Shown piece by piece: positions 1 through 64,000 of a stretch of 64,000 nt of DNA. The notes below the pieces were generated by a model that saw only the letters and a program-made list of their open reading frames with translations, did not search any database and was not told the origin of the DNA. Source of the stretch: Vicugna vicugna (Eukaryota); assembly GCA_013265495.1 (NCBI GenBank), contig MU058198.1:6773779-6837778 (forward strand), given 5' to 3'. Every line of letters begins with the position of its first letter. Position 1 is the first letter of the stretch. The position numbers and the translations under genes were made by a program.

Positions 1-130
1 GAGCAGGGGGCCCTGCAGCCTGTACCTTTAAGAGCAACTCACCATTCCGCACACTGGAATGACGAGTCACGTGACTGTACCGGTGGGTCCCTCATCACGT
101 GTTAGGAAGGTTCTCACCACTTCCGGGTCT
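1..130 (-). promoter_or_regulatory. CLN3: Probable CLN3 promoter / non-coding first exon (gene runs off the left edge)
   Basis: CpG-rich. Perfect CLEAR palindrome GTCACGTGAC 66-75, second E-box TCACGTG 95-101, ETS site CACTTCCGG 118-126, minus-strand donor GTGAGT at 42-37. The gene name rests on the conserved order CLN3-APOBR-IL27-NUPR1-SGF29; no CLN3 coding sequence is in the window. Confidence 0.55.
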
Positions 131-1576
131 TCGCTCTGTTTTCCCTTTAGGCATTCCCAGCTTCGAGGCGTGGGATAGGGAGAGGCCGGGAGAACCCTGA
201 AAGTCCTGGATTAAAACTGGGGTGGGTGGGATCAGCAAAAAGTGCCATGACGTTAGTTAGCGGCGTCCAAGGCCGAGACCGTATTGTGCCAGCACTAATC
301 ATGGCTGTGAGAGTCTTTAGCTCCTCTTGCAACTTACGATTGCCAGAAACAAATATGGCCACCTGGTTGCTCATTTCAGACCGGACTGTTTCTTGACTGG
401 GAACAAAGACGGCCAGCTTGAGGTCGTTCTTATTTCCATCTGTTGCCTTTAGATTGTTTTAGAAACTGAAAATAAAGGTAACACCCATCTAAAAAGATTT
501 CATCACGACATTGTAAAATTATTATAAATCAGTAAAAAAAGTTAAAAATTGTAAAATTATTATAAATCAATAAAAATTGTTTCAAAAATAAATAAAATAA
601 AAAGATTTCATCAATTACCTTTTGGCACTATCTGAGGTGGTTAGGAGATCCCCTTTCCCAAATTATCTTAGAACCAAAGTAGTCCATTCCTGGTTTTACA
701 GGTGAGAAAACAATAATAAGAAGATACTGATGATCATACAACTTTAGCTCTAAAGGTGACCTTAGAGACCCTTTCAGCATTAAGAAATACAGCACCAGAG
801 GCTGGGTTGCTGGCTGAGCTGGCTGCTGCAGGATTCCTGCTTGCATCAAGGATGCTTAGACCAGGTGATTCTAAAAGCCCAGGATTCTGATTCTGTGTTC
901 TCATCTAGTTCCTCTAATTGGACACTTGGAAAGTGGGGCTCAGGGAGGGGACCAGGAGAGGAGGTGTAGATCAAGGTCACTTCACATAGTCCCAAATAAG
1001 GAACAGTTATTCTCTTACCTTTCTCTACGTGGTAAAGCAGCATCCTGAATTTTCTTCATCACGTTCTTTGCCTGCTAATCTCTCCTGTGGGGTTCCATCA
1101 GTTGGTGCCCACCTTTCCCAGGTCCTTCTCACCACCAGTCCCTCAGACTGCTGTTTGAAATGTACCCCCCTTTTGTCTGTTTCCAGGGTCACTCAACCAA
1201 TGAAAAATGGGATCCTATTACCCATGCAGGGCTCTAGAAATTCAGCAACATGTCATACATGGCCTCCACCTTCAAGGAACTCAAGGAAGGTGGGAGGCAG
1301 ACATGAATAACCACAATACAAAGCTTAGCCAAGTTTTGTTTCACAAGAATGACTACAGATGAGGGAATGCACGTTGGAACCACCAATCCAGCCCCTTCTT
1401 CCTCTTGGGGAAGCATTAATGACCCTGAAACGAGAAGCCAGAGCTCTTACCAGCCCCCTCCTCACTCCTACTCCTTGTCGCCAGGCAAAACAGGAACCAC
1501 AAACCCCAGCTTCCTCTCACAGAGAGGCTGTGGCTTTAGGGGGAGACGGAAATGGCTGAGGTGTAAATATAAGACC

Positions 1577-1817
1577 TGAGTCACTTAAGCTGCAGTTCCC
1601 ACATTCTCCTCCCCCCTCCCCAATTCTGAGGTCTCCTGCTCCCACTTTTTTCTTTCAGTCCTGCTCCCTTGTCCTTTAGCTCCAAATATGCACCTGAGCC
1701 CCCTATGTGACATACACTCATTTTCCAGCCTGGGCTGGAAGCAGCTGTGGGCATTGCAGAAGGTGGGCAGGGCTTGGGGTGGGGATGTGTCAGGGAGAGT
1801 CAGGGGAAGAGGAAGTG
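1577..1817 (+). promoter_or_regulatory. APOBR proximal promoter motifs (AP-1, PU.1/ETS)
   Basis: TGAGTCA 1577-1583; purine-rich GAGGAAGTG 1809-1817, about 90 nt upstream of the ATG. Motif match only. Confidence 0.4.
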
Positions 1818-1904
1818 TCTTGGGTCCTGGGGAAGACTGACTTGTCTTGGTGGGTGGAGACGGTCATTGTCAGTTTTCTGGACACATAGACAGAGACAGA
1901 CAGG

Positions 1905-1961
1905 ATGGAGTTCCTCCGACTACATCTCCCTGGGCTGCATCAGGCCTTGAGGGGGGCACTG
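1905..1961 (+). CDS. APOBR: APOBR coding exon 1 (MEFLRLHLPGLHQALRGAL)
   Basis: Kozak aggATGg; matches the human N-terminus MDFLRLYLPGLHQALRGAL; donor gtgagc at 1962. Confidence 0.93.
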
Positions 1962-2298
1962 GTGAGCGGGGCAAATGAATGCCAAAGACTTCCACCCTGC
2001 TCCCTGGGGTCCCACCTTCCTCTCTTTCTTTGAGCCTCTCCTCAGATTCAAGATTCCTTCACCAGGATTGGGCAGTCTCCTAGCCCAGTCTTCTCTGGAT
2101 TCCAATTCCCCCATCACCACAGGCACACCCACATAACCCGAATCTAGGCCCTTTACTACTCCTGCAGAACGCGTCCTCCTTCTCCTCCTAGATCCTAGAA
2201 CCCTTCCTCCTTACCCTGAGTTCCTCTGACCCAGGGCCCCCAGGGAGAGGGCTGGGCCTCCCCTTAATGCCTTTAATCCCTTCCCCCTTTTCTTCTAG

Positions 2299-4959
2299 GA
2301 TTCTTTAAGCACCTTTGTCTCCTACCTTATAGGAGATGAAGTCCCCACTGCAGAAAGGAGGGAGGCGTGGGCAGCTGAGGAACTGGGGGAAGTAGCTGCA
2401 GAAAAATCAGGGAGGACAGTGGAAGAGGAAGCCCAGAAAGCCCTGGGGGGCCTTGGAGGCAGCCAAAGCAAGGGGGTTGGAGGGCTGAGAGGTCCTGGAG
2501 AGGCTGGAAGGCACCCAGAGGAAAGCTCAGCTGCAGAACAGACCTGGGGTGGGGGAGAAGGCAGCTCCCACGGGTCTCAAGCAGATAGGCAGGACACTGG
2601 GGCCTGGGAAACAGCTAAGGCCACCAGATTCCAGGATTCAAGTGTCCCCTTGGAGACCAGAAAGAAGTCTGAGGCAGGGTCTGAGTCTGGTGGAGACAGG
2701 AGGAGCCAAGCCCAGGAGAGTCGGGAGCTCGATGAGCAGGAAGTGAACAGAGAAGAGACACTGAGAACCTGGGAACAGGAGGAGGAGGAGGAGGAAGAGG
2801 TCAGGGCAACAGAGCCAGGGGTAGCTGGAGGGGAGGAGTCAGAGTGGACCTGGCAAAAGGAGCCTGAGGGGAAGGCCAGTGCTGATGGACTAAAGGTAGC
2901 AAGGGACAGCCAGGAGGCAGAGCAGGTGGTCAAGGAGGCAGCTACAAAGGAGATCCAGGGGCCTGGGGCTAAAGGGCCTGGGAGGGAGGAAGAGGTGGTG
3001 GTAGTGGTAAGGCATGGCCAAAGCACAAGGACACAGAGGACACAGGGGACACAGGAGCCAGAGGCAGAATCTGAGCACGGGGAACCCTCAGGCAGAGAGG
3101 AGGCAGGGACAAGCTCAGGCATGGAGGAGGCTGCCCTCCCAGGAGTCAAGGAAACAGAATATGGGACAGTCCCAGGAGAAAGGATCCCAGAGGATACTGG
3201 GAGAGTCTGGGCCCTAGAGGAGACCTCCAAGGGAGACCAGGAGGAGGTGGATGAGAATAAGGAGTTTGAGGTGAGCCTGTTCCCCAATCAGACCCAGGCC
3301 CTGGGAATTGAGGGAGTGGAAGAAGTGGCCAGGGACCAGGCAGAAGGGAGGATGGCTGAGGAAAACCAGGGGTCAGAGAAGGAGGTAGGGGAGGGCTTGG
3401 AGGGCCAGGCAGACTGGGCTGAGGAAGAACCCGTGGGGAGGCAAGACTCAGAGATCAGGGTGGCTCAAGCCAGTCTCAAGGAGGCGGTACAGGCAGAGGA
3501 GGCCGGGGAGCAGGAGAGTTGCTGGGCCGCCGAGGCTGGGCTGCCCCAGGGCAAAGTGGCAGACCGACCTGAACATGATGCTCACTTGGAGGCAACCCCA
3601 GAGGCCAGGGCCGAGAAAGTGTTCAGTAAGGAGAGGGGTGAGGAAGAGGCTCAGACAGGTGGGGAAGCATTGGAGGTGGAATGTTGTGGTCTTGAGCACA
3701 AAGTCACTGAAGGCAAAGAACCTGAGCTGATGGAAACCCCCAAGGCCCCAACAGAGCAACCTGAAGAAGGGCAAGCGGGTAAGGAAGTGTTCTGGAGGGT
3801 TCCAGTCCTGAGCGAAGAGGAGACGGAGAGGAGCCTGGAGGAATATCCCAGGAACATGGGGCATGAAAAGCCTAATAGCTCTGTGGCCGAAGCCTGGGAA
3901 CACAGGAGAAGAAGGGGCGTGGAGGGAGGAAATACCCAGGAGGAAAAAGCAGGTGCTGATGTGGGGAAGGAGGAGGCTACAGGAGGCCAGGCAGTGGTGG
4001 CTGAGGCTGAAGGAGGCCGAGAGCCTGCACAACCAGAGATCCCAGAGACAAGTGGGGAGTGGATCAAAGCAAAGGAAGCGGGACGTGGAGCAGAGGAGGA
4101 GGAGGCCCCTGGCACTGAGAACCAGGAGCTGAGTGGAGGGCATAGGGCGGAAGCAGGGACTGGCCAGTCACTGGGAGAGTCAGATGCCAGAGAAACCAAG
4201 GAGGAGGAGGTGGAGGCCACTGTGCCCTGCGGGGCAGACAGAACATCCAGCAGAGGCTGGAGGCCGGAGGCGGAGGCTCTGAGCCTCCAGGATGGCGAAG
4301 ACATGCAGGCAAATTCTTTGGCTGCCGAGATAGTGGAAGATAAGGCAGCTCTGGGTGGAAGGGCCGCTGGGGAAGGTCCTGAAAGAGAGGCAGGGGAAGC
4401 ATTCAAGAGAGGCTGGGATTCAGAAGAGAGAGAGGAAGCTGGTGGAAGTGAGGAGATGGCGGAGGCTGCAGAGGAAGGGAATAGAGGTGGGCAGGAGTCT
4501 GGCCTGGAGGGCTTAGCAGAGGCTTTTGAGGCCATGGAGGGTGAGCAGGGGGGAGAGCAGGCAGAGGTTAGGGATTCTGCAGTGGCGGAAGGAAGCTGTG
4601 GGATGGATGGCTTTACCTCGGACTCCCAGGCGGTAGGGGCAGAGGGCCTCCCAGGAGAGCAGACTCTGTTGGAAAAAGAGTCTGAGGGATGGGAGGCAGG
4701 GGAGCAGGGGCAAGACAGTGAGGGGCAACGTGGGGACCAGCACCCCGAGGGACAGGCCCAAAGGCCCCTTGATGTGGAGGATGACGAGGTGGCTGGAGAC
4801 CAAAAGGCGGAGGCTGAGGACATTGATCCACGAGGCCTGGAGGATGTCCAAGGCCAGGAAGACCAGTCAACAAAGCAGGACCCTGCAGAGGCCAAGCCTG
4901 GACCATGTGGGGAGGCCTCAGGGAGAGTTGGAGAGGATGTTCACAGCAGTTGGAGTGAG
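2299..4959 (+). CDS. APOBR: APOBR exon 2, large Glu/Gly/Ala-rich exon (887 codons)
   Basis: Acceptor tcttctag; starts DSLSTFVSYLIGD, in frame with ORF 2419; ends HSSWSE before donor gtgagg at 4960. Confidence 0.93.
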
Positions 4960-5044
4960 GTGAGGGCTCCAGGTAGGATTCAGGCCCGGCCAGAGCAGAA
5001 TCTCGAAACCGGCCCCACAGTACCCTGTGCCCTCTTCCCTGTAG

Positions 5045-5310
5045 GCCCTGCTGCCTGGGTCTCGCCTAGATGTCTCTGTCCCGAGGAGCCGTGTACTCCT
5101 CTCCCGCAGCTCCTCACAGCGCCGCTCCAGGCCCTCTTTGCGACGGACCCCCGGCCCTGAGCACCTGGAGGAGCCTCCCAGCCCTCCATCCAAGGAAGAG
5201 CTGTCAGCCCCTGAGCAGAGACTTCTCCAGCCGGAGGGCCTCCAAGAGCCAAGCCCCCCAAGGTCTGAAGGGACCCCATTGCCAGCCAGGAGAATGCCTC
5301 TGGGACAAGG
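5045..5310 (+). CDS. APOBR: APOBR exon 3 (ALLPGSRLDVSVPRSRVLLSRSSSQRRSRPS...PLGQG)
   Basis: Acceptor ccctgtag, donor gtaagc at 5311; matches the conserved APOBR C-terminal region. Confidence 0.92.
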
Positions 5311-5400
5311 GTAAGCACAAGGTAGGGTGACTGAGTGGGAATGAGGAGAAGGCTGGTAGCACCTGGAGACCAGCTCCCATGGCCTTTCTTCCACCTGCAG

Positions 5401-5467
5401 GTTTGGCCTCGCACACCCTGGCATGATGCAGGAACTGCGAGCCAGGCTGAGCCAGCCAAAGCCCTAG
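5401..5467 (+). CDS. APOBR: APOBR exon 4 (FGLAHPGMMQELRARLSQPKP*); spliced CDS 3051 nt, 1016 aa
   Basis: Acceptor ccacctgcag; phase consistent with exon 3; TAG 5465-5467; resembles human FGLAHPGMMQELQARLGRPKPQ. Confidence 0.92.
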
Positions 5468-6145
5468 TGACCGGGAGCCTGGCCCCAAGCAAGACTCGGA
5501 AGGTTGGGTTGAACCCTGCTCAGCCTGACTCCCTCTGCCACTTTGGATGCATCCTTTCCACCCTCTGGGCCTTAGTTTCTCGGCGTGTCATTCACGGAGC
5601 AGACAGAACCCAATGTCTGCGAGAACCATGAATTTAAGGAGTCTGACCCTCCAGTGTGGCTGATGGACCACTGTCCCTCGGGATCCCCTCTTTCCAATGG
5701 CCTGTCTTGACTACCTCCTCAACCTGTCTCAGCTGCCTGGAGGACTGAGATGGGACAGAAACAATTCTCCCCACAGCCTTCCCTCTCTGACTGCCCCTAC
5801 TGCCCCCACCAATCCCTGCTCCCCAGTGCCACCCCCGCCTCTGGGGTGGAAGGCAGCCTAGAGAAAAGGGTCAAGGGGGCCTGTGGAGCTTCATTTGCAA
5901 TCAAAAGTTGATGGGAAGCAGAACCAGCTGCCCTGAGCTTCCAAAATGGGAGCTCAGCCTCAGAAGTCTGCTGGTTACTATGGCAACCAGCAGCTGAACA
6001 AGCCAGAGTGGAGGAAGGTGGACTAGGAACCCCAAAAATGTAGGAGCAGAGAGGAGACCAGGGAGGCAGGAAGCTGCAGACTCCTTTTGGGTGTCAGGCA
6101 CCCCTTCTCTGAAAAGAAGTGGAGGCAGAGAGAGGATGGGAGTGC

Positions 6146-6255
6146 TTTATTAGGCACCCAGCATGGTGGCCTAGTCTGAGGATGACTAGCAAGTCCTGGA
6201 AACAATAAATAAACCATCATTTCCCTAAACAATAAATAAATATCCAAGAAATAAA
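6146..6255 (-). promoter_or_regulatory. IL27: IL27 3'UTR AU-rich elements and poly(A) signal
   Basis: Minus-strand AATAAA at 6151-6146; repeated UUAUUUAU-type motifs at 6204-6255 on the minus strand. Confidence 0.7.
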
Positions 6256-6421
6256 TATCTGGTGAGAACTCGAGGGGCCTTAAGTTATTGGGTAGGGTCT
6301 GGGGTGGGAGATCAGTGGAGTCCTGCCTTGTCTCAGACAAATAAGCTGGAGGCTGTCCCGTGGCCCCAGACTGGTCCTCAAGTCCTGATGTGTGCAGGGA
6401 AGGGACTGAGATGTCACTCCA

Positions 6422-6673
6422 TCAGGGATGGGAGCTAGGTGTTGGAAACCCCAAGGCCTGGGCTGGGTTCCCAGCCTTGGAAAGCAGCAGCAAGTCCCGC
6501 ACGGCCCGAGACAAGACAAGTTCCAAGGAGTGTAGCAACTGGTAGGTGTAGAGGAGCTGGGGCCAGGATACCTGAGCTGACACCTGTGAGGGGCCACCCA
6601 CAGCCCCTGGGAGCAGCCCCTTCTCCTCCTCTGTCGCCTCCTCCTCCGGGAGGTCGACTCCTGAAGCCAGCAC
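6422..6673 (-). CDS. IL27: IL27 exon 5 (VLASGVDLPEEEATEEEKGLL...SSHP*)
   Basis: Acceptor ctcacag; SWPQLLYTYQLLHSLELVLSRAVRDLLLLSKA matches IL-27 alpha helix D; TGA at 6424-6422. Confidence 0.95.
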   Translation of the reverse strand: MLASGVDLPEEEATEEEKGLLPGAVGGPSQVSAQVSWPQLLYTYQLLHSLELVLSRAVRDLLLLSKAGNPAQALGFPTPSSHP

Positions 6674-6828
6674 CTGTGAGGAGAGAGAGGCCCATGAGTC
6701 AGAGAATGGCCTTGTTTTTTTTATGTGCCCAGGGGTATTAATGACATCAGAGATCACAGGGTCATGATTTCCCTGGACAACTCCTACTTCACATCTTTCA
6801 TTATGTCATCGTTTCATGGGAACTGCCT

Positions 6829-6831
<3 letters not shown>

Positions 6832-6860
<29 letters not shown>
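6832..6860. repeat. (TG)n microsatellite, IL27 intron 4
   Basis: Direct reading. Confidence 0.9.
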
Positions 6861-6865
<5 letters not shown>

Positions 6866-7252
6866 AGAAAATGGAAGTCACAGAGCAAGATGGTGCACAT
6901 GGTGCTGGCTTTTACTCATCCAGGACTGCCCTGGAGATTTGGGGTTCCGGGAGTTCCTCTCTTAAGGGTCGTCTTAGGATCAGAAATGGGTCCCAGGGTG
7001 ATATAATTGATACAGTTAGTTTTTATGCTGCTTTCATTTTCTATTCTTTTATTAGGGGTAAAATTACTGTTTCCTTTGAAATATTCAAGAAGATCTGGTG
7101 ATGTCAGAGGATGAAGGAGAAGGGAACCTACTTGCTGTAGGGCCTGCTAATGACAGATGCTGTCCTGGGTGCTTCAAACTGCTCTCTCATTTAAGACCAA
7201 GACCCCAAGAGAAGACAGAGATTCAGGGGGCAGAGCTTGTACTTGGTGCTAA

Positions 7253-7310
7253 ACACACAGACAGACAGACAGACAGATAGACAGACACACACACACACAC
7301 ACACACACAC
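7253..7310. repeat. (ACAG)n(AC)n compound microsatellite
   Basis: Direct reading. Confidence 0.9.
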
Positions 7311-7429
7311 GGGAATCTCCCTCCAGACTTACCCTACCTCTGGGCAGGGGTTATTTCAAAAGGAAGCCTGTGAGTCTCAGTTTTGTGTGTTGGCCTCCAG
7401 GGGTCAAGGAGAGTGGGTGGGCACTCTAC

Positions 7430-7588
7430 CTGGAAGCGGAGATGCTGCTGCAAATCCCGGAGATCCAGCCTTATGGCCCACAGGTGCATCCTCTCTGAGC
7501 TGGTCCAGACCCCCTGGCTCCCCAGTACTCCTAGCATGGCGTGGAAGGGGCGAAATGTCATGTAAAGAAAGTAGAGTCGTTCTGAGTC
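7430..7588 (-). CDS. IL27: IL27 exon 4 (DSERLYFLYMTFRPFHAMLG...LRDLQQHLRFQ)
   Basis: 159 nt, acceptor ttccacag, donor gtagag; homologous to human DPERLCFIST...LRFQ. Confidence 0.95.
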
Positions 7589-7639
7589 CTGTGGAAGGGG
7601 AGGGAAGGTATCAGGAAAGGCCCGCAGGCCAAGGATGAC

Positions 7640-8500
7640 CCACTTCAAACCCAACCTCATCTCTTTTTGGGTTCCATTCTCAGCCCAAACTCCAATCCCC
7701 ATTCCATCTCCATTCTAGTTTCATCCTTAACCCCATCTCCATCCCCACTCTCTTCCTATGCTCATCATTCCCATCTCCACTGTCTCTGATCTCTATCCTA
7801 TCTCCTTTTCCAACCTCATTTCAGTCCCGTGCCCAAACTCATCTCTACCCAAAACCCCATCTCCATCCTCCTATCTCTCTCTATCCAGAATCCCATTCCA
7901 TTCTCTTCTCTATTACCCCATCCCATTCCCATATCCTCACTTGTTTTCTTCCTGTCTCCAATTCCTTTCCCACCCTTATTCCCATTCCTAATCCAGATTC
8001 CATCCCTATTCCATGTGTCCAGCCTCACTGTCACCATCTCTCCATCCCATCTCCAACTCCATCCCAACCCCACCCCATCTCCATCCTCACCAGAAATCCC
8101 CATCCATTCTCTCTCCCCCATTTCATTTTTACTCTCATCCCCAACCTCTTCCCACACCTAACCTCTCTCTTCATTCTCATTCCTTTTAAAATTCTTTTTT
8201 GTTTTCTTGGGAAGAGGGTGGAAGTAATTAGATTTATTTATTTAAAAAATGCTTTTTACCCATTCTCACTCCCAATGCCAACTCCATCCCACCTCTATAC
8301 TAATCTCTATCCCAAATCCCCTTCTATTCCCACCTCTTTCCTTGCCCAGCTTCACTCTTACCCTCTTCTTAACTCCATTTGTTTATTTCAGCCTCATCTT
8401 TATATTCAATGACATACCCAGACTCCTTCAGATTATATCCCTCAGTTTATCCCCAAACCTGTTTTCAATTCAATCCCCAACTTTATTCCATTCACCCAGC
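7640..8500. repeat. Low-complexity (CCCATY)n-like pyrimidine-rich tract, IL27 intron 3
   Basis: G-poor plus strand with many ccatc/cccatt units. Confidence 0.7.
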
Positions 8501-8550
8501 CCAGCCTTATTGCCAGTTTGCCTGTCCCACCCCACTTGTCCCCTACTCAC

Positions 8551-8649
8551 AGAGAGGCCACGCCAGGCCTGGAAGGTCAGGGAAACGTTGGGGAGCTGCT
8601 CTCCCAGGGGCAGAAGGTCCAGGTTCACTCCTGGCAGGTGAGATTCAGC
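8551..8649 (-). CDS. IL27: IL27 exon 3 (AESHLPGVNLDLLPLGEQLPNVSLTFQAWRGLS)
   Basis: 99 nt, acceptor ccccatag, donor gtgagt. Confidence 0.95.
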
Positions 8650-8733
8650 CTATGGGGCAAAGTCTGTTAGTGGGGGCCCGAGGGGACTGGAGATTTTCCC
8701 ACCCCCAGAGCCAGTTGCATTAGGGGGACTCAC

Positions 8734-8906
8734 AAAATGATGGGCTTGGACTCGAACCTCGGAGAGCAGCTTCCTGGCGAGATGTAGGCTGACCTTGAAC
8801 TCCCTCTGCAACTCCTGCAGGCTCAGGGGGGACCTCCCTGGGGGCCTCGGGAATCCCCAGACACCGGCTAGAGCCAGGAGCAAGGAGAGCAGCAAAAGGC
8901 TGAGTC
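8734..8906 (-). CDS. IL27: IL27 exon 2 (signal peptide and helix A)
   Basis: 173 nt; LSLLLLSLLLALAGVWGFPRPPGR...SLHLARKLLSEVR; canonical AG/GT. Confidence 0.95.
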
Positions 8907-9961
8907 CTGGAGAGATGGGGAGGGGATGCGCAAGATGAGGGGAGAACTTGAGAACTCGGGAGAAGGAAGAGAACGTGCCTTTTCTGAGCCTGTGCTACAG
9001 GCAGGCTCTGTGTGTCATCACATTGACCCCTCAGAACCATTAACAATAGTATATGGAAGCCGTTGAGAACATCATATGGCATCTCTGTACGAGAGGAGAG
9101 TGCCCCTTCCCCCGGCAGACACAGCCTTCCACAGAGTGCTCTTCTTTGCAAGCAGATCTTAGGCTGCATTTTGATCCCCACTAACTGCCTTGGCCAAGTG
9201 TCTTTTTCAATGAACAAACTGCACAACAGTGTAAGGCAGTCTGGGTACTGTTATTCTCCCCCTCTTGCAGATGGAGAAAGTGAGGCTCAGCGAGGTTGGC
9301 TTGCCCAAGGTCACATAGCCAGAGGGTGAGGGGACCAGGACTGGATTCCAGATCTGCCCAAATGTAGAGCCTCTGTGCTCCCTGAAGGGAACTCAGAGGA
9401 GGCAAGCACCTCCCCTGGAGTGGGCACAGGCTGTTCTGCCAAGGATTCCTCCAGCTTAGCCAGGTGGCTCTGATGGCCTGAACCAGGTAACACTGAAAGC
9501 TCTGTCCCAGGAAGTCAGAAGGAGAGATTGGTCCAGGCTCCCCCATGGCAGGGGGGTTATTCTGCAGTGTGGGAGGAATGGAGGGGTGCCAGGAGAGAGA
9601 GGAAGGCCTGGAATGGGAGGCAGAATCTCTGTTTCTCATTTGAGCTCTTCCCTTGAGCAAGTCATCTCTTATCTCTGTGCCTCAGGCTCCCATCTGTAAA
9701 ATGGGGGAATCAGACTGGCTGATTTCTGTAAGTGCTTCCTGCCCTGTGTTTCCTGGAAAGAAGGAAGAGGGGCCATGGGGCTGGAGCTCTGGAAAGAGGG
9801 CAGTGTTCAGCAGTTTCTCCTTCAAGGAGAGGAAATCTAGCAATCACTGGAGTTACACAATTCCCTTCGAAACACAAACCAAAACTGGCCGCTAAGTTTA
9901 AGTCTATTCCTGCTTATCTTTCTCTCCATGCCCCTCTCCTATCCATTCTTTTCTTTTCTTT

Positions 9962-10087
9962 TTCTTTCTTTTTTTTGGCAGGGGGAGGTAATTAGGCTTA
10001 TTTAGTTTTAAAGGAGGTACCAGGGATTGAACTGTGACCTCATGCATGCTAAGCATGCGTCCTACTACTTGAGCTATACCCTCCCCC
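9962..10087 (-). mobile_element. tRNA-Ala-derived SINE (camelid Vic-1-like)
   Basis: Reverse complement reads ggggagggtatagctcaagtagtagg...gcatgcttagcatgcatgagg with aagcctaattacctcccc tail and poly(A). Confidence 0.85.
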
Positions 10088-11100
10088 ACCTCCTATCCAT
10101 TCTTGATCTCTAACCCCTGGGCTCTAGTCCTCTCAGTAAAGACTAAGGGGAGCATCTGGGTGCTTCCACTACCCTCATGGACCTCCAGGGGGTGGTGGGC
10201 CATGCTTGCAATGCTAGCATTCAGGCTCCCTGGCTTGGGAGCCACTGTGGCATCCCAGAGACTTAAAACAGAGTAGGAGGTCTTCCTAGCTCTTTGAGTG
10301 GGCTCCCCCAGGCCCCGGGGGATAGTGCCCATCCAGAACTGAGCTGTGCCATTTCCTACTGACCCCTTGCTTCCTGCCTGAGCTCTGGAGCCCCCAGACC
10401 CTTCCCTTGACTTCTCCTTCCCCTTGGCAGCCAATGCTGGGTCCTTGGCCCTGGCCTTTGAAGGTTCTGTCCCCATCCTTCAGCCCTTGGCCCCTACTCT
10501 GATTCTACCAATCTGCTCCTTTGCTTATAGCTCTAGTTCCAGCCTCTGAGTCTTTCAGTCACCAACTGTAGATTGGACCTCCTTCCAAGCTTCAAACTCC
10601 AGACCCTTGACCCAGTTGGGCTTCTTGGTCCCAGCCCCCAGCTCATGCCGACTCCCCCTGCTGTTCTTCCTCCAGCTGGCCCCAGTTATCAGCCAGGCTG
10701 AATGGCCCCTGCCATCCTCTCCAACTAAACTCTTCCATTTATCTGCCTAGTCCAGGTCCTGGTCAAACCGTCTGCCCCGCTCTCCCCATTCATGCCACTC
10801 ACAGCTTTCCAGCCTCAGACCAGCCCTTACCAAACCATCACCCTACTACCCCTGTCCTCCTATTTATGCCAGGCAACCTGTCCCATCCTCTGCCCAGCCC
10901 TGGCCTAACTACTCCTCCTCTGCCCCAGCCCCTCTCCCCCATGTATGCCTGCCTCAGTCCCATCCTCCTACAGTCAGCTGTATCCCATATTCTTAGTCTA
11001 GGCCAAGCAGTTGCCTCTCAGCCCTAGCCCCCATCCACACCAGTCAAACCCACCCCCCCACCCCCCACCCCTCTGTCCCCAGCCCTGGCCTCAAACTCAC

Positions 11101-11131
11101 GCCAGCCAAGGTCTCCTGCCATCTGGCCCAT
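11101..11131 (-). CDS. IL27: IL27 coding exon 1 (MGQMAGDLGW R); spliced CDS 714 nt, 237 aa
   Basis: gtcATGg; 31 nt then donor gtgagt; matches human MGQTAGDLGWR. Confidence 0.93.
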
Positions 11132-11179
11132 GACGGGGCCCAGCCTCTTTGGCCAGCCATCTCCCGGGCAGGGGGAGTC

Positions 11180-11212
11180 TTATACTGGGGGCTGCGCCCA
11201 GTTTCACTTTCC
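11180..11212 (-). promoter_or_regulatory. IL27: IL27 core promoter: TATA-like box and ISRE/IRF site
   Basis: GTATAA at 11185-11180 and GGAAAGTGAAACT at 11212-11200; a proximal IRF element is an established feature of IL27/p28 promoters. Confidence 0.8.
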
Positions 11213-11689
11213 GTCCTGCTTGTACTTTCAGCTTTGTATTCACTCAGTCTTCCCTCCTCACCACCCCTTGCTAAAATGGGGAAATGTAATTTCCCTTCCC
11301 AGAGTGGGTGGGAGTTGCGGTGGGGGTGGCGGGAAGCTGGGGCTTCAGTCAATCCCAGCTCCCGACTCCCTCTGCCCTCCCAGGTCCAGCCCTCCCTTCA
11401 CTTCCCTGCTCTTGGGTGAGCCACCCTGCTCTGCTTGCTAGTAGATCCCAGAGACTCAACCCCCCTTCTGTTTCTCTGCTTTGTCATGATCATCCCGGTG
11501 CCATCACCAGCCCACTGTCCTTCCAAAGATGGATGGCCAGGTAAGGGGATTGCCCATCAGAGGGGACTTGGGGTTTTGAGTCATCCTTACTCTCTTCTGG
11601 TTTACCCGATCGCTGAGGGAGGGAGTGCCAGGGAAGTTGGGGTTTCGTGGGTAGCTGGAAGAGGGCTTTATGTGAGGTGGTGGGGGTCT

Positions 11690-11985
11690 CAGTCTGGGCA
11701 GAGTCAGGGTTCAGTCTATGGCCGCGGTCAGGGCTGAGTGAGAACGGATTCACTCAGGGTCAAGTTTAGTCTTCCGCCAGAGTCAAATCTAGGATTAGAG
11801 CTCAGTCCAGATGTGGCACAGACCTCAGTCTGTGGCCAAGGTTCTGACTGAGCCTGTGACTCAGGTCAGGGCTCAGGCTTGGGCTGGGATAAGAGCTCAG
11901 TTGATGGCCAAGGTCAGGGCTCAGCCTGTGACCAGGTTGGGGTTCTGTGAGGTCAGAGTCAGAGTTTAGCCAGGTTCCAGAATAG
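11690..11985. repeat. Degenerate (GGTCAG/GGCTCAG)n tandem-like tract upstream of IL27
   Basis: Repeated ggtcagggctcag and tcagtctgtg units. Confidence 0.55.
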
Positions 11986-13019
11986 TCCTGGTGTTTCTGC
12001 TCTGTAGACGGCTATCAGGGCCGGTTACAGATCTCCCTTCCAGCACAACCCCGCCCCCAGCCCCACCCTGGATTTCCCATCTTCAGGGAGAAGATGGGGG
12101 TTTCTTGGTCTTCCCCCAAGCCCACTGCTGCCACTTTCCTTTTAGGACCCGTGGGGTTTCCCTGCTGGGTCCCTGCTATGAGACAGAAACCAAGGGGCTT
12201 CCCCTTCCTATACCCTGCCTCCTCAGCCGTGCCTGGGTATGGCCATCAAGGACCAACAGCCAGGGAAGTACCAGCAGCAGCCGGGGAGCAATCTCAGAGG
12301 GCTGCTGGAGGAGAAGGAAAAGGAAGATATGCTGGCTACTGTCTAGCCTGGGTCAGATTCCTTTGCAGTGCCCCCGGGTGGTAGTAGTCCATTTCCCCAC
12401 CTCCTATACAACTGGAGCTCCCCACTGTGAGGTCTTATCCATCCTGACACTGACAGTGAGGCCAGACAGAGGCCCTCGCTGTTTTTTCTCACATCCTTAA
12501 GTCCTGCCATTATCCTGGACGTGTGGCCACCCCACTCACCACCCACCCCCGACCACAGCCACTCCTGCCTCTTTGTCATCATCCAGAACTGCTGTACCTT
12601 TCAAACCTTGAACCTCATCTCACACTCTCTAACCACAACCTCCTGGCCCTCCCAACCTTCTCAGGGCTCCCTGAGACCTCCCGGCCCTTGCTGTTTCTCT
12701 GCCCATCTCAGTGTGTCTGCAGCTGACTCCTCCAGCCTCACCCCTCACTCCCGCCCTCTTCCTGCTCCAGCAACTAAAGCTTCATGAACCACCTTATGCT
12801 TTCTTTGCACAAACTGATCTCTTTGCCTAGAAAACCTTCACTGCCTTCTCCAGAGTTCCCACACCTCAACCTTCTCTGTACCAATATCCTTTGGCACAGG
12901 CTTTCTTTCCTGAATGGCTCCCCTTTTCCTGCCATAAATCTTGTCTCCAGTGGACGTTTCACATTTCTCTATCTTGCCCACTCTATCCTTGCGCATACCT
13001 CTCTAGCCATACTGGCCTC

Positions 13020-13445
13020 CTTGTTGCTCCTAGAACATGCTAGGCATGCTCCCGCCCCAGGGCCTTTGCGCTTGCTGTTTCTTCTGCCTAGAACACTCTT
13101 CTTCCAGATATCTGCACAGCTCACTCTCTCCTTACTTCTCTGCTCAAATGTCACATTCACAAGTGGGATCTTCACTGACCACCCTAAAAAAATGCAACCC
13201 TGCCCTTGGCACTCTCTATTCCTTTCCCTACATTATTTTTCTATGTTTTTAGATTTTGAACATTTTCGATTTTAGATATCTAACATTTTTAGATCTCGAA
13301 CTTAGATCTCAAACATTTTCTCACTTATTTTTTTGTCTGCCTTCATGCTCTAGAATACGGGTTCCATGAGGATGGGAATTTTGGCCTGTTCTGTGCATGG
13401 ATATACCCCCAGTAGCTAACAATAGCAGGCTGTCAATAAATCATC
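13020..13445 (-). mobile_element. L2 LINE fragment
   Basis: Typical L2 3' text (cagggcctttgc..ttgctgtt...ctgcctagaacactctt; tagaata..ttccatgagg). Confidence 0.65.
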
Positions 13446-15334
13446 TGTCTTCTGCCACAAGTGCCTAATCCAGGTTCTGCTCATGACTGGTGAGCAGTAA
13501 GTTGCCCAGTTGGAGGAACAGGTCTGGGACCAGCCTGAGCCCTACGGTCTCACGGCCAGCCTTCTCCCACTATGGCTAAGGCTCCAACCCAGGTGCCAAG
13601 GGCTGTAAGGAGGCATCTGGGCTGCTGGACATGGCCCTGGGCTGATGATATTAGCAGATCCCTGGCAAAAAGCCAGAGGGCAGGTGAAGGAAGCACCAGC
13701 TTCTGTCTATATCCTTGGAGGATGGGCCTGGGCTGGCCTCTGCCCACCTGGGCCTCGGTTTCCACAAGTACATCTTATCTGGTGGTCTGAGGCTTGGGCT
13801 GGGGCCAGTAGGAAATGGAAGGGATGTGGTGAGGAGTGAGAAATGCTGGAAAGGAAGACAGGAACCATGGGCCATAGACTCCAGTGTGCACCTTCTGGTG
13901 ACCTCAGGTGAGTCAGTAGCCTGCTCTGGACCTCAGTTTCCTCATTGAAAAGTGGTAACAATTTTCAAATCCTGCCTTTATTTTTACATATAGAAATGAA
14001 AACCTAGATGACTATATATAGAGCGAAAGGAACCAACCACCAATATTCTGAATCTTTTCCAAGCCCCATTATAGCTCTGACCCTGTGGGGCACTCCATGG
14101 GGTTGCATGGGAATCCTGAGTTCAGGAAGCAGAAGTTAGAAGCTTCAGATGTGACATCAGGATGGAGTCAGGGAGGGGAAGTCTTGTTCAAGGTCACAGA
14201 GCAGATTAGTGACAGAATGAAGACTGGAACTCGAGTCCCTCGTTTTCAGCTCGGGCCAGTGAGGGGAATCCCTGGGCCCTATGATGTCAGCTTCAAAGCC
14301 TGGAACTAACCCCTCGGTGAAACCAAGATGGGCATCAGTGAAGGCGGGAAGGCTGGGGGGTGGGGGTGAAGCCAGGCTGGAGCCAGGGCCACACCTCTGA
14401 GTCTCCCAAGCATAAGTGTTGAGATGCTGAGACTAGGTACAGCGCCCACCTGCTCCCAGGAGAGTAGAGGGGGATGAGGCTCAGAATTCCAGCCCTGGTG
14501 ACTGGACCTCCCTCCCATTGTATGCACGCGCCCCATCCCGCACCACACCAGGGGCCTACCAGGATTTATTCTGCAGTATGCACTCATGGCAGCTGCAAGG
14601 TGGCTTGGGTGTCCCACCCCCTCCACTCACTTTGCGGGGCCGCCCTTAAATGTGGTGTCTCTATGGGACTTCTGACCCTGGGGGGGCTGGAGGAGCCTGG
14701 CAAGGGGAAAAGGGCTTCTCTCCTTCAGTCCCACCTCTTTTTCCCTGTATGTGGGGCACTCTCAAGGCCACAGTGGGCATCTGGGAGGGCTGAGAGAAAG
14801 GGGGTTGGGGGGGACCTTCCCATTGACAAGATGTTCATCGCTGGGTGTTCTATGTAAATGACGCACAAATGCAGGAGCAGGAAGACTAAGCTATGAAGGG
14901 TGTGAGGAGAAGGTGGGAAGGCAGGTCTGCTGAGTGCCAGGAAGGAAGAGCTCGAAGTCCAGGAGGCAGGGCTGCAGAGAAAAAACACCAGCCTAGGGGT
15001 GAAAAGTCCCGGTGCAAGTCCCGGCTCTGCTCTGCCCAAACACACAGAGCTTCAGTTTCCCCATCTGTAAAATGAGGCCCACAGTTCCAGCCCTGCCCAC
15101 CTCTCAACCCAGACATGAAGGTAAAATCAGGAAGATACAGGACTTCTTGGGTCAGGGCCCCCCGGAGGAGTCAAATAGGCCTCCACTCCTTTCGCAGCTG
15201 CAGCTCTTCCCAGGGAGACCTTGATAAAGGCATGAAACCTCCCTGTGCTTGGCTCGTCTATTGGGTGGAGATGCTACTCAAATCAGCCAGATAGGACTGA
15301 TGTGGCAATTACGCACATAAATGGTTGGCACTGC

Positions 15335-15500
15335 CACTGAGTAGCTGTGTGATCTTAGGCAAGTTATCTAACCTCTCTGTGCCTAAGTTCATCATCTGTA
15401 ACATGAGGAAAATAATCCAAACTCATAAGACTGTTTAGAGGATTCAATGAGATCTTGTTTGTAAAGTGCTTAGAACAGGCCCTGGCATGTGGGAAGACTG
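15335..15500 (+). mobile_element. MIR SINE (one of many; others near 9270, 9650, 18760, 24850, 31930, 33900, 43590)
   Basis: Core tgtgatcttaggcaagtt..aacctctctgtgcct...catctgtaa. Confidence 0.75.
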
Positions 15501-17329
15501 TAGGTTTTAGTTAGTGGTAGTAGTATGAGGCCTGACCCACAGGATGCTCTCAAGAAATGTTAGTTGTCATTAGCAAATTCACAGGATGGCTGTCATCAAT
15601 GGGCAAAGAAAGGTCAAAGGAGCACAGGAGCAAGAGGGTAAGAAAGGAACAGAAGAGGCTGCAGTTAAAGCTTAGGAAGCTCAGATAGGTAGGGGATACA
15701 GGTGGGGGGACCTCAGGCAGAAGTCACCTCATAACCCAGAGACATGTGTCAGAACAGACTTTGGGCCAGAAGTAGAAATCTCAGGCAGCCAGCCAATGGG
15801 GCTCTGGGTCACAGTGTGGACAGCCTCAGATCTGAGGACCAATGGTTTGTGACTCACTTCCCAGGCCAGATGAGGCTTCATCAAGTGTCCCTATGAAAAG
15901 GACTTGGAACAGAGACAGACACTGGACTGAGCTCCAGAACAGGCATCTTAGAGAGGCAGGCAGGCCCCGGGCTGACACCAGGTCCTCCCGCAGCCCTGAG
16001 CTCCGAGGCTGACGCCAGGCTCCACAGCAGTCCCAGGCCCTCACTGGGCAGCACCCAGCGGGTCTCAACCACCTCTGACCACCACATCCCTTGCTTGTCC
16101 TGCACGTTGCTTGTGGAGCCCCCAGGTGAGTGGCCAGTTGACTCCTCAAGAATGGGACACCCTCACTGCTTATACTTTTTAAATTTTTGATTTGATTGAT
16201 TGATTGATTGGTTTTTAAAGTTTTTTTAATTTTAAAAATTTTCTTATTTTTTTACTGGTTATATTTTTACATACCACCTGATTTATGCCAAAGAATATAT
16301 ACAACATATATGTTTCTGCTCACCCAATTTTTTTCCTTCTACCTGAGTTTTGGTCTTGGGTGCCAACAGACTATCTGCACGATTGATTCACTGATTCCCA
16401 TGGCTCCTCGTTTCACACTGAGTGAAAGAAAAAACTCTTCCAATGGCTTACAAGGACCTCACGATCTCTCCCATTGACCTGTTCTATTCTCTCTGTGGTC
16501 TCCTTGCTGCCCCACAAACACACAAGACACACACTTACCTCGGGGCCTTTGCACCTGCTCTTCCCCCTGCCTAGAATATATTTCCCTCAGCTCTTCAAAT
16601 AACTGGCTCCTTGTCCCTCCTTCAGGGCTCAACTTCTCATAAATACCTTCTTCCCTCTGTGGCTCTGAAGATTGTCTGATCCCATGCCTACCTACACCAG
16701 GACTCTGTTAAAAATCTAAGATCTAGATGTTAGTCTCACCATATTTCAATTTTTCTACACCTCCCAGGCCCTTCCAGACCTTGAGCTTCCACCTGGCATC
16801 TAGGTCAGGCATCTAGGCATCTAGGTCCTGTTGGAAATGTTAATCAGAAGAACTTCCATTCTTTCCACCTTTCCACACTGAGGCAGAATTAGGGGTTGAA
16901 TGCTGAGGTGTGGGAACGCTGCTCCTTGTCCACAGAGGCTGTCGCCGAGCTGAGCAGATGGAACAGACATGAAGTCAGAGAGAACAAGACAAAACAGAAT
17001 CCTTTGTAATTTCCTGGGAGACCCTGGCAACTTGTTTTTTTGCCTTTATTTCTTTACCTGGGGAGTGAGCATAGCAATACTTTTCTCTCAGAGAAGGAGA
17101 GCACACGAACGTGTGCTCTTGGGCTCTCAAAACCAGAAGGTGCTATTAATACTGAGAGCTTCTGAAGCAAAGACTGTCAACTGGTCAAGTGGTGAGAGGA
17201 TGAAGAGAGAAGAGCACCACTTGGGATGCAGTTGATACCAGTCATTTCCACCTGCCCACTGCTCTTTTATTTTAAAAATTAATTAATTAATTTTCATTCT
17301 TTCTTTTAAAATTAAAACATATAATAAAG

Positions 17330-17768
17330 CATCAGGATTTTCCTTTGGAGAATTATCCATTCTTTGTCTCTGAGGTCAACAACCCTTATGGTGGGCACAT
17401 GCCACCATGGCCCAGCCAGTCAGGGTGCCCCATACCCCTCACTACAGTGTAGGGTTTAGGGATGCATACATGACACACAGAGTCAGTGCCTCCCTGGACT
17501 TGCTGTCAGGAAAGAGGCTTTTTCTCTGCAGGGCTGACTAGACTGGGAGTCTGTGAACCTGAATCTGCTGGGGGCTGCCATGAGGAAAGACTCTGCCTCA
17601 GACTGGAGCTGAGAGCTGGAGAGGGAGCCAACAATCTTGATGATGACTTACTTTGAGCTCCTGGATCTAGCTATTCCTGAAGCAGTTAATTCTGAAATGT
17701 TTGGTTTCATGAGCCAATCCTCTTTTTTAGCTTAAGCTATGTGAGTTGTATTTCTATTACTTGTAACA
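17330..17768 (+). mobile_element. MaLR LTR (MLT1-like)
   Basis: tttgagctcctggatctagctattcctgaagc...cttaagcta..tgagttg.atttct.ttacttgtaac 3' signature; subfamily not determined. Confidence 0.65.
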
Positions 17769-18140
17769 TATCCCCTCTTCTGCCTGGATTGACCTCCACC
17801 ATTGATTTCCAATGTCAAAAAACCACAGACTAGATTTTTAAAATCATGATAAAGTCAAATAGTATCATATTGTGCCAGATGCCAGTAGAGAGGCACATCA
17901 GGAAGAAAGAACAGTGTGAAAACAGAGTAGCTGCTTGGTCAATATTTACTGAGCTGTAACTCAGTATGTCCTAGGCATCATTCTACAGCAGTATCTCCAA
18001 TGAAGCCAACAGGAAGTTCTGGCTTCATGCAGCTTATGCTAAATGGAATAAAATTGAAGTTGAAATTTAATCAAATGTAAAATGCTAAATCTATATAAAT
18101 ACTGAATCACTATGCTGTACACCTGAAACTAATATAGTAA

Positions 18141-18657
18141 TTTTTTTTCTTTTTTGTGCCTCAATAATTATGTGCTTAATTTGAACACAACAATTTTGTA
18201 TTTTTCTCATGTTTCTTCTTGATAGATGATAAGCTGTTTGAGGGAAGGAATAATTTAATTTCCTTTTGCTTCAGTCCTCTGCTGTATCATTCAAATGAAT
18301 GGTTTGAATAACATTTAAAATTTTTATAGCATATATAGTAATTTTTATTGTAGTATAGTCAGTTTACACTGTTGTGTCGATTTCTGGTGTACAGCAGAAT
18401 AGTTCTATCATACATATACATACATATATTTGTTTTCATATTCTTTCTCATTACAGGTTACTACAAGATATTGAATATAGTTCCCTGGGCTATACAGTAG
18501 AAACTTATTGTTTATCTATTTTATATATAGTAGTGTGTATCTGCAAATCTTAAACTCCCAATTTATCCCTTCCCACCCTCTTCCCCACTGGTAACTATAA
18601 GTTTTTTCTCTATGTCTATGAGTATTTCTGTTTTGTAAATAAGTTCATTTGTCTTTT
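18141..18657 (-). mobile_element. 5'-truncated L1 (18341-18657) with probable 3' transduction (18141-18340), nested in an older L1 tail
   Basis: L1 3'UTR text on minus strand; near-identical 17-nt flanks tgaaactaatatagtaa 18124-18140 and tgaaactagtattgtaa 18658-18674. Confidence 0.6.
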
Positions 18658-19387
18658 TGAAACTAGTATTGTAAATAAGCTAAAAAAAAAAAAAAAGCTT
18701 AAGCATCAAAAAACAACAAAAAAAAAGCCTGTAGGTACCAGGTACTTTTCAACTATTGGCTCATTTAATCCTCACAATAACCCTATGTTGTAGGTATTAT
18801 TATTAGTGTTCATTTTGTGTGGAAGAGGAAACTGAGGCCCAGAGAGGTTAAGGCTTTGTGCCCAAGGTTACAGAGCTAGTAAATGGCAGCTCTGGGATTT
18901 GAACCCAGGACATCTGGCTTTCTTGACCACTATCCTATACTGCCTGGTAGAGCAGTTGGCTTTTTCTAAGTCTTCTGTATATGCCAGACACTGTTCTAAT
19001 GGCTTTACATGCATAAAGTCACATAATTCTCAAAACAGTCCATTTCACAGATGAGGAAACTGAGGTTTAGCAACAGTAGCAGAACTGAAATTTGAACCAA
19101 GACAGTATGATTTGTAAGAACACACTCTTTTTTTTCTCAGCTTTATTGAGGTATAATTGACAAATAAAATTGTAAGTTATTTAAAGTGCACAATGATCAT
19201 CATAACAAAAAAATTTTTTTATTTCTTTAATTTTGTATCTATATGAGATGGTAGATGTTTACTAAACTTACTGTGGTCATCATATCATGATGCATGTAAG
19301 TCATATCATTATGCTGTACACCTTAAACTTATACAGTGCTATATGTCAGTTATATCTCAATAAAACTGGAAGAAAAAAATAAAATTG

Positions 19388-19552
19388 AGGGGAGGGTATA
19401 GTTCAGTGGTAGAGCGCATGCTTGCATGCATGAGGTCATGAGTTTGATCCTCAGTATCTCCATTAAATAAAATTAAAAATAGTAATAATAATAATAATAA
19501 TAAATAAATAAACCTAATTACCTCCCCCAAAACAAAACAAAATAAAAATAAT
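19388..19552 (+). mobile_element. tRNA-Ala-derived SINE nested in L1 fragments (about 19130-19710)
   Basis: ggggagggtatagttcagtggtagagcgcatgc...aaacctaattacctccccc with A-rich tail. Confidence 0.85.
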
Positions 19553-20079
19553 AAAGTACACAACATGATGATTGTGAAAGAATTCCCCCTGTCAAGTTAA
19601 TTAACACATCCATCACCTCATATACTTATCTTTTGGGGGGGGTGAGAGCGTTTAAGTTCTATTCTCTTAGCAAATTTCAATGACACAATACAGTGTAACC
19701 AGCTAGAGTCACAAGAGTCTACACTTGAAACCCCTAGTGCCTACAGCCTCTAATGAATGAACGAAGGAATGAGGAGGGGTCAGAAAATAGAAACCAGGCC
19801 CAGAAATGAAGGACAGCAAGAGGCCCAGCCCTGAGGTCCCACATCCAGTTGGTGCTGGGTTTCAATCTTAATAAAGAGATGATCCCTGCTGCGTTCACTG
19901 ACAGTGTGATGAGCCCTGCTTGCCCCGCCCCCACCCTACAGTCCGACAGCTGGACCTTTCCGTGTTCCCCAGCACCAGGGATCTTGCCAGGGAGACAATG
20001 ATGAGCAGCACAGTTCAGAAGAATATAGGGAACAGAGACAGAATGAGAGGGTGGAGGAGAGGAGAGGACACGGGCAGAT

Positions 20080-20307
20080 CATCGTTTGCAAGTATTTTCT
20101 CCCAGTCGGTAGGTTGTCTTTTTGTTTTGTTGATGGTTTCCTTTGCTGTGCAGAAGCTTGTCAGTTTAATGAGGTCCCATTTGTTTATTTTTGCTTTTAT
20201 TTCTATTGCCCTGGTAGACTGACCTAGGAAACCATTGTATGATGTCAGAGAATGTTTTGCCTATGTTCTCTTCTAGGAGGTTTATGGTGTCCAATCTTAC
20301 GTTTATA
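20080..20307 (-). mobile_element. Internal L1 ORF2 fragment without poly(A), flanked by 15-bp direct repeats
   Basis: tttgcaagtattttctcccag...gtttcctttgctgtgcagaagctt...aggtcccatttgtttatttttgc is L1 ORF2 antisense; flanks agga(c/g)acgggcagat at 20065-20079 and 20308-20322. Confidence 0.8.
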
Positions 20308-21967
20308 AGGAGACGGGCAGATTAGCGTGTGGAGCCGAGAAATTCTCCCAGCCCCCAGGGCTCTACACATCCCTCCACCAGTAATCTCATGGCCATTCCT
20401 CCCAATTCTGGAATTGCTCACCTGTCCAGGGGTAGGAATATACATTCCAAGCTTTCTCAATCAATACCAGGAAGTCGTGAGGCGCAAAGAGGTAGATGAC
20501 AGCAGAGATCTTGCAGCTAGTGAGGGAGCTGGGGTAGAGGTCAGAGGTAAGAGCTATGTCAGGCTCCCCCTCCCCTTTCTCCACCTCCCTGACCCCCATC
20601 CTGGCTCACATTCACCTCTGCAGGTGCAGACTGGTCCCCTCACCAGGACTCCTCTAGCAGAGCTGCTTGGTCAAGACTTCAATGCCGTCATCACTTTCCT
20701 TGCTGGTCTGAGCCACAGAATGCAACTGTCCACCTGGTTTGGGAGGAGGAGGAGAGTGGGGCAGGCCCAGGCCACTCAGACAGAAGCAGCAACGTTACGT
20801 GGACACCCCCATCCCCAACATATACAGACACACTTTGTTCTCATTCTGAGGGGAAGCAGACATCAGCACAGACATCCCTAAAATGGTCCGGACTGCGGCA
20901 AGAGATGCAGAGGGCCTGGGGCTCCTTGTGAGGAGAGGGAGATTCCTATGAGGCATCTGAGGAAGCTTCCTGCACAAGAGAGCCTCTGACCCAGGCCAGC
21001 TCCAGCTGTGCCCCAAAACAGCTGACAAATTATTTTCCTTTTGAGCCTCAGTTTGTGTATCTGCAAAATGGGGATGAGGACTGTATTTGCCTGATGAGGC
21101 TATTGGGAGGGTCAAATCTATTGGATAACTGGATAGGGGAAATGATTCCTAGCCAGTGAAAAGGCAACACTAACGTAAAGAGTTATTGTTGAGAATCAGT
21201 GGAATTCTGACAGGGAGTAATGAGAAAAGAAATGTCCTTAGGAAAAGGATGATGTAAAGCAACACTATTTCTTCTTCTGTTTTTTTTCAATATGGCAGAA
21301 TAATTCTTTGTGTGTGTGTGTGTGTTAGTTTCATATGTAGAGCAAAGTGATTCCATATATATATATATATATTCTTTAAAAGATTCTTTTCCATTATAGG
21401 TTATTATAAGATATTGAATGTTGTTCCCTGTGCTAAGCAAGACTGTTTCTGACTCATTCATTCATGAATACTTATTGTGCACCTTCTTAGTGCCAGGCAC
21501 CAGCTCTGAAGAAGAGGAACCAGAGGGCACTTACTCTAAGGTACAGGTGATTGAGGTCCTGGAATGCCACACTGAGGAATATAGACTGTTTAAAAAAAAA
21601 AAAGAACATGGACTGTGTCAAATAGGCAGTGGGGAGCCATGTTAAGAAGGATGGTGACAGAGAGGATTTCCTTCAGACAACTGAAGAGTCTCCTGGGGGA
21701 TGGCGCATCTCTTGCACGGAGTTGAGCAGCAGCCCCTGACTGGAGGGATGGTGGGGTAGGACCTAAGCAGAAGAGAGAACACTTTGGCCTCCCTGCCTGG
21801 CCCCCATGGTCCTGTCATCACCCCCCACCCTCTGCCCGTGGTCAGTCACTCAGCCTCCAGCCCTCATTTCCTCAGGTTTATTAAGTGCCGGTGGTCCCCT
21901 CCCCTAACCCTAGACAACAGAATAATAAGTAAAATATATAGTATGTTCGATGGTCCTATGTACTCTT

Positions 21968-22118
21968 TTTTGTTTGTTTGTTTGATTTTTGAGGGGGGAG
22001 GTAATTAGGGTTATTTATTTATTTATTTAAAAAGTCTTTAAATGGAGGTACCAAGGATTGAACCCAGGACCTCCTGCATGCTAAGCATGCATTCTACCAC
22101 TGAGATATACCCTCCCCC
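21968..22118 (-). mobile_element. tRNA-Ala-derived SINE with TSD
   Basis: TSD tggtcctatgtac(t/c)ctt at 21951-21967 and 22119-22135. Confidence 0.88.
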
Positions 22119-22354
22119 TGGTCCTATGTACCCTTAAGAAAATTAACAGGAATTTTAGCATGAATCACTCCCTAACTTCCTTCGGGTCTTGGCTTAAATG
22201 CCACCTTCTCAGTGATCCTTTCCTTAACAAACACTTTTTTTCTGATTGTTTATTTTTATTTGTTTATTTATTTTCTGGGGGAGGTAATTAGGTTTACTTA
22301 TTTATTTAATTTTTAAAACTTTATTTATGTATGTATTTATTTTACAATATCATA

Positions 22355-23055
22355 TTTTTAAAATTGAAGTATAGTTGATGTACAATATTATATATTACAG
22401 GTATACAGTATAGTGATTCACAATTTTTAAAGGTTATACTCCATTTATAGTTATTATAAAATATTATAGTTATTATAGTTATTATAAAATATTGGCTATA
22501 TTCCCCATATATCCTTGTACCCTATTTTATACCTGATAGTTTGTACCTCTTAATCCTCCACCTCTATCTTGCCCCTCCCCCTTTTCTCTCCCCCCGGTAA
22601 CCACTAGTTCCTTCTCTGTATCTGTGAGTCTGTTTTTCTGTTGTACTCACTAGTTTGTTGTATTTTAAAGATTCCACACGTAAGTGATACCTTACAGTAT
22701 TTGTCTTCCTCTGTCTGACTTATTTCACTTAGCATAATGCCCTCCAAGTTTATCCGTGCTGTGCACCAAAAACTAATACAACATTTTAAATCAACTGTGC
22801 TTCATTTAAAAAGCAAATAAACAAACAAACAACCCATTTAAAATATGGGCAGAAGAACTGAATAGGCATTTTTCCAGAAGAGGAAATGCAGATGGCCAAT
22901 AGGGATATGAAAAGCTGGCTCAACATCACCAATATCAGGGAAATGCAAATCAAAATCACAATGAGACACCATCTCACACCTGTCAGAATGGCCATCATCA
23001 AAAAGAACACAAATAGCAAATGTTGGCAAGGATGTGGAGAAAAGGGAACCCTTGT
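22355..23055. mobile_element. L1 fragments in both orientations
   Basis: Minus-strand L1 3'UTR about 22355-22760; plus-strand ORF2 end ([23 protein letters not shown]) about 22820-23055. Confidence 0.8.
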
Positions 23056-24287
23056 AGACTGTTTAACCAACACATTTTAAATTGCACGAGCCATGCTGAA
23101 ATTCTTGTTCTGGTTTGTTCACTTGTAATTGTTTGTCTGCCCCCACTAGAATGTAAGCTCCATGAGGAAAGAACTAGTTAACCACGGTATCCGTAGCTCT
23201 TAGAATATCCCTTGGCTCAAGAAATACTTGTTGCATGAATTCTTTCCTCGGACACTTAAAACAACAGTAACAACTTTCCAAACCAGTTCTCCAGAAAAGA
23301 GATAACAGGATAAATTGCACAGAGTGGGTATGAACATTCCATGAAGTGATTAATTTTATAACGTAAGTGTTTTGCCAAAGTTGGAATGGGGACGTGTTCA
23401 GACGAGGACAGAACAAGAGGTCAGGGGTTATCTTCTGATCCCACAGCATGAACTGCTTTTGTAATCAGAAAAGCAAAGAAAACCTTGTTTTACGAAGAAA
23501 AGTACTTCTGGTTGACAGAGACCTGGGTTCTGGGTCCAGCCTCTGGGAAGAAGTCTCCTCTGTCAAGGCTGGCTGCTTGCACAGGGACTTGGGGGGAGTG
23601 GGGAGCTCTTGCTTCTTTGCTTGCTCCCCTGGGACTCCCTGAAGACCACAGAACTTTCTAGAAAGCTTGGGCGTGGGTGTCAGCACACCTGGTCTACTCC
23701 TGGCTCAGCTTGTGACAGGTGGTGAACCCATGATCCACATTTTTCCCTCCTACAGGGCTTTGGCAAATATTCAGTGTCATCACAAAAATCGTTGTGGCTG
23801 TATAATATTTTTATATGAAAACCAAGGTGGAATTTCCCCCATAATCCTTTTACGCTTGTCCCATTGCTATTTAATCGGTGAGGGTTTTCGTGGCTGAAGT
23901 CAAGGGATGTCATTGAAGTTTCCTTTTCAGTTTAACAGTCTTAGGGGACTCAAGGTGCAGATAATCATGAGGACATAAGAGCAAGGTGGATGGAGTAGGT
24001 GGGTGGGGCAAACTTGGAAATACTCCGAGTCAAGGAAGGAATGAGGAAGTTTGGAAAGGACACAATGACACCTTAGAACAGACACATCCGTGAGAAAGGG
24101 TTCCTGTGTGCTGACTGTCCTGAAGAGTTTGGTGAGATCAGAGGATGAAAGGACTGAACCCCATTTTTCAGGTGGACAGACCCCAGAGTCCCCCTACGCC
24201 CCAGGGTGACACAAAGCTTGTGGGAAGTGGCCTAGAGCACACAGACTAAGAGCAGGGACGTTGTGGGTTGACAGTAAAGAATAGACA

Positions 24288-24384
24288 GGAAGTGGGGTAG
24301 AGCTCAGTGGTAGAGCCCTTGCTTGGTGTGCACGAGGTCCTGGGTTCAATCCTCAGTGCCTCTGTTAAGGGGGAAAAAAAAAAG
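24288..24384 (+). mobile_element. tRNA-Ala-derived SINE with TSD aagaatagaca
   Basis: A/B box-like head gctcagtggtagag...gggttcaatcctcag; TSD near 24277 and 24382. Confidence 0.85.
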
Positions 24385-24642
24385 AATAGACAAGAAAGAC
24401 AGGAAGGCAGGAGTGAGGACATCTTGGCAGATACCAGAGCACCAAGGGGACATGGAGGCCAAGAAGATTCATGCTCTTTCTTGACTCTGCTCCTGAGAAA
24501 CTCTGGGAAAAGGAGAGGAAAAAAACACAAACTGGCCTCTTCAAACACCTACTGCTGGCAGAAAAGGAGCGGGAAATATCAATCCAGTTAAACAACAGAC
24601 AGATCACATTTCTTGCACACCTGAGCTATGTTTCAAAACCCT

Positions 24643-24780
24643 TGTTTTGTTTTGCTTGAGGTGGGGAAGGAGTTAATTAGGCTTATTTGTTTACTTATTT
24701 TTGAAGTAGGTACTGAGGATTGAACCCAGGACCTCATGCATGCTAAGCATGCGCTCCATCACTTGAGCTATACCCTCCCT
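24643..24780 (-). mobile_element. tRNA-Ala-derived SINE
   Basis: gattgaacccaggacctcatgcatgctaagcatgcgctc...gagctataccc. Confidence 0.85.
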
Positions 24781-25229
24781 GCTCCGTACCCTTGTTTAAA
24801 TAGAGTGATCACATGATGCTCACTATGCATTTTACAACATTAACTCATTTAATCACAGCAGCAATCCTACATTGAATGTTATTGGCACTCTTATTTTACC
24901 CACGGGGAACAGAGGCATAGAAAGTTCATGTAACTGGCCCAAGGTTGCACAGATAGTAAGAGAGCTGGGACTCGAAACCACAGAGTCTGGGCCCATATCC
25001 CATGCTATCAGCTGCCACTTTGCCGCCTTCTTAAATTCTTTTTCAGGTACCTTCCTAAATGCTTGAAAGGCACAGTTTCCTTGCATTTTCAAAACCATTC
25101 CAAAAGGTGAGTGTTTACAGATGAGGAAATTAAGATGCAGGGTAAACAATAACTTGTCCCAGGTTACAGCCGAGTTTGCAGGCAGGATTTAGACATACAT
25201 CTGGGGGACCCTAAGGCTGGCCTAGTGGC

Positions 25230-25735
25230 TCTTGCTGTGTAACAAATCAGCCCCAAACACAGTAGTATGAAACAACCATTTAATTATGCCCCCAGATTCT
25301 GTGGTTTGGGAATCAGAGGTGACTATTCTCTGCTCCACAATATCCCAGACCTCCTCTGGGAAGACTCAGTTGCTGGCGGTGACTTGACAGCTGGGGCTGG
25401 AACCATCTGCACACATGTCTGGAGGTCGGGGGTGGCTTTCAGCTGGGACTTCAGTTGGACTGGAGGCCAGAACACTAGCAACACGTGACCTTTCTATGTC
25501 ATCTTTCATGTATGTTCTCTGGACTTTATCACAGCGGAGTGGCTGGGATCCAAGAACTTCTGAAAGCAAAGTAGACGTGCAGGGTGTTTTATATGATAGC
25601 TCCATTTCCGCTGTGCTCTATCAGTCAAAGTGGAAGTAGACATAGAAGTCGTCCCATGTTTAAAAGGAAGGGACATAGTCCTATGCCCCACATTTGATGG
25701 GGTGGTGTCAAGATCACATTGTAAGGAGACAAGTG
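25230..25735 (-). mobile_element. MaLR LTR (MLT1-like), followed by a MER5-like hAT remnant at about 25775-25900
   Basis: ttgctgtgtaacaaatca.ccccaaa...aaacaaccattt..ttatgc and ggggctggaa.catctg signatures. Confidence 0.6.
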
Positions 25736-26498
25736 GGGTGGGAACTCCTCCTGCGACCATCTTTCGTAAATGCAATTCTCAAACTTCACTGCACATTGGA
25801 GTCAATTTTCAAAGTCCCAATGCCCAAGCTCTACCCCAGACCAATGACTCTCTGGGAACCAGGAATGAGTATTTTCTTTAACTCCCAGGTGATTTTATAA
25901 TGGGGCCTTCTCCCACATATGCAAAGCTCTTGGCACAGTGTCTGGCTTGTGAACAACCGTATTTTCACCCAAGTGTGAACACCGATGACTCTTCATACAC
26001 AGGGTTATCGTAGGGAGTGCACAGGCCAACTTGAAAAAAGTTACAGTTAGATGTTTCTTTTCACAGTTATCTTCTAATTATGACAAGTGACGATGGGTTT
26101 CCATTTTTGGTGGTTCTGCTATTTCTTTAAAAAAAACCTTTAAAACTTTAAACTTAGAAAAGGTAAGAAGGTAATATTTGAAATACTAAATGAATAATGG
26201 TGTAGTTCGAATGCACATGGGCAGAAATCACAAAAGTGCTGAGTGAAAGGTGAAGCTGGGAAAAATCCTGAGGCAGGTAATCAATAGTGATGTCTATGAC
26301 TATGGCTCTTACTGGTGTCACCTTTAAGAAGTGCTGGTTGAAAACCACCTTTGGGTGATTCTGAAATTTTAAAAAGTGTACATCTGAGAGCCCGCAGAGA
26401 AAGCAAATAAAGGTTCTCTGTAAGGAGCAAGGAATACTTTGAATCTTGGCCACCTGCCGGGAAATTTCCATAAGCTCCTGGGGGGAAAGAAAGATCAG

Positions 26499-26539
26499 TC
26501 AGCTCTCCAGCTCTCCAGCTCTCCAGCTCTCCAGCTCTC
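26499..26539. repeat. (CAGCTCTC)x5 tandem repeat
   Basis: Direct reading. Confidence 0.85.
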
Positions 26540-27621
26540 AGGAGGAACCCAAGAAATTGGGAAAACAGGTATTACATACAACTAGGAGACGACAGAGAAA
26601 GGGTGTAGGAAAGGAGGGGATGGAATAGAAGAGGGAGGTTCTGGAGGTTCTCATCCTGACTGGATCCCTAGTCCTTATATGAGTTTAAGCCAGTCCTTTC
26701 CCCCTGCCCACCCCCCATCAGGCCTTGCTTTTCCCTTCTGCAAAAGGGAAGGAGTGGGGCTCTAACCCCCAGGATCCTTTCAACTGAACATTCTATAATT
26801 CCAAGAATTGTCTGATTCCTCAAACAGCCACTTAAAAGCCTCCCGGGCAGTGGCTGTGTCAGGGAAGGGCAAGGCCAGGAAAGGGCAAGGCCAGGAAAGA
26901 CCAATCAGAGGCCAGGAGTGTGTAGCCTCCTGGCAAATGTTAGAGGACCCATTCATTATCCAGGGAGTGACTACATCCAGTGAAGGACACAGCACTTCCC
27001 CACCTGTTTTCTCCACTGAAGCTGACGGAAGGAAAAAGAGTCTCACCAATTGACAGGTGGAGAAAATGAGGCTCAAAAGAGTAATTGACCAGAAATTAAC
27101 TAGTGTCTAGGAGTCCTCATTGTCAGTATGCAGTTCTTCTCAGGCATGTAGTGAAAAAGGGAAAAACTCAGGAGGCAGAGTATAACTCAATCCCCAGTAT
27201 CTCCATTTAAAAAATATTTTTTTAAAGGAAAAACACAGGCTTTGAAAAATCAGTGGGCATTTTTATCGTGGGCATCTAATAAATATTCTATGGTGGGCAT
27301 CTAATAAATATTAACTGAATGAATAAACAATCGGTCATGGAAAGAGGGTTCAAGGGAAAACCCAAAGGAGCTGTGTGCCAAAATAACTGAGATTCTGGGC
27401 ATAGTCTTGCTGTGGGTGCCATCCCAGAGAAGGTCTATCCCTGGGGTAGAGGTGAGGAGTGGGGTGGTGGAAGGCATGTCGAAGAAGACTCTGAAGAGCT
27501 GAGCTTTGCAGGATGGATGGAATTAAGAGTATCTCAGATAGAAATGACTAGAAAAACAGAAGGTTGCTCAAGGAGCAGGTGGGAAAGTCAGATTTCAGCT
27601 CACATTAAGGCATTACTCTGA

Positions 27622-28261
27622 TCCAGCAATCCCACTTCTGGGTATATACCCGAAGCAAACTCTAATTCGAAAAGATACGTGCACCCCAGTGTTCATAACA
27701 GCACTATATACAATAGCCAAGACATGGGAGCAACCTAAATGTCCATCGACAGATGACTGGATAAAGAAGTTGTGATATATTTATGCAATGGAATACTACT
27801 CAGCCATAAAAAGAATAAAATAATGCCATTTATAGCAACATGGATGGACCTAGAGATCGTCATTCCAAGTGAAGTAAGCCAGAAAGAGAAAGAAAAATAC
27901 CATATGATATCACTCATATACAGAATCTAAGAAAAGAAAAATAGGACACTATGAACTCATCTACAAAACAGAAACAGACTTGCAGACATAGTAAACAATC
28001 CTATGGTAACTGGGGAAAGGGGTGGAAAGGGATAGATTTGGGAGTTTGAGATTTGCAAATGTTAGCCACTATATACAAAAATAGATTTTAAAAAAGTTTC
28101 TTCTGTATAGCACAGGAAACTATGTTCAATATCTTATAATAACCTTTAATGACAAAAATACAAAAACAAATATATGTATGTATATACATGACTGGGGTAT
28201 TGTGCTGTACACCAGAAATTGACACACTATAATTGACTGTACTTCAATTAAAAAAAAAAAA
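27622..28261 (+). mobile_element. Relatively young 5'-truncated L1 with poly(A) and TSD
   Basis: atccagcaatcccacttctgggtatatacc...gcaacctaaatgtccatcgacagatga; poly(A) 28250-28261; TSD aagg(ca/ag)ttactctga at 27607 and 28260. Confidence 0.9.
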
Positions 28262-28545
28262 GGAGTTACTCTGAGAAGGTATCAGGCAACCCTAAGGCAG
28301 TGAGTTTTTTAATCCTAAGTGGTATTCAAGCAAGCAGATGTAATCCCAGTGTGAAGTGGGGTGTGGTTGGACTAGATGAGTTTTAGTGTCTTTCCCAGGT
28401 CAGAGGTTCTGGAGCTGTTGCTAGACTGGACTCAGGGGAGGCTGAGGATAAAGTTCTTAAAGGGTCAAGCTGGTCTTGATCTGCTGTACATCTGCTACTG
28501 CTCCAACAGCTGCCTTATTCCTCTGTCCATATTCTTGGGTTCCTA

Positions 28546-28659
28546 GGGATGGGGGTATAGTCCAATGGTAGAGCGCATGCTTAGCATGCATGAAGTCCTG
28601 GGCATGCATGAGGTCGTGGGTTCAATCCCCAGTACCTCCATTAAAAAAAAAAAACAACT
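28546..28659 (+). mobile_element. tRNA-Ala-derived SINE with internal 19-nt duplication
   Basis: gcatgcatga(a/g)gtc(c/g)tggg occurs twice; TSD catattcttgggt(t/c)ccta on both sides. Confidence 0.85.
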
Positions 28660-28799
28660 CATATTCTTGGGTCCCTAAGAATAATTAACTCCAAGTTTTG
28701 CAGCCTAGGGCTTTTATGGAAGGGACAGGAAAAAAAGAAAAAGACTATGTGCAGAGCCAGACTTAGGGGTTTTCTCCGCCCCCATCCCTTGTTGCTTGC

Positions 28800-29265
28800 T
28801 ACTTTTTTCTAATATTCACTCTCTCCTGCTTCCTTTAATGATGAAACCCTGCCTTCCCCCAGTTTGGGCTAGCAGGTGGCTAAGCAGTTAAATACTACCT
28901 TTCCCAACCTCTCTTGTAATTGTGTGTGGTCATATGTCTAAATTCTGAGCAGATGTGATGTGTTCTGCTTTTAAAATGCCCTTAAAAATAAATTAGCATG
29001 GACTCACCTAGTCCCTTCCCTACTCCCTTTACATGAGCTGGATGTAGATGAGATGGCAGGTACTGGAGCAGCTAGCTTGGACCACAAAGTGGTAACCATG
29101 TTTCAAGGGTGACAGAAAAATGAGCCCAAAGTAGCTGGAATCCCTGACATAATGGAGCTGCCATTTTAGCCCAGGACTACGTACCCTTGGAGCTGTTATG
29201 TGATGGAAAGAGACTTTTCTATCCTGTTTTGTTTGTATCTTCATTACAGTAGCCTAAATCTATAC
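28800..29265 (+). mobile_element. MaLR LTR (MLT1-like)
   Basis: actacctttccca.cctctcttg; gctggaatccctgac..atggagctgcca signatures. Confidence 0.55.
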
Positions 29266-29899
29266 CTCAATCAGTGGATCCTCTCAGCTCCAATCACATC
29301 TCTTATTCACCCCCATGTTCTTCTCAAAGTCTGGCTCCAAGACGGATAACACTAGGTAAGAATCTTTCTCCTCCAGCTGACTTCCCAGGACTCTGTCCTG
29401 GCAGCCCCTTGGCAAAGGGACCCACCTTCTGCTTGAGGGCAAGAAGAATCCTTGAACTTGAGGCCTGAATAACTTGGGGCAAGAACCCGAACGTTTTAAA
29501 TCTCGTTTCTCTCTGTTTTGCAGATGGTACCAGTAAATAACATACCTTTCGAAAAGTGGTTGCATATGAAGACGACTTAATCAACAAGATTGTTATTCTA
29601 AGAATGGAGAGGAGTTGGGAAGTGGGCTTGTTTCAAGGGCAACATTAAAGAAGCAGAGGAAATTCCCTTATACCCACTAAGAAACCACAGAAACATATGC
29701 ACCAAAACACATGCAAAAAAAAAAAAAGCGTACATCTACACACCTATACAAAATTAGAAACTCCCTTCCCAAACTCATAACCAAATACAAACACTAGCCA
29801 ACAATGCTCTCATTGGTTCATGCAAATGCAGACACAGGCAGGCAGAAAGGTGCACCCAAAAAGCCACACAAAGAGGGATGACAAAATAACACACACCAC

Positions 29900-30200
29900 A
29901 GGCTGCAGCTGCTGTACTTTGTTTATTGTCACTGTCATCCAGGGAGCTTTGGTTTCTTCGGCATCTTTCTTTTGGGGGGGTGGGAACTTCATGATTCTGC
30001 CTCTCTCTATTCTCTGCCTCTTGCTCCCCATCTTTTCCTTTTTCTGGGGCCGGGGGTGCTTCCTTGGTGGCCCCTTTGAGCCTCAGTCAGGTAGGGTAAG
30101 GCCTGGGGGTGGGGGGGCCAGCAGGCCTGGATCCTGCCCCCAGGTGCTGATTCCACGGTCCTGTCTCCATCGCTGTGGGGTGTCCATGCTCTGGCCTCAT
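29900..30200 (-). other. NUPR1: NUPR1 exon 3 (3'UTR) with poly(A) signal
   Basis: Acceptor ttcccctag ending at 30201; minus-strand AATAAA 29927-29922; 3' end approximate. Confidence 0.75.
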
Positions 30201-30545
30201 CTAGGGGAAGGGAAACAGGTGGTGAAAACACAGAGGCCTGGATTCTAACTCTGCCTCTCCTGCTTTCCTGCTCTGTGACTCCAGAGAAGGACCCTACCCT
30301 CTCTGGGCCTCAGTTTCCCACTCTGTAAACCAAATTTCACTCCAGTTGAAAAGAGTCAGTTTCTCTCTTTGCGCTTGTCACTGGGAAACTCAGAGTCAAA
30401 TGAATGTCTCATTTTATTCTCTGTTGAGACCACAATTCTTGGATCCCTCCTCCCTGCCCAACCTTGCACATTCAGGCCTGTCCTTTCCAGGCAGAGGGAA
30501 CTTTATTGGTGCTTGGGGCCCCCCAACTCCTTACCTTGTTCTGTC

Positions 30546-30682
30546 TCAGCGCCGTGCCCCTCGCTTCTTCCGCTCCGTGTTCTGGAGCTTGGTCACCAGT
30601 TTCCTCTCGTGCCCACCAGGGCTGGGGCGGTTGGTGTTGGCAGCAGCTTCTCTCTTGGTGCGACCTTTCCGGCCTCCCACCC
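30546..30682 (-). CDS. NUPR1: NUPR1 exon 2 (GVGGRKGRTKREAAANTNRPSPGGHERKLVTKLQNTERKKRGARR*)
   Basis: Acceptor ctcccag; diagnostic p8 motif; TGA 30548-30546; donor gtaagg at 30534. Confidence 0.96.
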
Positions 30683-31107
30683 CTGGGAGTGGAGGCAGGA
30701 GTCCGAGGTGAGGTGGGCAGAGGGGTGCTGCCCCAAAGGACAGGCAGGGGGTCCAGAGTGCAGGGGTGGAAAGAGCTTGGGTTAAAGTTGGGAGGTGGAG
30801 GGGGCGTTGTCACCACATAGCTTTAGGGCAGCCATTGTCTCTGTTTCCTCGTCTATGTGAGGGACCCCTCGATTGACTGTTGTTGCTCCATTGAGTGTCT
30901 GAAGTCCCAGGGTTGAGTAGGACAGGCGCTCAGTGGATGAGGGGCTAGAAGGGGGTGACTTGAGGGCTCAAGGGAACAGGCTGGAGAGAGATGATGTGTG
31001 GGCAGGAACCCAAGGATGGATCCTAGTTTGGGGAGTGGGGTCAGACTGTTCGTGAGGGTGGGCATTCGAAGTGGAAGAACCAGGAATGTGGCAGGGCCAG
31101 GCCTTAC

Positions 31108-31219
31108 CCAGGCAAGAATGAGCCAGGCTGTAGAGGTCATACTCGTCCAGGCTGGGTTCTTCGTCCTCTGGGCCGAGGGACTGCCTGGACGGGCTGGCTG
31201 CTCGCGGGAAGGTGGCCAT
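31108..31219 (-). CDS. NUPR1: NUPR1 exon 1 (MATFPRAASPSRQSLGPEDEEPSLDEYDLYSLAHSCL); spliced protein 82 aa
   Basis: 112 nt, donor gtaagg; phase matches exon 2. Confidence 0.96.
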
Positions 31220-31315
31220 AATGTCTAACTTACTCTTGTGTGAGCTCTCTCTCTCTCTCTTCTAAAGCTTTGTTTGTGTCTGATTTCCTGACACCTCCCA
31301 GTTCACTGGCTCCAA

Positions 31316-31385
31316 CTTATAAAGCCACGTCTCCTCCTCCAGCCCACAGTCTGGCTCCAGCCCCTCAGGCCTTGTCTGATGCAAT
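31316..31385 (-). promoter_or_regulatory. NUPR1: NUPR1 promoter: TATA box and C/EBP-ATF4 composite (CARE/AARE)
   Basis: Minus-strand TTTATAAG near 31323-31316; TGATGCAAT 31377-31385; NUPR1 is an established ATF4 target. Confidence 0.75.
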
Positions 31386-33213
31386 CTGGTCTTTTCCCAG
31401 AACCCAGCCCAGTAAACATCAGTCACGAGAGGGGGAAAGAGTGGGTCCTGAGAGTCCCAGCCCCCCTTGTCTCCTCCCTCTCACTGGGGCTCGCCCAGCT
31501 GGGTATTTTTCCACAGAGGAGATCCCCGCCCCTTTTGGGGAGGAGGTAAGAGGCAGGGTCTGGGCATAAACAGTCCTTGGGATCATTGCCAGCAGGGAAC
31601 TGAGGGCCTCACCTGACTGACTCCTTCCTATCCATCTCCTGTCCTCCGCTGCCCATGTGCCCCTCCTGGGCTGAGGATCATGGCCACACAGCTCACCACC
31701 CCCATCCTAGAATTTCTGGACTTCTGGCTCAGATTCAGGGACACAACGGCAGAACATGGAGTGAAGAATGATCAGGGGAAAAGGATATCAACACACTATC
31801 TGTCATGTCATTGGTTCTCACACCAAGCACACTCAACACCCTTTTTATAAGAGACACATTGGAAAGCCCCCTTAACATCCTGGGCTGGAGGTCCCTAGGT
31901 AATCTCCTTCTCCTGAGAGGGAGGTTAGCAGAATGCTCAAGAGTGTAGATTCTGAAACCAAATGCCCTGAATTCAAACCTCTCATCCATTACTTCCTGTG
32001 TGACCCTAGATAAGTCGCTCTACCTCTTTGTACCTTAATTCTCTCCTCTGTAAAATGAGGGTGATAATAATTCTATCTCCCTCATAGAGTTGAGGAGAGG
32101 ATCAAATGAGATAACCCACTTGCAACAGTGCCTGCTATAGTGTAAGCTGCACTATGTAAGTTAATGACACATGTGTATGTAAGTTTCTAAACAACTCAAT
32201 ATAATGCCCTCCTTGTAATGTAAAGAGACAGCAAAAGAAATTAATTTAAAATAAAATAATATGTATTTCAAATCCTGGACATACTCAGGTAGAAGATACG
32301 ATGAAGTAAACAGATATTTATATTTATTTAACATGTATTAAAGGGAAAGGAATTCAGATAAGAAACACATGGAAGTGGAATTTTCCACTCTTGCCTAAAG
32401 GCTCTGACTATGTGGGTCACGTTGACACAGTGTGGTCACACTTGGGTTGCCCACTCATGCTTTAGCTGAGGCTTGTGTCCCGGCTCCCAGCACCCCTGTG
32501 GTTGTCAGAGGGCAGAGAAGGAGGTAGACACAACAGCCCACTTTTGTTTTTTTTAAACACTGTGGTTTCCAGTTCAAGGGGACCTTCTCAGCTCAAGGCA
32601 GGTATGAATTCTCTGCTCACAGTCCTACTTTGCTGTGAGCCTACTGAAACCCTCCATCTCAATGTCACCTAAAAGTGATCCTTCCCCTAAACCCTGAAAT
32701 AACCCAGTCTTGTCCTCTGTTGAACAAGCAGCAGCACTTCTGCTTGCTTTTCTCCCTAGTCTGAGCCAGAATTAAATTTAGCTTCTGTTTTCCAGATTTG
32801 GGTCATCTGTGAGTTTAACACCCAGAAAATGAAAGTGAAGACAGGAGGACACTTGAATAAATACAGAGTTGGGATGATAATAACAGACCAGATAATAAGA
32901 GAAGGAAGACAATAATCTTAACATAAACAAAGATAACAAACACACCAAGACAGATTAAGGTGGAGGAAATTAGGAAATCCGAGGTTCTTGTAAAGTGGTG
33001 GACTTTATCACCAAGTGTATTAGCAAAATAATTCCTTCTATCATGACATGAGATGGGGTAGGATCTAAGCTCGGATCATTGTAAATAAGTGCTTTTTGTT
33101 TTTAGCTCATAAATGTCTAGCAGGACAGTCAGATGTCGTGCAGGGTGTGGGATAATTCAGCGTACAACTGACTAGTGTCATGGTGACTACGAAGATCACG
33201 CCCACAAATCCCC

Positions 33214-33229
33214 GCGCTGCCTCTAGCGG
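33214..33229 (-). promoter_or_regulatory. Candidate CTCF site
   Basis: Reverse complement CCGCTAGAGGCAGCGC resembles the CTCF core and sits in a small CpG-retaining patch. Motif only. Confidence 0.45.
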
Positions 33230-36200
33230 GACATCTGTCACTCATTCACCTCTGCCACCAGGGCTTCCGGTGACCAGCTGAGCCCACTTCTTAAGCCCAC
33301 TTTTGAGCTTCAGTCTGCTCATCTGTAAAGGGAGAATGGCCACAGCACCTGGCGTGTGAAAGGGCTTCTTCCAGAGCCCGGCCCTGGGTGTACTGCGATT
33401 TATCCCATTCTTCAAAGAAGGAAAACCGAGGCTCAGAGAGTGACTTGCTCAAGGTCACACGGCTGGAGAGTGACAGCAGTTCCAGGGCTCCTTCTAAGTC
33501 AGCACAGCTGACCAAACAGTGGCAAAGGTTTGGCAGCCATGTGTATGGAAGCATCTGTCCGGGATTCGTCCTTCCTCCCTTCCTCCCAAGCAGTGCTGGC
33601 TTTGAAGCAAACCAGGCGCTGAGGATGTCCAGGACTACACACCCTGCCCCCGGGGAAGCTCTGAGCAATGGGGGAGGTGGGTCTCTAGCAGATTTAGTGT
33701 ACATTCCTATCCCCCAAACCACACATACCCTCAGGACATAACCCTGATTTCATTTTGCTTTCTCCATAGCATTCAGTTATTTCTAACCAAAAATACCTTT
33801 TTTATTTGTTGACTTCCCTATGATTTGCCCCCACCAGAACGCAGTTGTTGGTTTGGCTTCGTTTAGTCAGCAGTAAAAGGAGTAGGCTCTGCAGTGGGTG
33901 GACTGGGTCCAATGCTTGGTTCTACCAGCTGTGTGCCTTTAGACAAGTCATTTAGCCTCTCTGTGCCTCAGTTTCCTCATTTGTAAAATGAGGTTAATAA
34001 TAGTACCTACCTAGGAGGATTATTGTGAGGATTAAAGGACCAATTTTTATAAAGGCTTCGCACAGTACCTAGAACATGGTGAGTGTTCAGTCATTGTTAG
34101 CTGTTGTTATCATTATTTCTGAGGGCAGGAATCTTGTCTATCTTATTGTGGTTGTACCCCTGATGCCTGCCATACAGTCGGTGCTCAGTAAATGACTAGT
34201 TGGCTACAGAGAGCTGTGCTGAGATCAATATTGCTTTTTCAGCTTCCAGATGCTCTGTTCTGAGGGAACTGAGAGGCCCAGTCCTAGTTCCACAGAGGAC
34301 TGTGAAGACAAGTGTCCTTCCCTCATAGAGCTGGGAAAGAAGGTCTCCCTGGCCTTGATCGTGCATGTGCTGGAGGAATGAAGCCTAGACCCTGGGGGGA
34401 GGGCCAGAGGGAGGGGACTTTTGGGAACCCATTGGTTGGACCTGTAGGGCTGAAAAGATGACTCAGTGGGAAAAGTCAAAAGGTGTGTTGTCCATCCTCT
34501 AGCCTCCAGGTATGATTAGGCCATTAACCATATGCCAGCCTCCAGGAAGTTTATTTTCTTTCTGCTCAAACTATGCCTTCGTGACATTCCAGGAGATTGC
34601 CAGGCATGCCTGTTACATCCCAGTATGGTCAGTGAATACAGGGAGCTGGGGGAGCTCTCAGGAGGGTACTCAGGGGATGAGGGTGGGGAAAGAATCAAGG
34701 CAGACTTCCTCGAGGCAATGAAGCATGAATAAGAATGACTGTGGGAAAGATAACAAGACATGCCCAATTCCAGAAGTTAAACCATCCAAGTTAGGAAAGC
34801 CTGAGTAGCCTGAGGGATGTGCAGAAGTCTGGCTCAAAGATCAGGAGCTTCCCTTGAAGGCAGAACATGTGGTCAAGGTGGGCTGGTGACATCACTGTAA
34901 ACCAAGGAGACTCAAGAAGCTTCAATGAGGTGAAACAAGATATGTCTGTATGATCTTATAGCCCCAGTCCAGAGAATCCCTCAAACTTGGGTGCTGTGTT
35001 TGGAATCATTTTTGGCTGTGTAAAAATATCATCTTGAATATAAAGGGATGCAATATTGATAAGAATGTTAAATGCACATACCCCCGAGGAGTCTGCTCCC
35101 AGTCTTGTTTATAGTCGTGAAAAACAGGAAACAACATAAGTGTCCATCAGTAGTTGACTGATCAACATCTCTCTGTGAAATACCCTGTAGCCATTAAAAA
35201 GAATAAGCTTCATCTCTAGCTCTGATGAGAAAGTTGTCCGTAATAGACTATTAAATGAAAAAAAAGTAGGTTACAGAACACGAGGTATACTATAATCTAT
35301 TTTTTTGCATTACATTTATTGAAATAATATAAATAACAGAGAGTAATTGTTTTCAGCATAATGTAGGTGTCACACATTTCTCCTTGTAACCAAAGAAGAT
35401 ACATAGCCAGATAAAACAACAGTAGAAGATGCTCGAATGAGAAATCCTATTACTGGAAGTCTCCCTAGAGATCAGCAAATCCAACCCCATTTAACAGATG
35501 AGGAAGTAAGGACCAGAGAGGCTAACATTCTCCACTCTACAAATGTTTAGGGCATTAACCATATGCCAGGTACTTGCTTAGTGCTGGGATATAAAAGTAA
35601 GCAGAACATGGTACCCACACTCAGCAGACTCATAGACAGGCTAGTATCCAGCATGTTACACACAGTGTAATAAGTAATGTGAGAAAAGCACATTCAAACG
35701 TTGGTGCCCCCAATCCAGGTTTGTGAGTAACTCCCAGAGAAGGTCATGTGTTAGCTGACCTGGAAGGATAAACAGAAGTCAGATAGACCAGGAGGTCACG
35801 GAAGAGTGTCCCAAGAAGGTCAAAAGGGGGAAAGTGTAGTGCATTTAGTTAACCAAAGGAGTTGGAGTACAGGGGAATTTTAGTCTTGGATTTAAGAGAC
35901 ATTAGTCTCCTGTCTCCCAGTTCAGCGCTATTTTTTAAATACTACCTGTCTCTGTAGCTCTATTGATGAGTATATAATCATTCAGCACATCTATCCATTT
36001 TTCTTGCATAGAAAAAAGAAAACATGCATGGTTCATGTTTACCCACGTATAGATATTAAGATTTTCCAAACCCTGTTGCTGAAAGTGTCTTTTTAGAGGA
36101 ATAACCACTTTATAGGATAGACTTTCATTTACGCTAAAATTTTTATGTCAATCAGGTCGTGCCATAGAACTCAACTCTGGAAGGGACTTTTAAAGGGTCA

Positions 36201-36264
36201 TATTGTCAGTGGCAGGAGGCGGGTAGTAGGAGCAGCCTGTCACTCTAGTAAAAGGGTCATTGTC

Positions 36265-37360
36265 TATAAATTGACCCCAGTCATCTACTGTTTATTATCA
36301 CCATCAATTCTCAACAATGTCAGTAATAAAATGTCTCCACACACAGCTAACTGATCCCACAGATTCCTTTCCCCTTAGTACGATAGGGCACTCAGTATAC
36401 ACCTACACATGCATAAAGAATAGGACCAAACAGACTTTAGAAATAGCAGAAGTATCCAGATTAGCCATCTATTCTGCTCATATTACAATATATTCTCCAT
36501 TCAGTTTCCTTTAGTGGGAGAGGGTATAGTTCAGTGGTCGAATGCATGCTTAGCATGCACAAGTTCCTGGGTTCAATCCCCAGTACCCCCTTATAAATAA
36601 ATAAATACATAAATAAATAAATAAACCTAATTACCCCCCAATTTCCTTTTGTAAACAAGCCCGAGTAGTCAAAAGCACATATGTACAAAAATAACAATAA
36701 TGTTTATCTTCCTAAAATTATGGTATTTAGCCTCAGTGAAGAATCTCATCTCCTCAACCTCAAATCCATTTCCAGCTGCGGCCACGGGCATCTGATGTCA
36801 GATGCTGTCACGCCCATAACAACAGGCTCACCTGGAGCAGTCCTCACTCACCTTCTCCGCTGGACAGCTCAGCAGGTGCTCCATGGAGTAAACACCAAGA
36901 GGTCTTTAATGTCTAGCTGTATGTTGAAAATCCAAACGGACAATGTCACACTGTCATTTTTGGTGGTTTCCTGGACAGGATAACAATCTGTGACTGTATA
37001 AATCCAGGTTTCCTATGGTCTAGCTGACTTTTTGCTGGACAACATCTGGGCAGTGATGTGCTCCCGAGGCCTCCTGTGGAATACTGGTCTTCAAAGGTGG
37101 CGTTCTGAGGAAAGGCAAGAGGACCCGGGAGGTCCATCAGGGTAATTTTGAATGCTGCTTGGTGTCTTGTTAACCTCAGATATCACTCCAACCTTCCAGA
37201 GAAAAATCTGTTCAAATAATCTCCTGCAGGGGATGACCAGTGCCCTGCAGATTGAGCAGGTGGTGGAGAGTCAGACACGGCTGTGGAGCCCGCTGCTCTG
37301 TGAGGGGCAGAACCCAGTGCCCCTCCCACCACTGGGTGCCTCCTCGGGGTGCCCACCATC
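36265..37360 (-). pseudogene. EPDR1: Processed pseudogene of EPDR1 (ependymin-related 1)
   Basis: Minus-strand fragments WEGH.VL, ALVIPCRRLFEQIFLWKVGVI, PQNATFEDQYSTGG, KSAR.*ETWI, YTVTDCYPVQET.TKNDSV, IQLDIKDLLVFTPWSTC, KVSEDCS.* (stop 36830-36828) match EPDR1. Contiguous across parental exon junctions, with many frameshifts and stops; 3'UTR-like sequence to about 36265. Confidence 0.88.
36513..36638 (+). mobile_element. tRNA-Ala-derived SINE inserted in the EPDR1 retrocopy 3'UTR
   Basis: gggagagggtatagttcagtgg...gggttcaatccccagtacc; TSD ca(g/a)tttccttt. Confidence 0.88.
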
Positions 37361-38454
37361 CCCCCTCACCCACTTCCCCACTCCCCCACCTCAAGGGCAA
37401 GCCTGAGCCTAAGGGATTGCTGCACAAGCACATCTATAATCCTATTCCTGTAAGAAAAATTATTTTAGTTATTACTAAAAGGGGGGGTGGCAATGGGATG
37501 TGTACCAAACTCTCCATAGTGGTTATATTCTCCACTGGGAAAATTTTTACTTTCTCCATTATAGGTTGTAGATCTCTGCAATGTTTGACTTTTTCATAGT
37601 GTATACCTATTTTAGAAAGAGGAGAGGAAGAGGAAATTTTTAAGAATTAATTTATTTTATCACCTTCCTCTACTGGATTCCATGCATACTATGCCACCTT
37701 CTGGTCACTATACGGCTTCTTTTGTCTGTGTCAAGGACAGAACACCATTAAATGTGAATACAGGAGTTAAGAGTTTCTCCCACCTGCCTGACATGGGAGG
37801 TTCGGTTGAAGGGAGAGCTTTTTGATTTGCTCAGGTGGGTGATGGCTGGGCATGAACAGGGACAAGCTGAGAGATCGGGGGCTGGCTTTACACAGAAGGT
37901 GCCTGAAGCCGCCATGTAAAAAGCCAATTCTGAAGGGGAGGAAAGCAGAGAGGAGAGAGAGACGTGAGCACTACCCTCAACAGTGGAACTCTGTGTTAAG
38001 GGAGGAATTTGTAAAGGGATTGTTAGGAAAGTCCTATGTAACTCTCTCCACATGCCCTCAAGAGACCTTCAGTGAAGATTGCTGTGACTTTTCAAGGCCC
38101 TGTGGGAAAGCATTTCAGATGCGATGAGACTTAAGGATAGACTAGGAAGGCCCAGATTTCTTTGCCATGCTGTAGCTTTCTCACAGGAAGGGCCTGTCCT
38201 GCCCAGAAAAAGGAGTGTTCTATCAGCTCCACAGTTCTAACTCCCTGTGTGACTCAATGGGCTCCTGGTTTAGACTTCAGTCTCTTGTGAATTGCATCAG
38301 TGTGAGTCAGTCTATTCTGAAAGGTTGCTGAAAAAATGGAATTTCTGGTCCTGCAGGGCCAAATTCTATAGCAATCACCCCTATCAATATGCTGCTCCCT
38401 CAATGGCCCTCCCTGAGCAGAGATAACATCTTCCTTTACTCTTTGACCTAACAA

Positions 38455-39480
38455 AGATTTAATATTATGTGCCAGGCACTAGGCTAAGTGCTAAAGATAC
38501 AGAGATGAGCATAAATAGATAGGAGCCCTGCCTTCATGGAATTTGTCATCTAAGGGGTGAAGGGTAGGACAGACATGAATCCGGTTATGTCACAAACATG
38601 TAAAATTGTGATGTTTGTGCTACTGTCATAATTACAGGAGGTCTGCATGGTGCTTGGAGAGATTATAGCAGAGGGATTTGACCTAGCCAGGAAGATCCGA
38701 AGATGAATAGGAGATGTGGAAGTAAAGAGAGGAGGGAAATGCACTCCAGGAAGGCTTTGTAGAGGCCCTGTGGGAGGAGGGACATGGCAGGGATGAGAGA
38801 CATAAAGAAGACAAGGAGGCTGATGTGGAGGGAGAGGTGGGGTGGGTTGGAAAAGGAGGGGGTGGGGCAGGAGTGGGGATGCCAGGGCATTTGTACTTTA
38901 AGAAGATCACCCTGGCCAGAGTGGATGAGGAGAGGCAATTTAAGAGACAATGGATGAGAGACCTGTTGCTCACAAGCACAGAGAACTATATTCAATACCT
39001 TGTAACAGCCTATAATGAAAAAGGATATGAAAAGGAATATATATATAATATATAATATATATATAACTGAATCACTACACTGTACCCCAGAAATTAACAC
39101 AACATTGTAAATCGGCTATACATCAATTAAAAAAAAAAAGTCTATTGCTCAATCCCGCTAGTGGATATACACCCCAGGAAAATCCTCGCACAGGCCACAA
39201 GGGGACGCCCATGAGGTTGTTCACTGTGGCATTGTTTGTGGGAGCCAGTAGCTAAGAGGCAATTTAGAGCTCCAGCACCATAGATCTGAAGAACTAAAAT
39301 GTGGGTACCCACTATGAAATATTGCACAGTTGTTCTAAGTCACAGTCTAGGTGTATACCCAACAAGGTTAGGTCTTCAAAGTATGATGCTGAGTGGAAAA
39401 GTAAGAAATAGAATGAGATTTATAGCACAATACCATTTAGGTAAATTAAAACTGCATACTAAACAAGACACATGTCTTAC
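38455..39480 (+). mobile_element. L2 fragment, short L1 3' end with poly(A) (about 38965-39139) and older L1M fragment
   Basis: tatgtgccaggcact..gctaagtgct (L2); gaatcactacactgtaccccagaaattaacacaacattgtaaatc (L1). Confidence 0.7.
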
Positions 39481-40880
39481 AAAGACACTCCCACACAGGT
39501 TGGGGACACAGACTGGAGAAGCGTGGAGGAGTGGATAAAATAGATAAAAGGCTATAAATACATAAAACAAAAGAGAGGCTACGCAGAGCCCAATGATGAT
39601 AACGTACCATAAAGTGAGAAATGAGTAACTCAACTTTTGCATCTGGGATTTTGAAAAAATCAATAAATAAAAGCTTCCGTAGTTGTTTAGGCAAGAACAG
39701 AGGCACTCTGGACTAGGGTGGATGTGGTGGAGATGAAAAGTGGTGGACTGTTTTAAAGCATTTCAGCAGTGCCTGATAACATAGTAAGTCCCCAGCAAAC
39801 ATGAGCTGTTATTATTTTTACATTGCAGATACTTAGTGATGGATTAAATATGGGAGGGGAGGGAAAGGGTGAAGTTAATCCCGGCTGCTGGCTCGGGCCA
39901 TTGTTGCCAAGTGGGAGGGGGAAAATGAAAACCGAGGACAGATGATTCTTTTGAAAAATTTGGATGCGAAGGGGATGACAGAACTAACTTACATATGGGC
40001 AACACTCTAAAACACTTTAAAATTTAATCAAGTGATACATGTTAAGGGATACATGTCTATTGTAGGAAACAGAAATTAAAGATAAATTAAAACAAACAAA
40101 AAATTGTGAGCTCCACCCAAACCTCCCCTGGGGAGCAACTAAAGTTGATATTTGACATTCAGGAGAAATAGCTTCTGAGACCTCTACAAACACAAAAATG
40201 TGAAGTCCTAGCTTGCATACGCCATATAAAATGCAGGATATGGAAGTTATATAGTAGGTGGTCATGTCATTTATTGAGAGGCTACAGAAAGAAAAGCAAA
40301 CTTGAAGGAAGAAATTGATGCATTAAGTTTTGGGCTGAAGCAGTTTATGGTGAAGTCTGAGATTCTTCTAATGAATAAAAAAACATTGAAGGCTAATTAT
40401 ATGCCAGGCATTCAGGTAGGTACTAAGAACACATAGATGAACAGAATAGATGATCCTGACCTCACTGAGCTGACAAGTGACTCAAATAATCCAACAAATA
40501 CGTACTTATAAATTTTGGTAGCGGTTACCTAAGATTACAAGATGCTAGAATGTAAACCATTGTAGTTAAATACGTGCTTACATCCTTATTACATTCCTGA
40601 GAAGATTCCCTAAGAGCATAATTTCTGGGTCTACAGATCTGTCTGTATCTATTTACTTTTAAAAATAAACTTTATTTTTTAAGTTCACAGCAAAATTGAG
40701 GCAGAAAACACAGAGTTCTCATATGCCCACTGCTCCCCCTTCAATCAACAATCTGACCGTTTAAAAAAATCATTGTTTTATAGGCTTTGGGGAGTGCGAA
40801 AGGATACTGAAAACACACAAGGACCCTGGTTTGTTAAAATAAGGTTCAGCTGAAGAGTCAGAAACAGTGTCAAAGTGAAA

Positions 40881-41400
40881 ACTACATTTCCCAAGGGGCA
40901 GCGCGGCACGTCATAGAGGAAGGAGGGCGCATGCGTAGAGGGGTCGCGCTGCGACTCAGCTCATAAAAGGGAAAAAGTGTGTGTGGTTCTCGACCTGCCG
41001 CGAATCTTCGAACGCAAGCGCGCTGTTATCCGCAGACTTTGAAAAGCATTCGAGGGACGGCGCGCCTGCTCCCCGCCGTCGCAATTTCCAGCGCGACGTG
41101 CTTGTACCACCCGCCGCTCGGTAGGTGGCTATGGTTCGCGGTTTGGGACCCCACCCCCAACCTGGAGAATGGCGGGAGCGGAGGGTCGGGGGTCCCCATT
41201 CCCGGGCCTTGCTGAGGCGGCTCTAGAGGGGCAGTGCGCACGCGCCCTGGACTGGGAGAGGCGGGGCGCTGGGAGGGAAGGCCCATGCAGCCCTTCTGTG
41301 CGATCTGCGCGTGCGCCGACCGGCCGCCCCAGGGTGGGAAGCAGCCGCACGCGGATCTTGATGCGGAGGCCCTCAGAGGTGGGGTACCGGACCCAGGAGC
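40881..41400 (+). promoter_or_regulatory. SGF29: SGF29 CpG-island promoter and non-coding exon 1 (donor after 41120)
   Basis: High CpG density; ACTACATTTCCCA (ZNF143/THAP11-type) 40881-40893; NRF1-like GCGCATGCGT 40927-40936; donor CG|gtaggt at 41121. Confidence 0.75.
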
Positions 41401-44400
41401 GAGAATATAAGGCAGAGGATGGGCCCCGAACCTTGTCAGCTTTTGTTATTTGCTCAGGAGGTGCCCATCTTAACCAACCTCATTTTCCCTTCTAATTCCT
41501 CCAGGTGCCTCATCTCTCTGCCCTTATGCAGCCAAAGCGTCAGCCTCTATTCATTAAGCACCCTTTCTCCTCCGAACCCAGTCCAGTCAGGCCTTGCCCC
41601 CCACCCCTCTACTGAAATAGAGGTTTGTCAAAGCCATCAGTGGTCTCTAGGTCGCCGAATTCAGTGTTAAGTTAGTTCTCAGACCCGTAGCAGTATTTGA
41701 TGCAGTTGGTCTCTCTCTGCCTGTTCTGGAAACGCGTTCTTCATTTGCCTTGTGGAACATTGTTGTCTTTAGCTTCAACTCTCTCTGGCCTCTTCTCTGC
41801 TGATTCTTGCTCCTCTTCCTTATCTTTAATCATTGTACTGCTTAAAGGCCTCATCCTAGATCTCGGTGTTCATTTCTTAGGAGTTACCCGTTTCAAGACT
41901 TTAAATATAAATACTATCTATTGTGCTTAACTCTCATATTTCTGCTCTCAATTCAGTACTCTACCTGAAATTTTGAGTTTTACGTTTCCTTTTCGTCAAT
42001 CTCCCATTCTTTCAAGGCCAAACACCTTGAGTCATTCTTGGTGTCCTGCTTCCCTTGTCTCCTCCTTCATCAGTCAGCACATATTTATCCTTGAGGTTTT
42101 TACGTTTCACTACTGGGTGTCTAATTGAAGGTATTTTTGGCACTCGGTCAGTCCTTTCTGCCTGAGAATTTTTTTTCAGTATTGACATTTTCTGTCATTA
42201 TTTATGCAGACTTATCCATTTATCTGTTCTGTTTGTCCCTTTTAGAATGTTATTTCACCTACAAATAAGTATATGGAACTATTTGTTTAATATCATTGTC
42301 CCTTTCTGGACTGTAAGTTTCCCAAGACCAAGGTCGGGACTGTTTGTCCCCTTCACTGCTATGTATCCCTCATGCCTGGCACAGAGTAGGTGCTTGATAA
42401 ATACTGAGTGAATGACTTTATAAAGGGGAAGAACCTCTTTTCCATAGGTTAGAAGGAGACAGTCCCTCTTAGAGTATGTTGGTAGCAACTAATTTTTTTT
42501 TTGAATCAGGGAGGAGAAGAGATTGAATAGCCCAGCTTGAGAATTGTTGAACTGTTTCTGAGTTGGAAGACATAAGAGGTTTCCAGGACTCAATTCAGTT
42601 CTGAAATCTATTTTGAGGATTTAATAGGTGCCATGCCCTGTGCTAGTTGCTGGGACTGTAAAGATGAATAAAACTGCGTCCTTCTGTTCTAAGAGTTTAT
42701 GATATGACAGGAGACACAAGAAAGTCAGTTAGTCTCTGGGTATATGTGTGATCAGTGCAAAAACAGAGGTTTGTGTATGGTGCTTTGAAAGTTCTGGAAA
42801 TTTTGATTGCCCTTGGCATCAGGGCAGTTGAGAGGGGCCTGGGACAGCCAGATTTCCCTGCCAGTCTTTTCTGGCTATGAGCAGCTTTGTCCTTCTACCC
42901 CAGTATGCTGTGTGAATACTTTCATGTTCTCTGTGTGCCATGGTGCGAAAAAAATTGGCAAATACTGCTGTAAAAATGTTAACTTTGCTGCAATTTGATT
43001 TGGACCCTGAAAGATGAGTAAATTTGAGAGATCCGGAGGGGAGGAAGTGGAAGGATCTAACGACATTTCAGGCAGGCATAATAGAAGCATAAAAGTCTGT
43101 GCTTAGTTGAGGTGGGGGCCCTGAAATTTAGCAATATGGACATTGTAGAGTAAGATTGGTACGAGAGGGCTCTTTGAAAGGTGCCGTCCAGGATCTGAAA
43201 CAATGCATTGAAAGTATTTTATAAACCAGAGTGTCCATTTTATAAATGCCTGGCCCACCACAGGGCACCCTGCTCTCAGCGGGTAGGTCCATTAGAATCC
43301 ATAGTTTTGGAGACCTACTTTCTGGAGCTAGAAGTAAGGACATGTGTTAAGTCAAAGTTCTTTTTTTCTGATTTCCAAAATTATATAGACTGTTACAAAA
43401 ATTCTTACAAAAGTTTTGAAAATGAATCTTATTTAGGTATTTGATGAGTCATCTGCTTTGAAAAAAAGTACCCCATTCATGTCACTTCAGTGGTCGCTGT
43501 ATCTGTAGAGTGAAAGAATGGTGAACATTGAACCAATGGGAGTTGGATGTTGATGCTACTAAGGATTGTTTGAGCCGTTAAGGCTTAGGTTGTAGAGTCA
43601 GACAGACCTGGATTTGAATCTCATGTCTGCTACTTATTACTTGCTTGACGTTGGGAAAGTCATTTATTTCTCCCAGACTCAAGTTTCCACAGTACTAAAT
43701 GAATAGTACTTTGCAGGCTCGTTAAATAGGATAATCCACATAAGAGTGCCTAGCACATGGTAGGTACTCAGTAAGGAATAGCTGTCATTGTTACCTTTAT
43801 TTTCCTACCTCTTTTGTTTTTTTCCCACCAGATGTTACTGAATGACCTAACGACTGGCAGTTTACAGTAGACAAAATGCTTCTGCCTTTGTCATTGAATA
43901 TGCTGAAGTTGTGACAAAACTTGGATTTGGGAGGAAGAGCATAGATTTTGTAGTTTGCAGTCTTGTAATCCCAGCTCAGCTACCTGTCTTTCCTGAGTTA
44001 CCTAGCGTAACAGCCTCTCTGAACTCCAGTTTCCCCAGCTGTAAAGAAGATGTGCTTGAGGAGTGCAGTCGGTTTAAATGAGAATCACCAGTGTAAGCGT
44101 CGGTACAACAGCATGGTAGATCCAGAGGGTGGGATGGGAGGATCATCAAGTCTTCTTAATTTTTTAAAAAACCAATTGATAAATGTAGATTCTTACTGAT
44201 GGTGGCTAGATTGAGGGTATGGGATCTGAGTATAGAGTCTTAGATACCTTGCTTCCCTTTGACTCAGAACAAAGCTTTTATTGTCTTAAACCCTGTGGGA
44301 TTAACTTTAGAGTGGTTTAACTATAGGATGTTTGCCTTTGTTTGTATGAGGCCTTGGCTGCTATTGGAGTCAGAGAACAGTTTTAGGCTGAGTGTTTAGC

Positions 44401-44454
44401 AGTCAATATGTACTTCCACCTTGCAGCTTTTGTCCCTAAGAATGACCTCTTTTT

Positions 44455-44900
44455 AGTCAAATTTCTCAGTTGCAGGTAACAAAAAGGTAACCCAAATGAG
44501 CCTAAGCAGAAAAGAAGTATCTTTTGATACTGAAGAGTCCCAGGTGAATCAGCTTCAGGCATGGCTATATCTAGAAACCTAAATTATGTCCCCAGTATTT
44601 TCTATGACTTTCAGTTCTGTTTTCCTCCATGTTGGTTTCTTTCTCAGGCACACCAAAGCCTCCATCAGTTCCAGGCTTCCATGCTACTCTTTTAACCAAC
44701 TGAAGGAGGCTCTCTTTGCAGACAGCTTCAGGAAAAGATCTGAAATTAATTTTGGCCAGACTTGGGTCACATACCTCTTCCTGAACCAGTCATGGTCTTC
44801 AAAGAGAATATAATACTTTCCAGGGCCCAAGTTGTGTACCCAACCTTGGGGACAAGATGAGGGATGGTTTCCCAAAGGAAAATCAGAGTGCTGTTACCTG
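44455..44900 (-). mobile_element. MaLR LTR (MLT1-like)
   Basis: agttgcaggtaaca.aaa...cccaaa; gcttcaggcatggct; cttgggtcacat.cc...cctgaacca.tca signatures. Confidence 0.55.
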
Positions 44901-46111
44901 ACCTAAATATTTACTTAAGAAAAATGAACATGTGTCTAAAAATACATGTATGATTGCTGATAGCAGTTTTATTCATAATAGCAAAAAATGGAAATAGGTA
45001 TACTATCAAAAGAGAACTCGTTTGTTCATACAAAGAATTGGATTCAGCAATACAAAGGAATAAACTCTTGATACAGCAACACAGGTATATCTCAAAACAC
45101 ATTAAGTGAGAGAATCCAGACAGTAAAGAATATGGATGGTGTGATTATGTTTTATGAAGTTCTGGAACAGGCATAAAACTACTCTGTAGTGGGAAATATC
45201 GCAATAGTGGTTCCCTCTGTGGGTAGAGATAGAAAGTGTGGCCTTCTAAGTCAGTGGAAAGAAGAGAGTGCTAGGACCCAGAAAATTTAGGGCATTGGGC
45301 CTTGCCTCACAACTCATAAAAATGTCCGGAAACCTTATGAGAATTATGTAACCTTTCTTGATTTGAAATTATTGCTGAGATAGCTGGGACCCTTGGACTC
45401 ATAAACAGGCAGCTTGTGCTGAACGTTCAGTCTCCTCCCAGCTGGGAGCTGCCTGGCCTTTTAGTCACATGTGGTTTTAAGTCCCCCGTTCCCACTTGCG
45501 TTGCATCAGCAGGCTTAGTGTTCTCAGAACGGAGAGTCACAGAAATCCTTGCCTCTACTTAGAGTATGTTTTCTGGGGAAATTCAGTTTCACAGCTGGTT
45601 AGATCCAGAGATAGCAGTGATTTGTTGTAGAATTGTAAAATGAGGTGATTCTCCCAGACTGGGCACTCGCCAGTAGGCAAAGCTCAAGCAGGAGAGTGCC
45701 CTTCCCTGGCGGGCGAGTGGTTGCTCCCCCAGGCTTGGGATGCGTCAGCGTTTGTTTTCTGTTGCGCATGCCTTTTGCTGCTTTGCTCCGCTTTACACCG
45801 TCCCTGCCTTTTTTCCTGGCAGCCCCTTGACCCATATCTACAGATGAGGAGGAGGCAGCTCGTGTTCAACTAGTGCGCGTGCTGTTCCAGGCACTGCCTA
45901 GCACTGTACTTATGTAGTTAATCCTCAAGAGGGTGCTCTGGTTTTTATAGAGATTGAGAAAAGTTAAGGAATTCCCCCAGGGTGAGAACTTGATAGCTGT
46001 TCTGTCCCCATTCCTTTCCTTGGAATCCTCCTAAAATACTGCTGTCAGTTCATTTCCCTGATGGCTATTTTGCCAGCGATCACAAAGGGGAAGCAACCAA
46101 CACACTCACGA

Positions 46112-46369
46112 CCATTTTTTTCACTTTTAGTATAGTATTCAGTAAATTGCATGAGATAGTCAACACTTTTTTATAAAATAGACTTTACGTTAGATGATCT
46201 TGCCCAGCTTTGGCTGCTTTAAGTATTCTGAGCACGTTTAAGGTAGACGAGGCTAAGCTATGACATTTGGTAGGTTATGTGTATTAAGTGCATTTTCAGT
46301 TAACGGTATTTCCAGCTTGCAGTGCGTTTGTGGGAATGTAACCCCATGGAAAGTTGAGGATAATCTGTA
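46112..46369 (-). mobile_element. TcMar-Tigger DNA transposon remnant (MER47-like)
   Basis: gagcacgtttaaggtag..aggctaagctatga...gtaacccca...aagttgagga..atctgta terminus. Confidence 0.7.
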
Positions 46370-49246
46370 TATTGCATATGCAGAAAGTGGCATACAAAAT
46401 GTAAATCATTTTAGGTTGCTGGGATTTGCTTTAAGATATTTTTTAATGTTTTTATACTTTTTTTCACTTAAATTAGGGAAAAAATGGAAATAGAGGTGTG
46501 ACCAGAGTGCTCTGGAGAGCCAGGGGAGTTACTGGCTGCCTGGGTGGTTAAGGAAGGCCCCAGAGAAGAGGGGGCATTGGAGTAGGGAGAGCATGCTGCC
46601 GCCACTTGTTCGTCAAGTCCCAGGTGGGGGCATCAAGGTGGTGGTAACAGCTTGATGGTCCATTTGGAGAGCTCACGACTGACTGGTTCCAGAGATAGCA
46701 GTAGTTCATTGTTAAATCATAAAATGAAGTTGTTTTCCCAGGCAGAGCCCTACCTAGTAGGCAGAGTGATCTTCCAGAATGCTGTCACTCATCTCAGCAC
46801 TTCAGAATTACTTCACATTGGATAGAAATGAGGTGAGATGAAAGCATTTTAAAAGTCACAAGTCAGCATTTATATGTGAAGGCATCCAGACAGTTGGTGT
46901 AGGGGCTGAGTGTCAGAGGCCTTAGACAGGTCTTGTCAAAAATGGGCCCCTCCTTTCCCACCGTTGTCTTCTGGTTGCAGTATTAGGCCCTGCCTGGCTT
47001 GGTATTTGACCAACTCCTTCCCCTCCAGACCACGTGAGGCAACTTCTTCACTTTGATTTGCTGGAAGTTTCAACCTCAACTTCCTGTGTCTGTCTCTGCA
47101 TCTTCTACTTGCACAAGGTTTTATAAGGTATACACTTTGTCTTCTTGTATATACATGGAATGTCTCTGGAGAAGTATCCAAGAAACAACAGTGGTTGCCT
47201 CGAGGGGTGAGAGATTTTGTTGTATTTTTTTTTAATCATTTGAATTTTTTTTTTTTTACTGTGTGCAAGTATTATCTACTTAAAGTTTTTTTTTTCCTTA
47301 AGAGAAACAGACTTTATGTCTGACCACAGTGAGACAGAGAGACGGGATGATATTACAGTAATGTAATGAGAGCCTAAACTAAGACAGTGACAGGTGTGGT
47401 GGGAGAGTAGGGGCTGGATTCAAGAGAAACTTCTAAGGCAAAATCAATAGAATTTGAATGGGGATTGAGGAAGGAGATGAGCAACGAGGAGAAGCAGGGA
47501 CTCCAGGGTTTCTGGCTTGGGAAGCCGGCTGGACCGTGATGGGCACCGTTAACCCACTGCTGGAAGGCAGAGTAGTGCAGGACAGGAGGTGTGAGGTGTC
47601 TAGGGGGCTTCCTGGTTGAGTTATTCAGGTAGCAGCTGCAAGTCTGAGTTGGGAGCCTTGGAGAGAAGTCAGGGCTGATGACGTCGATGCAGAATTTTAA
47701 GAATTTGGGGGCTTGAAGCTGGTGAGAGTGCTCAAGGAGTACTTAGAGAATAAGAAGAGGATGCCAGGGTGACCTTCCCCTGGGGTGGAGGAGCAGGGCG
47801 GCAGAAAAATAGTGGAGGTTGGAGGCCTGGAAACCCAGAAGACAGAGCTTTGAGGAACAGTGTGTGGTCAGGTCTTCTGGGCAGCAGAACGCTCCAAGAG
47901 CTGGCAGGAGATCACCGGGGATTGAGAGAGAGCCAGATGCGATGGATTGAGGCATGAATGGGAGTAGAAGTGAGGCTGGTGGGGACTGTGCCAGCTCTGT
48001 GCTAGGTACGAAGAATAAAGTGATCCCCACCCTCAGAGAGATTGGACACGCTAGGGGAGGAGACAGATACACACAAAGAGAATTTTAATTGGTTTCGTAG
48101 GCACAGTAGAGAGATGCACAGGGAGTAATGGGAACACAGAGAAGGGTAACTTCACCTAGCTGAGAAGACTGGGGGTTTCTGCCTATGATTAGAGAAGGGG
48201 GTGACTTGGTAGTAAGTTAAGTCTTAGAGAATAAATAGTTAAGTCAGGCAGAGGGTTAGGGGTGATTTGATTTCAGGAGGAGCATCCCAGTTAGAGGGAA
48301 CAGCACAAATATAGGGCACTGGGATAAGAAATTACATGGTACGAGATAAAAAAAACAGACCAGTTCATGTTGCTGTAATATAAAATGTGAGGCAGACAGG
48401 GATGAGAGGTGATGGGATACGGGGAGATGCGGGGATGAAAACCTCTTCATGGAGGTCTGTGTCCTATGTTAAGAGCTTGACTTCTTCTGGAGGCAGGGAT
48501 TTGAAAGCTCTTGTTGGGGAACAGCATGGCCACATTTGTCTTTTAGATGGATGTTCCTGGGGCTGTATAGAGGGTGGATTTGATGGAGACGAGAAAGCGG
48601 GAAGGAAGAAGACCGGTTAGGAGGCTGCAGTTTAAGTTACAGAGGGACCAACCTGATACGGCCTGAATGAATAAAGGATTAAAAAGAAGTGGACAGAGTC
48701 CTGAAATACTGAGGCAGTAAAACAGCTGAAGTGGTGATTGATTGGACAGGGGGATTGAGGGAGAGGGGAGAGTTGAAAATAACTTGGTTTCCAGAATAGG
48801 TGGCTGAGTGGGTTATGGTAACATTGACAAAGAAGGAGCATGCCACCACATTTAACAGTTTTATTGATAATATAATTCACCTACCACACAGTTCACTCAT
48901 TTAAAGTGTACAATTCATTGTCTTTTTGAAAGTATATTTACAGGGTTGTGCAGCCATTATCATAATCTAATTTTTCTGGACACATTAGTTTAAATTTTTT
49001 TTTTATTATGGAACATTTTTAGCATACAGAAGTGGAATCACGTAAGGAATGTCTATGTTGGGCATAGTGATTTGGGGTCTCCTGTGGTGGAGGTGTCCAT
49101 CCAGCAGGAGAATGTAAGATTCTGAATCTTGGGGAAGCCATCAGGGCCGGTGATAGGTTTGGGAGTCCATGCCATGTGGTTTGTAGTTGATGATGCAGTA
49201 GCCTGCAAGAGCCAAGGGAAGAGCCTTCACTTAAAAAAGAAGTTTG

Positions 49247-52044
<2,798 letters not shown>

Positions 52045-54179
52045 GTTTGGAATAGTTGACATGGGAAACTCGAAATGGATGTAACTTTGGGGATGGGGGT
52101 CAGGGTAGGAGAGAGGAGGTATATAAAGTAGTAAAAAGTATAAAGTTCTTGCCAAGTTCCTGACACTACTTATCAGTGGGGTTATCAATGAAAGGGGACT
52201 GTTGATGAAAGCAGAGGTAGCTGTTCTTGCCTGATGAGCTTCCAGTCTGGTTGGGGAAGAAAACATCTACCTACATACCCTGGCTAGGAAACCGGGTTAT
52301 AAAGGTAGGTTGGAAAGTCTAGATAGGTTCAGGAAAAATCAAACAAGAGAAAAGTTAGTCTTGAACTGGTTCTTGAAAAAAAGTGTAACATTTGTATCCT
52401 TGGCAAGGAGGGAAAGGGTATGCCGTTAAGCCTTTTTGGAAGGTAGGGGTGGAACGGGACAGGACAACTGCAGCTGAGTGCAGAAGGAATGTCAGCAAAT
52501 AATGACAGATGACACTGGATGTGTCTCAGGGCCGGATCCCATCCCTCACCCTCCTGTCTCATCAGGCACAGCCTTGTTCTCTGGTCCTTGGACTTGTTCT
52601 CAGTGCATTCCCACCCCTCAGCCAACATGCTTACCTTTCCTCCACCTATAAACCCCCGTCTGCTCTGCCTTCCCTGCAAGCCTCCACCCCTGTCTCTGAG
52701 TCACAGGCCTGCTAATGGGAAATAGTTACCTACATTTGCTGCTCCCACCACACCCCTCCTGCATGGTGGCTCCTGTCCCTCCCACTGAAAGTGTTTTCCC
52801 TGGGGTCCTCAGGAACATCCTGTCAGTCAGGAGACAGCTCTGAGTCCTTTTCTGTGGCATTGGGTGTTGCTAATCACCCCTCAGGTAAACTTTCCCACTT
52901 TGACGGAGATAAGGATTTGGAGATGTCATTGCACAGACGGGGCAGAGGTAGGGGGTTACCTAGAAATGTGTGGGAATGGCGGCCACCAGGCTCCAGCCCT
53001 GAGGACAGGTAGGAGAAGGGCCAGCCCAGGAGACTGAGGAGGAGGTGGTGTGAGGTATAGGCATACCATGCAGGAGGGAGACCCTGAAGCCAGAGGAGGT
53101 GGGAGTGAGCACCTGTGTCCAGATGCTGACAGGTCAGGTCACATGAAACAGGAACTAATGCTTTGACTTGTAGGGGTCATTTGTTCTCAAGCATTTCCAC
53201 TGGACTGAAGGTGAGGACAGAAGCTAGATTGAAGTGGGTTGAAAAGTCAAATGGGGGTGAGGGAGTAGAGGCACATGCTTGGACAATTTAAGGTTTGCTG
53301 TGAAGTAGAACAAAGACAATTGGGTAACTGGACGTGAATGTGGGCTTCGGAAGCTCTTATTTTTAAGATGGACTCTCCTGAAGTATGCTTGTTTGCTCAT
53401 AAAGCATAGGAAAGGAGTATCAGATGGTCCAAGGGAACAGATGAGAGAGGGATTGGTCTTCAGTAAGTACAGGGACAGTTGGCCCTCTGTAGGGGAAGGC
53501 AGAGGTGACAGGTGCTGCTCCTTGGAGCTCATCATCTTGTTGGTGGGAATAAAGTTTCTGGCTTCTCTTCTGAGCAAAGTAGGGACCTCAGACATCGGTT
53601 AAGAGGACCCAGATCTGGATCTCAGGGCAGGGGCAGAGATACTGAAGAGAAGTTTGAAGTGTCGATATCATCAGGGAAGGTAACTGACTTAACCTGGCAG
53701 CATAGTGAGAATGCTTGCTGTCAGTGTGATGGGACAGTATAAACTAAAACCTACCTGTCCAGTTGGAGGGCTTCCCCCAATTTAAATATACACAGATGGG
53801 CAGGTAGAAGGCAAGTGATTCTGACCAGGATTCTTGCTTTATGTCTCAGGAGTGAACAACTCTTTTTCCCTGCTGTTCCTTCCCAGAGTCTTCCCACCTT
53901 TGGTCCACACCTTCACCGTGGTTGTGGCTCAGTGGGTCTTTTTCCTCCTTCCTCTTTGTTCACTTAGCAGATTACCACTAGCATCATCAGTTCCTGCAAC
54001 TTTAGCCATGGCATTTATGCTGACCTTTCTCAGATGTGTCCACTTCTAATCTGTAATCTGAACTCTAGATCCCTGGTTTTGTGTGGTTCTAGCTAATGCA
54101 GCTAGACTTCTTTTCTTAAGGGACATGTTCTTCTGTATTAAATGCACATGTGAGAAAAAACAGATCTGTGTCACAGGCA

Positions 54180-56270
54180 ACCAAAGAAAAACAGTTAAGT
54201 TCATAAAAATTAAAAACATGCTTCAAAGGACACAATTCAGTAATAAAAAAGACAACCCAGTAAAAATGGGGAAAGAGATCATCAGAGAAGATACACAGAT
54301 GGCCATTAAATACATGAAAAGATGTTCAGCATCACTAGCCATCAGGGACATACAAATCAAAACTGCTAGTTACCATTTCACACCCACTAGAATGGCTGTC
54401 ATCAAAAAGACAATATCACATGTCGGTGCAGATGCAGAGATATTGGAACCCTCGCACATTTCTGATGGGAATATAAAATGGTATCTCCACTTTGGAAACA
54501 GTCTAGCAGTTCCTCAAAAGGTTAAATATGAAATTACCATATGATCCAGCAATTGTACTCGTAGGTATATACCCAGAAAATGAAAACACATCCACACAAA
54601 AACTTGTCCACAAGTGTTCATAGCATAATCCATAAAGTGAACACAGCCCAAATGTCCATCAGTTGATGAATTGATACACAAAATGTGGTATATGCAAACA
54701 TGGCTTATTAGTCAACAATAAAAAGGAGTGAAATGCAGAACAAGCAAATCTGTAGGGACAGAAAGAAAATTAGTGTTTGCCTACGGCTGGTGGGGATGAA
54801 GACGTGCATCTGTTTAAAATGTACAGCTCAGTAGTTTCTGGTATACTCAGAGTTATGCAGCCATCACTACAATTTTAGAACATTTTCACCGCCTGCCCCC
54901 AAAGCCCCAAACTCATTAACAGTCATTCCCCTTCCTTCCTCAGCCCTCCCCTGCAGCTTTCTATGAACCTGCCTATTCTGAATGTAAATGGAATCATATG
55001 ATAGGTGGTCTGTTGTGTCTGGCCTCTTTGACTTAGCATAATGTTTTCAAGTTTCATCCGTGATGTAGCATGTGTCAGTATTTCATTCCTTTTTATTGTC
55101 AAGTAATATACTCTATGGAGTGGATAACACCACACTTTATCCATTCATACAGTTTCTCCACATCCTTCCCAACACTTATGTCTCTTTGATTTTGCCATTC
55201 TAGTGAGTGTGAAATGGTATCTCGTGTGGTTTTGATTTCCATTTCTTTGATGACTAATGATATTAAACATCTTTTCATGTGCTTCTTGGCCACTTGTGTA
55301 TCTTCTTTGTAGAACTGTCTATTCGGATCATTTTTGTGCATGGTCTGAGGTATCAGTCCAAATTCATCCTTTTACATGTGAACATCCAAGCTGTTCTTGT
55401 ACCATTATCAAGTTGTCTGGGTAACCTTGCTGAAAATCAATTGACCATGGATATAAATGTTTATTTCCAGTCTCTTAATTCTGTTCTCTTGATCTTTATG
55501 ACTACCCTTTTGCCAGTACCATCTTGATTACTGTAGCTTTGTAGTACATTTTGTAATTGGCAGAACTTTTTCATTTACAAGATTATGTGGCTATTCTGGA
55601 TCCCTTGAACTTCCATATGAATTTAATGATGAGCTTGTTAATTTCTGCAAAGAAGCCAGCTGAAATTTTGATACTGATTACATTTAAACTGTAGATCAAT
55701 TTGGAGAATAATGCTATCTTAACAATATTAAGTCTTCTAATCCATGAACATGGAATGTCTTTTCTATTTATTTAGGTCTTAATTTTTTTTAAACAATGTT
55801 TTGTAGTTTTCAGGATAAAAACTCTTCTCTTGTTAAACTTATTCCTAAGTATTTTATTCTTTATGATGCTATTGTAAACGTAATTGTTTTCTTAATTTCA
55901 TTTTTGGATTGTTCATTGCAACTGCTTAGAAATACAGTTGATTTTTGTCCATTGATCTTGTGTCCTGCATCCTTGCTATTAGTTCTAACCTTTTATTATT
56001 TCTAATAGTTGTTTAGTGGATTTCTGAAGATTTTCTGTAAATAAGGTCATGTCATCTGCAAACAGAGATTGTTTTACTTCTTTTCCAAGCTGGATTCTTT
56101 TATTTCATTTTATTGCCCTGTTGCCCTAGCTGGAACCTCCAGAACTATGTTGACTTGTTCCTGATCTTAGAGAAGAAAGAATTCAGTATTTCACCATTAA
56201 GTATGATATTAGCTGTGGGTTTTCAGATACCCTTTATCAGATTGAGGAAGTTCCCACCTATTCCTGGTTT
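54180..56270. mobile_element. Old L1 fragments (plus strand to about 54800, then minus strand)
   Basis: ORF2 C-terminal peptides (EDTQMAIKYMKRCSASLAIRDIQIKT..YHFTPTRMAVIKK) and antisense ORF2 text. Confidence 0.85.
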
Positions 56271-56564
56271 GTAGATTACTTTTTTAATAAACAGAAGCAG
56301 AGATTTTAAGGTAACAGTGCTTTGTGACTCAGAAAGTGTCTTCACTTAAAATTTTATTTGAATCATTTTACAGACTTTAAAAAAAAAATGGAGACCAGAA
56401 TGCTTGAATCATTTGTCAGGATTATAGCAGCAGAGCTGGGACTAGGGCATGTTGCTTTTGGAAGGTACTTCCAAAAAGTACTCTTGACTTGATTAAACAT
56501 ATTGAGCACAAACATCACTGGAAGAATTCCAGGACAGCTTGCCACTGTATTCATTTCCTAGGGC

Positions 56565-57041
56565 TGTTGTAAATGCAAGTGACTATCGACTGGGTGACTT
56601 AAAAGAAATGTATTCTCCCACAGTTCTGAAGACTGGAATTCAAACATCATGGGGTTATATTAGTTCCAGAATCAAGGGTGGGTTCCTTCTTGAGTGCTCA
56701 GAAGGAGAATATGTTCCATGCATCTCTCCCAGTCTAGTGGTTGCCAGGAGTCCTTGGCATTCCTTGGCTTGTAGCTGCATAACTCCACTCTCTCTCTGCC
56801 TCTGTCAGACGGCTGTCTTCCCTCCATGTGTGCGCGTGTCTCTCTCCACCTGGCACTCACTATATGTGTGTCTGTGCCTCTTTTATAAGGACGCCAGGCA
56901 TTGGATTAAGGGTCCACTCTATTCCAGTATGACCTCATCTTAATATACATCTTAATGACTTACTTCCAAATGTCATATTCATAGGTACTGGGGGTTAGGA
57001 CTTCAACATATCTTTCTGGAGAACAGTTTAACCCACAACAG
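56565..57041 (-). mobile_element. MaLR LTR (MLT1A-C-like)
   Basis: tgtattcatttcctagggctg...ttggattaagggtccac...gacctcatcttaa...gggggttaggacttcaacata...acccacaaca. Confidence 0.75.
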
Positions 57042-57093
57042 CCACTAATAAGGTTCTCTTCTCCCCCACCTACTTCAGGCGCCCCCGTATACC

Positions 57094-57168
57094 ATGGCCC
57101 TCGTGTCTGCCGATTCCCGCATTGCAGAACTGCTCACGGAGCTCCATCAGCTGATCAAGCAAACCCAG
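57094..57168 (+). CDS. SGF29: SGF29 first coding exon (MALVSADSRIAELLTELHQLIKQTQ); exon starts at 57079
   Basis: Acceptor acttcag, Kozak accATGg, donor gtaaaa; matches the SGF29/CCDC101 N-terminus. Confidence 0.96.
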
Positions 57169-57567
57169 GTAAAAAGCCACAGCCCTCCTCTACTAGAAAG
57201 GAATATGGGCTGTGATGCTGAGCTGCAGAAGGGGCAGGGGTGCTTGTGATCAAAGAGATTGGACATGTAGGAACCACAATGATGTAATGAAGGTGAGAGG
57301 AGGTGGAGACTTGAGTGTGACTGCCATTCCTGCTAGATTTTCTGTCATGTGCAAGATTTCATGATTCTTTTTGTTTAGCAACAGCTCTATTGAGATAGCA
57401 TTCACATGCCATACAGTTCACCCACTTAAGGTGTACAGTCCAATAGTTTTTAGGATATTCAGAGTTGTGCAACCATTACCAATCAATTTCAGAACATTTT
57501 AATCACCTGACAAAATGCCCCGTACCCAATAGCAGTCACTCTCCTGTTCCCTCCACCCCCTTATTCC

Positions 57568-60500
57568 AGGTAAATAGGGATACTCTTATCAGGCAAGATA
57601 TCCTAAGTGTGTTTAAGGGTTATCTCCCAAGAACAGGTCAAAGGCCAAACCTTTTTTGGAATGTGCCGAGTTTGAAAACCCAGGCCTGCTGAATTAACAT
57701 TTAACTGTAGCAGCCACCCACCCTGGCCCTTGGCCAAGACTCTGTTAGAACAAAACAATCATATTTGAGCATCTGTATTTAGTATAACATTTATGTAGTA
57801 GTTACAGCAATAGTATCAGTATGAATATATCTAACATTTGCAGGAGGGGAGGGACAGACTTAAACAACTAATCTGACCTATAGAGCCATTGCATACATTC
57901 TCATATTTTTGTTCTAATTTGATCACCTGTTTTCCTCCTCCATCTACCACTGTGTTTGTACCTTATGATAAATTTATGCAAAACTGTTTAGCGTAGAAAT
58001 TAGCTGATGGTTAGCTAAATCCATTTCTTCCTCAGGCCAGTCATCTTCCATCAGCATTACATTCTCAGGTGACTCTGACTCAGTCTCCCAATACACTTCA
58101 TCATCAGTATCAGTATTATCATTTGACTTGTTTACACGAGGTAGTTGAGTCCTACCAACAGTGCCATTGTGTTACACCATATGTGTGGTCATGGTGAAAT
58201 TCAGTTTTATTATAGAACAAATCAGTAGGAATTACAGAGCTATTTGTTACACCTTCCCGACAGAATTGGCGCTGCCAATTTACCAGATATTATTATAGGC
58301 AGGCTTTATTCAGTTTTTTCTGGGTTCTAAGTCAATGTGGGATAAAGCCAGTCACTCTGTCTCAGCTCGGGCTTGTACTGAGACTGGTTTCCATCATGTG
58401 CTGTTGTACAGCAGAGTCCACCTCCCTCCTTTCAGAAGGCCACAGGTAGTTGTCAGAGTGGAAGTCCTGTCTCTGCTGACTGTACTTCAGGTTATGTCTT
58501 CTTTTGATCTATTCTCAGGTCAGGGGTAGTCATGGTGCATCAGTGTGAATTATAGTGCCCCAGACGGCTTCCACAGGGTGCTTCTTGGGGCTCAGCTGCT
58601 AGGATAGAGGGCCACTGTTCGATGGCTACTGAAGCCTCTATTCGTATTAAAAGAGTCAGGTCCTGGTGGGTCAAGGTGCAAGCCGTTCCCAACAACAGAT
58701 GGTCCTAGAATTATCCAGCATCATCTGTTGGATTGGCTTGAACCACTTCGCTAAAGCCTCATCATCTTTCCAGACTGATTCCCCCATCCCTTGCCTTCCT
58801 CCTGCAAAAGAACTCACTTCTGTTTGTTTATTCTAAATAATGAATCTTTTCCCCCTGAATGCTGTCTCTTGTTAGTGAATTCAGCTTACCCCACAAAGAA
58901 TGCTCCAGTACCTACATCCCCTGAAGCCCTTTTCTGTCTGTGGGCCAGTGTTGCTTACTCTGCCATGCATTTTGTTGCCACTGTGTGCTAATGGCCTGGG
59001 TTTTGCAGTTAGGATACATATTTTGTACCCAAAAATGTTGGATTCCCCATCCTAGGGTTAGATGAATGGCAGTCACACCTAGATGTAATTTAGCCTGAGT
59101 ATATCATACTGCTCCTCAAAACCTTCCTCATCTAGGGGGATGGGGGAAGGGTCTGTTCCCCAGGGGAATTTGGGCCCACCATTTGCCTGCTGCTGTAATC
59201 CTATCAGAAACCCCCCCCTTTTCCCCCCAATTCCTTTTAATAGCTTTTCTTTCACAAAAACAGGCAATATGTATTTGTGCAGGCACGCTGTGGCAGGTAG
59301 AGAGCTTGCTGTGCTGTGTTCTGTCCATTATAACCAGAAACCTTTCTAAGCATTCCATCATCCAGGTTTGTAGTTACACAATGATCAGTCTGCTGGCAGC
59401 CACCATATAGTCCAATGGTCCAGTGGGGAGCAGTTCCCGGAAATTCCTTCCCAAATGACATCCTTTGTAGTGGGATGTAACCTGAAAAATAAGAGTCAGG
59501 AGATTTGGCGCACATATTGCCAAGTGAAAGAACCGAGGCTAAAAGGCACTGTACTGTATGATTCCAACTATGTGACATTATAGAAAAGGCAAAACTATAG
59601 ACAATAAAAAGATCAGTGATTGCCCAGGTTTAGAGGGAGGGAGTGATGAATAGAAGGCACACAGGGGATTTTTTAGGGAGGTGTAGTCATTCTGTATAAT
59701 ATTATAATGATGGATACATGACATTATACATTTGTCAGAACTTAAAGAACTGTACAACACAGAAAGGGAACCTTAATGTAATCCATGGACTTGATAATTA
59801 CCAGTATTGGTTCAGTAATTATAACAAATGTACTACACTAATGCAAGATGTTAATAATAGACAAAACTGTGCAGGCGGAAGCAGGTATATGGGAGGGAGC
59901 TCTACTACCTGCTCAGTAGACCTAAAACTGCTCTAAAAATAATTTATTGATAAAATTTTAAAGATTAAAAAAAGATACTGGCACATTGGTAGAATTCTGT
60001 TCAGTCATCCAAAATTTGTCCAGTTTATCATTACACCATCTAACCAAAATGTTTCTCAGAGGGATGGCCTTCAGGTTTGCAGACTTCCACTTGACTTTGT
60101 CAGGTTCTAAAAGCAGAGATGGAAAACCAAAAAAAGATAAAATAAGAAAGAAAAGCAGAGATGATCTTGGCAAACACATAGCTTCACCCTTTTCTTTTCT
60201 TTTCTTTTCTTTTTCCAGTGGGATGGTAATTTGGTTTATTTACTTAGTTTTTTTTTAACATTTTTTTTTGATTTATAATCATTTTACAATGTTGTGTCAA
60301 ATTCCAGTGTTCAGCACAACTTAGTTTTTTGATGGAGGTACTGAGGATTGAACCCAGGACCTCCTGCATGCTAAGCATGCACTCTGCCACTTGAGCTACA
60401 CCCTGCCCACCACGGCTTCACTCTTAGGGCATCTGGTATAACTGAGTTAAGAGTCAATATTATTCTCTTGTTCTGAGCCTCTCTCAGGTATTAATATAAT

Positions 60501-61005
60501 ATTGAATTTCCCTCATTGCATAACCCATTTATTCTTTTACCTCGGCTGCTCTTTCTCCTTCCCTCCATTTGTCATTGATTTTTACCCAGGCTTTTCTGTT
60601 CTTTGAGGGACATTAGGTTCAGCCATAGTGCTGGTCCCGATTGCCAGCAACACTAGCCTAGCAAGTCCCCGACCTCCCCCCGCCCCAGTCCACTCCACTC
60701 CCACTGATGCAGGGTTGGGTTACATAGGTATGGAACTAGTGGGCTGTTGCAGCCACTAGACAGGAGAGCTGCATTCACTGTTAACTCCATTTTGCCAGAT
60801 GGGGTGAAGGTACACCCTACCCCATCAGGCACTTAGAAATTCTGATATAAGGTTGAAAGGTATAGTTAAAATTTCTTCCTTAGGAATCATCCTAGCTTCA
60901 GGCATCTCAGTCGCAGCCCTGGTCCCAGGATCACTGATGTGGCGAAGAATTGTACCAGCATCCTTCCCCACCCCCTCTTCCCCAGATGAATTGGTCATAG
61001 ATACT
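57568..61005 (-). mobile_element. Degraded ERV: MER21-like LTR piece (about 57568-57713) plus probable internal sequence, interrupted by L1 (about 59540-59945) and a SINE (about 60190-60408)
   Basis: ggttatctcccaag..ggtcaa.ggcca...tggaatgtgc..gtttgaa.acccaggcctgctga.ttaac resembles MER21; PPT-like agggtgggtggc abuts it; L1 sequence lies on both outer sides. Extent of the internal region is uncertain. Confidence 0.45.
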
Positions 61006-61499
61006 TGTGTTAATTTCTGGACTCTCGGTTCTGTTCTATTGCTCTTTATGGCAGTATCACACCGTTTGACTACTGCAGCTTTGTAGGAAATTTTGAAATT
61101 GGAAATATCCTCCAATGTTATTTTTGTTTTTCTTTTCAAGATTGTTTTGGCTATTCTGGGTCACTTGAATTTCTATATGAATTTTGGGATGAGCTTGTCA
61201 GTTTCTGCAGAGAAGTCAGCTGGAATTTTGATGGGGATTGCACTGAATCTGTAGATCAGTTTGTCTTTTTGATAAAGGAGGATCATTAAAGGTATAACTT
61301 ATGATTTATGATTTAACATTAATGCCTTTTGTATTGCTTTTGCATTAACCTGAGAAGGAAATCCTTTTGAACTTCTAGATTTTGTCGTTGGATTTATAAA
61401 TGAGGGCCATATTTATGGGGCCTCTGGCCTGGGCGGCAGGGTGGTTGCCACAGCAGGATGAAAGGCCTCCCTCATGTCGTGTTGACCTCATCCTTGCAG

Positions 61500-61575
61500 G
61501 AAGAGCGTTCGAGGAGCGAACACAACTTAGTGAACATCCAGAAGACTCATGAGCGGATGCAGACAGAGAACAAGA
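61500..61575 (+). CDS. SGF29: SGF29 coding exon (EERSRSEHNLVNIQKTHERMQTENK)
   Basis: 76 nt, acceptor ccttgcag, donor gtgagt, phase consistent. Confidence 0.96.
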
Positions 61576-62274
61576 GTGAGTAGCTGGGCTCGGGGGAGAG
61601 AGGGGTGGAGGTGGGGGTGTGGGAACAGGGTCGTCATTGTTTTTGAAAGACATTTTTGCATGTATCTGCATAATCCAAAATGACCTGCTCCCTAGGCCTG
61701 AGGGACAGTTTTCCCTTAGGCTGGGCAACCTAAGATGAGCCAAGAGACAGTTGACAGGCTGTCTGGCACTAAGGGACCTTAAAATCCCCCAACTGTGGGG
61801 ACTGGAAAGTCAGCGAAATGATGCTGCGTTTCAGGAAACCCCCTGGAGCCCACAGCACCCCAGGTAGCTGGCATTTTCTAGAGTTTCCCTCCCTGTGTAC
61901 CCTGCACATGCCCCCGAGGCCCTCGGATGGTCGGACTACCTGGCTGGTGCTTTCCTACCCTGAGCAGCTTTGAGAACTGTTTTCTGTTTTCCCATGTGCT
62001 GAGAAGTACTTTCTGCGTGTGTCATGCTATGGCAGGGGTTAGAGAGTCCTCTCCTAGATGTAGTGGTGACACTAGATGACATGTTGTCTGTGCCGAATGA
62101 AAATGTGAACATGGAGATACCAACTTCAGGGAGCACTTGAGCCAATAAAGCTCACAACTCGGTCCATGGCCCCTTGGTGCCTCCCAGAGTCTAACTCTGG
62201 GGAACTGGAAGCAGTGCCACGTGACTGCCCGCCGCCGCTCGCCCACGTGTCTCTTCTCCGTGTTTACTTTGCAG

Positions 62275-62347
62275 TCTCTCCCTATTACCGGACAAAGCTG
62301 CGAGGCCTCTATACAACCGCCAAGGCCGATGCAGAGGCTGAGTGCAA
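62275..62347 (+). CDS. SGF29: SGF29 coding exon (ISPYYRTKLRGLYTTAKADAEAECN); gene continues beyond the window
   Basis: 73 nt, acceptor ctttgcag, donor gtgagt. Confidence 0.96.
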
Positions 62348-62577
62348 GTGAGTACTGTCCCACTGCCTCGCCATTGCTTCCCCTCCTCACCGGGGTGCTG
62401 GGCTGCAGGGCTGCAGGAGCCCGCGGACCACAGCCCCAGCCTGCCTTTCCTCCCAGGGATAATAGTCTCTGACTTCCAGCCTCTCCTTTAGGGCCCACCT
62501 TCCCTAGAGCCACTCTGGCCCCTCTTCCATGGCCATGCTGCTTTATGGATGGCAGAAATACATGATGGAATCCCAGT

Positions 62578-62592
62578 GCGGCCATCTGCTGG
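62578..62592 (-). promoter_or_regulatory. Candidate CTCF site
   Basis: Reverse complement CCAGCAGATGGCCGC matches the CTCF core. Motif only. Confidence 0.4.
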
Positions 62593-64000
62593 TCACATGA
62601 CCTCGGGCAGTCACTTCAGCTGAGACTCAGTTGCTCCGTCATTAAAATAGGGATAATAACCACCGACAGAATTGTCAACAGAAAATGGGATAATGCATAT
62701 AAAGTACCTGATATCAGTACTTTTCAAACTCTTTTGACTATAACCCATGGTTATGCCTGGTGTTGGGCAGTCTCCATATAGAGACACAGGGTGGTGAGGA
62801 TCCTGCCTTCAAGGGCAAGCAGTCCAGAAAGGAGAGACACCCTAAAAAAGTGTAATTGGTGGGCCAGCAGAGATGGTGCTCACTGCTCCTGGGGATCTGG
62901 GCCCACCTCAGCAGGGAGAAGAGACTTGAGCTGGGGATGGTTAGGCAGACAAGTCAGAGAGCCCAGGCAGAGAGGACAGAGTGCACCAGGTCTGTGGAGG
63001 GGCGCCTGCAGACCATGAGCATTTGGGATGAGAACTAGTCCGGTATGGCTGGAGGAGGGCAGGGCAGCATGTGGAGGGTCTCTGGTACCCAGACTTTATC
63101 CTGGAGGCCATAAAAAGCAAAAGAAGGCATAAAAGCAGGAGAGAAATGCCTAGTTGCTGCACAGAGAGTAGACTGGGTGAGATTCAAGGGCAGGTAGGAG
63201 ACTAGGCAAGAGATGGTGATGGAGTTGAGCTGAGACTGTGGCAGTGGGGATGGAGAGGCAAGGGCGGGTTCTGAGATCAAATTGGGGGACCAGTTGGGAG
63301 AGGAGGAGGAGAAGATTCTAAGGTTTTTAGTTTGGACAAAGGGATCTAATGGGGCTCCCTAGGCCAGGTTGTGGAGCAGAACAAAAGGATAGGGCCAACT
63401 GGCGGGGAGGAGACACAGTGAATTCTGGTTGGAGGTGTTGCCCTTGGCTCTCCATCCAACCCTTCCCCACCCCTACCTTCTCCCTGATTTTCAGATTCAT
63501 CATGTGGCCATAGCCAGGCCCATCCTACTAGGAGTTTGGCTTGTGTAAGTCAGTGACTCAGGCTTACTTGAGAGTAAAAGGTGAACTTTCCCTTCCCAGC
63601 TTAACTGCCAGCAAAGTGCACCGGCTGCTTCTGTAACCAGTTGGTGTGGGCTCTTGTCTGGCATTGACTTACCGGAGTTTAACACTGAAGGCATGTTTCA
63701 TAACTGCCGGTGCCTGCAGTTCTGCTGCCATTTCACTTTTTCAGACTCTCAGGCCTTCACACATCTGTTCACTAAACACTGAGTAAGTAAGGCATCTTCA
63801 CCTCCACATACCATGCTGGAATGGGAGAGGGTGAGACAGATAAGACACCGTCCTTGCCCTCAGGGAGCACCAACCTCATCTGGGTGGGGAAAACGTGGTG
63901 CAGTATGTGCCTGTGGCACTGACCTAAGTGCTGCAACACACACCAGCTCCTCTAAGTAGATGTGCCAAGAGCCTTGAGGAACTAACCGAAGCCCTGGGAC

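Follow-up and report, generated by a model that had tools for sequence, protein, structure and literature searches.

A decayed class I PITP gene between NUPR1 and IL27 in Vicugna vicugna, a probable mammalian remnant of PITPNB-like

Does the interval between NUPR1 and IL27 in Vicugna vicugna hold the remains of an intron-containing class I PITP gene and, if so, from which gene do they derive? Such a fossil was proposed in a sequence-only reading of a 64,000-nucleotide stretch of contig MU058198.1 (hereafter, the window), where it was regarded as the candidate remnant of a lost third PITP paralog. We analyzed the window with purpose-built profiles, phylogenetic tests and searches of the same genome.

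Remains of a decayed class I PITP gene between NUPR1 and IL27

A profile HMM of 22 full-length class I PITPs (the class I HMM) was searched against the 3,788 stop-to-stop open reading frames (ORFs) of at least 8 amino acids found on both strands. The three best matches correspond to exon 4 (20515-20420, 16.9 bits, E 6.5e-4, profile 66-97), exon 6 (19902-19825, 11.7 bits, profile 99-124) and exon 3 (20731-20669, 8.4 bits, profile 21-44), all on the minus strand, in profile order and inside 0.9 kb. Taken singly, these exons are marginal: the Pfam IP_trans profile (PF02121), suggested earlier as a check, responded to the exon-4 ORF alone (E 0.0038, 17.3 bits, below the 21.3 cut-off) and reported none of the other relic exons, and the window is absent from the matches of a genome-wide PF02121 search at E <= 10. 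It is nevertheless extremely improbable that the similarity reflects chance short-peptide matches in repeat-rich intergenic DNA. For three neighboring ORFs of one strand, ordered as in the profile, to come out ahead of all others among 3,788, we estimate a chance probability of roughly 1e-4 at most; the reversed-window control reached only 4.5 bits (class I HMM) and 6.8 bits (PITPNB-like HMM); the 92- and 75-nt exon lengths are exact, as is the phase of two donors; and the relic exons, joined into a read-through with X at the breaks, score 65-84 bits. For exons 3-6 the read-through scores of 57.9-64.9 bits refer to our own clade HMMs and not to the Pfam profile. These results confirm that a decayed, intron-containing class I PITP gene is present here, with the significant collinear alignment to PITP exons on which the proposal had been made to depend.

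The relic lies on the same strand as both neighbors, NUPR1, recognized by a Pfam domain, and IL27, for which the segment 8653-8994 (minus strand) matched interleukin-27 subunit alpha in the PDB (E 1.7e-14). Exon 1 of IL27 presumably lies at about 11.1 kb. The features are listed in Table 1.

Table 1. Relic pieces and flanking genes in the window
Feature	Positions	Strand	Remarks
Exon 2-like piece, 31 nt (..RTILGMSVL..)	20862..20892	-	between cAG and GT
Exon 3-like piece	20616..20739	-	best exon-3 sub-profile match of window, 22.8 bits, next 21.5
Exon 4-like piece, 92 nt, KISAVIYLFAPHDFLVLIEKAWNVYSYPWT	20422..20513	-	32.7 bits, window runner-up 15.8
Candidate micro-exon 5 relic, 7 nt, ag/ATTACTG/gt (..IT)	20379..20385	-	35 nt past exon 4 donor
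Exon 6-like piece, 75 nt, SERSRDHLFIKIETQHQLDVGPQGW	19825..19899	-	25.5 bits, window runner-up 15.6
Exon 7-like piece	16818..16881	-	rank 8 of 2,299 in window, rank 1 in NUPR1-IL27 interval
NUPR1 coding exon	30549..30809	-	upstream of relic; Pfam Phospho_p8, E 3.5e-19
IL27 exons 1-3	8473..11179	-	downstream of relic; PDB match and listed ORFs

With ungapped exon sub-profiles, exons 3, 4 and 6 each gave the best match of the window (Table 1). The exon 3-like piece, aligned with PITPNB-like proteins for comparison, reads in a single frame GQLHSVAQTSKE..DGIEVLTKQLC-stop-RSPGEGTSLHLQ; it carries a 1-nt deletion close to its start, a net in-frame loss of 21 nt and an in-frame TAG (20656-20654), and retains the donor AG/GT at 20615-20614. 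Neither indels nor stops occur in the exon 4-like and exon 6-like pieces. The former, which matches PITP-beta in the PDB (2a1l, E 0.046), keeps a donor GT at 20421-20420, its acceptor AG being lost or shifted; in the latter, both acceptor and donor are lost or shifted. Together, these two exons (167 nt) are free of disruptions, yet about half of their residues differ, and such intact frames are somewhat unexpected under very old neutral decay.

Exons 2 and 7 are supported as well, but less strongly than exons 3, 4 and 6. RTILGMSV ranks 58 of 1,119, and 21st among 127,954 window positions when scored with the PITPNB-like sub-profile; it is weak alone, with about 0.05 such matches expected in the 300 nt upstream of exon 3. 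The exon 7-like piece follows exon 6 after 2.9 kb of repeat-rich DNA and reads WK, a frameshift, MEVLLINISNRT, a stop and M, the stop being the TAG at 16823-16821, which occupies the Gln position of intact proteins. It ranks first of 127,930 (12.6 versus 9.0 bits) with a 12-column PITPNB-like sub-profile, the columns of which were picked post hoc, and it raises the read-through score of the relic. Suggestive only is the 7-nt ATTACTG piece, one of just 3 AG-N7-9-GT sites in a 523-nt interval, as a possible relic of the 8-nt micro-exon 5, which in the same genome reads cag/TTGTAACG/gt in PITPNB and cag/TTATTACA/gt in PITPNA. Exons 1 and 8 onward were found by neither the class I nor the PITPNB-like HMM, in line with the earlier failure to recognize exons 1 and 8-11.

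The structure of the relic is that of a class I gene. PITPNB of the same genome has exons of 31, 146, 92, 8, 75 and 84 nt, so the proposed equivalence of the 31-, 92- and 75-nt segments with exons 2, 4 and 6 holds. The claimed agreement in phase stands for the donors after exons 3 and 4, whereas the exon 2-like piece is one base off. Several GT/AG ends survive as described, namely AG and GT around exon 2 and the donor GT of exons 3 and 4. Gaps of about 120, 100, 520 and 2,940 nt separate the pieces, and the 520-nt intron shrinks to about 290 nt once a repeat insertion is removed. Since these introns sit at class I PITP positions, a processed pseudogene (retrocopy) is rejected. They are also as compact as had been noted, 10 to 100 times shorter than the kilobase introns of PITPNA and PITPNB in the same genome.

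The gene is disabled by both TAG codons that the sequence-only reading had located, by frameshifts and by in-frame deletions. T59, K61, E86 and N90 (rat alpha numbering) are what we take to be the lipid-headgroup residues. The QYTHKIY stretch has lost four codons, such that the K61 equivalent is gone under every alignment, with no K or R in its place; the loss of T59, claimed along with it, depends on an ambiguous alignment. EKAWN is kept, including its E and N, as reported. The relic thus lacks both the ORF and the full set of headgroup residues of a class I PITP, and the stops, frameshifts and lost K61 equivalent mark it as a dead member of the family and not a working one.

It is quite unlikely that the locus, dead as a protein gene, has been retained because its exons serve in a non-coding RNA or its DNA regulates IL27 or NUPR1. 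The undisturbed exons 4 and 6 and the persistence of three GT donors and one AG would fit such a fossil lncRNA, of which mammalian examples appear in the accessible parts of Hezroni et al. 2017 (PMC5577775), but about half of the residues have been replaced and several splice sites are gone. The relic is absent from the searchable lists of PMC5577775 and PMC10195156, and PITPN, NUPR1 and IL27 have 0 occurrences in the portions of text and supplements of these two papers that were covered.

Affiliation of the relic within class I

Jawed vertebrates possess a third class I clade, PITPNB-like, with members from cartilaginous fish, teleosts and coelacanth as well as salamanders, turtles and squamates. 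When 59 hand-picked proteins were placed in a tree, this clade received an SH-aLRT of 96 and comprised sequences from a ray, coelacanth, two teleosts (annotated 'beta, like'), axolotl, a snake, a lizard and two turtles. The additional beta-like protein previously noted in zebrafish, pitpnbl (NP_998608.1), shares a cluster with the loach member of this clade. The intact proteins are 270-272 amino acids long. PITPNB-like (pitpnbl), which NCBI calls 'phosphatidylinositol transfer protein beta isoform-like' in squamates, turtles, salamanders, coelacanth, rays and sharks, is reportedly the protein that a 2010 zebrafish paper named 'PITP-gamma'.

A PITPNB-like HMM built from 9 sequences fits the relic best. 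The read-through of exons 3-6 scores 64.9 bits with PITPNB-like, 59.2 with tetrapod PITPNB and 57.9 with PITPNA; exons 2-7 score 84.0, 76.6 and 77.0 bits, and the summed single-ORF scores are 40.1, 34.7 and 30.1 bits, respectively, an advantage of 5.4-10 bits. Residues I40, Q65, I72, F75, V82, F108, Q122, V138 and T147 of the relic form the PITPNB-like combination. Tetrapod PITPNB departs from it at 65 and 72 and mostly at 75, 122 and 147, and PITPNA at 40, 72, 75, 82, 108 and 147 and mostly at 138. In addition, the relic's R-S-P-G-E resembles the RPGE of turtle PITPNB-like proteins (4/4 turtles), where PITPNA and PITPNB have [KR]DGE. In its residues as in its profile fit, the relic thus goes with the PITPNB-like clade. 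The margin is just a few bits, the columns involved are a handful, and the clade members are non-independent.

In a maximum likelihood tree (quick search), the relic falls inside the PITPNB-like clade (10 rows, SH-aLRT 96) on an end branch of 2.9. By the AU test, each of the three alternatives considered stays acceptable, whether the relic is grouped with all PITPNB (delta lnL 0.01, p 0.49), with tetrapod PITPNB (delta lnL 0.42, p 0.475) or with PITPNA (delta lnL 0.72, p 0.46); likelihood tests cannot place so long a branch, and orthology is not established by them. Identity is likewise flat across class I proteins, at 44-54% over 99 columns.

These results leave some room for a segmental (DNA-level) copy of PITPNB or PITPNA that arose in the tetrapod or mammalian lineage, has since decayed and is unrelated to the PITPNB-like clade. 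Groupings with tetrapod PITPNB and with PITPNA survive the AU tests, a preceding tree of 34 rows, from which PITPNB-like sequences were absent, set the relic among tetrapod PITPNB, and its identity to PITPNB (48-53%) is near that to PITPNB-like proteins (48-54%). Nevertheless, such an origin is unlikely, and a recent duplicate is unlikely as well. The introns are far shorter than those of either putative parent; at third codon positions, saturation is reached against each of them; K65 and V72 of tetrapod PITPNB are absent from the relic, as mostly are the PITPNB states at 75, 122 and 147; and at 40, 82 and 108 the relic lacks the states of PITPNA.

The position of the relic also argues against a duplicate. 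In the turtle Emydura macquarii, XP_067420004.1 belongs to the PITPNB-like clade and is an IP_trans protein complete at 271 aa (E 6e-116); despite this content, its record bears the name 'interleukin-27 subunit alpha isoform X2', as would be expected from a gene model fusing two adjacent genes on the same strand. Judging from this name and not from coordinates, the intact turtle gene apparently adjoins IL27, as the relic does. Furthermore, PF05118 (ASPHD-type) matches occur both on the contig of the window, at a distance of 0.21 Mb from it, and on the PITPNB contig, 1.0 Mb away from that gene. An ASPHD1-like gene flanking the relic and an ASPHD2-like gene flanking PITPNB are as expected for paralogous blocks, which favors old block paralogy over a transposed copy, although the pairing shows paralogous neighborhoods only.

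Class I PITPs of the genome and the probable loss of PITPNB-like

Throughout the 2.03-Gb genome, searched with PF02121 and a turtle PITPNB-like protein, no intact PITPNB-like copy is found, although assembly gaps are possible. The PF02121 search returned 26 matches in five intact loci. Of the 24 matches to the turtle query, 23 fall in those five loci (37-84% identity), and the remaining one is weak and unrelated (E 7.15). We read the five loci as PITPNA, PITPNB and three taken for PITPNC1 and two PITPNM-type genes.

The relic agrees with PITPNB and PITPNA of its own genome in exon sizes and phases, in the EKAWN and IKIET motifs and at 59-63% of nucleotides (74 codons). Unlike the relic, both are intact, on other contigs (C7503 and C3564), with long introns, and their clade-specific residues are absent from it. 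At codon positions 1/2/3, the relic and PITPNB are identical at 47/74, 60/74 and 33/74, and PITPNA and PITPNB at 62/74, 71/74 and 30/74. The strong divergence from both genes, pointed out earlier, is thus as saturated at silent sites as that between PITPNA and PITPNB themselves, and the pattern of the relic indicates that part of its divergence arose under protein-level constraint. With PITPNB-like, the relic shares the best profile score, the diagnostic residues, the maximum likelihood placement and the apparent IL27 adjacency in turtle. It differs from these intact genes in consisting of exons 2-7 only, with stops, frameshifts and deletions, and diverges at about 46-52% of aligned residues.

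The relic is therefore best explained as a unitary (unprocessed, unduplicated) pseudogene and the mammalian remnant of PITPNB-like, which we consider likely. The third clade, the lack of an intact copy in this genome, the profile scores and residues, and the naming of the turtle record all support the unitary pseudogene of an ancient paralog that the sequence-only reading had envisaged. We infer that the relic is orthologous to the PITPNB-like clade, died long ago and serves no present function. Mammalian loci of this kind, unitary pseudogenes or 'fossils' of ancestral coding genes, are treated by Zhang et al. 2010 (PMC2864566) and in PMC5577775, as far as these are accessible; the relic resembles them in being unprocessed, in its apparently ancestral syntenic position and in having no functional counterpart, and its locus is not in the searchable lists named above. 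A PITPNC1 pseudogene on human 1q32.1, mentioned in the available passages of a review (PMC8266687), is likewise a mammalian PITP-family pseudogene, but it is of class IIB, at another locus and with its parent gene still intact; those passages contain no mention of a class I relic. The relic represents an ordinary unitary pseudogene that has apparently not been described before.

The ancestral gene would have stood between NUPR1 and IL27, on the same strand, with class I exon structure and short introns, and would presumably have encoded a soluble PI/PC transfer protein. Its function would have been lost in the lineage leading to Vicugna vicugna, leaving exons 2-7 with the two TAG stops, frameshifts, degraded splice sites and repeat insertions. 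In-frame deletions would have taken away part of the inositol-binding stretch, and exon 1 and the 3' half would have been deleted or become unrecognizable, the relic probably being functionless today.

On this explanation, the relic marks the site where mammals lost PITPNB-like, a gene that remains intact in sharks, fish, salamanders, turtles and lizards. More speculatively, the fossil might be common to most or all therian mammals, or to all mammals, with the undisrupted exons 4 and 6 and the exclusively in-frame indels of exon 3 reflecting a long period of relaxed coding evolution or later reuse in a transcript near IL27 instead of simple decay. If so, an ancient third ohnolog of the class I PITPs would have disappeared on the mammalian stem.

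A decayed PITP gene on the minus strand

The minus strand between NUPR1 and IL27 holds a real, dead, intron-bearing class I PITP gene. Of 120 listed matches, the 22 full-length proteins (262-275 aa) served to build a class I PITP HMM, which was run, with all filters off, against the 3,788 stop-to-stop ORFs of at least 8 aa on both strands of the window. Its three best matches, to exons 3, 4 and 6 (see the table), share a single strand, span less than 0.9 kb and follow the order of the profile, in agreement with the collinear PITP-like segments named in the sequence-only reading; in the reversed window, used as null, no match exceeded 4.5 bits (6.8 bits with the PITPNB-like HMM). The tblastn search proposed in that reading also hit the same places, with mammalian PITPNB as query (E 4e-5 and 0.059). 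Pfam IP_trans itself stayed below threshold and recovered the exon-4 ORF only (E 0.0038; 17.3 bits, the cut-off being 21.3 bits), and the window is absent from the matches of a genome-wide PF02121 scan. A homology search with the exon-4 ORF among proteins of similar length found no candidate with three 5-residue words in common, and so yielded no orthologous ORF from another assembly. On sequence evidence, the pieces are singly marginal, but the collinear set together is beyond marginal.

Features of the relic and its surroundings (window positions)
Feature	Position	Strand	Evidence
HSD17B4-type open frames, adjoining	49395-50570	plus	adh_short (E 1e-8), MFE-2 hydratase N-terminal domain, MaoC dehydratase (E 1.8e-15)
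NUPR1	30549-30809	minus	Pfam Phospho_p8, E 3.5e-19
Exon 2-like piece	20862-20892	minus	RTILGMSV; 31 nt, AG and GT at its ends
Exon 3	20616-20739	minus	HMM match 20731-20669, 8.4 bits (profile 21-44); ungapped sub-profile 22.8 bits vs 21.5 next best in window
Exon 4	20422-20513	minus	HMM match 20515-20420, 16.9 bits (profile 66-97); ungapped sub-profile 32.7 bits vs 15.8 next best in window
Candidate micro-exon 5	20385-20379	minus	ATTACTG between ag and gt
Repeat in intron after exon 4	~20303-20075	minus	translation resembles LINE ORF2 end (by eye)
Exon 6	19825-19899	minus	HMM match 19902-19825, 11.7 bits (profile 99-124); ungapped sub-profile 25.5 bits vs 15.6 next best in window
Exon 7-like piece	16818-16881	minus	12-column PITPNB-like sub-profile, 12.6 vs 9.0 bits (columns picked post hoc, candidate already known)
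Peptide resembling exons 2+3	16072-15974	minus	tblastn E 0.41; second-best exon-3 sub-profile match, 21.5 bits
IL27-like ORF	~11.1 kb		presumably IL27 (sequence resemblance)
IL27 exon 2	8653-8994	minus	PDB interleukin-27 subunit alpha, E 1.7e-14
Further IL27-like ORF	8473-8649	minus	ORF listing
953-aa open frame	2299-5157	plus	no Pfam match at E 0.01

The exons of the intact PITPNB of the same genome measure 31, 146, 92, 8, 75 and 84 nt, which bears out the sizes of 31, 92 and 75 nt given in the sequence-only reading. Relic exons 4 (92 nt) and 6 (75 nt) contain neither indel nor stop, and GT donors follow exons 3 and 4 in the parental phase. The two TAG stops and the frameshifts listed in the sequence-only reading are present. 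Exon 3 runs in a single frame from GQL to HLQ with an in-frame TAG at 20656-20654, has a net loss of 21 nt that includes four codons of the QYTHKIY stretch, and carries a 1-nt deletion close to its start; in exon 7, the frames of WK and MEVLL differ, and a TAG (16823-16821) occupies a Gln position of the intact proteins. EKAWN is kept. Exons 4 and 6 together amount to 167 nt free of indels and stops, though about half of their residues have changed, and the indels of exon 3 between GQL and HLQ total a multiple of three; these intact frames and in-frame indels may be traces of a period, before the gene died, in which it still coded under relaxed selection. The repeat in the intron after exon 4 is flanked on both sides by a near-identical direct repeat (atctgcccgt.tcc), read as target-site duplications, and the intron would measure ~290 nt without it.

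The exon 2-like and exon 7-like pieces of the sequence-only reading are backed by their sub-profile ranks and remain weak. RTILGMSV ranks 58th of 1,119 sub-profile matches and 21st of 127,954 positions with the PITPNB-like sub-profile, so that the 300 nt upstream of exon 3 should hold ~0.05 equally good matches. The exon-7 piece ranks eighth of 2,299 in the window, first inside the NUPR1-IL27 interval, and first of 127,930 with the post hoc PITPNB-like columns. The 8-nt micro-exon 5 of the intact genes reads TTGTAACG in PITPNB and TTATTACA in PITPNA, each between cag and gt, and its candidate relic is an addition to the earlier set of pieces. Exon 1 and exons 8 onward gave nothing over background in the NUPR1-IL27 interval with two HMMs and sub-profiles (scans for exons 1 and 8-10), just as exons 1 and 8-11 had escaped recognition before. 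Minus-strand weak matches at 27229-27185, 25891-25811, 21321-21283 and 15123-15082 are non-collinear and were treated as chance. Downstream of relic exon 7, on the same strand, the peptide ..VVETRWVLPSE..GLGLLWSLASASELRAAGGPGV resembles PITP exons 2 and 3 fused without an intron; being GC-rich and of low complexity, it is probably a chance match.

A third class I clade and the parentage of the relic

Textbooks credit mammals with two class I PITPs, alpha and beta. A search with a divergent eel protein retrieved many proteins named 'beta isoform-like' and 'beta, like', and in a tree of 59 proteins, chosen by name and length from two protein listings, nine of them (from a ray, coelacanth, salmonid, loach, axolotl, snake, lizard and two turtles) form a PITPNB-like clade (SH-aLRT 96) apart from PITPNA and PITPNB. 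The 90% clusters of these members take in sharks, newts, many squamates, many turtles and zebrafish pitpnbl (NP_998608.1); no mammal or bird is among the listed members, the large clusters being listed in part. Intact PITPNB-like genes are represented by XP_058038005.1 (Ahaetulla), XP_069508199.1 (axolotl), XP_064425591.1 (coelacanth) and XP_062919124.1 (Mobula), among others. These results show that PITPNB-like is a third ancestral class I PITP of jawed vertebrates, kept by many non-mammals. A first tree had suggested teleost-specific PITPNB duplicates for the fish 'beta-like' genes, a view dropped after the broader 59-protein tree. Beyond PITPNA, PITPNB and PITPNB-like, four teleost 'alpha-like' or 'beta-like' PITPs (compared proteins P0189, P0196, P0210 and P0212) make up a separate fourth group (SH-aLRT 90); they could represent one more ancient paralogue or duplicates that evolved fast in teleosts.

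The relic is about equally similar to every class I protein, with 44-54% identity over 99 columns. When added to the tree, as the earlier reading had advised, it falls inside the PITPNB-like clade (10 rows, SH-aLRT 96) on a branch of 2.9 units, but the AU test rejects none of the three alternatives, namely grouping with all PITPNB (delta lnL 0.01, p 0.49), with tetrapod PITPNB (0.42, p 0.475) or with PITPNA (0.72, p 0.46), and in an earlier tree, which lacked PITPNB-like rows, the relic fell among tetrapod PITPNB. The protein tree thus does not settle its placement. Nine-sequence clade HMMs favour PITPNB-like: summed ORF bits are 40.1 for PITPNB-like, 34.7 for PITPNB and 30.1 for PITPNA, with read-through scores, in the same order, of 64.9, 59.2 and 57.9 over exons 3-6 and of 84.0, 76.6 and 77.0 over exons 2-7. 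At the group-distinguishing columns, the relic has the PITPNB-like combination, and its R-S-P-G-E resembles the RPGE of turtle PITPNB-like proteins (4/4 shown). Profile scores, diagnostic columns and the RPGE-like motif thus favour descent from PITPNB-like.

Of 74 codons, the relic and the genome's own PITPNB are identical at 47 first, 60 second and 33 third positions, as compared with 62, 71 and 30 between PITPNA and PITPNB. Silent sites are saturated and second positions are more conserved than first ones, which argues against a recent duplicate decaying neutrally from the outset; some of the third-position excess would arise anyway, since PITPNB itself evolves at silent sites.

The locus and the search for an intact copy

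The mapped positions of NUPR1 and IL27, both confirmed by the Pfam and PDB matches, place the relic downstream of the former and upstream of the latter, on the strand common to all three, where the sequence-only reading had put it. The 953-aa frame stands in what we take to be the position of APOBR, beside IL27 in other mammals. The HSD17B4-type frames show the domain order of the peroxisomal multifunctional enzyme in uninterrupted DNA and are therefore probably a processed copy. At 0.1-0.2 Mb to both sides, the window's contig (C1614:6657135-6669385 and 7044934-7046426) also carries RABEP2-like (rabaptin-type), ATP2A1-like (SERCA-type) and ASPHD-type genes. Searches for the rabaptin and SERCA families put the paralogues of the first two on contigs other than that of PITPNA. 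PF05118 locates ASPHD-type genes at 0.21 Mb from the window and, on the contig of PITPNB, at 1.0 Mb from that gene, a pairing that fits paralogous blocks; human 16p11.2, 22q12 and 17p13 are blocks of such kind.

In the 2.03-Gb genome, PF02121 gave 26 matches and a turtle PITPNB-like query 24; they reveal only five intact PITP loci, none nearer to PITPNB-like than PITPNA or PITPNB. One member of the PITPNB-like clusters, XP_067420004.1 from the turtle Emydura macquarii, matches IP_trans as a complete protein of 271 aa (E 6e-116) but is publicly annotated as 'interleukin-27 subunit alpha isoform X2'. Judging from this name rather than from coordinates, it is probably an annotation artefact, a gene model merging PITPNB-like with same-strand downstream IL27, and the order so implied matches the arrangement of the relic. 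Over-long PITPNB-like gene models contained no NUPR1 or IL27 domains (13/13 with IP_trans only).

Probable loss of a third PITP in a mammal

Given the PITPNB-like clade, the clade-profile scores and the absence of an intact genomic copy, the relic is most likely a unitary pseudogene of PITPNB-like, in support of the earlier proposal of a lost third paralog; it presumably has no present function. Literature searches on the third PITP gene and on PITP genes in connection with IL27 or NUPR1 brought up no description of the relic, and a term search of an IL-12 family synteny paper (PMC12162339) found no mention of PITPN. The relic probably marks the grave of a third class I PITP in a mammal, beside IL27, and the locus makes testable the time of death, the role of PITPNB-like in the lineages that keep it, and a takeover by PITPNA or PITPNB. 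It is a new case of ordinary gene loss, useful chiefly for dating when mammals lost their third class I PITP.
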